Source: a virus
Taxonomy: Duplodnaviria > Caudoviricetes
IMG/VR virus record: IMGVR_UViG_3300005838_000623
Span: 1-64,000 of that record
Reading direction: 5' to 3' (one strand)
Length of the DNA: 64,000 bases
Shown here: positions 1 through 64,000 of the stretch, piece by piece
Numbering within the stretch: position 1 is the stretch's first letter
Layout of the letters: each line of letters starts with the position of its first letter
Program-made: the position numbers and the translations under genes
The notes under the pieces: generated by a model
The model's database searches: none
Told to the model about the DNA's origin: nothing
Seen by the model: only the letters and a program-made list of their open reading frames with translations

Positions 1-1455
1 AACATAGTCTTTACCGTCCTTTAACGTTTTAACTCGCTTGAAGTTACCCATATGACCACCTCGACTCTCAATACCACTACTGTCAACAATAGGTTCACGT
101 CCAAAATTCATCTCAGTAAGTAAATCATCATGATCCCAGTTATAATTCGTTAGTAAATCTGTTACAATCTTCTTATAGTCGTCCGGCAATATGGTTATAT
201 TAAAATGATTTGGCATATGCATTAGGTTCAAGTACCATAGATCAACGTTAATCGAGCGTATCCATTCGAAGATATCGGGTATACTCTTTATGTTCAATAG
301 GCTTATTGTACTGCATATCTCTGTAGTCATGTTAAGAAACTTATTGTCGCATAGGTAATTTATATTATAGTTAACTTCTTCCCACTTAGCACCGTACCGT
401 TGATACTCGAATTTGTCTCCAATATCGTCTATACTGAAGGACATTTTAACCCACTTAAAGTGTGGCCAAATTTCTTCTAATGCGTGTTTAGGCAGCTGTG
501 TACCATTGGTATTATAGTGTAGGTCAATATTTTTAGCATAGCCTTTGTCTATAGCTACCTGCAGGAAGTCAAAATGTTCTTGTATAAGCCATGATTCACC
601 CCCGGTAAACTCTAAATGTACTATATTCGGCAGTAATTCATCTGCTAAGTTGCGCCAAAAAGCATCATTCTCACGTGGCCAATTACCCAATTTTAATCTC
701 TTATACGACATAGTTCGTTTTAAATGTTCTTTTGGCACGTTCTCAAACTCGTATGCTATATCCATCTCATCCTGAGACCATTTAGAACTACTAGCACTAC
801 CGCATATTCGGCACTTCAAATTGCATATAGAGCCTAATTTTAAATCAAGATACTTCATTGAAGAATCAGTTACCTCGTCAATGAATATAGTATTACTAAC
901 GTCGGAATGTTGACAAAAAGTTTCTGCCCAATGTATACGTTTACTCTTTATACCGGCATCTTCTTCATCCCAACATTTTTTACATGAACGTGGCTTTTTA
1001 CCTGCCTTAAAGTCCGATCTCAACTGTTTCATATAGTTGGATTGGAATACTTCAGACAATGTTGAATTATTTAAATGCCATACAGTTGGAATTGTTGCAT
1101 GCATACCATGGTGCCAATAATAATTATTAGGGTGAACTTGAAGTTTCTCTATAGTCAAATCTTCTTGTGTTAATGGCCAGTGTTTTGGGTCGGCAAGCTC
1201 GGCTGGTAATTCATTTGCTGATATTACATTGTCTGGCATTGCCGCAATCTCTTGATCTTCAGGGGATAATTCACTTAGATCCTTAAAGATTGGATTCTCT
1301 GCCATACAGCATTGCTTACATTCTCCTGTTGCACTCGCTTCTAAATGCATGAATGGTAGATAGCATAGTGTAGGTACTGCTTTAAACGCTGGACTCTTTC
1401 TCGTGATAAACTCTATAGAGTCTTTTAAATTATTTTTTGCTGATGATTCGGTCAT
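1..1455 (-). CDS. Radical SAM protein with N-terminal twitch/SPASM-like domain (3' end runs off the window; absent from ORF track)
   Basis: Manual translation from ATG 1455: MTESSAKNN...LCYLPFMH...CKQCCMAE...SCKKCWDEE...YLDLKLGSICNLKCRICGSASSSKW...FTGGESW; CxxxCxxC motif; no stop seen near the window edge. Confidence 0.85.
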   Translation of the reverse strand, partial: MTESSAKNNLKDSIEFITRKSPAFKAVPTLCYLPFMHLEASATGECKQCCMAENPIFKDLSELSPEDQEIAAMPDNVISANELPAELADPKHWPLTQEDLTIEKLQVHPNNYYWHHGMHATIPTVWHLNNSTLSEVFQSNYMKQLRSDFKAGKKPRSCKKCWDEEDAGIKSKRIHWAETFCQHSDVSNTIFIDEVTDSSMKYLDLKLGSICNLKCRICGSASSSKWSQDEMDIAYEFENVPKEHLKRTMSYKRLKLGNWPRENDAFWRNLADELLPNIVHLEFTGGESWLIQEHFDFLQVAIDKGYAKNIDLHYNTNGTQLPKHALEEIWPHFKWVKMSFSIDDIGDKFEYQRYGAKWEEVNYNINYLCDNKFLNMTTEICSTISLLNIKSIPDIFEWIRSINVDLWYLNLMHMPNHFNITILPDDYKKIVTDLLTNYNWDHDDLLTEMNFGREPIVDSSGIESRGGHMGNFKRVKTLKDGKDYV

Positions 1456-1586
1456 ATTAAAGATTTCCCCAGTAAGATCTACTATAGTAAACCACTGTGT
1501 TTATTACTCTGTCGTATACGGTTCGGCATAGTCAACCATTCACTGGAAGCCATCCTATAGAGCGGGCTCTGTCGCAACGTTCTTAT

Positions 1587-1615
1587 ATTATAACATTGTA
1601 TAGTCATTATGTCAA
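1587..1615 (-). promoter_or_regulatory. sigma70 consensus promoter
   Basis: Minus strand TTGACA (1615-1610), 17 bp spacer, TATAAT (1592-1587). Confidence 0.8.
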
Positions 1616-2851
1616 CCCTTTAAACTCTGGAAAGGTATTACTGAATGATTCGTTACGGATGGAATCCATCTTGGCCGTTAATTTGATAAAGTCTTCTAAC
1701 AATGTAGGTATACTCGGTTGTTGAATAAAGTTTATAGCACTCTTATAACCATTGGTTGCTCTTTGCATTGAGTCGATAGGACTGATATAGTCGATATGTT
1801 TATAATACTTAGCTATAATCGCTTCCTTGTCTATATCTTTAAGATTGTCTATACGGTAGTAGGGTGGATTCATCAGTATGTTAATGTTGAAATCTTGTGC
1901 TTTAATTAAACCCTTATCGATCCACTCACGGTGAAAGTCTGGCATATGATACGAATTCAGTATACTCAACGTGCAACTAATGTAGAAGTCAACGTCTGGG
2001 CATACCCGTAACATCTTCTCACGATTGGACTCTATATCTCCCCATACTGTTTCCTTCCTTATATACTCTCCTCGTATACCCGAACCGTCTAATGAAGCAC
2101 CTATACTAACGGAGTCAAACTCTTTCCACATATCCAGTATACTCAATTGCTTATATTTGAGTTGCGAAAAATTGGTATTGTATATTAACTTAACGTCTGT
2201 TCGACCTTGCTTAATCAACTCCGCAATAATCTCCCAATGTGCGGCCATCATTAGGGGTTCTCCACCAGCGAAATATATCTGTTCTACGTATGGTATATGC
2301 CTTAAACATTCTTCTATATCCAGGTTACACTCAATTACTTTAGTATGATCAGGCTTACTACCGTGTAATGCCTCATAGTCTTGATACCAATTAGAGCTAA
2401 AGAGTGGACCACACGATCGGCAACGGAAGTTACATAGGTTACTAAACCGAACATCCCAGTATACTATCTCGAACGGTGGCTCTATAGAACGCGCCTTACT
2501 AACGTGATGACCGAAATGTTTATTAGCTGATACCCGGCCGCTCATAAAGCCATTCTTATCTTGTTCATAACACTTAGTACACTCTGGTAATGCTATACCG
2601 TTTATCATTTTACGTCTTACGTTTACCATATGGTCACTATGCCAAATCTCCTCTAGGGTATTGTCGTTAAGATTACCTATAGGCATATCCATATCAGACA
2701 TACAGCATAGGTGAACGGTAGAGTCTGGGTATGCGTGAGTATGAATCCACGGTAAGATACAGAACGTAGGGTTCTCCGTTAATACTAATTGTTCGTATCG
2801 TGGAAGGTCTTCTAGGTTAACCTTTACTGGTCGTTTATCGTTATAGTCCAT
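1607..2851 (-). CDS. Radical SAM protein with N-terminal twitch/SPASM-like domain
   Basis: FCILPWIH...LCC...ECTKCY; CNFRCRSC; YFAGGEP; YNTN. Confidence 0.9.
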   Translation of the reverse strand: MDYNDKRPVKVNLEDLPRYEQLVLTENPTFCILPWIHTHAYPDSTVHLCCMSDMDMPIGNLNDNTLEEIWHSDHMVNVRRKMINGIALPECTKCYEQDKNGFMSGRVSANKHFGHHVSKARSIEPPFEIVYWDVRFSNLCNFRCRSCGPLFSSNWYQDYEALHGSKPDHTKVIECNLDIEECLRHIPYVEQIYFAGGEPLMMAAHWEIIAELIKQGRTDVKLIYNTNFSQLKYKQLSILDMWKEFDSVSIGASLDGSGIRGEYIRKETVWGDIESNREKMLRVCPDVDFYISCTLSILNSYHMPDFHREWIDKGLIKAQDFNINILMNPPYYRIDNLKDIDKEAIIAKYYKHIDYISPIDSMQRATNGYKSAINFIQQPSIPTLLEDFIKLTAKMDSIRNESFSNTFPEFKGLT

Positions 2852-2857
2852 AATTGA

Positions 2858-3094
2858 TTATATTCCTTTCGTTGAATAAAAGTTTATACGTTTAAACAAA
2901 ATAAAAAAGTTTTCAAAAACGTTGGGGCAATGTGACACAGAATAATATTTGGGCATGTTATGGCCCATGCATTTTTTTAGTCGCTCGAAATATTCTGCCC
3001 TATAGGAAAAATTTTTCTCTCGTTCGTGTAACGTAGAATCATCCGTCTCTGCGATCAATTGATATTTGCCAAATTCCTTCCCAACCTCTGCCAT
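2858..3094 (-). CDS. Hypothetical protein (doubtful)
   Basis: 78-aa ORF overlapping upstream ORF by 56 nt; spans homopolymer-rich, hairpin-containing DNA. Confidence 0.3.
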   Translation of the reverse strand: MAEVGKEFGKYQLIAETDDSTLHEREKNFSYRAEYFERLKKCMGHNMPKYYSVSHCPNVFENFFILFKRINFYSTKGI

Positions 3095-3305
3095 AACTTA
3101 CTTCATGCCCGGCCGGGTTCCAATCTACAGGATAAAACAGTACCTGTGGAAATGATGGTGCTACTATAAAGGATCCTTCTAACCATTTACCATTTATTCT
3201 AACTAAAAATTTCTCACCCGGGTAATCTACATTCAACGTCATACGCTTTTGACCACTGTTGGATTTCAATAATACATCCAAGTTGATTGGGTACAGTGAT
3301 ATCAT
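3039..3305 (-). CDS. Hypothetical protein
   Basis: 88-aa ORF, ATG start, same strand as the cluster. Confidence 0.55.
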   Translation of the reverse strand: MISLYPINLDVLLKSNSGQKRMTLNVDYPGEKFLVRINGKWLEGSFIVAPSFPQVLFYPVDWNPAGHEVSYGRGWEGIWQISIDRRDG

Positions 3306-3347
3306 GTTTAATTAAAGAATAGCAACATAATAAGTGGCTGAGAATTC

Positions 3348-3674
3348 TCAAAGAAGGGCACCATAAAACAAGGTACGTATAGAATATTGTCTATGATCAT
3401 ACGAGTATTTAGTGTGCTTACTGTTATGTTCATTCATAAATTCACGATACTCGTCAATCTTATTTTCATGCACACATGCAAGTCTAACCATTGCAACTTT
3501 ATTTTCAAATATAGTATTGAAACTTTCCAATACTTGTTGTTGAAATGCTGTATCCACTATTTGTGTTTCACATAAATCATTAGTTTCAAACGTAGTTACT
3601 TCATTAATAGTATACCAGTATTGAGGAAGTCCACTATTAAGGAGTACTACTATCATAGCAATAATATAAGTCAT
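3348..3674 (-). CDS. Hypothetical protein with hydrophobic N-terminus
   Basis: MTYIIAMIVVLLNSG signal/TM-like start; two Cys. Confidence 0.6.
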   Translation of the reverse strand: MTYIIAMIVVLLNSGLPQYWYTINEVTTFETNDLCETQIVDTAFQQQVLESFNTIFENKVAMVRLACVHENKIDEYREFMNEHNSKHTKYSYDHRQYSIRTLFYGALL

Positions 3675-3752
3675 GTTGTTCCGATCCTATATCTGTAGTG
3701 TATAAAATTTTCGCCAGACCAGGTATTCGGCTGGGTGTGACTCGGCGCCGCC

Positions 3753-5066
3753 CTACTCATTGTATAATTGCCCTAGTTCTGGGAATACTTCTAATAAGTT
3801 TTCGTTGCGATGCGTGTCGTATTTGTTTATTTCTTCTTTAAACTTCGGTAGTAAGTCTGTTCTGTCTTCGCTCATCATAAAGTTTATTGCGGCGTCAAAG
3901 CCGTTTGATGCTCGTTGAATATCATCTGTATCCTTAATATTATTTAAATGTTCTGTGTATAGTACTTTTATTTCTTCCTTCATCGTTGTTGGTAGTATAG
4001 TAGTTCTGTAGTAGTCGGGTCCTTGTAATATGTTTACGTGGAAGTCGAACACTTGTATTAATCCTTTATTGACCCAATCATTGTGAAAGTCTGGTAAGTG
4101 ATAAGCGTTTAATACTTGTAGCGTGGCACTTGGGAAGAAGTCTACATCAGGACATACTTGTAGCATTTCGGTTCTGTTGCGTTCTATTGTGTCCCAGTGT
4201 GTTCCTTTCCTGATGTATTCTGCTCGCTTTCCCATTCCGTCTAGAGATGCGCCTATGGAAACGTCTTCGAACTCTTTCCATACATCAAATACTAAGCGAC
4301 CTTTATACTTAACTTCACTAAAATTAGTGTTGTATATTAACTGTGTATCGAACTTCTTTCGTTTAACTAGTTCATCTATTAGTTTCCAATGCTCTTCCAT
4401 CATAAGAGGTTCGCCGCCAGCAAAGTATATCTTGTCCAAGTTATCTATGTATGGTTCTATCATTTCCCAGTTGGTGTGTTTGTTGCCTGTAGTGTATTCT
4501 ATTTTAAACGAAGTACCGCCATACATCTCATTAAGCTCTTTACCCCATACAGAACTAAATTGTGGTCCACACATGCGGCATTTAAAGTTACATTGATTGG
4601 TAAAACGTGTGTCCCAGTATATAATATTAGGCAACGAAGCACCATCATGTAGTGTGCCGTTTATTGTTTCTATAGCGTATGCGAAGTTTCTATTGCTTTC
4701 GTTACGTAATGAGTAGAAGCCATTACGTTCTTTCTCATAACAGTTAACACATTCTTTACACGGGATACCATTGAGCATGTTGTGTCGCATGGTACGATAT
4801 GGCGCATCATTCCATATATCTTCTACTGTGTCGTTACGTAAGTTGCCTACTGGTTCTTCGGAGACAGATATACAACATGGATAAGCTTCTCCAGTAGACG
4901 AACCATGTATGTGTATCCACGGCAGTATACAAAAGTGTTTGCTTTCCGTTAATAAATTATATTGTTTGGGTGTAAAAAATTCTACAGGTAATTGTTGTTT
5001 GTTCTTATCTAACAGTACTGTTTTGGAATCGTAAGGGTTGTCCTTACTTAAAAATCCCTTATCCAT
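3753..5066 (-). CDS. Radical SAM protein with N-terminal twitch/SPASM-like domain
   Basis: FCILPWIH...YPCC...ECVNCY; CNFKCRMC; YFAGGEP; close paralog of 1607-2851. Confidence 0.9.
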   Translation of the reverse strand: MDKGFLSKDNPYDSKTVLLDKNKQQLPVEFFTPKQYNLLTESKHFCILPWIHIHGSSTGEAYPCCISVSEEPVGNLRNDTVEDIWNDAPYRTMRHNMLNGIPCKECVNCYEKERNGFYSLRNESNRNFAYAIETINGTLHDGASLPNIIYWDTRFTNQCNFKCRMCGPQFSSVWGKELNEMYGGTSFKIEYTTGNKHTNWEMIEPYIDNLDKIYFAGGEPLMMEEHWKLIDELVKRKKFDTQLIYNTNFSEVKYKGRLVFDVWKEFEDVSIGASLDGMGKRAEYIRKGTHWDTIERNRTEMLQVCPDVDFFPSATLQVLNAYHLPDFHNDWVNKGLIQVFDFHVNILQGPDYYRTTILPTTMKEEIKVLYTEHLNNIKDTDDIQRASNGFDAAINFMMSEDRTDLLPKFKEEINKYDTHRNENLLEVFPELGQLYNE

Positions 5067-6429
5067 TAGATAGTGTTCCGTACCATCGTTCTAAGTTAGG
5101 AAACGTCTGTATGAGGTTTTTGCCTCTACGTTCATCATATTGTCTATAAAAGTGATAGAAGTCATTCTCTAAAGCAGGTTGTTCAAACGTATCGCTGTGT
5201 GGTTTGTCTACTACATCTAAGTAGTCTATTAAACGGTTTATATGATTCTTTTCCATCTCATGCAAAAGCGGGTTATCAAAATTAAGTATTCGCCACAAAC
5301 TTAGGGTATAACGATAACTCGAGCGCAAGTATTTTGGTAGCACTAACGGTGATTGGAATGATGGAAAGCGTAATATGTTTAGAGTAAACGTTGGAAAATC
5401 CTCTCCGTACTCGCTCTTTAACAGCAGTACAAAGTCCAGGAACTTAGGTAACGAGTCTAAACATAAACTGTTTACAGTACACATCATATGAAAGCCTTCT
5501 AAGTTGCCTTCTTTGCACACACGATGGACGTTATTAACCCAAGTATCCCACTCTAACCCGTCTCTAATATACTCTGCTTGTGCGCCAAATGCTTCACAAG
5601 ATGTGTATAGATGTAAGTGGGGTACGTGTTGTGCGTTTTCTATAAAGCGATCTATTAGATCGTCTTTAGCACCTAAGTTAGAGTTAATAGCGAGCCGCAT
5701 ATCGGACTTCTTATTGGTAGTTCTAAACCAATCAAACAACTTCCATATCTCACCAGCCATCATAGGTTCACCACCAGTAATGCGTAGTTCGTCTAGTGTG
5801 TCGTGTAACTCTAACTCCCACCATTTCCAAAAGGCTTCTACGTATGGGTTAACTTCGTCGTGCTTGTATAACTGTGCTTCGTTGTGTTCGTGTGTAAAAT
5901 GGTTGCGTCCGTCTGACTTTAACTGTGTATACGCACCGTTGTTCTTTACATCTTTAACCCAAGAACTACTAAAGGCGGGATTGCAATAAGAGCAACTAAA
6001 ATTACAAGTCCTATCAAAGGCAATTTCCAATGTACGTAGAGCAAAATTCTCTGTAGGTTCTTCTTGTTTAACATGATATACGTCTTCCTCGTCGTATATA
6101 ACAGACTTATGGACACGATCAGAGATAGCGTCGGGTCCAATGTCTTCTATCTTCCAGCAATACTCACAGCCTGGTGGACGTTCGCCCGCAAGCATTTGTG
6201 TTCTATCCTGCTTCTTTTGCTGTGTGTTGTGTATAGCGGCAGGGTTTGTTGCTAGTTCTTTAATGTCTATCTTATGTGCTGGAGGGTGATGGCAACTAGT
6301 AGTCATACCACTCCCAAGCCATATGGTAGCATTGCGCCATTTAGCCATACAAAAGGATGGACTTACTGTGGTGTTAAGCCATCGCTTAATGTCTAAATCT
6401 GTTTCCCTACCCGGCGTTCTTAGCGTCAT
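5059..6429 (-). CDS. Radical SAM protein (second subtype)
   Basis: FCMAKW...SCHHP...CEYCW; CNFSCSYC; ITGGEP. Confidence 0.9.
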   Translation of the reverse strand: MTLRTPGRETDLDIKRWLNTTVSPSFCMAKWRNATIWLGSGMTTSCHHPPAHKIDIKELATNPAAIHNTQQKKQDRTQMLAGERPPGCEYCWKIEDIGPDAISDRVHKSVIYDEEDVYHVKQEEPTENFALRTLEIAFDRTCNFSCSYCNPAFSSSWVKDVKNNGAYTQLKSDGRNHFTHEHNEAQLYKHDEVNPYVEAFWKWWELELHDTLDELRITGGEPMMAGEIWKLFDWFRTTNKKSDMRLAINSNLGAKDDLIDRFIENAQHVPHLHLYTSCEAFGAQAEYIRDGLEWDTWVNNVHRVCKEGNLEGFHMMCTVNSLCLDSLPKFLDFVLLLKSEYGEDFPTFTLNILRFPSFQSPLVLPKYLRSSYRYTLSLWRILNFDNPLLHEMEKNHINRLIDYLDVVDKPHSDTFEQPALENDFYHFYRQYDERRGKNLIQTFPNLERWYGTLSNG

Positions 6430-6761
6430 AACATTCCCATTTCTAGTTTAGCATGTTCTGGTATCATCTCTGGCCCCCAAGTTGGGTCAAACGTCATATC
6501 TACTTTAATGTCATTGAGACCACCAACGTCACATGCCTCATTTACTTGTTGATATAACATGTCGCCAACAGGGCAAAACGGTGATGTTAACGTCATTGTT
6601 ACTGTTAAGTTTAAATCCTCAGTAATATCTATGTCATATATTAAACCTAAGTCGTATATATTGATATGTATTTCAGGATCATATATCTGTCGTAAGTTGT
6701 TTACTATTTGATCTACTATAGGATCAATGCCTTCTTCATATGTTGTTGCGTGTGTGTTCAT
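6426..6761 (-). CDS. sufT: SufT / DUF59 (MIP18/PaaD-like) Fe-S cluster maturation protein
   Basis: DPEIHINIYDLGLIYDI, TLTSPFCP, FDPTW motifs of the DUF59 family. Confidence 0.85.
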   Translation of the reverse strand: MNTHATTYEEGIDPIVDQIVNNLRQIYDPEIHINIYDLGLIYDIDITEDLNLTVTMTLTSPFCPVGDMLYQQVNEACDVGGLNDIKVDMTFDPTWGPEMIPEHAKLEMGML

Positions 6762-8188
6762 AATTGTGCTAACCTCTTACATTCTTCCCACCAGTCTATC
6801 ATCTCTGGGAATGTTTCTATAAAGTTAGTGCCACGACGGGTGTCGTGCTCGTTAAAAAAGCGATAAAAGTCTGCTTTACAATTGTTTACATATACTGGAT
6901 CTAACTTACTACCTTCCTGCCACCATGCTAAGTCTCTATGCATACGTTGAATTTCATAATCTTTAAAGCCTTTAAAGCGAGATTTCTCGTCTTCCATGTT
7001 ATCTAACATCCAACATGTGTTCTCTTCGTGTATATCTTGGTATGGTTCAGGCAATAACTGTATGCTTTGCCAAGCAGGCTGTCGTAATAGCGGTGTATCA
7101 AACCATATACGTTGATAAGTTTCACTATATGCTTGTCGCAAACCGTGTATATAGCCTAATAACTTATCCATTCCTGTAATACTTAAATTGTTATATGTTA
7201 TAATAAACGTTAAAGAGTTTCTATACGGAACTTCCGTTAAGTATGTGTTGATATTATCGCACATCTTATTAAAGTCTAACCCATTACGTATATACTCGGC
7301 TTGTTCCAGCCAACTGTCTACACTAACGTATTGCATAAAGTGTTCTACTTTCTCTTCCAAGCATATGCGTTTAACTTTTTCTAAGTATTTGTCAAACAAT
7401 TTGTTGTCTACTGGACTAAAGTTACTTGTAACGTTTAAATGTAAGTCGCTTTTGGGATTGTCTATAATGTAATCAAATACTTTATGTGTATTTTTATCCA
7501 TCATAGGCTCACCACCAGTCATACGGAAATGCTTTAAGTCTTTATATAAGTCAGGCCACCACTCCCAAAACGCTTCTACATAAGGATTATACTTGCTGTG
7601 TGGTATGCAAGGGTTAATCTCAAAGTGTTCAGGTGCGTTATGTGGTTTAGATGTAGGCCAGGCACCGTGTTGTTTCATTTCTTTATCCCACGCAGTACTA
7701 AATTGCGGACTGCAATAACTACATTTTAAGTTACAGTTGTGGTTAAAGTTTACTTCTACATAACGCGGGTTCTTATCAGCATCCCAAGGAGCATTAACTA
7801 CTTCGTCAAAGTCCATTGCGGCCCACGGCTCACCACTTCTGTAATGCCTATCACTCATATGCCCAGTATCTTCTATGTTCCAACAGTACTGACACTCGCT
7901 AGGACGTACACCTTCTAGCATAAGTTTACGCATTTCTTTCTTATGTTGGGTGTTGTGTAGAGCAGACGGTGTGCCTAACTCCATTTTATGTAGTGGTGGG
8001 TGGTAACAACTGTTGTTTAATCCAGTTGGTAAATGTAAACTAACTTGGTTCCACTTTGCAAGACAAAAGGATGGTGATACAGAGTCTAACTGTACTTTAA
8101 TATCCTCGGCACTTCTATAGAAATCTGACTTAAACTTACCATCCTTAACTTCTATTTTGTCGCCCTTATTGTCTTTAAAAAGTTCCAT
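6758..8188 (-). CDS. Radical SAM protein (second subtype)
   Basis: FCLAKW...SCYHP...CQYCW; CNLKCSYC; MTGGEP; paralog of 5059-6429. Confidence 0.9.
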   Translation of the reverse strand: MELFKDNKGDKIEVKDGKFKSDFYRSAEDIKVQLDSVSPSFCLAKWNQVSLHLPTGLNNSCYHPPLHKMELGTPSALHNTQHKKEMRKLMLEGVRPSECQYCWNIEDTGHMSDRHYRSGEPWAAMDFDEVVNAPWDADKNPRYVEVNFNHNCNLKCSYCSPQFSTAWDKEMKQHGAWPTSKPHNAPEHFEINPCIPHSKYNPYVEAFWEWWPDLYKDLKHFRMTGGEPMMDKNTHKVFDYIIDNPKSDLHLNVTSNFSPVDNKLFDKYLEKVKRICLEEKVEHFMQYVSVDSWLEQAEYIRNGLDFNKMCDNINTYLTEVPYRNSLTFIITYNNLSITGMDKLLGYIHGLRQAYSETYQRIWFDTPLLRQPAWQSIQLLPEPYQDIHEENTCWMLDNMEDEKSRFKGFKDYEIQRMHRDLAWWQEGSKLDPVYVNNCKADFYRFFNEHDTRRGTNFIETFPEMIDWWEECKRLAQL

Positions 8189-8358
8189 AGTTTACTTAGG
8201 CTTTTTCTTTTTCTTTGTTTTATCTTTACCTGGTTTGTCTCTACTTTTACTTTCCATCCTTGCCTCCCTTTTTTTCTAGTTGTATCAGTAGGTCCAAACT
8301 CTCCCATGCTTTTACCATGTAGTTTAGTTCTACTAAAGTTATAAAGGTCATGATTCAT
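8152..8358 (-). CDS. Small basic hypothetical protein
   Basis: 68 aa, K/R-rich; start overlaps stop of upstream gene. Confidence 0.5.
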   Translation of the reverse strand: MNHDLYNFSRTKLHGKSMGEFGPTDTTRKKGRQGWKVKVETNQVKIKQRKRKSLSKLWNFLKTIRATK

Positions 8359-9284
8359 TACCAGCCTTCAATGCCGCGTATTACATCTAATTCTTGTATC
8401 ATTATATCATAGTTTGTGTGCTTGCTGTAATGTGTTTTAAAGAACTTACTTGCTTCAGCATCCATTTCGCATATAGGCATACCTAATTTGTTCTGTAATA
8501 TTTCTCCTATACGCTCTGCTTCATCCCATGGGTTTTGCATTTCGTATTCTCCATGATATATCTCATTGAGGTATGTAAAGTCTCTTACATTAATGTAATC
8601 CCAATCGGTAAGCATAGTTAAATATGTGCCTAACCGTGCGCCGTATATACTCCATATGCCGTGCTCAACATCGCGTCCTACAGTTTGCCATATACATAAG
8701 TTATCTAAGTTACGAGCGTGTATTTGTTGTTCAAATGTTTTTAAATCAGGTTTAGTTCCTTTGTTTAAAACCATCTTAACACCTTCTCTAAACCCAGCAC
8801 GCCATGCGTGTAATGCTGAACCATTTGGGTATGTTGTGCTATAGCAGTTATGCATTGGTCTGTAGTTGTCGTCAAAACAAAACTCTACTAATGTTTCATC
8901 AGAACCATCAGTGTTCTCATGTGTAGTCATGTTTAAAACAAAGTCCACAGGCCAACAACTTAACCCACCATTACCATACATTAGTCCGTTTATAATATTA
9001 CGACCCTTCCATCTAAACACACAATGTTTAGTAACATCATCCAATGTTAATTGTAAGTTAAAAAACTCTGGGTCGGGTAAGTTATCACCGTCTATTAAAA
9101 CAAATCGTCCTGAGGGAGAAGCTCTAGCCGCGGCCTTGTGTGCGGCATCTGATCCTTCTATACCATCAATGTGTATTGCCCATGGCACCATGTTTAGTAT
9201 CTTGGCCCAAAACTCATCCTTTTGTGGCTCATCGTATGTTAAGTATATGCAATCTAAGTCAGCAATGTCAACTATTTCAGTCAT
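8358..9284 (-). CDS. Glycosyltransferase-like protein (GT-A fold)
   Basis: FVLIDGDN DxD motif, YLTYDEP, YGNGG; likely start ATG 9284 after AGGAAGGA SD. Confidence 0.65.
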   Translation of the reverse strand: MTEIVDIADLDCIYLTYDEPQKDEFWAKILNMVPWAIHIDGIEGSDAAHKAAARASPSGRFVLIDGDNLPDPEFFNLQLTLDDVTKHCVFRWKGRNIINGLMYGNGGLSCWPVDFVLNMTTHENTDGSDETLVEFCFDDNYRPMHNCYSTTYPNGSALHAWRAGFREGVKMVLNKGTKPDLKTFEQQIHARNLDNLCIWQTVGRDVEHGIWSIYGARLGTYLTMLTDWDYINVRDFTYLNEIYHGEYEMQNPWDEAERIGEILQNKLGMPICEMDAEASKFFKTHYSKHTNYDIMIQELDVIRGIEGW

Positions 9285-9627
9285 ATTCCTTCCTAAACAT
9301 ATCAAGACATATTCGATAGTTAATACATTTTACTAAGTGGTGGTGTCCGTTTGGATAAAATGAATTTGGCCGTGCCGCCAGGCCTGGCCATGACCGTCTT
9401 TGTTCGGATGTTCTCGCAAGTAATTCTTTTCTACATATAGCATCCATACGTAAATTAGGATTAAAGTTCTGGAATATACGATGTGTAGTCATTATATCTT
9501 GCGCCGCACCCCGACACTCTCCTTCCGAATGCATTCGTATTTGATACCAAACATCATTCTCACCTTGGTAATGTCCACTAAATGGACCTACACTCAACAT
9601 TATCATTAATAACCATGGTTCCCACAT
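9277..9627 (-). CDS. Hypothetical protein with hydrophobic N-terminus
   Basis: 116 aa, SD-like AGGA upstream, tight operon packing. Confidence 0.6.
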   Translation of the reverse strand: MWEPWLLMIMLSVGPFSGHYQGENDVWYQIRMHSEGECRGAAQDIMTTHRIFQNFNPNLRMDAICRKELLARTSEQRRSWPGLAARPNSFYPNGHHHLVKCINYRICLDMFRKEYD

Positions 9628-9637
9628 TGTTATTTCC

Positions 9638-9898
9638 TTAAGGGTAAATTACTCCAAACTTATCAGAGTCTTTAGTATTAAACTCCTTTTCAAATTTGTT
9701 TGCTTCTGCCCTTCGTTTGAACATTACTTTCACACCAGCGGCGTAGACAGTGTTATCTACTATATATTCATTTTCACAGTTTTTTTCACACCAAGTTTTT
9801 ACACTTCTGTAAATGCCAACTGCTTTTTTAAACTCGTTGTTTTCTATAATTTCCCCTGTGTCAGCTTCCCATGGGAATGTTGCATGTTTTGTTATCAT
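9638..9898 (-). CDS. Hypothetical protein
   Basis: 86 aa, AGGAG SD, ATGA overlap with upstream gene. Confidence 0.65.
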   Translation of the reverse strand: MITKHATFPWEADTGEIIENNEFKKAVGIYRSVKTWCEKNCENEYIVDNTVYAAGVKVMFKRRAEANKFEKEFNTKDSDKFGVIYP

Positions 9899-10308
9899 TT
9901 TTTCTCCTGTTGTAATTGATAATAATTTTCATCTTTATTGAATTTTACTTTATCAGCAGTAATAATTTCTTTAATAATCCTATGATCCTTGTCTGTAACA
10001 TATACGGGTAAATCTGGATCTAATTCTGTTGCGTGTGTTACTTTAGTATATTTTCTTAAACGGTTATATACGTCATGTTTAATTGGTTCTAACTTACCAT
10101 TAATTATTACCCAATCAGTAATGTGATTAGTGTCTAACCATTTAGAAGGGACTTTAATATGAAGACGGAACTCATCTACATATATGGATGCTTCATATAT
10201 AATGCCGTTATCATGATAATATAAGCAGTAATCTACTTTAGCAACTTCTAATTCTTCCTGTGATTCAATTGCTTCTATTAAATCATCTATTCCTTTAATC
10301 GTGCTCAT
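9895..10308 (-). CDS. Hypothetical protein
   Basis: 137 aa, overlapping neighbours in the operon. Confidence 0.65.
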   Translation of the reverse strand: MSTIKGIDDLIEAIESQEELEVAKVDYCLYYHDNGIIYEASIYVDEFRLHIKVPSKWLDTNHITDWVIINGKLEPIKHDVYNRLRKYTKVTHATELDPDLPVYVTDKDHRIIKEIITADKVKFNKDENYYQLQQEKK

Positions 10309-11158
10309 AGTATTCTATTGTTTTATCTGCTAGGTACTCTTTACACTCTGCACCATGTACTGGATATATTTGCGGCTCTACGCCTAATATTAAACCAACG
10401 TCATCACTATACTCTATATTAATAATATCTTCTATCTCATGTTGCTCTGGCCAACCCAGTATGTTGTTTTTCATATGCACAAATGTTGGGTAGTCTAACA
10501 CATTATTTGTATGTGTATATTCTGCTTCTTGTAACACTAATGCTATTGCTAACGCAACATCAGTAGTAGGCTTTTCATCTCTACAATTTTTTAAACATTC
10601 AGATACTTCATCCCAATTTTTATAAACCCATTTAAGTGCTCTAAACAGTTTTAAACTTTCTTCTCCATAACGGAAGTACATAAACCCACTATAAGTGTTA
10701 GGTAAGTTGTTGATATCAAAGAGTTTTCTGTACTTGCGTGAGTTAGATATAGAACCGTCTAGTTTACGAACATTGGTCGCAATCATTACTTCCTGCTCAC
10801 GCATAAACGTCCACCAATGATCTATATTGCGTGTAAACACAATATCACAATCTAACTTAACTGTCTCTTTAAATGGTGTTATTGACCATGCTTTCCATTC
10901 ATTGCCTAACTTCCATGAGTCATCCTCACTATCATCGCCCCACGGAATGTCTACTACATAGTCAAATACTTTGTAATGCTTTTCTGTTAATTGTTCTTTA
11001 GTTGGTTTATCTACAGCGATGGCAAACTTGTTTATAGTTTGTGTTGCTTTTAGACTTAATCCACAGGCGTATGCTAGTTTTAAATAGTCAGTATCGTTGT
11101 TATTTTGAACAAATGTGAAGTACCCAATTTGTTCATTATGTTCCTTGATTCTTTTCAT
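10295..11158 (-). CDS. Glycosyltransferase-like protein (GT-A, GT8/mannosyltransferase-like)
   Basis: TPFKETVKLDCDIVF DxD motif; YSGFMYF; TTDVALAIA. Confidence 0.7.
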   Translation of the reverse strand: MKRIKEHNEQIGYFTFVQNNNDTDYLKLAYACGLSLKATQTINKFAIAVDKPTKEQLTEKHYKVFDYVVDIPWGDDSEDDSWKLGNEWKAWSITPFKETVKLDCDIVFTRNIDHWWTFMREQEVMIATNVRKLDGSISNSRKYRKLFDINNLPNTYSGFMYFRYGEESLKLFRALKWVYKNWDEVSECLKNCRDEKPTTDVALAIALVLQEAEYTHTNNVLDYPTFVHMKNNILGWPEQHEIEDIINIEYSDDVGLILGVEPQIYPVHGAECKEYLADKTIEYYEHD

Positions 11159-12014
11159 ATGTCACATGCGTTTTTTGATTTGATATAACAGGTTGAAACA
11201 CATAATCTAATATCTCTTTAGCACAATTTATTATACTATGCTTGTTCATAATATGAATATTAGTATTTGTTATATAAGATACTTCTATTTTATTTTTATT
11301 TTCATATTCATATATTACACTAGTATCTGGTTTTACTCTAGTTAATGTGCTTTCTGAAGGGAGAGTAAACAAAGGACTCTGAAAATAACTATTACAGTTT
11401 AATAAATTATATGCAATACTTATAGCATAGTCATTTCTGTATGGGCCACTTCTGAAATTATATAAATTGTAATAATATTGATAGTTATCTCGTACTAACT
11501 TAACAAGATTAAAAAACTCCTTTGCTGTATTATTTTTAGTAAAATATAATACAGTTGCCCATAACATTGGAGTACTACTCCAGTGTAATAGTTTGTCATC
11601 TATAAAACTGTTTTTACCTGTAATGTCATAAACATTATTATGGCATATTAATTCTTGATCAGATTCAAATAGCCATTGCAACGAGTTATTAAACATAAGA
11701 TAATCTACGTCTAATAGTAATGTTTTTTCGTATGGGGTTAAATCATATGCGTGTGGGCGAGTTTTATTGTGCCAAGTAACTTCTTCTGTCTTACCATTAG
11801 GAATTCTAAAAGTGCGGTGGCCACTATCACCTGCCTCAACTATGATAACATCATCAAAAGGATGTCCTTCATCTATATTTTTATCAGTGACTAGGGTTAC
11901 ACCACAATGTGGTAAATGTTTTTTAACTAATAATGTACAGAGCTTAGCTAGTTCTGTATATTTTATTGATTCATTATTGTATGCAAACAATAATATGCCA
12001 TTTTCTGTGGCCAT
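11136..12014 (-). CDS. Glycosyltransferase-like protein (GT-A)
   Basis: TPYEKTLLLDVDYLMF DxD motif; RNDYAISIA; paralogous to 10295-11158. Confidence 0.7.
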   Translation of the reverse strand: MATENGILLFAYNNESIKYTELAKLCTLLVKKHLPHCGVTLVTDKNIDEGHPFDDVIIVEAGDSGHRTFRIPNGKTEEVTWHNKTRPHAYDLTPYEKTLLLDVDYLMFNNSLQWLFESDQELICHNNVYDITGKNSFIDDKLLHWSSTPMLWATVLYFTKNNTAKEFFNLVKLVRDNYQYYYNLYNFRSGPYRNDYAISIAYNLLNCNSYFQSPLFTLPSESTLTRVKPDTSVIYEYENKNKIEVSYITNTNIHIMNKHSIINCAKEILDYVFQPVISNQKTHVTYEKNQGT

Positions 12015-12015
12015 C

Positions 12016-12366
12016 TTATAGCTGCTCGGGCTTTCGTATTCCCCTAATCTTGTTCATTTGTACCATATATTCGTTATTAACTTCATAATATCGTTGCCAT
12101 AATTTTTCACAAAATTCTTGTGAGTTTTCTATTAATATAGGATTATCATATGAATCTAATATTATTGTGGGATTTGCTTTTAAATCTGCTGATTGTGCTA
12201 TTTGTTGGCGTAACGAAAGCATTTCAGCAAATGTAATTAATTCTCTGGTTACTTTAAATAAACCGCTGTTATAGGGGAGGGATAATAAACCTAGAGTGGC
12301 TTCACGCATTGTTGCGTGGGCCACTTTTTGGTTAAACTTCTTTTTAACTGTATCTTTTACACTCAT
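12016..12366 (-). CDS. Hypothetical protein (first gene of GT/radical SAM operon)
   Basis: 116 aa; ATG 7 nt after a perfect -10 box. Confidence 0.7.
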   Translation of the reverse strand: MSVKDTVKKKFNQKVAHATMREATLGLLSLPYNSGLFKVTRELITFAEMLSLRQQIAQSADLKANPTIILDSYDNPILIENSQEFCEKLWQRYYEVNNEYMVQMNKIRGIRKPEQL

Positions 12367-12373
12367 ATATAAT

Positions 12374-12402
12374 ATTATACATGAATTCTTTCATTATGTC
12401 AA
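12374..12402 (-). promoter_or_regulatory. sigma70 consensus promoter
   Basis: Minus strand TTGACA (12402-12397), 17 bp spacer, TATAAT (12379-12374). Confidence 0.8.
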
Positions 12403-12405
12403 CTA

Positions 12406-13320
12406 TTATGTTTGAGCAAAACTACCCACTAATGCATATGCAGGAGCTGCACTCCAACTAGCATTATTTAATTGAGTAGTATTGGGTGTTCTATGCGTAA
12501 TAGTATTAGTTACTGTACCATCGACGGTATCATTAAAGTCATCAGCTGCGGCGTCTGCCCACGTAATTTTCATAGTTACAACTTCGCCAACGTCTGCGTT
12601 ACTACCTTGTACGCCGTTAGATTTAGCTTCTACTAAAATATAACTTGCTGTATAAGGAGTAGTACCTTCAAACTGCTTAAATATTGTTTGATACGATGTT
12701 GTCATATCATAATAACCAATAGTTGTTGCTATGGTGCCTGGTGTTCCAGAACCACCTGACTTGGTTGTGCCCTGTGCGGCAAAAATAATTGTGCCACAAG
12801 CAGTTGCTAAAGCAGTCCATTCTGTGTTTTTAGTGTTACTGGTGCTAGTACTTTTAGCGAATGATAGTCGTGTTGAACCACCCGCATTGTAATAATATCT
12901 TACTGCATCAGCACTTGCAAATGTTAGTGTATATTCATGAATTGTTGTTACTGTCCAACTGCCTGCACCGCTACCAGTACTAGTAGTATCAGTGTAGTTG
13001 CCAGTATCAATATTCAATCTATTCGTGTTAATCAACGCCGTGTTTGCAGTTAATGCTGTAAATGCGCTAATTGTGTCGCCCGCACTGGGTGATGTGATCG
13101 ATGTTAGAGATGTGCCTTGGTGGGCCGCGGCCGTTGTCTCTCTTGCTAATAACGTAGACCATTGCGTGGCAGTTACAGTATCACCAATCGAAACATCAGC
13201 AATTGTGTTAGACTGGCCGTAGCCTTGGTCTCCACTGCCAGTGCCCCAGTTGGTGTTAAAATCTCCGCGAAAACTACTATAATGTGAAGCTAATATAGTA
13301 TCGCCAGTTGAGTATGCCAT
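12406..13320 (-). CDS. Virion structural / fibre-associated protein
   Basis: T/S/G/A-rich, MAYSTGDTI start, AGGAG SD, late promoter upstream. Confidence 0.6.
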   Translation of the reverse strand: MAYSTGDTILASHYSSFRGDFNTNWGTGSGDQGYGQSNTIADVSIGDTVTATQWSTLLARETTAAAHQGTSLTSITSPSAGDTISAFTALTANTALINTNRLNIDTGNYTDTTSTGSGAGSWTVTTIHEYTLTFASADAVRYYYNAGGSTRLSFAKSTSTSNTKNTEWTALATACGTIIFAAQGTTKSGGSGTPGTIATTIGYYDMTTSYQTIFKQFEGTTPYTASYILVEAKSNGVQGSNADVGEVVTMKITWADAAADDFNDTVDGTVTNTITHRTPNTTQLNNASWSAAPAYALVGSFAQT

Positions 13321-13428
13321 ATTCGATTTCTCCTAGGATTTATCTAAATTTAAATATCGTTTATATATAATTTCTCGAGAAATGACTTTATAAAGTCATC
13401 TACACTTATTTAGTATAAATCGTTATAT

Positions 13429-14973
13429 TTAAACAACCCGCACTATGCAATTTACTAGTGTAACATGTGATTCTTCTTTATCAGTATCACTTTCTAAGGC
13501 GCGACCAATAACATTCCAGGAAGTACATTCTTCTTTAGTTGCCTTCCTTGCTGTACCATTACCTGCTGAAACTAATCTATCACCTTTTGTAATTGACCCT
13601 GTTACTTTAACTGGAACACGTCCTGATATTGCTACTGAAACACCATCTTGCTCACTATTCATTAAGTATGCTGGATACGAACTAACAACACCTAACACAT
13701 CTTCTGAAGCATCATTTTCACACATAGTAACTTCTTTTTTGCCACCAATTTGTAATACTGTTCCTGGATCATATGCATAATCTGCTGTAAAGTTTTCTGC
13801 CAAGTCAGCATATTTCGCTTGTGATGATATGCCTGTCATTGTAGCACAATGCATGTTAGCATATGAGTCAATTGTTACATTGCCTGCTGTAGAACCTGTT
13901 TCAGTTGTATTAACTGCGGCCCATTCGTCTGCTGTTTCATCCCAAAAGAAACCAGTATTAGTACTAGAGCCACGCTCTACTATTAGACCAGCATCAAATG
14001 CTGGGGTGCCAGTTACATTTTTAGCAACAACAATTAAAGGATCTTCTACAAGCAAATTATTTGTATTAAGTGTTGTAGTTGTACCACTTACCGTTAAATC
14101 ACCTGCGATAGTTACTGAGTTTGTTGAACCATCAATAGTAACAGAAGTTGCTGGTGAACCACCTTGGTTAATACCAAGTAGTATGTTACCATTACTTGTA
14201 ACATTTTTAATTGTTACATCATTACCAGATACACTCATTGACAAGTCTGAGTCAACACCAACGGTCATACCATTATCGTTGACAACACCTAGTGTTCCAC
14301 TTGTTGTGTCGTTAGCATTTGAACGCAAGTAATTTGCGGCCGCTACGCCACCCAATGCATCTGAGTCTGTTGCTGTGCCTTTGTACTTTGCACCTGAAAC
14401 GTTTGTACTTAAATTGTAGCCTGGACTTACTGTTGTAAATCCTGTAATAGCAACGTTTGGTGTAAAAACAGTATCTTTAGAAACAATTGCTACTAATGAA
14501 TCTGCTACATACATTTTTACTACTGTATGTGATACTGCTCCATTGTCTACTATTGAATCTACTATTGCACCACTAATTACACCACCCGAGTAACTAGGAC
14601 CGATAACGATCCAGGCACTACCATTATATGCTTTAAGCTGATCAGCAGTGGTGTCATACCATAAATCACCTTCTACTGGACTAGCTGGTTGTGTTGCCGA
14701 TGATGTAGTACCACCTGATTCTACCCAGGTTGTTCCATTGTATACTTTGAGTGCAGTATTAGTTGTGTCCCACCAGAGTGTTCCAGCTAGTGGTGTTGAC
14801 GGAGCGGATGAATTTGCAAAATTTTCTAATAATTTTACAAAGTTTTCATTTTGAATTTCACCATAACCGGCATAGTTTTTGCCGATCAGAGTCAAGTTAG
14901 TTGTTGTATCTAACGTGCCATCCGCTACGACCGCCAGAACTGCCCCACTTGTTTTATTTACAGTATATGCCAC
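13429..14973 (-). CDS. Tail fibre/baseplate protein with C-terminal peptidase G2/IMC-like autoproteolytic chaperone domain
   Basis: GTG start with AGGAG SD; LIGKNYAGYGE...ENF; C-terminal AKYADLAE...VAISGRVPVKV...KGDRLVS. Confidence 0.7.
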   Translation of the reverse strand: MAYTVNKTSGAVLAVVADGTLDTTTNLTLIGKNYAGYGEIQNENFVKLLENFANSSAPSTPLAGTLWWDTTNTALKVYNGTTWVESGGTTSSATQPASPVEGDLWYDTTADQLKAYNGSAWIVIGPSYSGGVISGAIVDSIVDNGAVSHTVVKMYVADSLVAIVSKDTVFTPNVAITGFTTVSPGYNLSTNVSGAKYKGTATDSDALGGVAAANYLRSNANDTTSGTLGVVNDNGMTVGVDSDLSMSVSGNDVTIKNVTSNGNILLGINQGGSPATSVTIDGSTNSVTIAGDLTVSGTTTTLNTNNLLVEDPLIVVAKNVTGTPAFDAGLIVERGSSTNTGFFWDETADEWAAVNTTETGSTAGNVTIDSYANMHCATMTGISSQAKYADLAENFTADYAYDPGTVLQIGGKKEVTMCENDASEDVLGVVSSYPAYLMNSEQDGVSVAISGRVPVKVTGSITKGDRLVSAGNGTARKATKEECTSWNVIGRALESDTDKEESHVTLVNCIVRVV

Positions 14974-15137
14974 GCTAATTCTCCTATTTAATCGATTAAA
15001 GTGTATACGGCCATCTCTTGGCCAATTATTGAATGCTTATAGCATAATATACGTATATTATTATTTATACCTAGACTAAAATAAACGCTTTTAAATTACA
15101 GAAAACGCCTATTTTGTTCTAAATCTATTTATGAATA

Positions 15138-15812
15138 TTAAGTAGCACTACTTAAATTTGTGAGTGTTTGAATTCTAACTGTATAATCTATTTGAATTAA
15201 GCGATTAAGTGATTTTTGCACTGGGTGAAATACTACATGTGTTAATAGGTTGCCTGTGGCGATACCACCTACTTCCCAACTTTTTAAACCCAATTCATCA
15301 AAAACATATGCTCCATCTAGTGCTGATGAGTTATCAAATGCTTCTTGCCCGGCTGGCTCTCCATAATCAAGCAAACAAGTTACTAAAATATCTGTATAAA
15401 TTGTGCCACTAGTATGGGTTATTGTCATTTTATTTCTTGTAGGATCTGTATTTGAGGAACTACTTCCATCAACTACTTTATAATAAGTTTTATTATACAA
15501 ATCCGAAGAGGCGCCTGAGTTATTGGCAGGCAAGTAAGTTATGATGCCAGTTGTTGATACTGATGTACCACCATTGCCGAAGTGCATTTCATGTATAAAT
15601 CCAGTAGTTTGGTTGGATATACTGTCTGCTAATGCTTTAGAAAAGTTTTCATAATGAATAGCGTTACGTTGTTCTACAAATACTTCGTCTGTGTCTGGGT
15701 CAAATATCTTAATAAACCCTTCAACATTTACGCCTGGAATTTCGTTAGGTTGCTTTTCTTCCATTTCTTCGTGCTCTTCGCTGGTGTCTTGCTTGATTTC
15801 GTTGTTGTCCAT
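15138..15812 (-). CDS. Baseplate-region structural protein (hypothetical)
   Basis: 224 aa, FDELGL, HPVQKSLNR; late promoter 6 nt upstream of ATG. Confidence 0.6.
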   Translation of the reverse strand: MDNNEIKQDTSEEHEEMEEKQPNEIPGVNVEGFIKIFDPDTDEVFVEQRNAIHYENFSKALADSISNQTTGFIHEMHFGNGGTSVSTTGIITYLPANNSGASSDLYNKTYYKVVDGSSSSNTDPTRNKMTITHTSGTIYTDILVTCLLDYGEPAGQEAFDNSSALDGAYVFDELGLKSWEVGGIATGNLLTHVVFHPVQKSLNRLIQIDYTVRIQTLTNLSSAT

Positions 15813-15829
15813 CTGAAGTATTTATCCTA

Positions 15830-18800
15830 TTATATTACCTTGGGAGTTGATAGCGGTGCCTCTTTAAGGAACGTTACTTGTTTGGATGTTGCCATACCTA
15901 GTCCTAAACTGTTTGTGGCAGTTGATCCGCCTTGATCATACCAAACTTTAGTATGAACATCTGTGCCTGGTATTAATTGTTGTTTACTGCCATCTACTAC
16001 TTCACTTGCTGTAGCATGTGTAGCATGAGCACCTGTGCCCCATGTGCCACGACGTATTCTTTTTAGTTTGTTACCATCTATTTCCCAATATTCTATACGC
16101 TCGCCATTAATGAATATTACACCTGGCGTTGCTGTTGTTGGAACAGGCGTCAATAATTTAGTTGCGTCTGTTACGTTAATTTCTATATCTGTTAAAGCCA
16201 ATGCTGTAGACAATGTTGTTGTGTTTGCTGTTGCAATTCTATAGTAAGATGTTTTGTCAAACATATCCTTCCAAATTCTAAAAGCAATGCCATCTCGTTG
16301 TTCTGCTTTACGCATGCCGGTTACAGTAATCATATCTGTTGCTAATATACTACCAGCTGCTGGAGTCATTACTAAATTAGTACCAGTTATATAATAATCA
16401 TGGTTTGCAATTTGTGGTATGCCATTTAACCATACCCATACATAGTTTATATTTCTTTCTAATACCGATATATCATAAACTGGTGTTGAAATTGATACAC
16501 TAACATCACCTGCATATCCACTAGTATCAAAAATTATTGTATCAAATCTTTCTAAATGTAATAATGTTGCAACTGATGTGCCTTTTATTACAAGTGTTTT
16601 GCCTTTACTGTATCTTTGATTAGAGAATGATTGTACAAATAATTTGTCACCAGTAGTTATTGTTCCAGCAGTAACAGATACACCACTACCATTTTCAAGT
16701 ATAACTTGGTAATCATTTTGGATCCAATATTGACCATTTCTAATCGTAATTCCTATTTCTGCGCCTGTTGCAGGAATATTACCAACAGTAAATGTTATTT
16801 GGTCACGTGCAGGTGATCCACCAGTAAATGTATAATGTGTTGTAAGTGTTTGCAATACACCATCTACATGTACTTGAACATCAGCATCAGTTACTGATCC
16901 ATATGCAATAGTTGGATTAGCTGGACCATCATATACCGCTAATACTCCGTTACCTGTATAGTATTCTGTATCTGGTGGATTTAATCGTGTGTTGTTCAAA
17001 TATACAAATGCTTTTGCGGCATCAGGGCCAAATTCAAAGAAGTTATCCTGGCCATATGTATATGTGTAACTTGCAGGCCATGTTGGACTACCAGGAACTG
17101 TAATTGTTTGTTCTTCACTTTCAACTTTAACAAATGGTCTAATTGCTTCTATTTTGCCATCTGTTACAATAGCAGTTGCGGTTGCTGTGCCTGTAATTGC
17201 AACAGTTGGTGCTGATGTATATCCAGTACCTGCGTTTGTTACAATTAATCCACTTACCTTGCCTTCAGCATTAATAACTGCTGTAGCCGCCGCGTTAGCG
17301 CCGCCACCCCCACTAAATGTTACTGTTGGCGCTGATGTGTAGCCACTACCTGCATTTGTAATTGTTAATCCTGACTTATTAAATGTATGCACTCGTATAC
17401 GATCGTTATTTCCTGGTGCTGAAGCAAATGTTATTTTTGTTTTCTTATAATAACTTGATGCTGTCCATGTCGGAGCGTTTTCTATACCATTTACAGTTAT
17501 GTACAAGTATTGTGCATATTCATATGGTACATTCACAATAAACTGTGTTGTTGAAGTATCACCAATAAAGTCTTGTTTGGTTGATGTAACCGTATCACCA
17601 CCTGTTTCAATTAATACAAAATGTATTAATTGTCCTGCTGGTACAGGAGATACCATTGTTATAATATTCGTCTCCATATCAATAGTATAATTTGTTGTTA
17701 ATTTTTGTAATATTCTATCAATATATATTCCAACACCGGTAACATTTGTGGGTAATTTACCTTTAGAACTAAAATCATAAATTACAGCAGATCCATTACC
17801 TTCAAATGTATACTTTTTAATAGTAACACCAGTGTCTCGTGGTGATGGCATTTCGTATACTTTGATATCTAATGTATCAAATACACGACCAGGTACTTGT
17901 TCTTCTGGTGCGTGTGATGTATATTCTGTTACAAAACCATCACCATCTACAGCAACATTGGCAGGATCAATACCACCACTTGTACTAAAATCACCACCAC
18001 TTAGGTCAGTATCTACGCTTGATATAATTTTTACACCTTCTGGACTTATTTCAAAATCATCAAATTTTGATGAGGCATATGTTGCCCTGTCATAGCCAGG
18101 CTCCATATCAAATGTGGCACCAACTACCTTATTTGCTTTATATTGTAATCCAGAATCTGCTATAACAGCATCATATGTTGGAATGTTTGCTGTTTTATTA
18201 TCCCAGGTTTTTGTACTGCCGGTGCCTGTTTGTCCACCAGAGTAAAATAGTGTTAAGCGATCACTATGCTTTTTAGCGGCCGCTTCATGTGCTGTTTCCA
18301 ACTTATTGTAGGATGAGTATGAAACTGTTGCTGTTGCCGCGGCACTAGTACCACCGCCACCACTAAATGCTACGGTTGGTGCGGCAGTATATCCTGTGCC
18401 TTCTTGTTCTACGACAACTGCTGTTACTGCTCCACCGGAAATAACTGCTTTGGCACTTGCTCCACCACCTGTTGTATCTCCTGCGGCATTTGTTATTGTT
18501 ATCGTAGGTGCTGAGGTGTATCCACTGCCTCCAGCAGTTACGGCAATAGTTGTAACGTGTGATGGTGAATCAACACGATCAAACTTAATTGTTTCTTTAA
18601 TATCTCTTACTTTATAATTTTCTAAATTAACATAACCAGTTGCTCCACTACCACTACCACCTGAGATAATTACCTTCGGGGTAGTTACATATCCGGTACC
18701 AGCTGATGTTACGGTAATAGAATCTACCGTATCTAATCCAGGTGTTTTCATTACAGGAATAGCTGTAGCACCACTACCATCTCTGTGTGTGCCATCTTCT

Positions 18801-21800
18801 AGTGCTGAAATTCTAAAGTAACCATAATTTAAGTTACTTGGATCATTTTGTCTAAAAGTATATGTTGAACCTCTATATAGTGTAATATTGGGTCGTTCTA
18901 TACCATCAATATAAAAATCAGGACTACCTGTACTATCTAATACTACAGTTATAGCAAATATTTTGTTTTCATTAGGAGTTACTTTATCCTTAATTGTAAA
19001 TTTCCAACCCATATCTTTCCATTGAGTAGAATTTTGTTCAGTACCACTATAATACCATAATATATCTGGGGTATGCTCTGGTACAACAAGAACAGCATTA
19101 GCAGTGGCCGCACCAGGTATTGCTGACACAGAATATGAGTAACCTAATTCCCATTGCGCGCCACTTGAAATAGTAACTATTGGTAGTGATGCTGAAATTG
19201 CACTAAAATCATAACCAGTTGTGTCATGTCCAATAGAATCATATGTAGTTGTAGATGTAGTAGCATAATTACTGCCAGCAGTTAATACGTCAACACTGGT
19301 CACTTTCTTTGTATAATGATTATACCAATCAATCCAAGGTGTTGTAAGCATTCGAACATCGTCGTCCGCTTCATATACATTAGGTGATCTAAATAGTTTG
19401 TCTGTTGTATCATAATAACCTGGTAAATCAAAATCACTATTACCTATTTGTGGAAGTTCAGTATAATTGTAACGGAATACATGTTCTCTAATATTAGTTC
19501 TATATGGTTTCGCTTCATTAATATAATCTTTAATGCTATCTTCTATGTCATAACTGTAATTTACAAGTTCAGATAGTTTACGTACTGTTTGATTAATTGT
19601 TATAAAACTTGTCTTAAATGCCCAATCAACTCGCTGAGTTTGGTCATATAAAACATATTGAATTAATTCAAACCATAATTTATTAAATTCTATTGCTATT
19701 GAGCTTATAAACATTTCAGTATTCAAAGCATCTATAATATAATGAAGTTCTGTTAATGGTGTAGTTGTTGTATACAATGTTGTCTTAAATTTAATTGTAG
19801 CATTTTGTAGACCAATAACATCATATGTATCAGATGCAGTATTTGTATTCTTATATAATACCCATTTATTTTGTCCATCATTTAATACCTTAACTATATC
19901 GCCAAGTTTAGTGTCTAATTTTTTACGATCATTTTCTGTTGCAACCGTATAATCAACAATGGTATTAGCATTATAGCCAGTAGCATACCAGTCTATATAA
20001 TCCCAATATTTTGTTGTGTCATACTTTTGTTTCTTTTCAAAATTCCATCTATTTTCACTAGTATTCCACTGATATGTTGTCCAATAATTGCCTTTTGTTT
20101 CATCTTTTGTTATGAGTACTTTATAACCATTTGCAATTGTGCTTGTATTAATATAAGTTAGTTCAGTATATGTTGCTACGGTTTCACCGTAACCATATGT
20201 TGGTGCTTTTTCTGCTGATGAAATTTTTACTAGACTATAGTCTAATGCTATTTTATTTTTAGCAAATACGGTATTACAAAAGTTAACTAATACTTTAATA
20301 GCACCTAATCTATCAATAAACATACTTTGTCGTGGATATTCCATTATACCATAACGTGATCCAACATGCACGTTTAGATCTGGTACTAGGTTCTCTTTAG
20401 CATCTTTACCTGCTAAACTTTCTCCAAGTTTAGTAATTAGATAATTGTTTGGTTTGGACAGTGGGTTATTTGACTGAACTAATTGCCATTCTGTATGTAA
20501 AGGTATATCATTTTTAACAGTATCATATTCAATACTTAAAATAATATTATCAGCAGTTAAATTTGTCTGTAAGTTATGCCCAACAAACGCATTCGGCGCG
20601 GCAATACCTATATATTTTAATCCGTATTCTGTAGGATTTTTTAGTATTGTTGCGACAGTCTTTGCTGGCAATTTTCGTGTAGCGGCTGGAATAAAACTTT
20701 TTAATTCAAGTTCATTACCATACGCCGCAAATTTAATCTGTCCATTAGCGTCCAAATACGTTGTAGATACTTCTGGAACAGAAGTTTTGTTTTTAACCCA
20801 ATAATAATAGATTGGTTCTAAAGAATTTGTTGTAATATTATACTGCTGATATTCAACATATGCCGCATCGTTAGAGAATTTAGGCGTCCCGTCACCTCCA
20901 TTTATTACATATGATGATGGCAATGTATCACTTTCAACCCATTCGTATATATTAATTTGTGCACCGGGGAATAATTTACCCCAATTAAGTTTGCGATATT
21001 CCATATCACCCTGTTCGTAATCAATATATTTTGTATTGGTTAAATCCCACCATAATGTACCAACTTCATTTGGACCCCAGTGGTTATTTAGATCGTTAAC
21101 TACTGTTGTATCGGTTGTAATGTTATATACTGCTGGATCATATAACGTTTTAAAACTAATTTCCTCGTCAGCAATGCCTGGTATTTTACCTTTAATTGGA
21201 TCAATATAATCAATATAATCAATAAACGTATTAGATGATTTATCATATGTAATGACCTTATTAATAGTATTAATGTCTACCTTGTCATTTTGTGTACGTT
21301 TACTGTTCCATGAAATTTTGTTTAATTTGTTAGTCGCCTCCATAACAGAGCCAGTATTCTGTGTAAATTTCTTGACTGCTATCACTGATGTTGCAACTGG
21401 GATTACTGTAAATGTTACTGAGCTGTTTGGTGATGCATTATCACTACTATACTCTGATGTAAGCATTACCCTACCGTTCATTGTAATTTCTAAATCAGCA
21501 GTAGCAAATTGTCCTGTTAATGCATACGTCGATGCAATTCCATCCGCTGTTATTGTTTGTGTTGTATAATAATCGTCACCAGGAGCACCAATTAATGCTG
21601 TATTGCCAACCATTACTAAACCTGTGCCAAACTTATCATTCTTTCTACGTCCTGCCCAATCTACTCGCTGTATTAATGAATATGACAAATCAGTATTAAT
21701 ATCGTAAATTAATGCCGAACCAGAGTCTGCTTGTATATCAGAAATTATTGTATTCCCATTATCAAAAGTAGTAATGTTAGTGTCTAAAGACATAACAAAT

Positions 21801-24800
21801 TCACTAGAACTTGTCGGACTTCCGATTGTGATCATTGTTGCTGTATTATTAAATGCAATATGTTCACCATAATAAGCATTTTGCGGACCATCTGGGTGAC
21901 GCAATCCTGATTTATATGTGTATAGTGTTAGGCCGAATGCTGTAAACACTACATCACCATTCGTCGTGCCTGGACGTATTGTAAGTTTGGCATTAGCATC
22001 GGTTTTTGTACTAACAATTTTTAATTTATTATCACTTGTAGCAGATGCAGTTATGTGTGGAATTGCTTTTGTTGTGATATCACCTACTACATTAGATAAT
22101 GCTGTGCCAGTAAAGGTTACTTCAACATCATTAATGACGAGTTTATCACCAATACTCACAGTTGGATTGGCAACAGTACCAGTTATTATACCACTATGTT
22201 TGGCATCATCTATCCAGCATTCTACCTCACCAGAATTGGTTGCTGATACAGTTGAGTCTGTTACAACAATAAAGTCAGCGCCTGGTGAACCAATAGCAAT
22301 TATATGTCCGTCCACACCACACTCAACTTCCCTACCAAATTTCTCATTTAAATCTGTTACGTTGCTCTTAATATCTTGTATTTTAAAATAAGTATCGGTA
22401 GGTGTTTTACCCCAAACTTCGATAGCACCTGCTGATAATATTGTATTATCTGCTTTGTTTGGTTGTCCAATATATGCAATGGCACCATCATCACTTATAG
22501 CAACACTACGCCCAAAGTCTGTACCCGACACACCAGTAAATGTTTTAATGACACTATAGTAGTTTCCTTTCTTTATATGGATATTGTCAGTACCAGTTGG
22601 AGGAACAGTTATAAATGTAATTTGTGTAGCACTTAAAGTATAATCTAAAGCTTCAATCATAATTTGGCCATCTACAATTACAGTTAGTTCATTTGTGTTA
22701 CTATGTGTTGTTGTAGAAAATACAAACACATTAGTAGAATTGTCTCCATTAAAATATTCATTATTAGCAGTAACACCAGTGCTTAATTTATACATATATG
22801 CTTTAAGTTCACCTGGTGCACCTACTAATACGTATGTACCATTTTTACTTACAGCAACATCATAACCAAATAATCCGTTTGTTGTAGGACTTGATGAACG
22901 CATAATGTCAAATGGTTCGTATGTCTTGTCTGTTTTCTTTTTAAGTACGATAGCATAGCCTTCACCACTATTACTATTTGGAGCACTTGTTATAATATAG
23001 TCATCTGTGCTTGCCGTATCAAATTGCCAACCTGCCCAACCACTATTCTTCAATTTACTACCATCTATAACAGTATTGCTATATGTAAAATCTCCAGGTG
23101 TTAATGCAACTGTTAGTGCATTACTACCACCCGGATCTAATGGCACTGTGTCTGTTTCTAATGTTGGTATCTCTTTATATGTTGGTCCAATAATGTAAGG
23201 ATACACTACTGTTCCATCACTTTTAATTGTTAAGAAGTAAGCATAAGTTCCATCAGGATAATCTGGCGTTACACAGTAACGACCATTATGCTTATCTAAT
23301 GTACCTGCACTGGTAACAATACGATAATCTTGTATAAATGTTCCTACAGGATATTCTGTATATGTATAACCACGACCAGAAACTGGCTCTGGATAGGCTT
23401 TATATGTTGATGTCATACGTGTTGGCGTGGTTGTTGAATTTGTGGCAGTTGAGTAGCCAAATGGGCCATAGATTGGATAACCATCATATGCATAGCCTAG
23501 GATTTTGGAGTGCCCGTCAGTGTGCCTCCAGTGATCACCACTATAATTGGTGCCTTGATAATATGTATTTGCTTGATATACATGGTAATCCCATTGACTT
23601 AAAAATTTGCCGCTGTGGTAATGGTACTGATCATCTTCTTGCGGATGTCCATGTGAAGCATCCATACCAACTGCCGTTGCGTTTACTATACCGTTCCATT
23701 CAAATCCTGTTGGAGCAACACCCTTGGCTGGGCCATTATCGTTTGGTAGTGTTGCCGTTGCTGAAGGACTTGCAAATATAACGCCGTTTGCCGCAATACC
23801 AATACCACCTAGTGGTACAGTTACTTGTGGAGCTGCTGTAGTATTTGTTCCTACACGAGTTTTAAACGTATGTTTGTAATTGCGTGTTACAACTCTATTT
23901 GGATTTTTTCCATCTGCTGTGGGAAATGTTCCAAATGGTGCTGGGTGTGGTAATCCATCACTTTCTACTGTTAGTAAGTAACCTGAAGTACTTAATGTAC
24001 TTAATGTTTGTGATGTGATATCACTTACAAATATGCTTTTAACATCAAACACTGTAGCAACATCACGTGTCCATTGTTCAATATTACCTGCTGATGTTGT
24101 ATCATATACCGCACTAACTAATATTGTCGACAGGTCTTTATTGCCTGCGACACCTTGTCCAAATCCTGTATTAATTGTTTTACTATTAGGAAATAATTGT
24201 TTTCCTAATGTGTAAGGATCTTTCTTTTCAAGCATAGCCCATTTATTAGTACTATTATGATTATCAATCCAAGCATAGTCACCATCTTGCCAACCATATG
24301 TCGGTGATGTTCTATTGAGTAATGCAGAAGTAGTTGCATATCTGGAACTTTCTAATTTTAAAAATTCTCCAAAAGCAGGAAACGCGTCAACAGTGCCAGT
24401 AAGTTGAACAAATGCTATATTTTGTACGGTATTAGCATGTAATACTAAAGAATTGACACCAGTACTTGATAAGTTAGTTTTAACTTTATAAATTCCACTA
24501 TAGTCAGTACCATCAACTGCGTCAATAAATCGACGTAATATAATATAATCATTGGCTAATATGGTACCAACTGGATTTTTAAAACTTACTTTAATTTCAT
24601 TAATTGCTGGTGAAGAAATACTAGTTATGCTACCAAATGTTGCACTAATTCTATATACGTTCCAGTCATTTGAATTCTCTAGGTATGTTGATGGGTATGT
24701 AGTAGAATTTGCTACCCAAATTTTGTCTCCTATTTTAAAGGAATTCAAATATGTACTTTTAGCAGTGAGTTTTATAGCGTCATCGACACCAGTTACTACG

Positions 24801-27800
24801 TATTCTCCAGTTTGATATGAGCTTGGAGTCGTAAATACCGACTTAAACGAAACTACCATACCATTTGTTAAAGTTACAATAGATCCTGTTGTTGTAGTAT
24901 AAGATGATTTTCCAATTAGTTGGGTGGTTACATTTAATTGTTCGATGATAACTACTGCTACTTCTGGCACCCAATCCTCTAAACTTAATATTGTATGTTG
25001 TATGTCATCTAAGCGAGGATATCCGGCATCAGGCAAGTGGTCTCTTGTGCTAATATCTTCTGATAATTTTTTAAATATATTTTTATTAAACTGTCTTGGT
25101 TCTAATGGCTTTTGATATAAATCTTCAGGCCGATGAGTAATATTTGTATTCTTGTATTGTTCAGCAGTATTGATAACTTCAATTAATTCTGGATTATCAG
25201 TAAATTCATTTTCTTTTAATTTAAATTCAATTAATTGTGTACTTGCTACAGAACCATATTCACCAACTCTAAATGCCCATTCTTCGTATAAGTTAAGTGT
25301 GCTATCTATTGCTGGCAGTTTTGCTCTTAACAATTTATTAATAACAGATGAAGTTCCTTTTTCTTTAATAAATCCTTGGTAGAATTTCTTTTGTGCTACA
25401 TCATCAATTTGCAAATTTTCTAGGAACTTTCTCTTTTGGAAACCAATTAAGTTAGATGCTAAAGATGAGGTCTTAATAATACGCCCATCTTCTTCTATAT
25501 CATAATATCCCCTAAAATTATCTGCTTTAGAATCTAAATTGCTTAATAAACCATTGTTTACTTTTTCTAATTGTTTCCATTTACTATGATCAAATTTTTC
25601 TAATTCAATTAAATCATTAGGATTATGTGTTATTTTACTTGTGTAAAATTTACTTTTATATTTAATTATATCACCAATTTTGTAACTTGTATTCGCATCC
25701 CATTCATTTACAGAATCATCTAATAATACATATCCTGGTAATTGTTGTGTTCCATCCCATAACTCAGTTCTATATCCGATAAGTTTAATTCTATTTTGTC
25801 GACTGCCAGTCATTTGTGACCAAATAACATCTTTAAATACAGTCTCATTTTCAATAATTAACAGATGTTCTGTTTGTATTGGATTTAATTGAGCCGAATA
25901 TATACCATCAATTTCTGGACTAGCACTTAATTCAAAAACGTTATCTATACGACTATAAAATAAATCATTTACTATAATACGTTCCTTATTTTGGTTCAAT
26001 ACATTAGTTGGCAACATATTATTTGCTAATTTATCGATTTGTGATGATGTTAAATTTAATTTAATTTTATTACTACCAGCACTTAATGATATTAGCGATC
26101 CAACATTAAAATTACTCAAAGTCCAAAATAAAAACTCATTTGCTGTATTATTCCAATCTTCTATTAATCCAAAACTATTTGTTATGTTGTCAAACACAAA
26201 CCCTATATTTTCTAAATATCGTCCATAACTAATTAGAAAATCAAATGTTTCTTGAATTGAATTATATTCTTTGCCATATGGAATTGATACTGGTTCTGTT
26301 TCCCATTCATCATAACGTACCGCACCAATACCACCAGTTTTGGGTAACGCGTCTAATTTATAATAGTTGCCTCTATCTGTTTCCAGATCCGATGCTGTAA
26401 AATCAGCCGTTACCATGTAAAACTCATTACCAATTTTTATTACATCACCTGTTTTATATGATTGTCCTGTGAGATAATCAATAAATGCTGATTCTAAACC
26501 ACCAATAGACACATTTATTTTTTTATTAGTAGTGACTATACTTGGCAATATTTTAAAATGTGGTTGACTAGTGTTATATCCATTAATTTTATATCCATTA
26601 ATTGTTTTTTCAAGTATAACACCACTATAATTAACACTTTCGATAGGACTACTTTCCAGTAAATGTAAATTATAGTCTTCTTGTGGTATAAAAATATCTG
26701 TTGTAGATTTAGATGGAGATATTTGTTCTAATACAATCTTTAATTTGTCTTTGTCAGTAAATCCTGCCATTTTAACTGCTAGATTAAGATTTAAATGATT
26801 TAATTCCCAATTAAATTTTGTAGTACTAATACCTAACTGCTTTGCATAATCAATTATCCAGTTATTATAGCCTAATGTATAATCAACTGATAAGTCTGTA
26901 TTAACATATGAATTGGTTTTAACGCTATTAGGTACAATTGGTAAATTTGTTATTTTATCAATTTTATGTCCTATTGCGCTGGTTGATAACTTACTCGGAT
27001 CAAACATTAATTCAAAATATTTTGCTGGCTTTGTTAGTGCTAATAATAATTGTACAGCATATGGATAATAACTGGATCGGCGCCAAGCAGTTTCTGCTGG
27101 GCCGTGATCACCAATTGTAAAATTAGCCGCTAAATCAGTATCTATAGGACCAAGTATGCCAATGGCTTGTGGTGTTTTTAACTTACCAGTAGCATCTGTT
27201 GGAATATAATTAGCAACCATGCCGGTGCGTTTGTATTCATCATACGTGCCTGCCCTGCTACCACTTACAATTTTTCCTGCTTCTAAGTCTGCCCACAGCA
27301 CTAGGTTATCTCCAGTGTATGGAGCAGGACCGTATGTTGTTTCCCACCAACTTGGTTTAATAGTAAAGCCAAGCATTTCCCAAGGATGTGAATGTGGACG
27401 ATCTGTGTCGTAAAAATATTTATAAACGCCGCGCCAATATCCTGGCAATGCTTCCGTTCCGCCAAATCTGTCTTTTACTTGACTAAAATTCCAAGTAAAA
27501 TCATTAGTACCGGCATATACTGTATTTTTGGTATAATCAACATTAAAGTGATTTGCCCATTTTGAAAAATGCATTGCTAAAATATTATTATTTTGTGCTA
27601 ATGTATATGTTGTTGGTCTATATTTTGTCGGGAAGGTGTCCGTTAATTTAATTAAATCTATATCGTAAACTGCTTTTATATTATTATAAATTCGGTTCTC
27701 TAATTCTAATAATAAATTATCTCTATAGTCATTATATGCTGGTGTAATAGAACCGTCATGTCCTTGTATTACGTTAATAGCAACAGTATATGTATCATCA

Positions 27801-30373
27801 GAATATTTGCTTGGAACATATTTAGGATACAATCCTAATTTAGTTGGTGTTGGTGGTATAAAATTACCGCCAGTGTTTATATACTCAACAATTTTAATAA
27901 CGTCATTCTCTACTAATATAATATTGCTTGTTAAAGTTACAAACGGTGTTGTAGTAGAAAATATATAATCTTGGTCCTTTAATAACATTACATTATTTTT
28001 ATAAACTAATACTGCGGATTGTCCAGGAATTGTATCATTATATGTTGTGTTGAGCTCAAATTGTTTATTGTCAACATCAAATACAGTATATGATAGTGTT
28101 GTTGTGTCGGTTGAAAACGCCACCATGTCACTATCATAATATGGCATTGAATTACTTTTACCTGAAAACATTGTATGTAAAATATTATTAACATATTTTG
28201 AAGTATCTGTTAATTGTTCCATTTTAGCAGCTTGATTTAAGAATTGATTTTTAAATCTGTTGTACTCATTACTAGCATAATCTAGTGCTTGAAAAAAATT
28301 ATACTGTTTATTAGACAACATATAACCTGCCTTAAGCATACTGCCTGTATTTTGAACGACTTTGGTACCGAGTAATGCAATGTTTTCAATATCTCGTATA
28401 TTATTGTTACCCAAAGCTGCGCCAGAAAATTCTAAACTATTCTCAATACAACTGCTAATATGATCCCTAACTTGTCCTAATGTAAAATTAGTTGTGGTTA
28501 ACATACTATTGAGAGGATTATTGCTCAAGTTATTTGGTATTGTATAAAATTCACCACTAGTTAATTTTTCAATACTAGTATCAGTATGTACTTTAATAAC
28601 TAAAATATCACCAACTGTTAAATTATTTGTAAAGTTAACATATTGGAATCCAATGTCTGTTGTAATAAAATAATCTTTTGTTGTTGTACTTCCAGTACCT
28701 TTTTCTTTTAATTTACCATTTACTGTAACAATTAAATTCTTCGCATTAGTTTCTGCTCTTGGAACAGTTGTTACCTTAAACACTTTGTACTCGGAACCCA
28801 CGACAATAGTTTGTTGTATTAATTGCCTACTTTCAAATGGAGCTTTTATCCAATTAGAAAGTGTGGAATAAGTGGTTACGGCCGTATTCTTATGTAAAAA
28901 TCCTGTAGCAAGTCTTACAGATGTTGTAGTGCCTGCTATGGCATCAGATGTATATGAAAAACTATCTCTAACTAAATTATCATTAAAAATAATGTCACCA
29001 ATGTTGGTGAAGTTTTTATATGTTAGGGCAAACCCTAATTCTGTGTCAGCAATACCGGCACTGTTTACCGCATAACTAAAAATATTTGATCCAGCAAACG
29101 TGCTACTTGCGTATGTTGAAAAACTATTTCCGTTTTTATCAAATACGTCAAATAATGGTGCTTGGTTCAATCCAGTTTTTACTTGTCCTTTATTCCATTT
29201 GCTATTTTTATAATACCATTGTGTGCCTTTGTTAACAACACCTTGATTAACAATAATAGTATTATCAGTAACAGGGTCTGCTACTATAGTGTTTTTTTCT
29301 AAATGTATTACCTCGTTGCCACCAATGGTTACCATTTGTACGTCATATATATGACCATTAACTAATGGGTCAGTGTCGGAGGTGAAGATAACTTGTTGCC
29401 CAGCGGCTAATACAACACCGTCAATGTAACCACCAGGTTTGCCTTCTAATTCTGTAAAGGCATCAGTAAAAGTTGCATCAACTAAATCAACAGTTGTTAA
29501 TAATTTTGTGCCATAATCATATAGTTTAAGATCATTATCGAATTCTATAATAGGGCGTTTTGCTCTTACTGCTGAATCATGTACAGCAATACTTTTATTA
29601 TAAGTTGCTGTTATTTCAATAATTTCTTCATGGAACCAACGGTTGTTATTACTCCATTGGTTTCCATCTATAGCACCACGTTTAATGGTTAGATAATCTT
29701 TACTTAATGTAAATACGGCTGATTCTGGTGTATATAATTCACTTAACGGAATTAATCTAATACTGGTGCCTACGTCCGCAACAATATAGTCAATGTTTGC
29801 TTGTGTTGACGGCGTAACTGTGCCAGTAAATCGTACTTTAAGACCTGTTGAAAATTTTAATGTTTTAAGTCCATCTAAAGATATATATGTATAAGTTTTC
29901 TTCCCTACAATATCACTAATAGTAATCGGATCTGTAATGTCACATCTATCTGGACCTGATTGTAACCAATAGTATTTTGTGTAGTTAATAGTTTTATCAT
30001 AGTCAATTGGTGGTGACCACACTGTATATTCATTGCTGAATAATTTGTTATGATTATAATTATCACCACCTTCGGCTGCAATAGAGTTAACAATATCAAC
30101 ATATGTTGAGGCAAAATCATATTTTGTTTCAGATAATTCTTTTTTAATAGTAACTGCTGGTTCAAGTTGATAATTTAATCTATCGCTGTCTATTTCCACA
30201 ACATAACTATCTGTAGTTTTAAAGTTATCTACATCCCGTCTCCCAACAAACCCATTAATTACATCAACTGTTCCTGGTGATACTAATTGGTCTAATGTAG
30301 CATTTAAGAATTTTTTATTAACATCAGTTTGGAACTGTTGTGGTAATAAATTTACAGTTTTACGTATGGCCAT
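15830..30373 (-). CDS. Giant (4847 aa) mosaic baseplate wedge/fibre protein with FG-GAP-like propeller, YHYH domain and beta-rich repeats
   Basis: Follows gp6-like gene; FGxxVA...GAPG repeats; YHYH...GYAYDGYPIYG; GSGYTSAPTV repeats. Confidence 0.75.
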   Translation of the reverse strand: MAIRKTVNLLPQQFQTDVNKKFLNATLDQLVSPGTVDVINGFVGRRDVDNFKTTDSYVVEIDSDRLNYQLEPAVTIKKELSETKYDFASTYVDIVNSIAAEGGDNYNHNKLFSNEYTVWSPPIDYDKTINYTKYYWLQSGPDRCDITDPITISDIVGKKTYTYISLDGLKTLKFSTGLKVRFTGTVTPSTQANIDYIVADVGTSIRLIPLSELYTPESAVFTLSKDYLTIKRGAIDGNQWSNNNRWFHEEIIEITATYNKSIAVHDSAVRAKRPIIEFDNDLKLYDYGTKLLTTVDLVDATFTDAFTELEGKPGGYIDGVVLAAGQQVIFTSDTDPLVNGHIYDVQMVTIGGNEVIHLEKNTIVADPVTDNTIIVNQGVVNKGTQWYYKNSKWNKGQVKTGLNQAPLFDVFDKNGNSFSTYASSTFAGSNIFSYAVNSAGIADTELGFALTYKNFTNIGDIIFNDNLVRDSFSYTSDAIAGTTTSVRLATGFLHKNTAVTTYSTLSNWIKAPFESRQLIQQTIVVGSEYKVFKVTTVPRAETNAKNLIVTVNGKLKEKGTGSTTTKDYFITTDIGFQYVNFTNNLTVGDILVIKVHTDTSIEKLTSGEFYTIPNNLSNNPLNSMLTTTNFTLGQVRDHISSCIENSLEFSGAALGNNNIRDIENIALLGTKVVQNTGSMLKAGYMLSNKQYNFFQALDYASNEYNRFKNQFLNQAAKMEQLTDTSKYVNNILHTMFSGKSNSMPYYDSDMVAFSTDTTTLSYTVFDVDNKQFELNTTYNDTIPGQSAVLVYKNNVMLLKDQDYIFSTTTPFVTLTSNIILVENDVIKIVEYINTGGNFIPPTPTKLGLYPKYVPSKYSDDTYTVAINVIQGHDGSITPAYNDYRDNLLLELENRIYNNIKAVYDIDLIKLTDTFPTKYRPTTYTLAQNNNILAMHFSKWANHFNVDYTKNTVYAGTNDFTWNFSQVKDRFGGTEALPGYWRGVYKYFYDTDRPHSHPWEMLGFTIKPSWWETTYGPAPYTGDNLVLWADLEAGKIVSGSRAGTYDEYKRTGMVANYIPTDATGKLKTPQAIGILGPIDTDLAANFTIGDHGPAETAWRRSSYYPYAVQLLLALTKPAKYFELMFDPSKLSTSAIGHKIDKITNLPIVPNSVKTNSYVNTDLSVDYTLGYNNWIIDYAKQLGISTTKFNWELNHLNLNLAVKMAGFTDKDKLKIVLEQISPSKSTTDIFIPQEDYNLHLLESSPIESVNYSGVILEKTINGYKINGYNTSQPHFKILPSIVTTNKKINVSIGGLESAFIDYLTGQSYKTGDVIKIGNEFYMVTADFTASDLETDRGNYYKLDALPKTGGIGAVRYDEWETEPVSIPYGKEYNSIQETFDFLISYGRYLENIGFVFDNITNSFGLIEDWNNTANEFLFWTLSNFNVGSLISLSAGSNKIKLNLTSSQIDKLANNMLPTNVLNQNKERIIVNDLFYSRIDNVFELSASPEIDGIYSAQLNPIQTEHLLIIENETVFKDVIWSQMTGSRQNRIKLIGYRTELWDGTQQLPGYVLLDDSVNEWDANTSYKIGDIIKYKSKFYTSKITHNPNDLIELEKFDHSKWKQLEKVNNGLLSNLDSKADNFRGYYDIEEDGRIIKTSSLASNLIGFQKRKFLENLQIDDVAQKKFYQGFIKEKGTSSVINKLLRAKLPAIDSTLNLYEEWAFRVGEYGSVASTQLIEFKLKENEFTDNPELIEVINTAEQYKNTNITHRPEDLYQKPLEPRQFNKNIFKKLSEDISTRDHLPDAGYPRLDDIQHTILSLEDWVPEVAVVIIEQLNVTTQLIGKSSYTTTTGSIVTLTNGMVVSFKSVFTTPSSYQTGEYVVTGVDDAIKLTAKSTYLNSFKIGDKIWVANSTTYPSTYLENSNDWNVYRISATFGSITSISSPAINEIKVSFKNPVGTILANDYIILRRFIDAVDGTDYSGIYKVKTNLSSTGVNSLVLHANTVQNIAFVQLTGTVDAFPAFGEFLKLESSRYATTSALLNRTSPTYGWQDGDYAWIDNHNSTNKWAMLEKKDPYTLGKQLFPNSKTINTGFGQGVAGNKDLSTILVSAVYDTTSAGNIEQWTRDVATVFDVKSIFVSDITSQTLSTLSTSGYLLTVESDGLPHPAPFGTFPTADGKNPNRVVTRNYKHTFKTRVGTNTTAAPQVTVPLGGIGIAANGVIFASPSATATLPNDNGPAKGVAPTGFEWNGIVNATAVGMDASHGHPQEDDQYHYHSGKFLSQWDYHVYQANTYYQGTNYSGDHWRHTDGHSKILGYAYDGYPIYGPFGYSTATNSTTTPTRMTSTYKAYPEPVSGRGYTYTEYPVGTFIQDYRIVTSAGTLDKHNGRYCVTPDYPDGTYAYFLTIKSDGTVVYPYIIGPTYKEIPTLETDTVPLDPGGSNALTVALTPGDFTYSNTVIDGSKLKNSGWAGWQFDTASTDDYIITSAPNSNSGEGYAIVLKKKTDKTYEPFDIMRSSSPTTNGLFGYDVAVSKNGTYVLVGAPGELKAYMYKLSTGVTANNEYFNGDNSTNVFVFSTTTHSNTNELTVIVDGQIMIEALDYTLSATQITFITVPPTGTDNIHIKKGNYYSVIKTFTGVSGTDFGRSVAISDDGAIAYIGQPNKADNTILSAGAIEVWGKTPTDTYFKIQDIKSNVTDLNEKFGREVECGVDGHIIAIGSPGADFIVVTDSTVSATNSGEVECWIDDAKHSGIITGTVANPTVSIGDKLVINDVEVTFTGTALSNVVGDITTKAIPHITASATSDNKLKIVSTKTDANAKLTIRPGTTNGDVVFTAFGLTLYTYKSGLRHPDGPQNAYYGEHIAFNNTATMITIGSPTSSSEFVMSLDTNITTFDNGNTIISDIQADSGSALIYDINTDLSYSLIQRVDWAGRRKNDKFGTGLVMVGNTALIGAPGDDYYTTQTITADGIASTYALTGQFATADLEITMNGRVMLTSEYSSDNASPNSSVTFTVIPVATSVIAVKKFTQNTGSVMEATNKLNKISWNSKRTQNDKVDINTINKVITYDKSSNTFIDYIDYIDPIKGKIPGIADEEISFKTLYDPAVYNITTDTTVVNDLNNHWGPNEVGTLWWDLTNTKYIDYEQGDMEYRKLNWGKLFPGAQINIYEWVESDTLPSSYVINGGDGTPKFSNDAAYVEYQQYNITTNSLEPIYYYWVKNKTSVPEVSTTYLDANGQIKFAAYGNELELKSFIPAATRKLPAKTVATILKNPTEYGLKYIGIAAPNAFVGHNLQTNLTADNIILSIEYDTVKNDIPLHTEWQLVQSNNPLSKPNNYLITKLGESLAGKDAKENLVPDLNVHVGSRYGIMEYPRQSMFIDRLGAIKVLVNFCNTVFAKNKIALDYSLVKISSAEKAPTYGYGETVATYTELTYINTSTIANGYKVLITKDETKGNYWTTYQWNTSENRWNFEKKQKYDTTKYWDYIDWYATGYNANTIVDYTVATENDRKKLDTKLGDIVKVLNDGQNKWVLYKNTNTASDTYDVIGLQNATIKFKTTLYTTTTPLTELHYIIDALNTEMFISSIAIEFNKLWFELIQYVLYDQTQRVDWAFKTSFITINQTVRKLSELVNYSYDIEDSIKDYINEAKPYRTNIREHVFRYNYTELPQIGNSDFDLPGYYDTTDKLFRSPNVYEADDDVRMLTTPWIDWYNHYTKKVTSVDVLTAGSNYATTSTTTYDSIGHDTTGYDFSAISASLPIVTISSGAQWELGYSYSVSAIPGAATANAVLVVPEHTPDILWYYSGTEQNSTQWKDMGWKFTIKDKVTPNENKIFAITVVLDSTGSPDFYIDGIERPNITLYRGSTYTFRQNDPSNLNYGYFRISALEDGTHRDGSGATAIPVMKTPGLDTVDSITVTSAGTGYVTTPKVIISGGSGSGATGYVNLENYKVRDIKETIKFDRVDSPSHVTTIAVTAGGSGYTSAPTITITNAAGDTTGGGASAKAVISGGAVTAVVVEQEGTGYTAAPTVAFSGGGGTSAAATATVSYSSYNKLETAHEAAAKKHSDRLTLFYSGGQTGTGSTKTWDNKTANIPTYDAVIADSGLQYKANKVVGATFDMEPGYDRATYASSKFDDFEISPEGVKIISSVDTDLSGGDFSTSGGIDPANVAVDGDGFVTEYTSHAPEEQVPGRVFDTLDIKVYEMPSPRDTGVTIKKYTFEGNGSAVIYDFSSKGKLPTNVTGVGIYIDRILQKLTTNYTIDMETNIITMVSPVPAGQLIHFVLIETGGDTVTSTKQDFIGDTSTTQFIVNVPYEYAQYLYITVNGIENAPTWTASSYYKKTKITFASAPGNNDRIRVHTFNKSGLTITNAGSGYTSAPTVTFSGGGGANAAATAVINAEGKVSGLIVTNAGTGYTSAPTVAITGTATATAIVTDGKIEAIRPFVKVESEEQTITVPGSPTWPASYTYTYGQDNFFEFGPDAAKAFVYLNNTRLNPPDTEYYTGNGVLAVYDGPANPTIAYGSVTDADVQVHVDGVLQTLTTHYTFTGGSPARDQITFTVGNIPATGAEIGITIRNGQYWIQNDYQVILENGSGVSVTAGTITTGDKLFVQSFSNQRYSKGKTLVIKGTSVATLLHLERFDTIIFDTSGYAGDVSVSISTPVYDISVLERNINYVWVWLNGIPQIANHDYYITGTNLVMTPAAGSILATDMITVTGMRKAEQRDGIAFRIWKDMFDKTSYYRIATANTTTLSTALALTDIEINVTDATKLLTPVPTTATPGVIFINGERIEYWEIDGNKLKRIRRGTWGTGAHATHATASEVVDGSKQQLIPGTDVHTKVWYDQGGSTATNSLGLGMATSKQVTFLKEAPLSTPKVI

Positions 30374-30381
30374 AATATTTC

Positions 30382-33300
30382 CTAACTAGTAACAATTGTG
30401 CCGCTTGCTCTAATCTTAGAAGCAGTTACAGCATCTATAATTTCTATATCTTCTACTTTAGCATCACTAATAAAAATTTCATTACTGTTGCTTTGTATTT
30501 CAAATAAACTACCAAAATTTTGGTTAGTGCCTTTAGGCACAATTAAAATAGTAGCAATATATGGAGTTAATTGATTATGGATATATGCTGATAATTCTGT
30601 AAAATAAAAAGTATCGCCAAAGTCCCAATTATTAATATTAAAATAGTCATTAATTGCTTTAATTGTTTGTGTTTTAATCTCAGTATCTGTTATAGTAGTA
30701 GCAGAATTTTTTACAATTTTAAATGATGCTTGCAATGTTGCATCTGACTTACTACCAAATAATGATTTATATTTTACTGGATGAAAAATAATTTCATCAC
30801 TTAACATTTTATAATCTAATAAATTATTAAACTGTGTACTTAATTCACTAGTAGTACTTGTGACAGGTGATATTATAACACCTGTATTGTCTTGAATGTA
30901 TGTTGTATAGGCATTACTATATGCTCTTGTTAATACGTACATGTCAATAATATTACTTAGGCCTGGGTTAATCCGCCTATCTGATGGTGAATTATGTTTG
31001 TAATTAAATTTAAGTGTTTTACGTCCAGTATATTCTTTATAATCTGTACTGACTAAAAACGTGCTATCAGTTTTATTAAACACTCTAAATGCTTTATCTG
31101 TAGTTAAGTAAATTACTTCCTTATCAGTAAACAATGTTGTAGAGGCCGCGGCTAATGCTGTTGCTGTGGCATATGTTACGTTAACTGTTTTGGCTGTTAA
31201 CTGAAATTGATCTGCTCCACTTGAAGTTGTAAATTTTTCAAGAAATACTAATTTATTATTTGGATTTACTGATGGGGCGACAACTAGTGTAAACTGATCT
31301 GGGTTGTCAGGGATGCCATCAGCATCACTATCCAAAAATGTTACTAGTACTCTGCGTGAATTGGTTGCGCCTGAAAATTCTGTATCCAATCCGTAAATTT
31401 GCCAAATGTGATCTCTATCCATTGCTGTAGAGGAATCAGGCCGGGCATTAATACCAAGTATATTAACTTGATCTGTGATTGTTTTTGCTGTGCGTGAATT
31501 ATAAATTTTAACGGAATCATCAAAGTAAAAACGTGTTTCCATGTCGCTTTCAATACTATACTTTAATCCTCTATATGTTGTTGTATACGTTGTTCCGTTG
31601 CTTTTAAGTTTAATTAACCAGCTTGAATCTTTTCGTAATCCAGTTGTATCACCAGCATACGCAAATGAGAAATCAGAAGTTATATCCATATCCGCCGCCA
31701 GTATAAGTATCCACGCTCTTGTTGTAGCATCAAAACGTAAACCAAATTCTTCATGATTAAAGATTTTAGTTAGCATTGCTGTTTCCATAGAGGATGGCAA
31801 ATCTGTTACAAACTGCGGAATAATTTCAGCAACTTCAGCACCGTCACCAATTAGTTCACTAATTGTTACAGGGCCCAGTCCTGTTGCTAAATTGCCTGCG
31901 CCACTGTTGTGTCCATCACCGGTTATACTTTTAATCATTGCCCAAATATTAGCAAACGTGCCCGGATCACCAACACTACCAGTATGTAAACTACCGTCTG
32001 ATTTAAAATACTTGCCACTTGGTGCGTTAAATTTTACTAGGGCATTTGCGGTCAAATACTTTCTGTTATCTGACGATGGCGCAGCTGCTCCTATAGGAAC
32101 TGATGCTCCTAAACTATTTTTAAAATATCCCGTGCTTGAATTAGTACTTGTGGTACTTTGTTCCCATGTTGTTACACTAGTTGTAATTCTGTCATATTTG
32201 TCAAAGTAATAATGTTTACTAGCAACGTTACGTAATACTGGTTCTATTTTGTCACGAATTACTCGTAATATATCCATCTCATTGGCAAATTCAAAGTCAA
32301 ATACATTAGAGAAAAATTCCCTAAACAATATACCGTCTGTACCAAATACATTGGTTGAAGAATATTTTGCTGTTGGGTCTACTACATCCAAGTACCGAGA
32401 AATACCACTTGATGTTCTGTTTGTTGCTTTTGCTTTAATAATATCATTAGTTGTAGTAATTGGAAAAATATTATAATCTTCTCCAGTTACCATGCGATTT
32501 TGAGTGTAGTAACTTTGCGGTGCTTTTATTCTAATATCATCTAGTGTTTCTCGTTGTGCAGAATTACTTATTAGTGTTTCTAAACTTAAAGTCATTGTTA
32601 AGGAATGTCTAATATTGTTTCTATTAATATATGCAATAATAAGTGTGACATTTTGTAAATCGTCTGTTTTAATAGTATAATTTAAGCCATTTCCTTTTCT
32701 AAAATATCCTCTATAATTCCCTCGTGGAATATCAGAAAAGATACCATCCCCAAATACATAAGAGATTTGATCATTTTCACGTGAGTTAACACTGTATAAA
32801 GTGCGGGTATCTCTTGCTAAACTATTATAGATAATATTATTACCACTAGATGCCGGAACTTGTGTCCACAATACAGATAGATCATTATTGTCATCTAATT
32901 CATATAACCAAGTATCGTCATTAGTAATATTACTTGTATTAACTAATACTTGCCTGTTAGGTAATGCATCATCTATAGTAAAATCAGCACTTTGTAATGA
33001 TCCTTCTTTAAAATATACAAAAAATCCGGTATTACTACTACCGTTGCCCTTTCCGTCGTTTTTATAAAGCATACTAAAAGGAGACACATTACTCGGCGCA
33101 TCTTCATAAACATATGGTTTGCCTTTAAATGTGGCATTCACCACCTCAAAGTTCATTGTAATACTATCAACTGATGAGTCAAATGGATATATTGGGAGTG
33201 TGCCTGCTGGTATATTAAGTTGGTATTGTTCAGTTTTAATGTCATTAATAGTGCTTGACATATTCGGTGTGCCAATTTTTTGTGTTGATACCATCGCCGC

Positions 33301-33783
33301 ATTTAGTAACAAATTAAATTGCTCTGTATAGTCAATATTATTAATATCATTCCAGGAGATCACTTTATTTGCTAAATTTTCACCATTGGAATCGTATACA
33401 TCTTCTGATGTAGTAATACTTTGTAGTTTTAAATATCCCGATGAATTTGTAGTACGTTTTGCATTGTAACTTACTAGCCTAGCTAATCGTAAAATACTTT
33501 CTCTACGTTCAGCAGTTGATAAAAAGTTTTCTCTAGAATTTAAATCTACTCGGTAACTAATATTTTGTCCCATGTATGCAATAAGGTCAATCAATGCTAC
33601 AAATTCTGAACTCTCAATAAAATCATTAAAATCTTCAGGATAATATTGTTTTAGATAATCAATCATTGATTTACGCAATGTCTCAAAATCATAACTCTCA
33701 AAGTCAGCATTGATAAAAGATTGATATAATACCTTCCAATCTTCTGCTTTGTATATTGTATTTTGTCTTGTTGTTAATGCCAT
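30382..33783 (-). CDS. gp6: Baseplate wedge subunit, T4 gp6-like
   Basis: DFETLRKSMIDYL, ENFLSTAERRESILRLA, FGDGIF, QNRMVTGEDY. Confidence 0.8.
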   Translation of the reverse strand: MALTTRQNTIYKAEDWKVLYQSFINADFESYDFETLRKSMIDYLKQYYPEDFNDFIESSEFVALIDLIAYMGQNISYRVDLNSRENFLSTAERRESILRLARLVSYNAKRTTNSSGYLKLQSITTSEDVYDSNGENLANKVISWNDINNIDYTEQFNLLLNAAMVSTQKIGTPNMSSTINDIKTEQYQLNIPAGTLPIYPFDSSVDSITMNFEVVNATFKGKPYVYEDAPSNVSPFSMLYKNDGKGNGSSNTGFFVYFKEGSLQSADFTIDDALPNRQVLVNTSNITNDDTWLYELDDNNDLSVLWTQVPASSGNNIIYNSLARDTRTLYSVNSRENDQISYVFGDGIFSDIPRGNYRGYFRKGNGLNYTIKTDDLQNVTLIIAYINRNNIRHSLTMTLSLETLISNSAQRETLDDIRIKAPQSYYTQNRMVTGEDYNIFPITTTNDIIKAKATNRTSSGISRYLDVVDPTAKYSSTNVFGTDGILFREFFSNVFDFEFANEMDILRVIRDKIEPVLRNVASKHYYFDKYDRITTSVTTWEQSTTSTNSSTGYFKNSLGASVPIGAAAPSSDNRKYLTANALVKFNAPSGKYFKSDGSLHTGSVGDPGTFANIWAMIKSITGDGHNSGAGNLATGLGPVTISELIGDGAEVAEIIPQFVTDLPSSMETAMLTKIFNHEEFGLRFDATTRAWILILAADMDITSDFSFAYAGDTTGLRKDSSWLIKLKSNGTTYTTTYRGLKYSIESDMETRFYFDDSVKIYNSRTAKTITDQVNILGINARPDSSTAMDRDHIWQIYGLDTEFSGATNSRRVLVTFLDSDADGIPDNPDQFTLVVAPSVNPNNKLVFLEKFTTSSGADQFQLTAKTVNVTYATATALAAASTTLFTDKEVIYLTTDKAFRVFNKTDSTFLVSTDYKEYTGRKTLKFNYKHNSPSDRRINPGLSNIIDMYVLTRAYSNAYTTYIQDNTGVIISPVTSTTSELSTQFNNLLDYKMLSDEIIFHPVKYKSLFGSKSDATLQASFKIVKNSATTITDTEIKTQTIKAINDYFNINNWDFGDTFYFTELSAYIHNQLTPYIATILIVPKGTNQNFGSLFEIQSNSNEIFISDAKVEDIEIIDAVTASKIRASGTIVTS

Positions 33784-34172
33784 TATGCTGTGCTCAGTGT
33801 TGCTTGTGTATTAGAAGTATTAAAGTCAAATAATAAATTTTGTACTATTTGATCAGGTATATATTTTAATTCTAATTGTATCATCATACCATTTTCATAT
33901 TGGTCAACCAATACACTTTCCGCTTCTATTCTTGGATCATATGATATAATTTCTTTTATATCATCTTCTATATTTTGTGCTTGTATGTCGGTTAATGGTT
34001 CATATAATGAATCCCAGATTATTGATCCAAATGTTGGATTAAATAATTTTTCTCCCTTGCGAATGTTAAAATGATTTAGTAAATCTTGTTTTGCAAGTTC
34101 AAATCCACTTAAAGTAAATGAATTAGAGAAATTTTTATTGTGAGTTGAAAACCCTTTATATCTTATCGCCAT
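33783..34172 (-). CDS. gp25: Baseplate wedge subunit, gp25-like
   Basis: RKGEKLFNPTFGSIIWDSLYEP...YDPRI. Confidence 0.85.
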   Translation of the reverse strand: MAIRYKGFSTHNKNFSNSFTLSGFELAKQDLLNHFNIRKGEKLFNPTFGSIIWDSLYEPLTDIQAQNIEDDIKEIISYDPRIEAESVLVDQYENGMMIQLELKYIPDQIVQNLLFDFNTSNTQATLSTA

Positions 34173-34215
34173 AATTAATATTTAGTTATTTTAATAATAT
34201 GCTACTATATAGAAA

Positions 34216-35772
34216 CTATGTATATGTAGCAGCTGTGGGTTTTTCTGTAATATGTGGAGTAGTGCCAGCTTCGGGTGCCGTTGCTGTTTGGTGGCCACGT
34301 TCATCTGGTTCATGCATTGGAACACGTTGCATTGCTGATGTATACTCGTAAGTGCCATCTACCTTAAATGTTTTAGAAGTACTTTCTAAAGTAACCCACG
34401 GAGTTGCGTATAATGGTATATGAGATGCTTCTTCAGCAGGATTTCCTGCTTCTGTATTAAGTTTAATTGGATGTTCCTTCCCACCACCACTCTTAAGAAA
34501 TATACATGCTAATGATGTAACACTAATTGCCTCTTTACTAGTAACATTAAACCAATCTGTTGTTTTAATATTATATGTACCAGTAGTAGTTTGTTTCATA
34601 TTGCCATTAATAAAGAAATGAGCATGTCCCTTACCACTTACTGAACTTGGATTTGTTTCAACTCTTAAATTGTGTCCAGCAAGCATAACCAAATCCTCAC
34701 CAGATTGTATATGAACATTTTTATCTGCAAGTAAATTCATATTGCCTTCAGTATGCACACTAACATCTTGCTTACTAAAAATATCAATTTGTCCTGCGTT
34801 TGTCATCTCAACCCAGGCACTACCTGTAGCATTGCCTATATAGATAATACCATCTGTATCATTTAATAATATTTGATGACCAGTTCCAGTGCGTAAACGT
34901 ATAAGTTGACTTTCACCACTATTGTCACCATCATCCATAATAAAAGTGTGCCCGGTTTTACGTGACGATGGCCATTTATATCCACTATCGTCAACTTTAC
35001 TAACCAACCCTTGGGTTTGTTCTGGGCCGCCGGTATTTAATGGGCCTGGTGTGGAGATTCCAAATACGTTTGAAGGAGATTCTCGTTGAGCACCGGATGT
35101 TGACAGTCCTCTTGCATAATCACCTTGTAACCCTTGTTCTAATAGAGTGTCAATTAATGGGTGTACTGGACGTGGTATGTTGCCCCATGCTTGTGATGTC
35201 TTATGTCCAATTTTATTATACTCTGCTACTGGTACTTGTGCAGCTTTATCAGCAGATACTGCGCCTTTGCCAGCTGCTGAAAATAATTTTGCTTCAGTTG
35301 TTCTATCAGTTTTATGAAAAGTAGGACTTACAGGAATACCTGGAACCATATGTAACATGAAAGCATCTGGTATATAAGATATAATATATCCTTTCTCTCT
35401 ATCTCCCTCGACAAATATTACTAATACTTGGCTGTCAACATCAGGAGTTGGGAACCACATACCATATGATTTGGTAGTATTGTCATAACTCTCTGGTGTT
35501 GCTCCTTGAGCATTTGTTCTGCCATAATATGGCAATGCTAGATTGCATAATACTATATTTTCTATCAATTCATGTTTTTTTGCAGGATTAATTTCACTAG
35601 ATAAACGTTGGCCAACTAAAGCAGGTATATATACAGCAATTCGACCCATGCCGGTATCATCGCCATATCCTTTAACAATTCCTATATATGGACCAGCATT
35701 GGGATTAACTGATTTATTATGTTCGCCGGCCGGCTGGCGCGCCGGAAGGCCTGGACCTGTTGATGTTGCCAT
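34216..35772 (-). CDS. gp5: Baseplate hub/central spike, gp5/VgrG-like (no lysozyme domain evident)
   Basis: OB-fold GPYIGIV...GRIAVYIP...PDVDSQVLVIF; GHTFIMDD...RTGTGHQILL; beta-helix-like repeats. Confidence 0.7.
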   Translation of the reverse strand: MATSTGPGLPARQPAGEHNKSVNPNAGPYIGIVKGYGDDTGMGRIAVYIPALVGQRLSSEINPAKKHELIENIVLCNLALPYYGRTNAQGATPESYDNTTKSYGMWFPTPDVDSQVLVIFVEGDREKGYIISYIPDAFMLHMVPGIPVSPTFHKTDRTTEAKLFSAAGKGAVSADKAAQVPVAEYNKIGHKTSQAWGNIPRPVHPLIDTLLEQGLQGDYARGLSTSGAQRESPSNVFGISTPGPLNTGGPEQTQGLVSKVDDSGYKWPSSRKTGHTFIMDDGDNSGESQLIRLRTGTGHQILLNDTDGIIYIGNATGSAWVEMTNAGQIDIFSKQDVSVHTEGNMNLLADKNVHIQSGEDLVMLAGHNLRVETNPSSVSGKGHAHFFINGNMKQTTTGTYNIKTTDWFNVTSKEAISVTSLACIFLKSGGGKEHPIKLNTEAGNPAEEASHIPLYATPWVTLESTSKTFKVDGTYEYTSAMQRVPMHEPDERGHQTATAPEAGTTPHITEKPTAATYT

Positions 35773-35781
35773 ATTATTTGC

Positions 35782-38700
35782 CTATCTGTCGATATCTGTA
35801 AAGTATCCGATTTGTTTCCAAGTGCGGGTAATATTACCATATTTACCATGCGTGTTTTGATTTTCTTTACTTGCTGAATTGCCGATATCAAATGCCGCTT
35901 TGCGATCAGCCGCCGCCTGGGATGAAATAATTTCTAATCTTTTTTGTTGCATTAATGAATCATTGGCTCGTACTAATCCTTGATCAACGGCATTATAATT
36001 ACTAGTGTTGGGATGTATTTCGGACCCAACCAATCCCAGTCCTTTCTTGCTAGATAATAAAATACGGCCAGCACCGTCTTGTATTACAACACCACTCGTA
36101 GTTACATTTGTTGCGACTGTTCTACCTTCCGCCGCCCTCCAAGCTGCTCCTTGTTGTGCTAATCTTTCTTGGCGAGAGGCAGCTACTGGTGATTTTTCAT
36201 TTAAAACTGGAGTCATTGTATCACTCATTCTAATACTAAAATTATCATGTGGATTAGCTCTGCCAGCAAATGTAGTAGTATCCACAGAGGTAGTAGCAAT
36301 ATTTTCTATACCAGCTCTCCTTGCTTCGGCTGCTCTAAACGCCACAGCATTTTTTGGATTATTATTTTGTATTGCATTTGTATTTGCATCCATAAAAGTA
36401 TCCTGTGCTCGAGATTCAACTGAGCCTCTACCACCTGAAAATGCATCAAAATTATCTACACCATCTACCGAACTGTTGTTTGCTTGCTCGTTTACTAAGG
36501 CATTTTTCTGATCAGGCAGGCTTGAAAAATCGTCAACAGGAGGCGTACCAAAAGCTGGTGCATTACCACTTGTTTCAATATCCATGCCTGACTTAATTCT
36601 GTTGTTTAACCAAGAAAAATCGTCTACTTCGGCATTGGACTTTAGGTCGTTTGGATCTTTATAACTTAATGGATTTGTTGCTTCACGAAATTGATTATAT
36701 TCTCGCGTCATATCCAAAGATTGCAAAAACTCACCATTATTAAAAGTATTCTTAACGGTCCAAACCCTGTAATAGCCACCTAATGTACTATTTTTAAATC
36801 TCTTATCACCTATATTAAAATCTGTTATGCCTGTTGCTTCATTTATATCTTCAGGTGTTCTATATACAAGGTATACATGACAGTCTGCTTGGTCACATAA
36901 TACTGCACCACTAGCAGGATCTACGGCCAGTTTTTTATTATTAGTGCAAACTTTATTCTTTGTTGTCATAGCAAGTATACCATCTTGCTGTAAATAAGCT
37001 GGATCGCCTATAATGTTTAATGTGGCACTCATCATATCAGAACCAACTTGCCTGTATAAGTTTTCCATTAAAGTGCCAGCAGCTTGTTGTACTCCTGTTG
37101 CGTTATTTGACTTTTTAAATTTGGCCTTCGCATCAGGATTTTGACCACCACCACTTGTCATATCATAACCTGCTTCTTGAGTTCCAGCTGGTGGCACGAT
37201 TGCAACAGATGTTGAGTCACTATCTCCGCTTTTATCGCTTGTACCCAGTCCCATCATTGCCATAAGGAATGAATTTTCAAATTTAATTTGTAAATCAAGA
37301 ATATCAAGATTTTGTCCCATATATTGATATTGATAGTTACGTGCAACTGGTGGCATATCACCATCACCAGGTTTTGCCGTAGCATCAGTAGCCACTGGGT
37401 CAGTTATTAAAAAAGGATCTATTTGTATAATAGTTGTAGAGGAATATGCGTTTCGTATATTATCATATTCATTTAATTTTTTAGCATATGTTATTTTCCA
37501 CCACTTTAATCCTGCGCTTGGATTTTTTAATACTCCCTTTTTACGTAAATCTTTAACAGCAGATGCTTCCATTGCAGCTATTGGATCATTTAATTGATCA
37601 GTAATGTAAGTACTGTCACGTAATAATTGCTCAAGTAATGACAAATATGATTGTCCGTTGTCGGCAATCACCCATCTTTCTTCACCATCAGTGCCAGTTC
37701 CAGTAAATCGGACATTTGTTTTGTGTTTATAAACTTTATCTGCTTCTTTTATCTTTACGCTTGCATGAGGCCCTGGTCGGCGCGTTGCACCTGTGTGTAT
37801 CATTGTTTGCTTGGCTACTTGTGGGGGTATAAATCCCTTTGCAATTTCAGGTGCGATAGAAAATTCTATTCTATCAGCAAATTCTTGTTTTGCCGGGGCG
37901 ATCACTTTCGGTTCACCAGTCCCAGAAGTTCCTCTTCCCGCAAAACTCCCTGTTGCGGCTTTTGAATTATCTAGGGTTAGTGCGTCCTGTTCTTTGCTAA
38001 ATGATTCTTTAATTTGGGTACAAAATTCCTCTATATTTTTTCCTGTTAATGTTTTCATATGCATTGCATTTGTTATGGGATTTTTCTTAACTACTGCCGA
38101 TGCTAAAAAATCTAATGCATAATTAGTACCACTCGCTGTTAAGTCAAAAGTCATACCAACTAATCTAACTGGAAGCCATCTTGTTGCTGGTTTAATTTTT
38201 GTGGGGTTGCCTGCCTCATCATATCCAGTAAACTCAATTTGAATTAATAAAGGTTTCTCTGTCCAATTTGGACCGTCTTCAGTTAATACTGATTCCATTC
38301 GTTCTAATAACGTAGTACCAAGTGGTTCAACCACTTCCATAGAACATTCAAATACGTTAGTAGCTCTAGTATTACCACTCATACCCATCATTGCTGTAGT
38401 TTGAAATGCCGCAATATAAAAATCTACATTAAATGCATTGTGCCGTCTTTCTGTTTGCACACCGCCACTAGCAAATAATACTTTAGTATTATTTGGCACC
38501 CAACCGTGCATCATTTGCCATGAACCGTTTTCCACCATTATATTATATTCTCGATTCGAATTAAATGACAGCACTGATATGTTATAAGTGTAATTGGCGT
38601 AATTGTGTAAAATATTATCAGGTGCTTCTGGTCCTTTTTTATTTTTTACTATAGTTTGCACACCAGAAATACTTTCTACACTATCAGAGGCACTTTTAGT

Positions 38701-38844
38701 TGCGCTTGTTGGTCCCCCTCGTCCAGAATGAACTGGTGACGTAGAACTAGTTGTGCCCGCGGTTGTTGAAGTAGATGAACTTGGTGTTGTAGTACTTGAT
38801 GTGGCGGATGTGGTATCTTTCTCACTGATCCTTATCAGGCCCAT
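35782..38844 (-). CDS. Baseplate hub / tail protein (gp27-like by position)
   Basis: NILHNYANYTYNI, LNIIGDP, GYYRVWTVKNTFNNGEFLQSL; lies between gp53-like and gp5-like genes. Confidence 0.55.
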   Translation of the reverse strand: MGLIRISEKDTTSATSSTTTPSSSTSTTAGTTSSTSPVHSGRGGPTSATKSASDSVESISGVQTIVKNKKGPEAPDNILHNYANYTYNISVLSFNSNREYNIMVENGSWQMMHGWVPNNTKVLFASGGVQTERRHNAFNVDFYIAAFQTTAMMGMSGNTRATNVFECSMEVVEPLGTTLLERMESVLTEDGPNWTEKPLLIQIEFTGYDEAGNPTKIKPATRWLPVRLVGMTFDLTASGTNYALDFLASAVVKKNPITNAMHMKTLTGKNIEEFCTQIKESFSKEQDALTLDNSKAATGSFAGRGTSGTGEPKVIAPAKQEFADRIEFSIAPEIAKGFIPPQVAKQTMIHTGATRRPGPHASVKIKEADKVYKHKTNVRFTGTGTDGEERWVIADNGQSYLSLLEQLLRDSTYITDQLNDPIAAMEASAVKDLRKKGVLKNPSAGLKWWKITYAKKLNEYDNIRNAYSSTTIIQIDPFLITDPVATDATAKPGDGDMPPVARNYQYQYMGQNLDILDLQIKFENSFLMAMMGLGTSDKSGDSDSTSVAIVPPAGTQEAGYDMTSGGGQNPDAKAKFKKSNNATGVQQAAGTLMENLYRQVGSDMMSATLNIIGDPAYLQQDGILAMTTKNKVCTNNKKLAVDPASGAVLCDQADCHVYLVYRTPEDINEATGITDFNIGDKRFKNSTLGGYYRVWTVKNTFNNGEFLQSLDMTREYNQFREATNPLSYKDPNDLKSNAEVDDFSWLNNRIKSGMDIETSGNAPAFGTPPVDDFSSLPDQKNALVNEQANNSSVDGVDNFDAFSGGRGSVESRAQDTFMDANTNAIQNNNPKNAVAFRAAEARRAGIENIATTSVDTTTFAGRANPHDNFSIRMSDTMTPVLNEKSPVAASRQERLAQQGAAWRAAEGRTVATNVTTSGVVIQDGAGRILLSSKKGLGLVGSEIHPNTSNYNAVDQGLVRANDSLMQQKRLEIISSQAAADRKAAFDIGNSASKENQNTHGKYGNITRTWKQIGYFTDIDR

Positions 38845-38845
38845 A

Positions 38846-39148
38846 TTAAATCTCCAAAGAATTTGTTAAGGTTGCTTGTTGTGGGAGATATATAGTTACG
38901 CCTGTTATAAAATCAAATACAGGATCTTTTAATACATCTGGATTACGCACAGCAAAAACCCACCATAAACCTGATTTACCATATAAATCATATGCTAATA
39001 AATCTGGTCTATTATTATACACAGGATCTATTTCATATATTAAGTCATCTTGCTCGGCATTAAAAGATCGCTTAGCCATTAATCCTAATTTATTGTTATT
39101 TCTAGGAGTAGTATAATATGGACTTGTTGAAGAATATTCACCAGCCAT
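38846..39148 (-). CDS. Baseplate wedge gp53-like / LysM-like protein
   Basis: RPDLLAYDLYG...LWWV...NP...IYLP. Confidence 0.7.
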   Translation of the reverse strand: MAGEYSSTSPYYTTPRNNNKLGLMAKRSFNAEQDDLIYEIDPVYNNRPDLLAYDLYGKSGLWWVFAVRNPDVLKDPVFDFITGVTIYLPQQATLTNSLEI

Positions 39149-39870
39149 TAAATAAAGCCTCCTTGACTATCACTACCCAATAAAGAACCATCAGCAAAGT
39201 TTTTAAGACCAAATCGTTTTGCTGTAGCAGCTCTCGAGTATGCTGGTTTCAAGTTACAAGTAAGTGTAGTACTTGCTGGAACCATCGTTTTCCCATCACT
39301 TGTTGCTATATAATCAACAGTATTTGCCATATCTATTGTGAAGTTAGTAACAACTACAGGAACATTTTTAAAAATATGATCACCATATGCATTTAACCTT
39401 AACACTGGTGGTGGCGTTCCTGCTTTTGGATCTTGTCCAAAATACATTTTAGTAACTGTTCTCATAAAATGCAATGCGGCTCGAAACATATCTGCTTCTA
39501 CTTTGCTATTTGCTGTAAATGGACAAGTTATTTGTATTTCACCAATATTATGGCTTTCAAAAGCTGGATGATCATAATTAGAATGTGTTAATCCTGTTGA
39601 GCCATAACTTGCAGTTTGTTGTATGAAAATTATAGGAGTATATGGAAATATAATACCACCTGCATCTTGAAACTTTGTTGGAAACACAGGTCCTGTTATT
39701 AAGTCGGCTGCTCCAGAACCTACAGTGAGTTTTGTTCGCCAATCTCTTTGTTGTGTTGACGGAAATAAACTAACGGTTGGTGATGTTTGACTTCCAAAAA
39801 GAGAAGCACCAAACGGTATGTGTTTTGCAATCAAGTTTCCTAGTCTTGGTGATAGTCCACGTATAGCCAT
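39148..39870 (-). CDS. Tail tube initiator / baseplate cap, gp48/gp54-like
   Basis: FPYTP, GTPPPVLRLNAYG...VPVVVTNF. Confidence 0.55.
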   Translation of the reverse strand: MAIRGLSPRLGNLIAKHIPFGASLFGSQTSPTVSLFPSTQQRDWRTKLTVGSGAADLITGPVFPTKFQDAGGIIFPYTPIIFIQQTASYGSTGLTHSNYDHPAFESHNIGEIQITCPFTANSKVEADMFRAALHFMRTVTKMYFGQDPKAGTPPPVLRLNAYGDHIFKNVPVVVTNFTIDMANTVDYIATSDGKTMVPASTTLTCNLKPAYSRAATAKRFGLKNFADGSLLGSDSQGGFI

Positions 39871-39900
39871 ATTTTTTTCCTAATTTATAACATTATTTAT

Positions 39901-39941
39901 TTGACTTTTTAATATGCATGTATTATAATATAGTATAAATA
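39901..39941 (+). promoter_or_regulatory. Tandem sigma70 and T4-type late promoter of gp55
   Basis: TTGACT (39901-39906), 17 bp, TATAAT (39924-39929), then TATAAATA (39934-39941). Confidence 0.7.
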
Positions 39942-39959
39942 TGATGGAGCAAAACATTA

Positions 39960-40799
39960 ATGATATACTTACGAAACAAAGATATATTAGAAGAAATACA
40001 CAAATCAAAAATCAGTTATAGTAGTTATCTAACCTCAATCGACAAAGATTATGATCTAATTCTTCCTAATATAGAAAAAATAAACATACGTTCTGTTGCA
40101 CAAGCTAAACGAAATCGTGCCGCAAAAATAGCAAAAGAAAATCATGCTATTGCTACGGCGGAAAACACAAATAAAAAGAAAAAACCTAGACTAATAGATT
40201 ATCAATTTAATTGGAAAAAAGTACTAAAAGAAGATCTTGTATTTAGAATATCATCTTTTGAACACATACCACTACAACATGGACGGGTTAAAACACCCAA
40301 ATCTGTTGCAGATCATTATGAAAAATTACCTTTCCCGCCTTACCAGCACTTTCGTTTCGATGGCAATACTAAGGAAAGTGAATTAACGTGTGTTGGTAAA
40401 AGTCATTGGAAAGGTGACTTAGAAACAGGAGAATTTTGTAAAGATCATGGGGATATGACCGATACATTAGCACGAATGTTTATTAAACTATGTGATAGAT
40501 ACGGAACACGATCTAATTGGCGTGGTTATACATACAATGATGAGATGCGTGGTCAAGCAATATTACAACTAGTTCAAGTAGGATTATTGTTTGATGAAAG
40601 CAAAAGTCAAAATCCATTTGCTTATTATACAGCAATAATTACTAATTCCTTTACTAAAATTTTAAACACAGAGAAGAAAAATCAAAACATTCGTGATGAT
40701 ATTCTAGAAATGAATAACATGGCACCAAGTTATACGCGGCAAAATCAAAACTCACCCGCTCGCACAGTACCAGTACCAAGTAAACCAGTTACTACTTGA
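39960..40799 (+). CDS. gp55: Late-transcription sigma factor, T4 gp55-like
   Basis: YLRNKDIL...NWRGYTYNDEM...FDESKSQNPFAYYTAIITNSF; precedes gp47-gp46 as in T4-like phages. Confidence 0.85.
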   Translation: MIYLRNKDILEEIHKSKISYSSYLTSIDKDYDLILPNIEKINIRSVAQAKRNRAAKIAKENHAIATAENTNKKKKPRLIDYQFNWKKVLKEDLVFRISSFEHIPLQHGRVKTPKSVADHYEKLPFPPYQHFRFDGNTKESELTCVGKSHWKGDLETGEFCKDHGDMTDTLARMFIKLCDRYGTRSNWRGYTYNDEMRGQAILQLVQVGLLFDESKSQNPFAYYTAIITNSFTKILNTEKKNQNIRDDILEMNNMAPSYTRQNQNSPARTVPVPSKPVTT

Positions 40800-40824
40800 C
40801 AATTTACTTTAAGTGCGTTATAAT
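40796..40824 (+). promoter_or_regulatory. sigma70 consensus promoter
   Basis: TTGACA (40796-40801), 17 bp, TATAAT (40819-40824). Confidence 0.8.
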
Positions 40825-40831
40825 AATATAG

Positions 40832-41857
40832 ATGAGTACAGATAATTTATTCAATAAAATAGCAGTATGTACAGACATTCATTTTGGTAATAAAAGCAAC
40901 TCTTTAACACACAATAAAGATTGCGAAGATTTTGTAGATTGGTTCATAGCAACCGCACAAGAAAACAATTGCGAAACTGCCATATTTTTGGGAGACTGGC
41001 ACCATCATAGGGCCAGCATTAATGTCAGCACACTGAACTATAGCCTGCGTAGTTTGGAAAAACTAGGCACTTCGTTTGATAATTTTTATTTTATCACTGG
41101 CAATCACGACCTATATTATAGAGATAGGCGTGATCTCAATAGTGTAGAGTTTGCTAGTAGATTTAAAGGTATTACAATAGTAAATGAACCGTTTAATGCG
41201 GGAAATTGTGCTATTGTGCCTTGGCTTGTGGGTGATGATTACAAAAAACTAAAAAAAGTAAAAGCAAAATATATCTTTGGACATTTTGAATTACCACATT
41301 TCTATATGAATGCAATGATACAAATGCCCGAAACTAATGAATTACATGCTGAAGATATGCATAAAGCAGATTATGTTTTTAGCGGCCACTTTCATAAAAG
41401 ACAACAACGCAAGAATGTTGTATATGTAGGCAATTGTTTCCCACACAACTACAGTGATGCTTGGGATGATGATCGTGGGATGATGATGTTGGAGTGGGAT
41501 GGTGAGCCAGAGTTTGTTGCGTGGCCTGATGCACCATCATATAAAACATTAAAATTATCGCAGTTATTGGATGATCCTAGTAGCTATCTAACTGATAAAA
41601 CTTATGCTCGAGTTGTTATGGATATCGACATTTCTTATGAAGAGGCAAACTATGTTAAGGAAACATTTGCTGAACAATTTAAAATGCGTGAGTTAAGTTT
41701 ATTACCAGATAAAGAGAAACTAGATTTAGATATATTAAATGAAGATATAGAGTTAAATTTTGACAGCATTGACTCTATAGTTATAGACCAACTTTCTAAT
41801 ATTGAGAGTGAACATTACGATCCACAAATGCTACTAGACATATATAGGAGCATTTAA
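40832..41857 (+). CDS. gp47: Recombination endonuclease, gp47 (Mre11/SbcD-like)
   Basis: Metallophosphoesterase motifs DIHFG, GDWHH, GNHD, GHFH. Confidence 0.9.
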   Translation: MSTDNLFNKIAVCTDIHFGNKSNSLTHNKDCEDFVDWFIATAQENNCETAIFLGDWHHHRASINVSTLNYSLRSLEKLGTSFDNFYFITGNHDLYYRDRRDLNSVEFASRFKGITIVNEPFNAGNCAIVPWLVGDDYKKLKKVKAKYIFGHFELPHFYMNAMIQMPETNELHAEDMHKADYVFSGHFHKRQQRKNVVYVGNCFPHNYSDAWDDDRGMMMLEWDGEPEFVAWPDAPSYKTLKLSQLLDDPSSYLTDKTYARVVMDIDISYEEANYVKETFAEQFKMRELSLLPDKEKLDLDILNEDIELNFDSIDSIVIDQLSNIESEHYDPQMLLDIYRSI

Positions 41858-43614
41858 TGCTCGTCCTAAAGAATTTAACAGTTAAGAATTTTATGAGCGT
41901 GGGTAATCAAACCCAAGCAGTAAATCTAAACAGACAAGATCTCACATTAGTATTGGGTGAGAATTTGGACTTGGGTGGTGATGATGCAGGTGCTCGTAAT
42001 GGCACTGGAAAAACTACTATTGTTAATGCATTGAGTTATGTGTTGTATGGTTCAGCATTAACTAATATTAAAAAAGATAACCTCATAAACAAAACTAATG
42101 GTAAAAACATGTTAGTTACTGTTGAGTATGAGAAGGATGGTCAAGACTATCGTATAGAGCGTGGGAGACGGCCCGCTACATTAAAATATTTTAAGCAAGA
42201 TGAAGAAAGTTCAGCACAAGGTGAAAATAGGCAAACACAAGAAGAAATAGAACGAGATATAGGGTTGGGACATACTATATTCAAACATATAGTAGCACTT
42301 AATACATACACTGAACCATTTTTAGCGATGCGTGTTGCAGATCAACGCGAAGTAATTGAAGAACTATTGGGTATAACTTTGTTGAGCGAGAAGGCAGAAA
42401 GTTTAAGAGAAGTAGTTAAAGTAACCAAAGATAAAATAACTGAAGAAGAATACGCAATAAAAGGCATAATAAAAGCAAATGAAAGTATAGAGACAACAAT
42501 AAACAGTTTAAGATTAAAACAAAAAGTATGGGAAGAATCAAAAAATATAGAAATAGATAAACTAAACAATGCTATTGATAAATTAGTAGCGGTGAATATA
42601 GAGGATGAATTAGCATTACATACTAAAAAAGCAAATGTTGAAAAAATAGAATCTAAATTACGTAGTTATGAACGTGAGCGTAAAACATCAGAGAGTTCAT
42701 TAAAAAAGTATGAGAGAGAACTTAAAAATTATAATACTAATTTAGCGTCAGCGGAAGAGAAAAAATGTCATGCTTGTGGACAACCATTACATGATGAATT
42801 ACATCAAGAAATGCTTTTAGATATTAACACTGAAATAAATGAACATAAAAGCACAATAAAAAAGGAAAAGAAAAAATTAAAATCTATAACTAAAAAGATA
42901 GACGAAATAGACAATACAGATCTTGGAATAGAAACTTTTTATGAAACTATAGCAGATGCTTATAAACATGATTCAAGTTTAGAGTATTTAAAAAAGGAAT
43001 TAGCAGATAAAATAAAGTCAACTGATCCATTTAATAGCCAAATTGAAGATTTACAAGATTCAGTATTACAAGAAGTAAATTATGATAAATTAAATAAGAT
43101 AGTAAGATTACAAGAACACCAAGAGTTTTTATTGCGTTTGCTTGTTAATAAAGATTCATTTATACGCAAGCGTATTATAGACCAAAATTTGGCATTCTTG
43201 AATAAACGTTTAAGTTATTATTTAGATAGAATAGGATTACCACATACTGTGGAGTTCCAAAATGATTTAAGTGTTGAGATAATGGAATATGGACGAGACT
43301 TAGACTTTGATAATTTAAGCAGGGGCGAACGCAACAGACTTATATTAAGTTTAAGTTGGGCATTTAGAGATGTTTGGGAACATTTATATAGTAATATAAA
43401 TTTATTAATTATAGATGAATTAGTAGATAGTGGGATGGATACACTAGGATTAGAAGGTGCGATAAGCATACTTAAAAAAGTTTCTAGAGATAGACAGAAA
43501 AGTGTGTTCTTAATATCCCATAAAGATGAACTGGCGGGGCGTGTTCATAGCGTTTTGACAGTTACAAAAGAGAACGGATTCACAAATTACAGTGATGACG
43601 TGGAGATAATGTAA
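41857..43614 (+). CDS. gp46: Recombination ATPase, gp46 (Rad50/SbcC-like)
   Basis: Walker A GARNGTGKT, CHAC zinc hook, LSRGE signature, LLIIDE Walker B. Confidence 0.9.
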   Translation: MLVLKNLTVKNFMSVGNQTQAVNLNRQDLTLVLGENLDLGGDDAGARNGTGKTTIVNALSYVLYGSALTNIKKDNLINKTNGKNMLVTVEYEKDGQDYRIERGRRPATLKYFKQDEESSAQGENRQTQEEIERDIGLGHTIFKHIVALNTYTEPFLAMRVADQREVIEELLGITLLSEKAESLREVVKVTKDKITEEEYAIKGIIKANESIETTINSLRLKQKVWEESKNIEIDKLNNAIDKLVAVNIEDELALHTKKANVEKIESKLRSYERERKTSESSLKKYERELKNYNTNLASAEEKKCHACGQPLHDELHQEMLLDINTEINEHKSTIKKEKKKLKSITKKIDEIDNTDLGIETFYETIADAYKHDSSLEYLKKELADKIKSTDPFNSQIEDLQDSVLQEVNYDKLNKIVRLQEHQEFLLRLLVNKDSFIRKRIIDQNLAFLNKRLSYYLDRIGLPHTVEFQNDLSVEIMEYGRDLDFDNLSRGERNRLILSLSWAFRDVWEHLYSNINLLIIDELVDSGMDTLGLEGAISILKKVSRDRQKSVFLISHKDELAGRVHSVLTVTKENGFTNYSDDVEIM

Positions 43615-43639
43615 ATACAAATACCAAAGGAGTATAGAG

Positions 43640-43819
43640 ATGTCGACAATACATGAGCAAATTTTAGATCAAGTAGACAGTTATTTGAAAGAATCAGCAA
43701 AATTCGAAGATAAAGGTGTAAAGGCGGCCGCCGCCCGTGCTCGTAAAGCACTAGGTGAAATAGGCAAACTATCTAAAGCACGTAGAGCAGAAATTCAAGA
43801 TAAGAAAAACTCTATGTAA
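43640..43819 (+). CDS. Histone H1-like Hc1-family small basic protein (59 aa; not in ORF track)
   Basis: MSTIHEQILDQVDSYLKESAKFEDKGVKAAAARARKALGEIGKLSKARRAEIQDKKNSM; AAGGAG SD; TAAATA upstream. Confidence 0.75.
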   Translation: MSTIHEQILDQVDSYLKESAKFEDKGVKAAAARARKALGEIGKLSKARRAEIQDKKNSM

Positions 43820-44406
43820 TGCCTAGTAAGCAAAAAATAAAAGGCGCCACGTGGGAACGAGATGTTGCAAAACATCTAACAGAATTATATGGTGAAACAT
43901 TTATTCGAGTTCCTCATAGTGGAGCTTACATCGGCGGATCAAACAAAGTACGTAAACAATACCTACATGAGGGAGTAATAAGAACCTTTAAAGGAGATAT
44001 TATTCCAGGGCCTAGTATGCCCTATTTAAATGTAGAATGTAAAGCATATAAAGATTTCCCCTTCCATCACTTGCTTACAGGTGATGCAAAATTATTAGAT
44101 GAATGGATTAATCAAGTATTAGATTCAGCAGATGAACATGACTTCAATATGTTAATAATGAAGTTTAATCGAAAAGGCAAATACGTAGCAATAGAAGACA
44201 AACATTTACATCATAGATTTAAAAGGCACATTAATTACAAAGGATGGAATTTTAGTGAATACGACCAATTCTGGAAACTAAATTCCAAAACAGTAAGATT
44301 ACAATCAGCGATAAAAAAAAGGCAAATTAAATATAATATGAAATCAATAACACAACCCACTTTTGGCTCCCATAGGCAAGTAAAAGAAACTAACATAGCA
44401 ACCTAA
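43819..44406 (+). CDS. Holliday junction resolvase-like PD-(D/E)xK nuclease
   Basis: KGATWERDVA...RVPHSGA...GDII...VECK. Confidence 0.75.
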   Translation: MPSKQKIKGATWERDVAKHLTELYGETFIRVPHSGAYIGGSNKVRKQYLHEGVIRTFKGDIIPGPSMPYLNVECKAYKDFPFHHLLTGDAKLLDEWINQVLDSADEHDFNMLIMKFNRKGKYVAIEDKHLHHRFKRHINYKGWNFSEYDQFWKLNSKTVRLQSAIKKRQIKYNMKSITQPTFGSHRQVKETNIAT

Positions 44407-44408
44407 AC

Positions 44409-44720
44409 GCAGTTAAGAGCTGCTCGCCTCGAGCACGTAGCATAGGCACGTGAGTACAAGAATTGGCGAAGTTGCAACCCAGGCTAAGGGCGCCAAAAGA
44501 TGTGGATACAAGAAAAAGAAACCACAACTATTTTAATGTTGATACTATAGCATTAAAGTAGTCCCGCTATGACGAAAGTCAGAAGTCTGAGGTAGGGGGT
44601 ACAGGGTAACCGCCTCCGTGCTAACGCAATCCTCAATAGTATATAATGAGTTAAACGATGGAAAAAGTACTCATGCTTCTCCTCACCAGGAGAAGTGTGA
44701 ATAAAACTTCGGGAAAAAGA
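44409..44720 (+). ncRNA. Candidate large structured non-coding RNA
   Basis: ORF-free, GC-richer gap with about 10 helices, G-U pairs, a GAAA tetraloop, a 7-bp pseudoknot and three GAAAAAG motifs; late-promoter motif at 44328. Confidence 0.55.
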
Positions 44721-44789
44721 TAACAAATAAATATTACTAAACGTTCAAGGTTCGAATGTAATGAAGAACCAGTTGAACGTAGTTCAACT

Positions 44790-45497
44790 ATGCAATATAC
44801 ATACGAAACACACTTCGGAAAACAAGAAACTCGAAATGTAATAATAAATTATGTAAGTTTACGCAACGTAGATCCACGGGAAGAATATCTAGCACTTGAA
44901 AAGGGATTTGCTTTAGATATTGTTAAAGGTAAAGAAGAATGGTTCATGTCGCGTAATACGCGAATTAAATTATCAGAAACAAATTATGATAAGTTAGATT
45001 GGCAGTTGGGGTTAGCATGGCATTCAAATATAAAAGAAATGCCTAGTATGTTTCAAAACATTTTAACAAAGTATATACATCATAATAATTTCAAAAACAT
45101 TTGGACTGTTAATGAAGATCATGATCGGTACCGATATATTTTATATTATCATAAAGGTAATATAGTGGCAATAACTAAAATGCTTCATTATCATCCACCA
45201 TTTCCATTTGCTGATCATGACATATTAGAAACAAACTTTTTTATATGGAATTATCATGAACCTGAATTACATTTAGGAACTCTGACATTGGAACATGAGA
45301 TTGCTTGGGCAAAAGAATTAGGTTTAAAGTATTTGTATACTGGTCCTGGATATGAGCAAAGTAGCATATACAAATCCAAATTCGACGGTTTTCAATGGTT
45401 TAACGGAATGGAATGGAGCACCGACGTGGAAAAGTATACACTACTTTGTCAACGGGATAGTAAAATACGGAGTTTTAAAGCGTATACTGAGATTTAA
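44790..45497 (+). CDS. Aminoacyl(Arg/Leu)-tRNA-protein transferase-like (ATE1/Bpt, GNAT fold)
   Basis: C-terminal LGTLTLEHEIAWAKELGLKYLYTGPGY...YKSKF resembles the ATE_C consensus. Confidence 0.6.
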   Translation: MQYTYETHFGKQETRNVIINYVSLRNVDPREEYLALEKGFALDIVKGKEEWFMSRNTRIKLSETNYDKLDWQLGLAWHSNIKEMPSMFQNILTKYIHHNNFKNIWTVNEDHDRYRYILYYHKGNIVAITKMLHYHPPFPFADHDILETNFFIWNYHEPELHLGTLTLEHEIAWAKELGLKYLYTGPGYEQSSIYKSKFDGFQWFNGMEWSTDVEKYTLLCQRDSKIRSFKAYTEI

Positions 45498-46042
45498 TCA
45501 ATATACTTTTTAAATTCTTCTGGAGTGGATTCAAAGCGCCATAGTGTGACCCAACTTAAATGTTCTTTTGTCCAACTTTTGTAATAGTTTGTATTTTTTG
45601 CGAGTGCTAGTGATGCGGAATTTAAAACATCCAGCCTTGCCACTAGAAACAAAGCCGCTTTGCCGAAGTTTAGTTCTAAGCCTTCGTGCGTTTCAACGTT
45701 GTGTGGGTGATCATCTAATGCTACTAAATTCATAGGCATTAAGTAATCGTTGATTTCATCTGAAATCTTTGTATACTCCTCTGCGGAGTATCTTTCTGTA
45801 GGTGTAATTACTGCTAGAATTTCAACACCTTCGTCTGTCCAAGTATCACCAAACTCCTTTAACTTGTTAAACAAGTCGTCATAAACAATTTCAACTCTCA
45901 TTGTATTGTCTCTTAAAGCTGCTTGAGCATATGGACATGCTGGCAAATTGCCAAACTCTTTGTGCTTCTTGGCTACAAAGTTGTTGATCCAATCGTATAA
46001 AGCGTCGATGATTTTATTTTGTTCAATAATGTCATTTGTCAT
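45494..46042 (-). CDS. DUF1415-like protein
   Basis: WINNFV...ACPYA, DDHP motifs; perfect AGGAGGT SD. Confidence 0.5.
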   Translation of the reverse strand: MTNDIIEQNKIIDALYDWINNFVAKKHKEFGNLPACPYAQAALRDNTMRVEIVYDDLFNKLKEFGDTWTDEGVEILAVITPTERYSAEEYTKISDEINDYLMPMNLVALDDHPHNVETHEGLELNFGKAALFLVARLDVLNSASLALAKNTNYYKSWTKEHLSWVTLWRFESTPEEFKKYID

Positions 46043-46150
46043 TTTTTACCTCCTATGATCAGAATTATTGTGGGGATTTTACAGCGGGGTTTTACTACGG
46101 GTGTAGTATTAATATTTAGTCGTCCGGCACAATAGTAAAGTAAGTATGTT

Positions 46151-46363
46151 TTAGAAAAAAGGCATACCAGTGTCTTTTGTTGTTTTTAAATTTTCAGTAA
46201 TAATTTCATTAATTATTTTTCTATCTTTGAAAGAAGTGCCGTAGGCTTCCGTAATGGTTATACCGCCTCGCATATACCATGTTATTTTTAGAAGTTCTTG
46301 TTTTATGGCCCCTACTTCTTTCTCGTAATTGTCAATTAATGCAATTACGTCTTCATACCCCAT
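46151..46363 (-). CDS. Baseplate hub assembly protein, gp51-like
   Basis: LLKITWYMRGGITITEAY...DRKII; follows gp26-like gene. Confidence 0.55.
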   Translation of the reverse strand: MGYEDVIALIDNYEKEVGAIKQELLKITWYMRGGITITEAYGTSFKDRKIINEIITENLKTTKDTGMPFF

Positions 46364-46374
46364 GGATAGAAGCC

Positions 46375-47220
46375 TTATACGAAAAAACTTGAATAATCAA
46401 ATAGTAATGGCATATTTGATTCGTGTTCACATTCAGGACATGTTATAACTACAGGAGCAAGTGCTGTTTTTTCTCGTATTGTTTCCAATGTAGCAGTAAT
46501 TTTATTAAACAATTTTATACTAGTGTTATTAACAAAATCTATTATTTCTTCTTTGTTTACAACAAGTTGTCCGTCTGGTAATTCTATACCATGGATTCCA
46601 GAAGTTATAGTACTAATATTAATATCAGTCATATTTTTAAGTATTTTATTATATATTTCTTTTACTTCGTCTGGATCCATACCCTCAGAATTAGATGCTA
46701 GTTGTATTGCTTGTTGTTCTTCAAAAGCTCTTCGTTGCAATAATGATAATTCTAAATAAGATAATGGTTTAATATGAACTTTTATTTCTCCATACGTGAT
46801 AATAGTAAGTTCATTATTGAATGTAATATTGCTTAATTTGTCAATGTATCCATCCAAATTTAATCCTACAACATGTTCATGATTGCATTCACCACATGTT
46901 TGTTCTATTTCCATTTGGTTACCATATGATGCTATACGTATTGCTATTAAAATGTAATCAACATCAGATGCTGGCATTGACCATGCATCTTTGATACTTG
47001 GAATACAACTTTGAATAACTTGCGCTACTGCCTCTCCAGATATTAACGCGTCTGGTGTTTTGATGATAATATCATCCTTTGCTGTCATTGGATATACTGG
47101 TACTTCTCCCGTTGCTGGCATCTCCAGCGTGCCTTCTGGATAAAATTGCCCTCCACTTGGTAATGTGATGTATATCTCTGGTTGCCTATAATATTGTATT
47201 AGGACACTATCTGTACTCAT
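46375..47220 (-). CDS. gp26: Baseplate hub subunit/chaperone, gp26-like
   Basis: ITLPSGG, PMTAKDD, DVDYILIAIRIASYG, two CxxC motifs. Confidence 0.75.
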   Translation of the reverse strand: MSTDSVLIQYYRQPEIYITLPSGGQFYPEGTLEMPATGEVPVYPMTAKDDIIIKTPDALISGEAVAQVIQSCIPSIKDAWSMPASDVDYILIAIRIASYGNQMEIEQTCGECNHEHVVGLNLDGYIDKLSNITFNNELTIITYGEIKVHIKPLSYLELSLLQRRAFEEQQAIQLASNSEGMDPDEVKEIYNKILKNMTDINISTITSGIHGIELPDGQLVVNKEEIIDFVNNTSIKLFNKITATLETIREKTALAPVVITCPECEHESNMPLLFDYSSFFV

Positions 47221-47242
47221 TCGAAACCCTCAAAATTTGATG

Positions 47243-47270
47243 TATAAATAATAACATATTACAATATTTA
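47243..47270. promoter_or_regulatory. Bidirectional late promoter pair
   Basis: TATAAATA (+, 47243-47250) and TAAATA (-, 47270-47265) between divergent genes. Confidence 0.6.
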
Positions 47271-47298
47271 CCCAATGTAATTAACTACGTATATTATT

Positions 47299-49785
47299 AT
47301 GGCATTAGATCCAGTAGAACAAGCGGCGATAAATCGAATAAACTCTTTATTTGCGAGTGTCGGTGCGGAAGCAGGCAATGCAGCTAGTAGATTAGGTGAC
47401 GTAGCACGAGCTGCAAGCGATGCATCTGGTGGCCTTGGTGGATTTGTATCTTCTCTTGGTAGTGCTAGTTCTGGCGTTACTGGTTCCACTAATAAAATGA
47501 CAAGTTCAATGAATGCAAGTGCTGGAAGTATTACGACTTCTGCCGGTATTCTTGCCGACGCATCTCAAAATATTATAGGAAAGATAGCATCTGCCGTATC
47601 TGGAGGAACTGCAAATTTTGCTGATGCTGGCGGACTAGCAACAGGTATGATGGGTGGCGTCACTAAAGCTTCGGGACTACTGGGTAAGAAATTCGCAGGA
47701 ATGGCCAAACCTTTAGCTGTAGTTGGTAAAGTCGCTGGTGTTTTAGGTACAGCCTTGGGCGCGGCCGCCAATTATAATAATGATTTATTACAAAATTGGC
47801 GTGGCTTAACTCGAACTGGTATATCATTACAAGGTGCGATGGAAGAAGTTGGTATAGCACAAGGCAAAGCAAATTTATCATTACACCAACTAAGTAGCCA
47901 TTTGAGTAGTAATAGTGAAGCATTTGCTGTGTTAGGTGGAACAGCAAGTGGTGGTGCTGAAGCATTTCTACAACTTCAGTCAACATTACAATCTGTAGAC
48001 CTTGGTTATGATAAATCCAGTAGATCTTTTAGGGAATCGTTAGAGACATTGGGTATTACTTCTGATGAAAGTGCTAGTCTTATTACTGATATGCTTGGAA
48101 GCCAAATGCTGGCAGCTAAATTTAGGAATCTAGATGAAAAATCCCAGGCTGAAAGTACTGCTGATTATATTATGAATTTAGATCAGTTATCCAAATTAAC
48201 TGGTAAAAGTAGAGAACAACTAGCACAAGAGCAAAAACAAATGGCCAATGATACTCAATTTCAAGCGGCTATGAATGGAAAATCCGCAGAAGAAATGGCT
48301 GCTATGCAAAGTGCAATGCAGAGAATTCAAGAGGTTGGCGGGCCAGCAGCTGTTGAAGCATTTAAAGCAAGACTAGCAGGCGTTGTTCCTGCAGGTAAAG
48401 AAGCACGGATGTTATTGGCAACACCAATGGGTAAAGTTGTTGAAGAAATGGCTGGAGAAATGGCCGGCGCATCCGGCGCTGATCAAATAGGCGGAATAGC
48501 CGACAGTTATACTAATGCGTTGGGTGAAGGTGCTAAACAATCACGTGATATGTTATTACCATTGGCTAAAGCAGGCGGATTAGTAGCAGGCGAGTTTAGT
48601 TCATTATTTGGTGTAATGAACAAAACTGTAATAAGAAATCAAGGATTAATTGACCAACAAGAAAAATTGACAGGAACTGTTGTTGATTTAAACATAGCGA
48701 TGCGAGCAATGTTAGATAGTGTATCTGGCACTAAAAGGGAAGATCCAACAGATCTAGATAGTGAGATAGTACAAGTTGGTTCAGATTTAACTAATACAGT
48801 TACTGAAGTGACAACATCATTGCAGGAAATTGTTAACTTCGTACAAGTAAAGTCTGCGGAACTTTCTAGGGATTATGTACCACCTGCACTTAAGGCGGCG
48901 ATGGGCGCATGGAATGGTGCAATGGCCCTGGGTGAAGAGGTTGGTGAATTTTTCGGCCAGAGTTGGGACATGCCTAGAAGCGCATATAATCGTGATGTAC
49001 GGAATGTAGAAGGCGATGCTCCCCCAACCCGGGCCAGAAGAGCCCAGGGCCCTACTAATGCGGAAGCTCCCCAGTTGGATAATGCCAATCAGGCAACGTT
49101 AGACGCTATTGACGCACTCACGGCTCAAAACGCCATCCGTCTTTCCCAGGGGAATCCCGCGTCTGACAAGGGTAGACTGGGTCAGGCAACCAGAGACGCT
49201 ATTGCCCCCGCTACAGAACAAACAAATATGCCCGTGGATCGCCTCGCGGAGATGCAGAATGCAGTTGGCCAGCAACTAATGAATACACTTAATGCATTAT
49301 CAGCTGATGAATTAATGAATGCTGACCAACTTCAGAAAATCCAACAACAGTTTATTGAACGAGAAGTTGCAGCTATTGAGAACTTAGGTTATACGATGAC
49401 GGACTCACAGACTATTACTTCACAAAAATTTGATGAACTTGTGAAAATATTTCAGAAAGCACAATATCAACAAATAACTGGTGCTAGTGACGCAGATGTT
49501 GACGCAATGCTTTCGACCGCACCTGGCGAGCAAATTGTCGATATTGCTAAAGTGTTAGGAAAGACAATCGAAGACAATAGAGCGGCGGAAGAATTAGTGA
49601 ATAGGAAATTATGGGTAGGCACTAGTAATCAAGATTTAGCAACGTTAATTGCTCAGTCTCAAAAAATATCCGCTGACAGGATTATTGAAGCTATTGAGAT
49701 GGCAGGCAAAGGTTCTCCTACACCGCGACCATCCAATAACGACATCGCCGGCAACGAATATGCAAAACAAGAAGGCGTCCGTTAA
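47299..49785 (+). CDS. Tape-measure-like / gp29-like tail protein
   Basis: A/G/S-rich, helical, LDQLSKLTGKSREQL; divergent from gp26. Confidence 0.55.
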   Translation: MALDPVEQAAINRINSLFASVGAEAGNAASRLGDVARAASDASGGLGGFVSSLGSASSGVTGSTNKMTSSMNASAGSITTSAGILADASQNIIGKIASAVSGGTANFADAGGLATGMMGGVTKASGLLGKKFAGMAKPLAVVGKVAGVLGTALGAAANYNNDLLQNWRGLTRTGISLQGAMEEVGIAQGKANLSLHQLSSHLSSNSEAFAVLGGTASGGAEAFLQLQSTLQSVDLGYDKSSRSFRESLETLGITSDESASLITDMLGSQMLAAKFRNLDEKSQAESTADYIMNLDQLSKLTGKSREQLAQEQKQMANDTQFQAAMNGKSAEEMAAMQSAMQRIQEVGGPAAVEAFKARLAGVVPAGKEARMLLATPMGKVVEEMAGEMAGASGADQIGGIADSYTNALGEGAKQSRDMLLPLAKAGGLVAGEFSSLFGVMNKTVIRNQGLIDQQEKLTGTVVDLNIAMRAMLDSVSGTKREDPTDLDSEIVQVGSDLTNTVTEVTTSLQEIVNFVQVKSAELSRDYVPPALKAAMGAWNGAMALGEEVGEFFGQSWDMPRSAYNRDVRNVEGDAPPTRARRAQGPTNAEAPQLDNANQATLDAIDALTAQNAIRLSQGNPASDKGRLGQATRDAIAPATEQTNMPVDRLAEMQNAVGQQLMNTLNALSADELMNADQLQKIQQQFIEREVAAIENLGYTMTDSQTITSQKFDELVKIFQKAQYQQITGASDADVDAMLSTAPGEQIVDIAKVLGKTIEDNRAAEELVNRKLWVGTSNQDLATLIAQSQKISADRIIEAIEMAGKGSPTPRPSNNDIAGNEYAKQEGVR

Positions 49786-49843
49786 ACCAAATTAAAATAA
49801 TAATAATATAAAATAGGGTAAATAGTAGTAGAGAGTAATTATA

Positions 49844-51520
49844 ATGACTTGGAAGAAATATTTTACACAGCCTAGCAATGTCGTTCCATTGCGTAATGGC
49901 ACACCAGATGTAGGTTTTAAAAACTACAGCTCAATATTACCTGAAGTATATTCAGGACATCCTAATCGTATTGAACGTTATGTTCAATATGATGGTATGG
50001 ATCAAGATAGTGAGGTTAATTCAGCACTAGATATTCTTGCTGAATTTTGTACACAAACCAATACGGAATCTGGCATTGCTTTCAAAGTTCATTACCATGA
50101 AGATGCTACAGATACTGAAGTAGATCTTTTACAATCACAATTACGACATTGGTATAACTTACAAGGGTTTGAGCGCAAAATATTTAAATTATTTCGTAAT
50201 GTATTAAAATATGGCGATCAACTTTTCATTAGAGATCCAGAAACGAAAAAATGGCACTTTGTAGATAGTGCTAAAGTAGAAAAGATTGTTGTTGATGAAA
50301 GTGCTGGCCGAGAAATTGAACAATATACAATTAGAGATATTGCTGTAAATTTTGAAACTTTAGCAGTTACTGAAAAAGATACCACAGGTAGTACCATTCC
50401 TAACTTAACTAACAGGCAAGGAAGTCCAACAAGTCAAACAATGGCAGATTCGGCAAAATATAGTTATGGTAAAAAGTCTGTTGCTGTAGATGCAAAGCAT
50501 ATTGTTCATATTAGTATGACAGAAGAAATGGATGGCAGTTGGCCATTTGGTAATAGTATTTTAGAAAATATTTTTAAAACTTATAAGCAAAAAGAATTGC
50601 TTGAAGATGCTATTATTATATACAGGGTACAACGAGCACCAGAGCGCAGAGTATTTTATATTGATGTAGGTAACATGCCGTCTCATATGGCTATGGGTTT
50701 TGTAGAGCGTGTTAAAAACGAAATACATCAACGTAGAATTCCTACTACAACTGGCGGTGGTACTAAAATGATGGATTCAACTTATAATCCATTGTCGATA
50801 ATGGAAGATTACTTTTTCCCACAAACAGGCGAGGGGCGTGGTAGTAAAGTTGAAACATTACCAGGTGGTGAGAACTTAGGCCAAATTGATGATTTAAAAT
50901 TCTTTACTAATAAAATGTATCGAGCATTACGTATTCCAAGTAGTTATTTACCATCAGGTCCAGATGAAGGTGTAGCAGGTTATACTGATGGTAGAGTTGG
51001 TACAGCATTAATACAAGAGTATAGATTTAATGAGTATTGTAAGAGATTGCAAACTATTATTGCTTCTGTTGTTGATGATGAGTTTAAATTATTCATAAAA
51101 TCACGTGGTATTAATATTGACAATAGCATTTTTGAAATTAAATTTAATGAGCCACAAAACTTTGCATCATATAGACAAGCAGAGTTGGATAATACAAAAA
51201 TTTCAGCATTTGCACAATTAGAGCAATTGCCATACTTGAGCAAACGTTTTATGATGGTGCGTTATTTAGGATTAACTGAAGAAGAATTGTTACAGAATAC
51301 TACAATGTGGCAAGAAGAAACAGGAAATTCACCTAGTGCTAATATTGAAGGTTCTGATATGAGATCAATTGGTATTACTCCAGGTGGATTAGAAAGTGAT
51401 ATGGGAATGGCAGAAATGCCTGAACTTCCAATGGAAGAAGGTATGGATGGAATGGAAGGTGAGGCAGGAATGACGCCCGGCGCACCTGAAGTAGCACCTA
51501 CAGAACCAACACCAGTTTAA
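49844..51520 (+). CDS. gp20: Portal vertex protein
   Basis: EDAIIIYRVQRAPERRVFYIDVGNMP...EDYFFP...VETLPGG. Confidence 0.95.
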   Translation: MTWKKYFTQPSNVVPLRNGTPDVGFKNYSSILPEVYSGHPNRIERYVQYDGMDQDSEVNSALDILAEFCTQTNTESGIAFKVHYHEDATDTEVDLLQSQLRHWYNLQGFERKIFKLFRNVLKYGDQLFIRDPETKKWHFVDSAKVEKIVVDESAGREIEQYTIRDIAVNFETLAVTEKDTTGSTIPNLTNRQGSPTSQTMADSAKYSYGKKSVAVDAKHIVHISMTEEMDGSWPFGNSILENIFKTYKQKELLEDAIIIYRVQRAPERRVFYIDVGNMPSHMAMGFVERVKNEIHQRRIPTTTGGGTKMMDSTYNPLSIMEDYFFPQTGEGRGSKVETLPGGENLGQIDDLKFFTNKMYRALRIPSSYLPSGPDEGVAGYTDGRVGTALIQEYRFNEYCKRLQTIIASVVDDEFKLFIKSRGINIDNSIFEIKFNEPQNFASYRQAELDNTKISAFAQLEQLPYLSKRFMMVRYLGLTEEELLQNTTMWQEETGNSPSANIEGSDMRSIGITPGGLESDMGMAEMPELPMEEGMDGMEGEAGMTPGAPEVAPTEPTPV

Positions 51521-51531
51521 TAAATACTAAT

Positions 51532-51777
51532 ATGCTTTTACTAGAGATTTTTACAGATATTGACATGAAAGAACCTGACACGGATGATAAGCATTCACGT
51601 TATGATCCTTCTGATGATCAAACTGTAATGAAAAAAGATGATACACGAAAAACTCGTTTAACATTAAAACAAATTAATAAAATTCGTCGAATGCAAGAAT
51701 TACGAACATCTGAACAATTAGAAGACGAAAAACAATATGCAATCCAATATGCCCCAGCACCAGCGGCACCTATGTAA
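51532..51777 (+). CDS. Small head-module protein (hypothetical)
   Basis: DTRKTRLTLKQINKIR; between portal and core genes. Confidence 0.65.
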   Translation: MLLLEIFTDIDMKEPDTDDKHSRYDPSDDQTVMKKDDTRKTRLTLKQINKIRRMQELRTSEQLEDEKQYAIQYAPAPAAPM

Positions 51778-51894
51778 AATTACCCCTTTTCACTCATTTT
51801 ACCCCTATAATCAAGTATATTAGCAAATTATAATTAAATATAATTATATATTTGTAATTTGTACCTTTATGAAATAAAAAGGAGTGATTTCGCT

Positions 51895-52632
51895 ATGAGT
51901 AATAAATTTGAGCAGTTGCTCGATTATATCATCAACGAAGAGCAAGATAAAGCCAAAGAGCTTTTCCATGAAATTGTTGTGGATAAGTCTCGTGAGATTT
52001 ATGAAGGCTTGATTGATGAGCAAGATCTTGAAGCTATTGAAGAGGAAATTGAAGAAGTAGAAGAAGAAATTTCCGATAATGAAGTTGATGATTTTGTTAA
52101 TGATATTGAGAGCGACGAAGAAGGTATGTCACTAGAAGATGCTGGTGAAGACCTTGAAGACGTTATGGACATGGATGCCGATGCCGATGCAGAAGGCGAA
52201 GAAGAAATGTCCGATGAAGAAACAGATGAAAGGATTAGTGATCTAGAATCTGCATTTGATGATTTACAAGCAGAATTTGACAAGTTGATGGCAGAAGTTA
52301 GTGGTGAAGAAGGTGTCGAAGGTGAGGAAGAACTTGCACCTGAAGAAGACCTAGAATTTGAATCAGTTGAAACTGATGAAGAGCCAGTAGAAGAAGCCAA
52401 AGACGATGACGATGACAAAGAAGAAGTTACAGAAGACCTAACACCAGCACCAGCACCAGTAGGTGATAAGAGTGATAGTGGTTCAGGTCCAGTAGCAAGT
52501 AAGAACCCAATGGACGCAGGTGGTGCAAACGCATCAAACCTTGGATCTAGTAGTTCTGAGTCAGGCGCATCAGACCCAGCAGTACAAAAGGGTAAAATGT
52601 CACCAAAAGCTGAAGTAAAAAACAAGGCATAA
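51895..52632 (+). CDS. Highly acidic prohead core protein (gp67/gp68-like position)
   Basis: D/E-rich; likely start ATG 51895 after AAGGAG; directly upstream of protease. Confidence 0.65.
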   Translation: MSNKFEQLLDYIINEEQDKAKELFHEIVVDKSREIYEGLIDEQDLEAIEEEIEEVEEEISDNEVDDFVNDIESDEEGMSLEDAGEDLEDVMDMDADADAEGEEEMSDEETDERISDLESAFDDLQAEFDKLMAEVSGEEGVEGEEELAPEEDLEFESVETDEEPVEEAKDDDDDKEEVTEDLTPAPAPVGDKSDSGSGPVASKNPMDAGGANASNLGSSSSESGASDPAVQKGKMSPKAEVKNKA

Positions 52633-52638
52633 TTTAAG

Positions 52639-53262
52639 ATGACTTATCTAAAAGAACACTTGACATTTGACCAAGCACGTATGGTAACCGAGACTGATGC
52701 AGACGGCAAGGATTTATATATGAAGGGTATTTGTATTCAAGGTGGTGTAAAGAATGCAAACTCAAGAGTATATCCAGTCAATGAAATACAAGACGCCGTA
52801 TCAACATTAAATGAACAAATCAATCAAGGCATGTCCGTATTAGGTGAGGTTGACCATCCAGACGATCTTAAAGTTAATTTAGATCGTGTTTCCCACATGG
52901 TTACAGAAATGTGGATGGACGGACCCAATGGCTATGGAAAACTTAAAGTTCTTCCAACACCAATGGGTAATTTAGTCAAAACAATGCTAGAGTCAGGTGT
53001 TAAATTAGGAGTATCCTCCAGGGGTTCCGGAAATGTAAAGGAATCATCCGGAGATGTTTCAGAATTTGAAATAGTCACGATTGACGTCGTGGCACAACCA
53101 AGTGCTCCAGATGCATATCCAACAGCAATTTATGAAGGCCTTCTCAATATGAGAGGCGGCCATCAATTGTTAGGAGTAGCAGCTGAAGTACGTGAGAATC
53201 AACAGGCGCAAAAATATCTCAAAGAAGGGATTTTGCGTCTCATAAAGGACCTAAAAATTTAG
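52639..53262 (+). CDS. gp21: Prohead maturation protease
   Basis: LGEVDHP, GVSSRGSG, DVVAQPSAPDA. Confidence 0.92.
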   Translation: MTYLKEHLTFDQARMVTETDADGKDLYMKGICIQGGVKNANSRVYPVNEIQDAVSTLNEQINQGMSVLGEVDHPDDLKVNLDRVSHMVTEMWMDGPNGYGKLKVLPTPMGNLVKTMLESGVKLGVSSRGSGNVKESSGDVSEFEIVTIDVVAQPSAPDAYPTAIYEGLLNMRGGHQLLGVAAEVRENQQAQKYLKEGILRLIKDLKI

Positions 53263-53271
53263 GAGAGCATT

Positions 53272-54384
53272 ATGATAGAAGTATTCAAACCACTTATCGA
53301 CAATAACCTAATCTCAGAAGAAGCAAGAGATGAACTTCAGGAGGCTTGGGACACCAAGTTGACAGAAGCTGCTGAGCAAAACAAAGCGGAACTCCGTGAA
53401 GAGTTTGCACAGCGTTATGAGCATGATAAGGAAGCAATTGTCGAAGCCCTAGATACAATGGTTACAGATTCTCTAAAACAAGAAATCCAAGAATTTGTTG
53501 AGGATAAGCAAGCAGTAGTTGTTGAGCGAGTTGCATACAAGACAGCAATTGCAGAGCATGCCGATATGCTTAACACATTCGTAACAAAAAATCTAACAAA
53601 TGAAATGCAAGAGTTTCGCACAGACAGAGGTTCGCAGACTGAAGCATTTGGTAAGTTAGAGGATTTCGTAATCAAAGCATTAAGTGAAGAAATTGTCGAA
53701 TTCAATGAAGACAAACAAGACGTAATTGATACAAAAGTTAAGTTAGTATCTGAAGCGAAAGCAAGACTAGCAGAACTTAAGAAGACATTTATTGAGCGTG
53801 GTGCTAAGATGGTGGAAGAGACTGTCACCAAAACTATTAAGGGTGAGATGTCACAATTAAAAGAAGATATCCAAAGTGCTCGTGAGAACAACTTTGGACG
53901 TCAGCTATTTGAAGCATTTGCCGCCGAATATTCAAATTCATATATGAATGAGAAGACTGAAGTAGCAAAGCTAATGAAGCAACTTTCCGATAAGGAAAAC
54001 GAACTTGCGGAAGCAAGTAAAGAAGTAACAGAAAAAGATGCACTTGTAGAAGCAAGAGAGAGTGAGATCAGAATTATTAATGATCAAGCAAGCAGAAAAG
54101 AAGTTCTTTCAGAAATGCTTAACCCATTGGCTAAGGATAAGAAAGAAATTATGGAAAGTTTACTTGAATCAGTTCAAACTGATAAACTTAAAGCATCTTT
54201 CGACAAGTACCTGCCCGCAGTTATTAATGGCGATGGTAGTGGTATAAAACGCAAACTAACTGAGTCAGTAAAGAAAGAAGTTACCGGTGATCGTGAAATC
54301 AAACAAGAAACTCAACCAGAGAACGATATCACCACTTCTAACATTATTGATATCAAGAAGTTGGCGGGATTAGCAGTTAATTAA
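53272..54384 (+). CDS. gp22: Prohead core scaffold
   Basis: Acidic coiled-coil between gp21 and gp23; GRQLFEAF. Confidence 0.8.
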   Translation: MIEVFKPLIDNNLISEEARDELQEAWDTKLTEAAEQNKAELREEFAQRYEHDKEAIVEALDTMVTDSLKQEIQEFVEDKQAVVVERVAYKTAIAEHADMLNTFVTKNLTNEMQEFRTDRGSQTEAFGKLEDFVIKALSEEIVEFNEDKQDVIDTKVKLVSEAKARLAELKKTFIERGAKMVEETVTKTIKGEMSQLKEDIQSARENNFGRQLFEAFAAEYSNSYMNEKTEVAKLMKQLSDKENELAEASKEVTEKDALVEARESEIRIINDQASRKEVLSEMLNPLAKDKKEIMESLLESVQTDKLKASFDKYLPAVINGDGSGIKRKLTESVKKEVTGDREIKQETQPENDITTSNIIDIKKLAGLAVN

Positions 54385-54406
54385 TTAAAGAGTTTAGGAG
54401 ACACAA

Positions 54407-55573
54407 ATGTCAGAACTATTAACAGAACGTTGGGAAGAAACCAAAGAAGCCTTATGTGAAGGCCTTGAAGGTACGCAACGTAGCACAATGGCAGTAACTC
54501 TAGAGAATACAAAGCAGTATCTCTCAGAAGCTGCAACAGCAGGCGCGACTGCTTCAGGTAACATTGCTACACTAAACCGTGTAATTTTACCAGTAATCCG
54601 CCGTGTAATGCCATCAGTAATCGCTAACGATATCGTTGGTGTACAACCAATGGCAGGTCCAGTAGGACAAATTCACACATTAAGAGTACGTTATGCTGAT
54701 ACAAATAACGCAACAGGTACAGCAAATGACGTAACAGCTGGTGATGAAGCATTATCCCCATTCCAGATTGGTCAAGCCTATTCAGGCGATACAACCGCCG
54801 GATTGGGTGCAGCTACTTCAGCACTAGAAGGCGCCGCAGGTAACCGTCTAAGCATTCAAATCTTAAAGCAACCTGTAGAAGCAAAAACCAGAAAGCTATC
54901 CGCTCGCTGGACTTTTGAGTCTGCACAGGACGCAAATGCAATGCACGGTATCGATATGGAAGCAGAAATTATGAGTGCATTAGCACAAGAAATTACTGCT
55001 GAAATTGACCAAGAGATTCTTGGTTCACTTCGTGGTATTGCTTCAACTGGTTTTACTTTTGATCAGGCAGCAGTATCAGGTACAGCAACATACGTTGGTG
55101 ACGAACACGCAGCTCTAGCAGTTGTTATGAATCGCGCCGCTAACCGTATTGCACAACGCACACGTCGAGGCGCAGGTAACTGGGCAGTTGTTTCACCAGC
55201 TGCACTAACAGTGCTACAAAGCGCATCAACAAGTGCATTTGCACGTACAACAGAAGGTTCATTTGAAGCACCAACAAATCAAAAGATGGTTGGTACATTG
55301 AATGGCGCATTGAAAGTATATGTAGATACATACTCTGACGGTGCAACACTAGTTGGTTATAAGGGTTCAAGCGAGGCAGACGCCGCCGCATTCTATTGCC
55401 CATATATCCCACTAATGAGCTCCGGCACAGTACTAGACCCAGCAACTTTCGAACCAGTCGTAGGCTTCATGACACGTTATGGTTATGTCGCACTAACAAA
55501 TACTGCATCATCACTAGGTAATGCAGCTGACTACCTCGAGAGTATTACTATGTCTAACCTCTCATTCACATAA
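54407..55573 (+). CDS. gp23: Major capsid protein
   Basis: VGVQPMAGPVGQI, KTRKLSARWTFE, FYCPYIPL, GFMTRYG; probable gp21 cut after LSE41. Confidence 0.95.
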   Translation: MSELLTERWEETKEALCEGLEGTQRSTMAVTLENTKQYLSEAATAGATASGNIATLNRVILPVIRRVMPSVIANDIVGVQPMAGPVGQIHTLRVRYADTNNATGTANDVTAGDEALSPFQIGQAYSGDTTAGLGAATSALEGAAGNRLSIQILKQPVEAKTRKLSARWTFESAQDANAMHGIDMEAEIMSALAQEITAEIDQEILGSLRGIASTGFTFDQAAVSGTATYVGDEHAALAVVMNRAANRIAQRTRRGAGNWAVVSPAALTVLQSASTSAFARTTEGSFEAPTNQKMVGTLNGALKVYVDTYSDGATLVGYKGSSEADAAAFYCPYIPLMSSGTVLDPATFEPVVGFMTRYGYVALTNTASSLGNAADYLESITMSNLSFT

Positions 55574-55595
55574 GTTTATAACTTATTTGACGAAG

Positions 55596-55620
55596 AAACC
55601 ACCCTATTGGGTGGTTTTTT
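55596..55620 (+). terminator. Rho-independent terminator
   Basis: AAACCACCC-TATT-GGGTGGTTT followed by T tract. Confidence 0.85.
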
Positions 55621-55667
55621 CTTCTTGTAATATATAAATATAGGAAAGTCATTAAAGGAGATTTAAT

Positions 55668-56018
55668 ATGGCAACAGTAACAAGAACAAATCCAGCCGCA
55701 ACAACAACAGGTGTTGAAATGGTTGGTCCAGATCTAACATTTTTTACAATTGATTATATTGTGGCAGTAAACGGTTCAGCAGGCGCCGCTGGCGCACAAG
55801 CAGCTACATTGCGTATAATTAACACAATGCATACAATTGTTGCAGCCGGTCCATTGCATAACTCAAATACAGAGCAAACTTTCGCAATTGAGGGTCCTTT
55901 GTTTACCCCAACAGGTGGCACAACATTACAAGCACAAATTAGAGCATTAGGCACAGTAGATGGTGTTTCACTTGCAGGCGCAGTAGTAACAGTAAAAGAT
56001 TTAAGTATTGGAACATAA
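55668..56018 (+). CDS. Small virion protein (possible capsid decoration)
   Basis: Own late promoter (55633-55640), AAGGAG SD and terminator; directly after MCP. Confidence 0.6.
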   Translation: MATVTRTNPAATTTGVEMVGPDLTFFTIDYIVAVNGSAGAAGAQAATLRIINTMHTIVAAGPLHNSNTEQTFAIEGPLFTPTGGTTLQAQIRALGTVDGVSLAGAVVTVKDLSIGT

Positions 56019-56041
56019 TTAAAGTTATAAGTTTCAGGAAC

Positions 56042-56067
56042 AAACCACCCACTTTGGGTGGTTTTTT
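56042..56067 (+). terminator. Rho-independent terminator
   Basis: AAACCACCC-ACTTT-GGGTGGTTT plus T tract; same stem as 55596. Confidence 0.85.
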
Positions 56068-56160
56068 CTTGGATAAATACAAATGCGTAGTAATACACTA
56101 CGTTTATGGGGAACACCATCCCCGTAATCCATAGAATGGATAACCTTAAGGAGAAACAAA

Positions 56161-56784
56161 ATGGGAAGACCAATTAACAAAAAGCACATTGGTGACGGTG
56201 TAGGTAAAATTCAAGTCACCGCAGTACGATTCGCAGCCGGCGCAGAAGTAGCTGCCGCAACAGAAGCACATATTATTCAGCAAAAAGGAACTAAGAAGTT
56301 TAAAGTAACTGATGGTTCCAAAACTGAAGTAGTTACCCTAGTAAATAAGAGCCCAGGCTCATTAGCAGCTAGTGAAATGTGTATTAACGTTACAGACTCA
56401 CTTGGTGTATCAAAGCAGATCACAAAATTACGCAACAGAACCTTCCAAGTTGAAGGCACATCTAACGCAAAGTGGTCACGTTCTGCTACTGGTACTTCAT
56501 CAGCAGTTGAAAAAGTTATCACAGGCGCAACAGCCGCCAACCCTGTAGTAATTACAAGTAATGGTCATGGACTTGCAAATGGTACAAAAGTTTCTATCCG
56601 TGGTGTAGTAGGTATGGTAGAACTTAATGTTGAAACAGCATTTACTGTAGCATCCACAGCTACTAATACGTTTGCATTATCAGGTATTAACGGTTCTGCT
56701 TATACAGCATACACTTCGGGTGGTGTTGCAACAGCTGCCGCTGTAACTTCTGGTTCAATCGTAGTTGACGCACAAGTATCATAA
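56161..56784 (+). CDS. Virion protein with E1-FCCH-like beta domain
   Basis: ITGATAANPVVITSNGHGLANG...GMVELN...NTFAL...YTSGG. Confidence 0.6.
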   Translation: MGRPINKKHIGDGVGKIQVTAVRFAAGAEVAAATEAHIIQQKGTKKFKVTDGSKTEVVTLVNKSPGSLAASEMCINVTDSLGVSKQITKLRNRTFQVEGTSNAKWSRSATGTSSAVEKVITGATAANPVVITSNGHGLANGTKVSIRGVVGMVELNVETAFTVASTATNTFALSGINGSAYTAYTSGGVATAAAVTSGSIVVDAQVS

Positions 56785-56807
56785 ACTTTATAAAGTTAGT
56801 GATTTTG

Positions 56808-56831
56808 AAGAGGGGCCACGTGGCCCCTTTT
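56808..56831 (+). terminator. Rho-independent terminator
   Basis: AGGGGCCACGTGGCCCCT perfect palindrome plus TTT. Confidence 0.8.
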
Positions 56832-56877
56832 CTATTTAAAAATTGTATAAATAATATAACATTGGAAATAACGAAAT

Positions 56878-57756
56878 ATGGCTAGAAACCTTACGACAAG
56901 TGGTGATTATACAATTGATGCTGGTACAAATGATATTAAATTAACAGCATCTGATATTACAGTTACTGGTAATTTAGCAGTTACCGGCACAACCACTACT
57001 ATTACAACTACCAACACAGCAATAACAGATAATGTTATTGTTTTGAATAAAGATGAATCTGGTGCAGGTGTTACTGCAGGTACTGCTGGTGTAGAAATTG
57101 AACGTGGTTCAGTTGATAACGCATCAATTATTTGGAATGAAACGACTGATAAATTTAATTTAAAAGTAGGATCAGGATTAGCGGCGTTAGACGTACTTAA
57201 TGTTACCTCATCTGGTGGCTTAACAATAGGCGCAATTACTATCACATCTATATTAGATGAAGATAATATGGCAAGTGATAGTGCTGTAGCATTATCAACA
57301 CAACAAAGTATTAAAGCATATGTTGATACTACAGTTTCTGGCTCAGCTGGTGGTGCTAATACACAAGTTCAATATAATAGTTCAAGTGCATTTGCTGGTA
57401 ATTCTGCATTTACATTTAATAGTGGAACAGGAGCAGTAGGAATTACTGGACAATTAAATATAGATAATTTAAGAGCAGACGGCAATACTATTAGTTCAAC
57501 AGACACAAATGGTAACATTACACTTAGTCCTAATGGAACTGGAGTGATTACTTTGGGTAAAGCAGCTGATGTAAGCATCCAGTGTAATTTTGCAGACCAA
57601 GGTAGTGATCCAAGTGCTACAGCAACTAAGAATAAAATTTATTCTAAAGCACCAAGTGGTGGTGGTACAGGATTGTATTTTGTTAATAACACAACGAGTG
57701 GAGAAATGATAAGTAAAAGTAAAGCAATTGCTTTTTCTTTAGTATTTGGTGGATAA
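56878..57756 (+). CDS. Fibre-like virion structural protein
   Basis: GTTTT...DNVIVL...AGVEIERG...WNETTD module; T/S/G-rich. Confidence 0.65.
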   Translation: MARNLTTSGDYTIDAGTNDIKLTASDITVTGNLAVTGTTTTITTTNTAITDNVIVLNKDESGAGVTAGTAGVEIERGSVDNASIIWNETTDKFNLKVGSGLAALDVLNVTSSGGLTIGAITITSILDEDNMASDSAVALSTQQSIKAYVDTTVSGSAGGANTQVQYNSSSAFAGNSAFTFNSGTGAVGITGQLNIDNLRADGNTISSTDTNGNITLSPNGTGVITLGKAADVSIQCNFADQGSDPSATATKNKIYSKAPSGGGTGLYFVNNTTSGEMISKSKAIAFSLVFGG

Positions 57757-57759
57757 AAT

Positions 57760-58158
57760 ATGGCAGTCACAATAACAAACATAGTAAACGTAGCTTCAAC
57801 AGCAGTTTTTACGGCATCAGGTAGTGTTGCGGTTACAGATATAATAATATTTAATACAGATCCTCATGCAGATTCACATTTTCATTGGAAACTAAACTTA
57901 GTACCTAGTGGTGATGGTGTGACAGTTAATAATGTATTATTTAATTCAGGTGGTGGTGGTGCTCTTACAGTGCCAATTTTACCTGGATCTAGTATACATG
58001 TAAATACTGTTTCAGGTATGGTAGCAAATAAATGGCTACTTGCTAATGGTGATAAGTTTTATATTGATTTAGACGCCACATCTAATTCATCTGGAACCTG
58101 GTCAGGTTCTCCTGCTACAGTTCCAGTAAACGTATTTGTTAATTACATGAGCTTATAA
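57760..58158 (+). CDS. Virion structural protein (hypothetical)
   Basis: 132 aa, beta-rich, within the late operon. Confidence 0.6.
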   Translation: MAVTITNIVNVASTAVFTASGSVAVTDIIIFNTDPHADSHFHWKLNLVPSGDGVTVNNVLFNSGGGGALTVPILPGSSIHVNTVSGMVANKWLLANGDKFYIDLDATSNSSGTWSGSPATVPVNVFVNYMSL

Positions 58159-58159
58159 T

Positions 58160-58591
58160 ATGCCTTTTGATAGCACTAGACCAGAATACTTTCCACATTC
58201 TATTTTTAGATTAGCCGACACTAAAGGCATGGCTGTGCCTACAGGCACAACTGCTCAACGGCCGGTAGCTCCTATTTTAATTAATGGTGCAATAAGATAT
58301 AATTCTACTTTAAATGCTATAGAAGCATATATTAATGGTTCTTGGGGAACAATAAGATCAACAGGTACCTCAACTATTACTAAAGACACAGCAACTGGCA
58401 ATAATGTATTAACGGCATTTAATATGTTAAGTGCTAGTGTTGCTGATGAGAATAATGTTTTAATTTTTATTAATAACGTTTTTCAAGAAGCAGATGTAGC
58501 ATATACTATATCAGGAACTACTGTCACATTTACTTCCGCTCCTCCGAACACTCATAAAATAGTAGCATTGAGTGGATTTGATACCGTTTAA
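58160..58591 (+). CDS. Virion structural protein
   Basis: PTGTTAQRP...GAIRYNS module plus VLIFINNVFQ...YTISGTTVTFTSAP module. Confidence 0.65.
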   Translation: MPFDSTRPEYFPHSIFRLADTKGMAVPTGTTAQRPVAPILINGAIRYNSTLNAIEAYINGSWGTIRSTGTSTITKDTATGNNVLTAFNMLSASVADENNVLIFINNVFQEADVAYTISGTTVTFTSAPPNTHKIVALSGFDTV

Positions 58592-58641
58592 TACTTTTAC
58601 CAAACTAAATAGTATAAAGTGTTATACAATCGGAGAATAGT

Positions 58642-61600
58642 ATGGCTATAGGTCGCGTTTCAGGCCCGATGTTACAAGCAAACCTTGAGCGTCAAGGTTC
58701 CAACCTAGCATTTGAGACTAATTTATTATATTTAGATGTTACTAATTCACGTATCGGTGTTGGTACAGCATCTCCAGGATTTTCTTTGGAAGTTGCAGGC
58801 GATGCTGAGATTGGTAATGTTGAAATAGACACAAATACTATTACAACAACAAACACTAATGGTAACTTGATATTAAATGCTAATGGTACAGGCACTATTG
58901 ATGTTTCAAGTAAAAAGATTACTAGTGTGGCCACTCCAACAGCAGGAACAGATGCCGCAAATAAAACATATGTAGATTCAGTAGTTGGTACAACTGATGG
59001 TATGGATCTTGATTTAGGTACTCCAACTGACAGTAGTTTAACAGTTGATGGTGCTTATTTAAATTGGCTTACAACTACAAAAGTTACAGATGCTATTGAT
59101 GATTTAAACGAAGTTACAGAAAATATTCGTAATGATACATTTGTTAAATCAACGTCATTTGTTGCAAACGTTACTTCTGGTGGTGCTGGTTTAGTAGTAA
59201 CTTTAACTATTACTACTGTTGGTAATCCTAATAGATATGATATTACTTGGGGTGATGGCAATAGTACAAATAACACATCAGATTCTACGCCAACACATAC
59301 CTATGCTACAAACGTAGGCTCACCATTTACTGTAACAGTTCGTGCTTATAATAATGGTGGAGCAGGATCTGGTAGTGAAGCAAGTTCTACAAGAACAAGC
59401 TACATTATAATTTATACAGCCAACCCAGTTGTAAGTTTTGCCGCATATGCCGCTTCCACAGGTGGCAGTCCAATTACATATTGGGATGACGGTGCAACTG
59501 TTTATTTTGATAATAACACAACAAATATTGGTGGAGCAACCATACAATATACTTGGGATTGGGGCGATAGTGAAAGTGACAATGTTATTTCAAGTGATAG
59601 TGCCGCAGGTGGTAGTGTTGGTGCTAGACTTGCTCATACATTTACAGCAAGCACGGAACAAGAACGAACTAGAACGGTTGAACTAACATTAGATGCACAT
59701 AATACTGCGGACCCATCACAAATACCTACTGATAGTAGTACTGCTCATAAGATTTATGATACACATACGCCAACAGTAGGATTAAGTGCTACAACAGGTA
59801 TAAACCAAGAAGGCACAAGTGGATTGCCAATAACATTTACTAATAACACAGAAGCAACTATTGGTAATTTTGCTACTTACGGACAACAATATGTTTATAC
59901 TTGGGGTGATGGCACAGCAAATACCACAGTAAACGTAGGTGTTGGAGGTTCAGGTGATACAGGTAATACTTTAGCACACACATTTGCATTAAGTGGAGCT
60001 AACCAAGCGGCTGGTAATGATGTAGATTATACTGGTAACTTACGAGTAACAAGTAGTCATTCAAGTAGTCCGTTTATAAGTGCTAACTTTACTGTACACG
60101 TAGAGCCCGATGTGCGTTGCAACATTGCGGCAACTGCGGTAACAATAAGTGACCGCTCAGGTGATAATCAATATGATTTGTACGATTTGACTGACTATAA
60201 TGGAAATAATAGAGCACTAGTAAGAGCAACTAATACATCACAAAATGCTGACAGTTATGTATATACTTGGAATGATGGTGACACTAATAATGTTACAGAA
60301 GATGGTTCAGCCGCGGGTAGTATTGGTGCTACATTAGATCACAGCTATGCTGGCGAATCTGCCGGCAACTATATTGTAAGTGTGTTAGCATCAGGCACTC
60401 CAGATTTAACAGCACAAACTGATACAGATGCTGACCAAACATTTACTATAAACGCAACTCCAGCCGCTCCAGGTAACTTGAGTGCAGAGTCACTTACATT
60501 GTCAGATTCATATCAAGGCTCAAGTCCAAAATTGTGTTCTGGTTTTGCTGATAATAGTACAAGTAATCCTTTAAGTGCTGGTGCAAGTTTAACAACAACT
60601 ACAGCAAGACGTTATACAAGTGGTACAATTGATACAAATAATGTTACTAATGCTTATAATGGCGGAGCAGGCACACTCACAGCCAAAGTTAATGGTGTAG
60701 ATAGAGGTAATAAAACATTTAGTTCAACATTAAATGAAAATGGAACGTTTACTTCACTTGTAGTATCTGACCAACGAGACGCCAACGATACTATTAGTTC
60801 ATCAACATACCCAACAGGTTTTTATCAAACATTTGATGCTAAAATTACACAAGCATTGGGTAGTTATACAGTAGGTGTTAATGATGAAAGATTAGAACAT
60901 AGTGCTACGGGTAACACAAATTATGTATCAGTTGTTTATGACGATATTACAGCAAGTCCAACAGTTGCCAACGTAGGCACATTGTCAGAAGGAACTGCTG
61001 GTACAAAACGATATATTTCGGGTGTTCCATATTATAACACAGGCAGTCCAACACTTAACTTGGCAGGTGTCCAAATTAGTAATTTAACTGGCCAAGCATA
61101 TAAAGATACTTCTTCAGTAGTTGAAGTTGATAGTGGAACAAATCAAGAAAGTACGTCAAGTAACGCATTTAGTAATCAAAATTACACATATGCGAACATT
61201 GATGGTGCCTCGACAATGTTAAGCAGTGGTATTCCCGTTGCTGATACTGGTGTTGCGTCAGCATATACTTTAGGCACATTATCCATACCAATTACGACAA
61301 GTAGTGTGCGAACTGTTGACCGAGCAAAAGTGCGTTGTAGTAATACTAACGGCACAACATCATATTCAAATATTGGCACTACAAATATTCAAGTACATAG
61401 ATCATCACAAAGTGGTATTGTTGAGCAGACTATTGTTGTAGCAGATGCGTTGGGCAATGGCACACATACAGATGACGGAAAACGAGTATTTAATTTTAGT
61501 GCGGCCACTACAGATAATCCTGCAGTTGTTAGTGCAACAAATTATTATACTAGCAGTTTATATAGTGAGAGTGCTGACCCAGGTGTGAGTGGAACTAAAG

Positions 61601-62085
61601 AAGCAACTATTAGACTTGGCGTAATGAAATATGATGTAACAAATTATAGTTCAGGTTACTTGCCAGTTGGCCCAGATCGTAGTGGTGATACAGGAGCACA
61701 ATATTATACTTTTGCTTTTCGTAGACAAGTTGTTAGTAACTTTGATCTTAATATTACTTCAGCAGGTATTGCTGGACTTTGGATAGCCGCTCCAGGTACT
61801 GATATTGATGATGCCAGTGGATTAAATGGCTGGATTGATGCAAGTACAACATATGGTGGTAGTGGTGTTCCTGGAAGTGATACAGGTAACGGTGGTAATG
61901 GTTCAGATGGTTGTGCATTTACTTCAGGTGATAGAATTGCCGCAAGCACAGCATTAAGTGGTGGTTACACAATGACATTAGGCTCAGAAAATATGTCTAA
62001 TGCTACAGCAAATGTTGTGTTAGTAAGAATAAAATTAACAACAGGCCAAAGTGTAACGGCTATTAGCGTAGGAGAAGCGAGCTAA
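58642..62085 (+). CDS. Large fibre/structural protein with PKD-like (Ig-fold) repeats
   Basis: Repeated Y-x-[WI]-x-WGDG...HT[YF] motifs (about four); MAIGRVSGPML start. Confidence 0.7.
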   Translation: MAIGRVSGPMLQANLERQGSNLAFETNLLYLDVTNSRIGVGTASPGFSLEVAGDAEIGNVEIDTNTITTTNTNGNLILNANGTGTIDVSSKKITSVATPTAGTDAANKTYVDSVVGTTDGMDLDLGTPTDSSLTVDGAYLNWLTTTKVTDAIDDLNEVTENIRNDTFVKSTSFVANVTSGGAGLVVTLTITTVGNPNRYDITWGDGNSTNNTSDSTPTHTYATNVGSPFTVTVRAYNNGGAGSGSEASSTRTSYIIIYTANPVVSFAAYAASTGGSPITYWDDGATVYFDNNTTNIGGATIQYTWDWGDSESDNVISSDSAAGGSVGARLAHTFTASTEQERTRTVELTLDAHNTADPSQIPTDSSTAHKIYDTHTPTVGLSATTGINQEGTSGLPITFTNNTEATIGNFATYGQQYVYTWGDGTANTTVNVGVGGSGDTGNTLAHTFALSGANQAAGNDVDYTGNLRVTSSHSSSPFISANFTVHVEPDVRCNIAATAVTISDRSGDNQYDLYDLTDYNGNNRALVRATNTSQNADSYVYTWNDGDTNNVTEDGSAAGSIGATLDHSYAGESAGNYIVSVLASGTPDLTAQTDTDADQTFTINATPAAPGNLSAESLTLSDSYQGSSPKLCSGFADNSTSNPLSAGASLTTTTARRYTSGTIDTNNVTNAYNGGAGTLTAKVNGVDRGNKTFSSTLNENGTFTSLVVSDQRDANDTISSSTYPTGFYQTFDAKITQALGSYTVGVNDERLEHSATGNTNYVSVVYDDITASPTVANVGTLSEGTAGTKRYISGVPYYNTGSPTLNLAGVQISNLTGQAYKDTSSVVEVDSGTNQESTSSNAFSNQNYTYANIDGASTMLSSGIPVADTGVASAYTLGTLSIPITTSSVRTVDRAKVRCSNTNGTTSYSNIGTTNIQVHRSSQSGIVEQTIVVADALGNGTHTDDGKRVFNFSAATTDNPAVVSATNYYTSSLYSESADPGVSGTKEATIRLGVMKYDVTNYSSGYLPVGPDRSGDTGAQYYTFAFRRQVVSNFDLNITSAGIAGLWIAAPGTDIDDASGLNGWIDASTTYGGSGVPGSDTGNGGNGSDGCAFTSGDRIAASTALSGGYTMTLGSENMSNATANVVLVRIKLTTGQSVTAISVGEAS

Positions 62086-63365
62086 TGCCCATTTCCGATA
62101 GCCAGAAAGTTGATTACCTTTGGAAAAAGATTGGTTACTCTGCTACTAAAACAGATACAAATACTGCTAAAAAAGCACCCAATGAAGCCATAGCAAGTCC
62201 GTTGCCATTACGTGGTGACAAAGTAATGAAAGATGCTGGAAGTATTCCAGCAGTTATGCCTGGTAGTAATGCATCTCCGGTAACAGTATATCTAACAACT
62301 GCTCCAGATGAATGTACTGTTGACGGTACTTCAGCCGCAAATAGAACTTGGAAAACTGGACTAACAGATTGGATTAGTCCTGAGTTTGGTTCAACCTACC
62401 AAGTTAAAGTTTATATTCATACTACTGGTAATCCGGGCTCAGCCGCATCAGGTGGTGACCAAGTGTTTGCTACTGGTTCCGGCAACAACGATGAATGGTT
62501 TTTTGATTACCAAAGTGGTGTATTACATTTTGTTGGTACAAACTTACCTAATGGTATTAGTTTTACTGGTAAAAGTTGTTATATAAGCGGTGCAAGATAC
62601 ACTGGCGAGTTTGGTGTTGGTGGTGATTTAGGCAATTTTACATTTGTTACTAACACTGTGTCAACAAGTGGTTCAAATGAGAACTTAATTGTTGATCCAA
62701 ATGGAACAGGTACGTTAGTTATATCAGCAACTAACTCAATGCGTCCTCCAATAGGCACAACAGCCCAACGTCCTGGTAGTCCAACTGCTGGTGATTTTCG
62801 TTATAACTCAACTGAAACTAAATTAGAATATTATAATGGATCTGCTTGGACTTTATTACAAGCATCTTCAAGTTCTACTATGACAAGTGAAACATTTACT
62901 GGTAATGGAGTTTTAACAGCATTTACTTTAGCAACTACACAAACAACAGCAAATGTCATTGTCAGTATTGAAGGTGCCATTCAACGACCAACAACTGCTT
63001 ATGCTGTAAGTGGCACTACCTTAACATTTACTGAAGTACCAGCAAATGGTGATGTAATTGAAGTAAGAAAAGTTAATACATTATCATCAGTTTCTTCACT
63101 TCAACTTTCAGATACAGATGGTGATACTGTAGTACAAGTTGAAGAATCAGGTGACGAAGATAAAATACGAATGGATACAGGAGGTACTGAACGAGTTGTT
63201 ATAGATAGCACAAAAATTGAAACAAAAGTACCTGTACAATTCCCTACATATACAACCACACAACGCAATGCATTATCAGGTGTAGCAGATGGTATGGTTA
63301 TTTACAATTCCACCACTAGTAAGTTCCAAGGACGAGCGGGTAGTTCTTGGATAGATTTCCACTAA
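62085..63365 (+). CDS. Virion structural / fibre protein
   Basis: PIGTTAQRP...FRYNS; TFTGNG...YAVSGTTLTF; C-terminal GMVIYNST. Confidence 0.65.
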   Translation: MPISDSQKVDYLWKKIGYSATKTDTNTAKKAPNEAIASPLPLRGDKVMKDAGSIPAVMPGSNASPVTVYLTTAPDECTVDGTSAANRTWKTGLTDWISPEFGSTYQVKVYIHTTGNPGSAASGGDQVFATGSGNNDEWFFDYQSGVLHFVGTNLPNGISFTGKSCYISGARYTGEFGVGGDLGNFTFVTNTVSTSGSNENLIVDPNGTGTLVISATNSMRPPIGTTAQRPGSPTAGDFRYNSTETKLEYYNGSAWTLLQASSSSTMTSETFTGNGVLTAFTLATTQTTANVIVSIEGAIQRPTTAYAVSGTTLTFTEVPANGDVIEVRKVNTLSSVSSLQLSDTDGDTVVQVEESGDEDKIRMDTGGTERVVIDSTKIETKVPVQFPTYTTTQRNALSGVADGMVIYNSTTSKFQGRAGSSWIDFH

Positions 63366-63602
63366 AATCTATATTCTACATACCTTCCATTAAGAAAAAA
63401 CTACTGCTACAATTTCTTAACCTACACAATAAATACAATACTGCTGTATATGCTCGAGCATATATTTTGTATGATCTTTATTATCTACTATTAGAATAGA
63501 AGTAAAGGGGCCTTCAGAGTATAGAAGGTGTCATTCCACTATATGTATATACGGTATTTTACAAGGTCTTAGCGGACCTTTTTAAGGAATGGAGAAAAAT
63601 AA

Positions 63603-64000
63603 ATGGCTTTAACTAGATTAGGAACAGATCAGATCGCTGATAGTGCTATTACTAACGCCAAGATCTCTGCTTCTGCCGATATTGCTGGCAGTAAGTTAGA
63701 AGATGATATGACGTATGGTAGTAACTTGACGGTTTCTGGTAACCTAGTAGTAAATGGTACAACTACAACAGTTGATACTACAAACATGTCTATTGAAGAT
63801 CCACTTTTAGTTTTTAGTTCAGGCGCAAGCGGTTCAGCATCTGTTGACGCTGGTTTTGTTGTAGAACGTGGTGATGATACAAACGTTGGTCTTATTTGGG
63901 ATGAATCTGCAGATAAGTTTAACTTTGTCACAACTAACGAAACTGGTAGTACAGCAGGCAACGTAACAGTCGCCGGTCAAGCAAACATCATTGCTGGTAA
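63603..64000 (+). CDS. Fibre-like structural protein (partial, runs off window; absent from ORF track)
   Basis: MALTRLGTDQIADSAITNAKI...EDPLLVF...DAGFVVERG...WDESAD; GGAG SD. Confidence 0.75.
   Translation, partial: MALTRLGTDQIADSAITNAKISASADIAGSKLEDDMTYGSNLTVSGNLVVNGTTTTVDTTNMSIEDPLLVFSSGASGSASVDAGFVVERGDDTNVGLIWDESADKFNFVTTNETGSTAGNVTVAGQANIIAG

What the first reader, a model, noticed from the sequence alone, without database searches (positions are those of the whole stretch)
44328..44720. Candidate undescribed large structured ncRNA between the resolvase and the transferase gene
Seen: an ORF-free gap of about 380 nt in a gene-dense genome, almost fully tiled by helices: GCAGTT/AGCTGC (44409-44423), CACGT/ACGTG (44434-44452), TTGGCG/CGCCAA (44463-44496), TGTGG/CCACA (44501-44526), a 15-bp stem with three G-U pairs (44527-44562), TGAC-GAAA-GTCA GNRA hairpin (44570-44581), a multibranch TGAGG/CCTCA domain (44588-44635) enclosing GGGGGT/GCCTCC, ATGAGT/ACTCAT (44646-44674) and GCTTCTCCT/AGGAGAAGT (44675-44696). 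The loop ATACTAT (44542-44548) is perfectly complementary to ATAGTAT (44636-44642), a pseudoknot. GAAAAAG occurs three times (44512, 44661, 44713), twice inside loops. A late-promoter TAAATA lies at 44328-44333, inside the unstructured-looking resolvase tail. G-U pairs and the GNRA loop favour RNA on the + strand. Inference: a late-expressed ornate RNA (ribozyme, scaffold, protein sponge or nuclease partner); a structured replication origin is the alternative.
Basis: partly seen in the sequence, partly recalled or inferred. Interest (0 to 1): 0.85.

Follow-up and report, generated by a model that had tools for sequence, protein, structure and literature searches.

The report
New large structured phage RNA family
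The gene-free gap holds a real, roughly 390-base folded RNA gene with a pseudoknot, one member of a large family in big aquatic phages that matches no catalogued RNA family and carries two short identical sequences that always change together, so it probably binds two copies of one unknown partner.

Summary
Window 44407-44789 is a 383-nt ORF-free gap, GC-rich (42-45% against about 30%), that folds better than shuffles (z -4.6). It is a + strand structured RNA of about 383 nt (44406-44788).

Homologues were found in at least 120 IMG/VR viral contigs: 113 distinct full-length sequences, median length 397 nt.

On an alignment of 91 sequences made without structure, 70 pairs in 17 helices are 94% paired. 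Shuffled controls give 80% and slid controls about 42%. Compensatory changes occur in 52 of the 70 pairs. G-U pairs outnumber A-C pairs 623 to 81, which fixes the strand.

TTGGCG/CGCCAA is not, and the late promoter is unsupported.

Rfam 15 has no match for 14 members. No cultured phage carries the RNA, and I found no description in print.

Two single-stranded 7-mers (44660 and 44712, GGAAAAA) are identical to each other in 89 of 91 members, although 13 variants exist. No complement was found.

The function is unknown. My best guess is a trans-acting scaffold that displays twin binding sites. A nuclease gene, GIY-YIG or PDDEXK but never both, lies directly upstream in 86 of 110 loci.

The parts
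44406..44788 (+). Whole RNA gene, approximate ends (from just before P1 to the last hairpin P13). Family median length between the equivalent points is 397 nt.
   Evidence: Family alignment A2 and length count. The ends are inferred from where conservation and helices start and stop, not from mapped transcript ends.
44409..44423 (+). P1 hairpin GCAGUU/AGCUGC
   Evidence: GCAG/CUGC becomes GCGG/CCGC in L005, L006 and L009. Across the family, 55 of 70 distinct sequences form a 7-bp hairpin here, with 36 distinct 5' strands; mean stem 6.7 against 4.3 in shuffles.
44425..44468 (+). P2 (CGCC 44425-28 with GGCG 44465-68), enclosing P3 (CACGU 44434-38 with ACGUG 44448-52)
   Evidence: P2 is CUCC/GGAG in L005, L006 and L009, read from alignment A1. 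In the main group, P2 columns 103-106 with 171-174 are 97.3% paired and 4 of 4 pairs show compensatory change; P3 columns 119-121 with 130-132 show it in 3 of 3. The placement of the window's own P2 is by my reading of homology.
44478..44490 (+). P4 hairpin CCC/GGG with loop AGGCUAA, the counterpart of the main group's UUGC-UAACUUAAG-GCAA
   Evidence: Main-group P4 columns 212-216 with 224-228: 4 of 5 pairs show compensatory change. The window mapping is by eye.
44501..44526 (+). P5 hairpin UGUGG/CCACA. Its loop carries GAAAAAG (44512-18), the counterpart of the nearly invariant main-group loop GAAAAAGAUAC.
   Evidence: GUGG/CCAC becomes CGAGG/CCUCG in L005, L006 and L009. Main-group helices 5 and 6 are 95.0% and 93.1% paired.
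44527..44562 (+). P6 long hairpin. Its loop AUACUAU (44542-48) is the 5' strand of the pseudoknot.
   Evidence: Helix 1 of the model alignment A4: 12 pairs, 11 with compensatory change, 97.6% paired.
44570..44581 (+). P6.1 hairpin UGAC-GAAA-GUCA, an insertion specific to this subgroup
   Evidence: Absent from the main group. L005, L006 and L009 have GGC-GUGAUA-GCC at the same place.
44588..44635 (+). Three-way junction. P7 is UGAGG/CCUCA. P8 is GGGGG..CCUCC with a UAC bulge (the near-invariant core, 44592-44617). P9 is UGC/GCA (44620-22 with 44627-29).
   Evidence: R1 match at 44527-44652, 71 bits, E 6e-15. P7 has compensatory change in 3 of 4 pairs, P8 in 2 of 5, P9 in 4 of 5. Conservation of the 26-nt core is partly by construction, because members were collected by that motif.
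44636..44642 (+). Pseudoknot 3' strand AUAGUAU, which pairs with 44542-48
   Evidence: 64 of 75 distinct loop and tail combinations have at least 6 contiguous complementary bases. Mean 7.5 against 5.1 with shuffled loops; 47 distinct loop strands.
44646..44674 (+). P10 AUGAGU/ACUCAU. Its loop holds twin motif X1.
   Evidence: Kept as GGU/ACC in L005 and GGA/UCC in L009. Weak in the main group: mean 4.4 bp against 3.65 in shuffles.
44660..44667 (+). Twin motif X1 (GGAAAAAG)
   Evidence: The 7-mer equals X2 in 89 of 91 family members. Six of its 8 bases are unpaired in the window's MFE.
44675..44696 (+). P11 hairpin GCUUCUCCU/AGGAGAAGU
   Evidence: Helix 14 of A2: 8 pairs, 98.6% paired, 4 with compensatory change.
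44712..44719 (+). Twin motif X2 (GGAAAAAG)
   Evidence: As for X1. Seven of its 8 bases are unpaired in the window's MFE.
44749..44770 (+). P12 hairpin GGUUC/GAACC. It has an inner GA-rich motif, GAAU..AUGAA here and UGAGC..GCGAAA in the main group.
   Evidence: Helices 15 and 16 of A2: 7 of 7 pairs show compensatory change, including inner GC/CG to AU/UA.
44771..44789 (+). P13 terminal hairpin AGUUGAAC-GUA-GUUCAACU. It ends one base before the transferase ATG.
   Evidence: Helix 17 of A2: 7 of 7 pairs show compensatory change. Only 27 of 82 members have at least 4 T in the next 8 bases, so it is not a clear intrinsic terminator.
43819..44406 (+). Upstream gene: PDDEXK_15 'resolvase-like' nuclease. 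Its last 30 or so residues are unconserved.
   Evidence: Pfam PF24608, E 5.9e-28. PHROG 244, RusA-like resolvase. Relatives match residues 1-160/166 only.
44790..45497 (+). Downstream gene: distant relative of aminoacyl-tRNA-protein transferases (ATE/Bpt-like)
   Evidence: Pfam ATE_C, 22.6 bits, below its cut-off of 25. NCBIfam arginyltransferase, 22.7 bits, far below its cut-off. No PDB sequence match.

Best explanation
The gap encodes a free-standing, compactly folded non-coding RNA of about 383 nt on the + strand. It has about 14 helices, a three-way-junction core and an H-type pseudoknot. It belongs to a large RNA family, absent from Rfam 15, carried by large T4-like aquatic phages at the end of their gp47/gp46-nuclease recombination module.

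Shown: the RNA fold, the strand, the family, the gene context and the concerted twin motifs.

Inferred: the RNA acts in trans as a folded scaffold. It holds out two identical single-stranded purine-rich 7-mers, X1 in the P10 loop and X2 after P11, 52 nt apart in the window. These would bind two copies of one partner: either a short complementary RNA or DNA, or a symmetric dimer of a protein. Whenever the partner's specificity differs between phage lineages, both sites must change together.

My odds: real structured RNA family about 0.95; absent from curated families about 0.9; the twin-site, trans-acting scaffold or sponge mechanism about 0.35.
For: Fold and chance: z -4.6 for the + strand, and GC 42-45% against about 30%.

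Conservation: the whole gap is kept where the flanking nuclease is only 71-73% identical in protein. Its 3' half is kept in 32 of 37 loci anchored on transferases that are only 35-39% identical.

This gave 180 loci, 113 distinct full-length sequences, and 26 clusters at about 60% identity.

Covariation on the MAFFT alignment A2 (91 sequences):
- 70 pairs are 94.1% paired, against 79.8% shuffled and 40-45% slid.
- 52 of 70 pairs show compensatory change.
- 821 double-change cells against 204 in shuffles, 0 of 500 shuffles as high.

Covariation on the model-fitted alignment A4 (92 distinct sequences): 95.2% paired against 79.7%, and 20 of 29 pairs compensatory.

Pseudoknot: 64 of 75 distinct combinations have at least 6 contiguous pairs.

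Strand: 623 G-U/U-G cells against 81 A-C/C-A cells, out of 6216.

Not coding: lengths run 377-472 nt and are spread over all three residues mod 3. The median longest stop-free run is 63 aa.

Not a leader: in the main group the next gene (DUF6614) is on the opposite strand in 55 of 55 cases. The transferase is on either strand, 37 minus and 18 plus.

Twin motifs:
- The two 7-mers are identical in 89 of 91 sequences, with 13 distinct perfectly matched variants.
- Each motif shows 32 state changes on a tree built without those columns.
- Independent pairs go the same way 12 of 12 times (p 0.0005) at position 1, and 6 of 6 (p 0.03) at position 5.
- Members that are 94% identical differ at the same base in both copies.

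Presence in RNA libraries: contigs from 4 marine metatranscriptome runs of 4 studies cover 44000-44874 in pieces. Of 11 pieces, 1 is at least 99% alike, 8 are 95-99%, 1 is 90-95% and 1 is under 90%.
Against: No transcript ends, no strand and no abundance are known. The metatranscriptome data are contigs, which may include DNA. One contig runs from the nuclease gene into the RNA (44000-44447), so co-transcription cannot be excluded.

No partner for the twin motifs was found. There is no consistent complement inside the RNA. In 797 kb of flanking loci there are 47 complement hits, about what chance gives. The 8-mer is not enriched in the window, 4 against 1.96 expected.

Identity of the two motifs could have other causes; see the rival explanations.

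Members were collected through an exact 26-nt degenerate core motif, so core invariance is partly by construction and true diversity is under-sampled. The structure tested on A2 was derived from that same alignment, which favours it over the slid controls.

No member is known from a cultured phage, so nothing is tested experimentally.
Confidence: 0.55

Rival explanations
1. A ribozyme or self-processing RNA. The conserved junction core would be catalytic. The two identical motifs would mark two equivalent processing sites for cleavage, ligation or circularisation, releasing the 52-60-nt segment that carries P11.
For: The RNA is large, with many near-invariant unpaired bases in junctions (J6/7 UUCCGUUGAUAUGUGAAGCU, the UAC bulge) and a pseudoknot. 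Two identical sites would fit one active site acting twice. That large, highly conserved RNAs are often ribozymes is recalled general knowledge.
Against: There is no match to any ribozyme family in Rfam 15, even at E up to 10. No internal guide complementary to the motifs was found. The metatranscriptome contigs show no joint that skips the segment; read-laying table 5 lists none, though contigs show presence and not absence.
Confidence: 0.15
2. An RNA partner of the neighbouring nuclease, acting as guide, activator, inhibitor or antitoxin-like regulator. Alternatively, it is simply the conserved DNA target beside which free-standing homing-type nucleases settle.
For: A nuclease gene lies directly upstream on the same strand in 86 of 110 loci with enough flank: a SegE-like GIY-YIG in 74 and PDDEXK_15 in 12. 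The two are never both present within 4.5 kb (0 of 133 loci), which points to one functional slot filled by unrelated nucleases. The GIY-YIG protein weakly matches homing and group I intron endonuclease families. That homing endonuclease genes settle next to very conserved targets, such as T4 segB in the tRNA cluster, is recalled.
Against: The whole region keeps its gene order (gp47, gp46, nuclease, RNA, DUF6614, transferase, DUF6875, baseplate), so adjacency may be inherited gene order only. In 24 of 110 loci another gene lies directly upstream, for example a radical-SAM gene. The GIY-YIG protein is only 142 aa, with no DNA-binding domain. Jumbo phages that have the PDDEXK nuclease (PA5oct, Phosso, SCTP-2) give no R1 match. 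Both nucleases are DNA enzymes by family.
Confidence: 0.12
3. The two identical motifs pair with each other as a parallel-stranded homoduplex (A-A, G-G and U-U homo-pairs), or each docks identically into a symmetric part of the fold. Identity would then be an intramolecular structural constraint and no outside partner would be needed.
For: Identity, not complementarity, is what covaries at five of the seven motif positions (mutual information 0.44-1.07; same letter in 99-100% of sequences). No complement exists. The two strands run in the same direction and are joined by a 50-60-nt hairpin-containing linker. That parallel homo-pairing requires identical sequences is recalled chemistry.
Against: Parallel homoduplexes are not an established motif in natural folded RNAs (recalled). 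Nothing here tests it.
Confidence: 0.08
4. A cis-regulatory leader or attenuator of the transferase gene that starts one base after the last hairpin.
For: In the window and its close relatives, P13 abuts the transferase ATG at 44790.
Against: In the main group a gene on the opposite strand (DUF6614) follows the RNA. The transferase lies on the other strand from the RNA in 37 of 55 loci. The element is about 400 nt long and equally conserved where no gene follows.
Confidence: 0.04
5. A DNA-level element: a replication origin, a recombination hotspot or a packaging site.
For: It lies at the border of the recombination module. The - strand also folds better than its shuffles, z -3.8.
Against: G-U pairs outnumber A-C 623 to 81. 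Several G-U pairs are invariant, for example 91 of 91 at columns 351-369. Such pairs cannot form in the complementary strand or matter in duplex DNA. The pseudoknot covaries.
Confidence: 0.04

Closest known systems
GOLLD and ROOL RNAs (large ornate RNAs often carried by phages and prophages)
   Same: A large, intricately folded, phage-borne non-coding RNA with pseudoknots, strong covariation and no known function. It is an independent gene rather than a leader.
   Different: No sequence or structure match in Rfam 15. It is smaller: about 400 nt, against about 580 and 800 nt (sizes recalled). It sits in T4-like aquatic phages. It has the concerted twin 7-mers. Homo-oligomer cages are reported for GOLLD and ROOL (PMC12286853, abstract start in the search listing only); nothing here tests oligomerisation.
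HEARO / omega RNAs and other nuclease-associated guide RNAs
   Same: A structured RNA of a few hundred nt that sits next to a nuclease gene on the same strand.
   Different: The nucleases here are GIY-YIG or PDDEXK, not IscB or TnpB. The RNA follows the gene with its own conserved upstream motif. No Rfam match. No variable guide segment at an end; the variable part is two internal identical 7-mers.
Sponge or decoy RNAs with repeated binding sites (CsrB/RsmZ for CsrA; phage anti-sRNAs)
   Same: Several copies of one short single-stranded motif are displayed on a folded RNA. This is the model I favour for the twin motifs (recalled analogy).
   Different: Only two copies. The motif is not GGA-centred in all members (for example ACGAAAU and ACAUGAA). 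The scaffold is far more elaborate and more conserved than known sponges.
freshwater-2 RNA (RF02980), present in the same window at 56086-56163
   Same: An environmental-phage RNA motif found by comparative genomics, in the same genome.
   Different: An unrelated 84-nt cis-regulatory motif directly upstream of an ORF. It has no similarity to the gap RNA.

Membership tests
Any Rfam 15 family (including GOLLD, ROOL, OLE, raiA, HEARO, group I/II introns, RNase P, tmRNA, 6S, riboswitches) | Covariance-model score at or above the family's gathering threshold | tested here: not met
   Window at gathering threshold: the only hit is freshwater-2 at 56086. Gap at E up to 10: two chance-level hits of 18 and 14 bits. 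L038 at E up to 10: two hits of 16 and 13 bits. Twelve further members at gathering threshold: 0 hits.
tRNA / tmRNA | Cloverleaf, or tRNA-like domain with tag frame, detectable by ARAGORN | tested here: not met
   0 genes in the 64-kb window.
Cis-acting 5' leader (riboswitch or attenuator) of the downstream gene | Constant position upstream of, and on the same strand as, one gene family | tested here: not met
   The next gene is on the opposite strand in 55 of 55 loci with DUF6614. The transferase is minus in 37 loci and plus in 18.
Intrinsic terminator (for the last hairpin P13) | GC-rich hairpin followed by a U-run | tested here: inconclusive
   27 of 82 members have at least 4 T in the 8 bases after P13. 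The scan finds no + strand terminator in the window.
Protein-coding gene or small ORF | Conserved open frame; indels in multiples of three | tested here: not met
   The median longest stop-free run is 63 aa in any frame. Lengths mod 3 are 18, 35 and 38. Substitutions are compensatory in stems.
Candidate structured RNAs 'DNAVirus_X' of Fremin et al. 2023 (IMG/VR) | Overlap with one of the 8495 listed models | not testable with these tools
   The paper's passages say its models are 29-151 nt long, mean 67. Fragments of this RNA may be among them, but not the 400-nt RNA as a whole.

The most novel reading that the evidence does not exclude
The RNA is a new kind of programmable phage ribonucleoprotein component. 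Its two identical 7-nt strands would be twin recognition elements that co-evolve with a nucleic-acid target, either host or rival-phage RNA or DNA. The rigid pseudoknotted core would recruit or control the adjacent GIY-YIG or PDDEXK nuclease, or another conserved neighbour. That would make it an RNA-directed nuclease or decoy system unrelated to CRISPR, OMEGA or bridge RNAs.
Probability: 0.12. Interest if true: 0.95.

Novelty: categorically new. Interest (0 to 1): 0.82.

Why it matters
Large, highly conserved, pseudoknotted RNAs are rare, and they have repeatedly turned out to be ribozymes, guides or assemblies. This one has more than 100 distinct members in uncultured large aquatic phages and no catalogued relative. 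It also has a feature I have not seen described: two short single-stranded motifs that are identical within each molecule but differ between molecules. That feature gives a direct experimental handle, because one motif or both can be mutated and the partner that reads them can be sought. If the partner is a nucleic acid, the family would be a new programmable recognition system. If there is none, the identity covariation would point to an unusual RNA structural motif. Even on the plainest reading, it adds a well-supported family of about 400 nt for Rfam and for structure determination. One caveat applies to the rating 'categorically new'. It refers to the RNA family and its twin-motif signature. 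Whether the mechanism is new cannot be known until a function is found.

Tried and rejected
Searches and tests that led nowhere:

- Rfam at loose thresholds gave nothing.
- ARAGORN gave nothing.
- blastn of the window RNA and of a main-group member against 50,697 phage records gave no match.
- Model R1 gave no match in the complete records of PA5oct, Phosso and SCTP-2; the first look found no candidates in them, so sensitivity is limited. It also gave no match in the records behind L065 (transferase present, 34% complete) and L015.
- A phage-wide TAGGCA promoter is rejected: 33 matches against 33.6 expected in the window. AGGCA does lie 11-13 nt before the first conserved helix in 45 of 91 members, so a local promoter element remains possible but untested.
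- The sigma-70 and terminator scan gave nothing useful on the + strand.
- A complement of the twin motif inside the RNA was not found. The best recurring sites needed a mismatch and occurred in at most 44 of 91 sequences.
- A complement in the flanking 797 kb occurred at chance level.
- A second pseudoknot between X1 and the AUCU before X2 fits the main group (UCRGAU with AUCU-R-GA) and L005, but not members such as L076 or L097 (read). I left it open.
- RNAalifold's long-range GUCA/UGAC helix is rejected. The GUC covaries instead with the GAC before P1 (P0, columns 74-76 with 185-187).
- The palindromes CUUAAG in the P4 loop and AUCUAGAU at X2, considered as dimerisation sites, are not conserved across members (read).
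- The twin motifs are not start codons or small ORFs. There is no conserved frame, and the window's motif has no AUG.
- Metatranscriptomes gave contigs only. The depths are flat per contig and give no ends, strand or level. Parts without cover mean nothing.
- A script to compute unpaired probabilities for the twin motifs got no answer and was not repeated. I read the window's MFE instead.

Papers, and what I saw of each:
- PMC10690425: passages only.
- 10.64898/2026.10.21.760802: passages only.
- All others: search listings and abstract starts only.
- Supplements are closed. The model lists of PMC10690425 may contain fragments of this RNA.

The following are recalled and come from no call: T4 EndoII and SegB, Slx1, HIV DIS, CsrB, ToxI, T4 gene 60, the sizes of GOLLD and ROOL, and parallel homoduplex chemistry.
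Full report
WHAT IS AT THE COORDINATES

The window is part of a 92.7-kb virus record, rated 24% complete, and holds a single copy of the element. A PDDEXK_15 'resolvase-like' nuclease ORF ends at 44406. An ORF distantly related to aminoacyl-tRNA-protein transferases starts at 44790. The 383 nt between them hold only ORFs of 32 to 57 aa. GC is 42-45% in the gap and about 30% beside it. The + strand folds to -111.9 kcal/mol, against -85.1 +/- 5.8 for shuffles (z -4.6). The - strand gives z -3.8.

IT IS CONSERVED, AND IT IS A LARGE FAMILY

Fourteen IMG/VR loci found through the nuclease protein include relatives whose nuclease is 71-73% identical. These still keep the whole gap (nhmmer E about 1e-27). 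Thirty-seven loci found through the transferase include many whose protein is only 35-39% identical. The 3' half of the RNA was still detected in 32 of the 37. At least three of the five misses have little or no upstream flank: L044, L051 and L066.

It hit only 3 contigs among one genome each of 185,579 prokaryote species: two contigs of a Haliscomenobacter MAG and one of a Flavobacterium MAG. Together this gave 180 loci and 113 distinct full-length sequences. These form 91 clusters at about 85% identity, 26 at about 60% and 16 at about 40%. From the first to the last conserved helix the RNA is 377-472 nt long, median 397.

One caveat: members were collected by an exact core motif. The invariance of that core is therefore partly by construction, and more distant members were missed.

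STRUCTURE

I aligned 91 representatives with MAFFT, using no structural information (A2). I then derived helices from mutual information and RNAalifold.

Results on A2:
- 70 pairs in 17 helices are 94.1% paired.
- Shuffled partners give 79.8%, and partners slid by 1-3 columns give 40-45%.
- 52 of the 70 pairs show changes on both sides.
- 821 cells show double changes, against 204 in shuffles (0 of 500 shuffles as high).

Because the structure was derived from this same alignment, the slid control is generous to it. The shuffle control ignores relatedness.

I built a covariance model of the core domain (R1, 123 positions). It found one match in each of 96 loci searched. The window scored 71 bits at 44527-44652. 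On the alignment fitted to that model, 95.2% of cells pair (79.7% shuffled, 45-50% slid), and 20 of 29 pairs show compensatory change.

P1 is too variable for column-wise counting, so I tested it sequence by sequence. Fifty-five of 70 distinct sequences form a 7-bp hairpin there, with 36 different 5' strands.

The pseudoknot joins the P6 loop to the stretch just after P7. It has at least 6 contiguous pairs in 64 of 75 distinct combinations (mean 7.5, against 5.1 with shuffled loops) and 47 different loop strands. For example, AUCGAUUU pairs with GAAUCGAU in L052, and AUUUACAAU pairs with AUUGUAAAU in L063.

THE WINDOW'S RNA HELIX BY HELIX

- P1: 44409-23.
- P2: CGCC 44425-28 with GGCG 44465-68.
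- P3: 44434-52.
- P4: CCC/GGG, 44478-90.
- P5: 44501-26.
- P6: 44527-62.
- GNRA hairpin specific to this subgroup: 44570-81.
- Three-way junction P7/P8/P9: 44588-44635.
- Pseudoknot: 44542-48 with 44636-42.
- P10: 44646-74.
- P11: 44675-96.
- P12: 44749-70, with a GA-rich internal motif.
- P13: 44771-89.

In L009 the 3' strand has no counterpart. The GGCG instead pairs upstream, and that pairing covaries to CUCC/GGAG in L005, L006 and L009.

STRAND, AND RNA VERSUS DNA

Across the 70 pairs there are 623 G-U or U-G cells and 81 A-C or C-A cells. Some G-U pairs are invariant, for example 91 of 91 at columns 351-369. On the other strand these would be mismatches. The selected structure therefore belongs to a + strand RNA, not to duplex DNA and not to a - strand transcript.

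The region is not coding. No frame is conserved, and lengths are spread over all residues mod 3.

Contigs from four marine metatranscriptome runs, from four studies, cover 44000-44874 in pieces. Of the 11 pieces laid, 9 are at least 95% alike. This shows presence in RNA libraries only. It gives no ends, no strand and no level. One contig bridges from the nuclease gene into the RNA.

CONTEXT

I compared 133 de-duplicated loci. They are related to one another, so they are not independent.

- Of 110 loci with at least 900 nt of upstream flank, 86 have a nuclease gene directly before the RNA on the same strand. It is a 142-aa SegE-like GIY-YIG protein in 74 and PDDEXK_15 in 12.
- The two nucleases never co-occur within 4.5 kb (0 of 133).
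- In the other 24 loci another gene lies between or instead, for example a radical-SAM gene.
- Downstream, a DUF6614 gene follows on the opposite strand in 55 of 99 loci.
- The transferase is within 2.6 kb in 55 of 82 loci, on either strand (37 minus, 18 plus).
- Further out lie DUF6875, a T4-type baseplate gene and gp46/gp47-type recombination nuclease genes.

The RNA is therefore not a leader of the transferase, although in the window its last hairpin touches that gene's ATG. It sits at the end of the recombination module.

The nearest cultured relatives, judged by gp46 and the nuclease protein, are the jumbo phages PA5oct, Phosso, SCTP-2 and Atu_ph07, at 43-48% protein identity. None of the three whose records I searched has the RNA. 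Neither blastn search of 50,697 phage records found it.

THE UNEXPECTED FEATURE: TWIN MOTIFS

Two purine-rich 7-mers lie in the 3' domain. X1 is in the P10 loop (window GGAAAAA at 44660). X2 follows P11 (44712). Each is preceded by CUC or UCU.

- They are identical to each other in 89 of 91 members.
- The family uses at least 13 different perfectly matched versions, among them AGAUGAU, GGAUAAU, AGAUAAU, GGAUGAU, ACGAAAU, AGAUGAA, AGACGAA, ACAUGAA, AGAUCAA and GGAAAAA.
- Five of the seven motif positions show identity-type covariation, with mutual information of 0.44-1.07.
- On a tree built without those columns, each motif changes state 32 times, in step with the other.
- In independent pairs on well-supported branches, the second motif follows the first 12 of 12 times at position 1 (p 0.0005) and 6 of 6 times at position 5 (p 0.03).
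- Members that are 94% identical differ by the same U-to-C change in both motifs.

Recombination of a block that contains both motifs could inflate the count of changes on the tree. It cannot explain 13 matched variants.

No complement exists at a consistent place in the RNA or in 797 kb of flanking sequence. In the window's MFE both motifs are mostly unpaired. The third is the P5 loop, which in the main group is the nearly invariant GAAAAAGAUAC.

WHAT IT IS AND HOW IT MOST LIKELY WORKS

Shown: a conserved, pseudoknotted, + strand RNA family of about 400 nt, specific to phages, with two concertedly evolving single-stranded motifs.

Inferred (my odds about 0.35): a trans-acting scaffold that presents two equivalent sites to two copies of one partner. 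The partner would be a short complementary nucleic acid, or a symmetric protein dimer, whose specificity differs between lineages.

Rivals:
- A ribozyme that acts at two equivalent sites (0.15).
- A partner or target of the adjacent nuclease (0.12).
- Intramolecular homo-pairing of the two motifs (0.08).
- A cis leader (0.04).
- A DNA element (0.04).

COMPARISON WITH WHAT IS KNOWN, AND NOVELTY

No Rfam 15 family matches the window or 13 other members. There is no tRNA or tmRNA.

In kind it resembles GOLLD and ROOL, which are large ornate phage-borne RNAs of unknown function. In context it resembles nuclease-associated RNAs such as HEARO. It shares no detectable sequence or structure with either.

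Four full-text searches and two papers read in passages turned up no description. The IMG/VR survey of Fremin et al. 2023 reports models of 29-151 nt, so pieces of this RNA may be in its supplementary lists. I could not open those.

I rate the family and its twin-motif signature as new. The mechanism is unknown.

Noticed in passing
window 56086-56163 (+): A freshwater-2 RNA motif (RF02980) scores 63.9 bits against a gathering score of 49.9. It ends right at the start of a 207-aa ORF (56161-56784, +).
   Followed up: partly
window 44790-45497 (+); L038 2501-3178: A phage protein with weak similarity, below the curated cut-offs, to the C-terminal domain of arginyl/leucyl-tRNA-protein transferases (ATE_C 22.6 bits; NCBIfam arginyltransferase 22.7 bits). 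It has no PHROG and no PDB sequence match. It is conserved near the RNA in 55 of 82 loci but on either strand. An aminoacyl-tRNA-dependent transferase in large phages would be unusual.
   Followed up: partly
loci L067-L184, directly upstream of the RNA (e.g. L114 1705-2133); window 43819-44406: The gene slot before the RNA is filled either by a 142-aa GIY-YIG (SegE-like) nuclease or by a PDDEXK_15 nuclease, and never by both within 4.5 kb (0 of 133 loci). This may be a non-orthologous replacement of a resolvase-like function, or a turnover of homing-type nucleases.
   Followed up: partly
window 43640-43819 (+): A 59-aa protein matches the chlamydial histone-like Hc1 family (PF07432, E 1.4e-11). 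It lies between the gp46-like gene and the nuclease, and is conserved in L009.
   Followed up: no
L185/L192 and L186/L195 (two contigs, 148 kb and 183 kb, of one Haliscomenobacter MAG); L187/L193 (Flavobacterium MAG): These are the only prokaryote-genome hits of the RNA core. Two different copies sit on two large contigs of one MAG. They are probably phage contigs binned with a Bacteroidota genome, which may hint at the host range.
   Followed up: no
A2 upstream columns; window 44373-44378: AGGCA, often as TAGGCA(A/G)C, lies 11-13 nt before the first conserved helix in 45 of 91 members. In the L076/L103 subgroup a TATAAT-like hexamer occupies about the same place. This may be the promoter of the RNA. 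In the window it lies inside the unconserved tail of the nuclease ORF, further upstream than usual.
   Followed up: partly
RNA 3' domain, e.g. window 44646-44667 and 44698-44719: The similarity between the two twin-motif regions extends upstream (AUGAC..N..CUC/UCU + X, and in the window UGAGUUAAAC..GGAAAAAG against UGAAUAAAAC..GGAAAAAG). This suggests an old internal duplication of a unit of about 22 nt.
   Followed up: no
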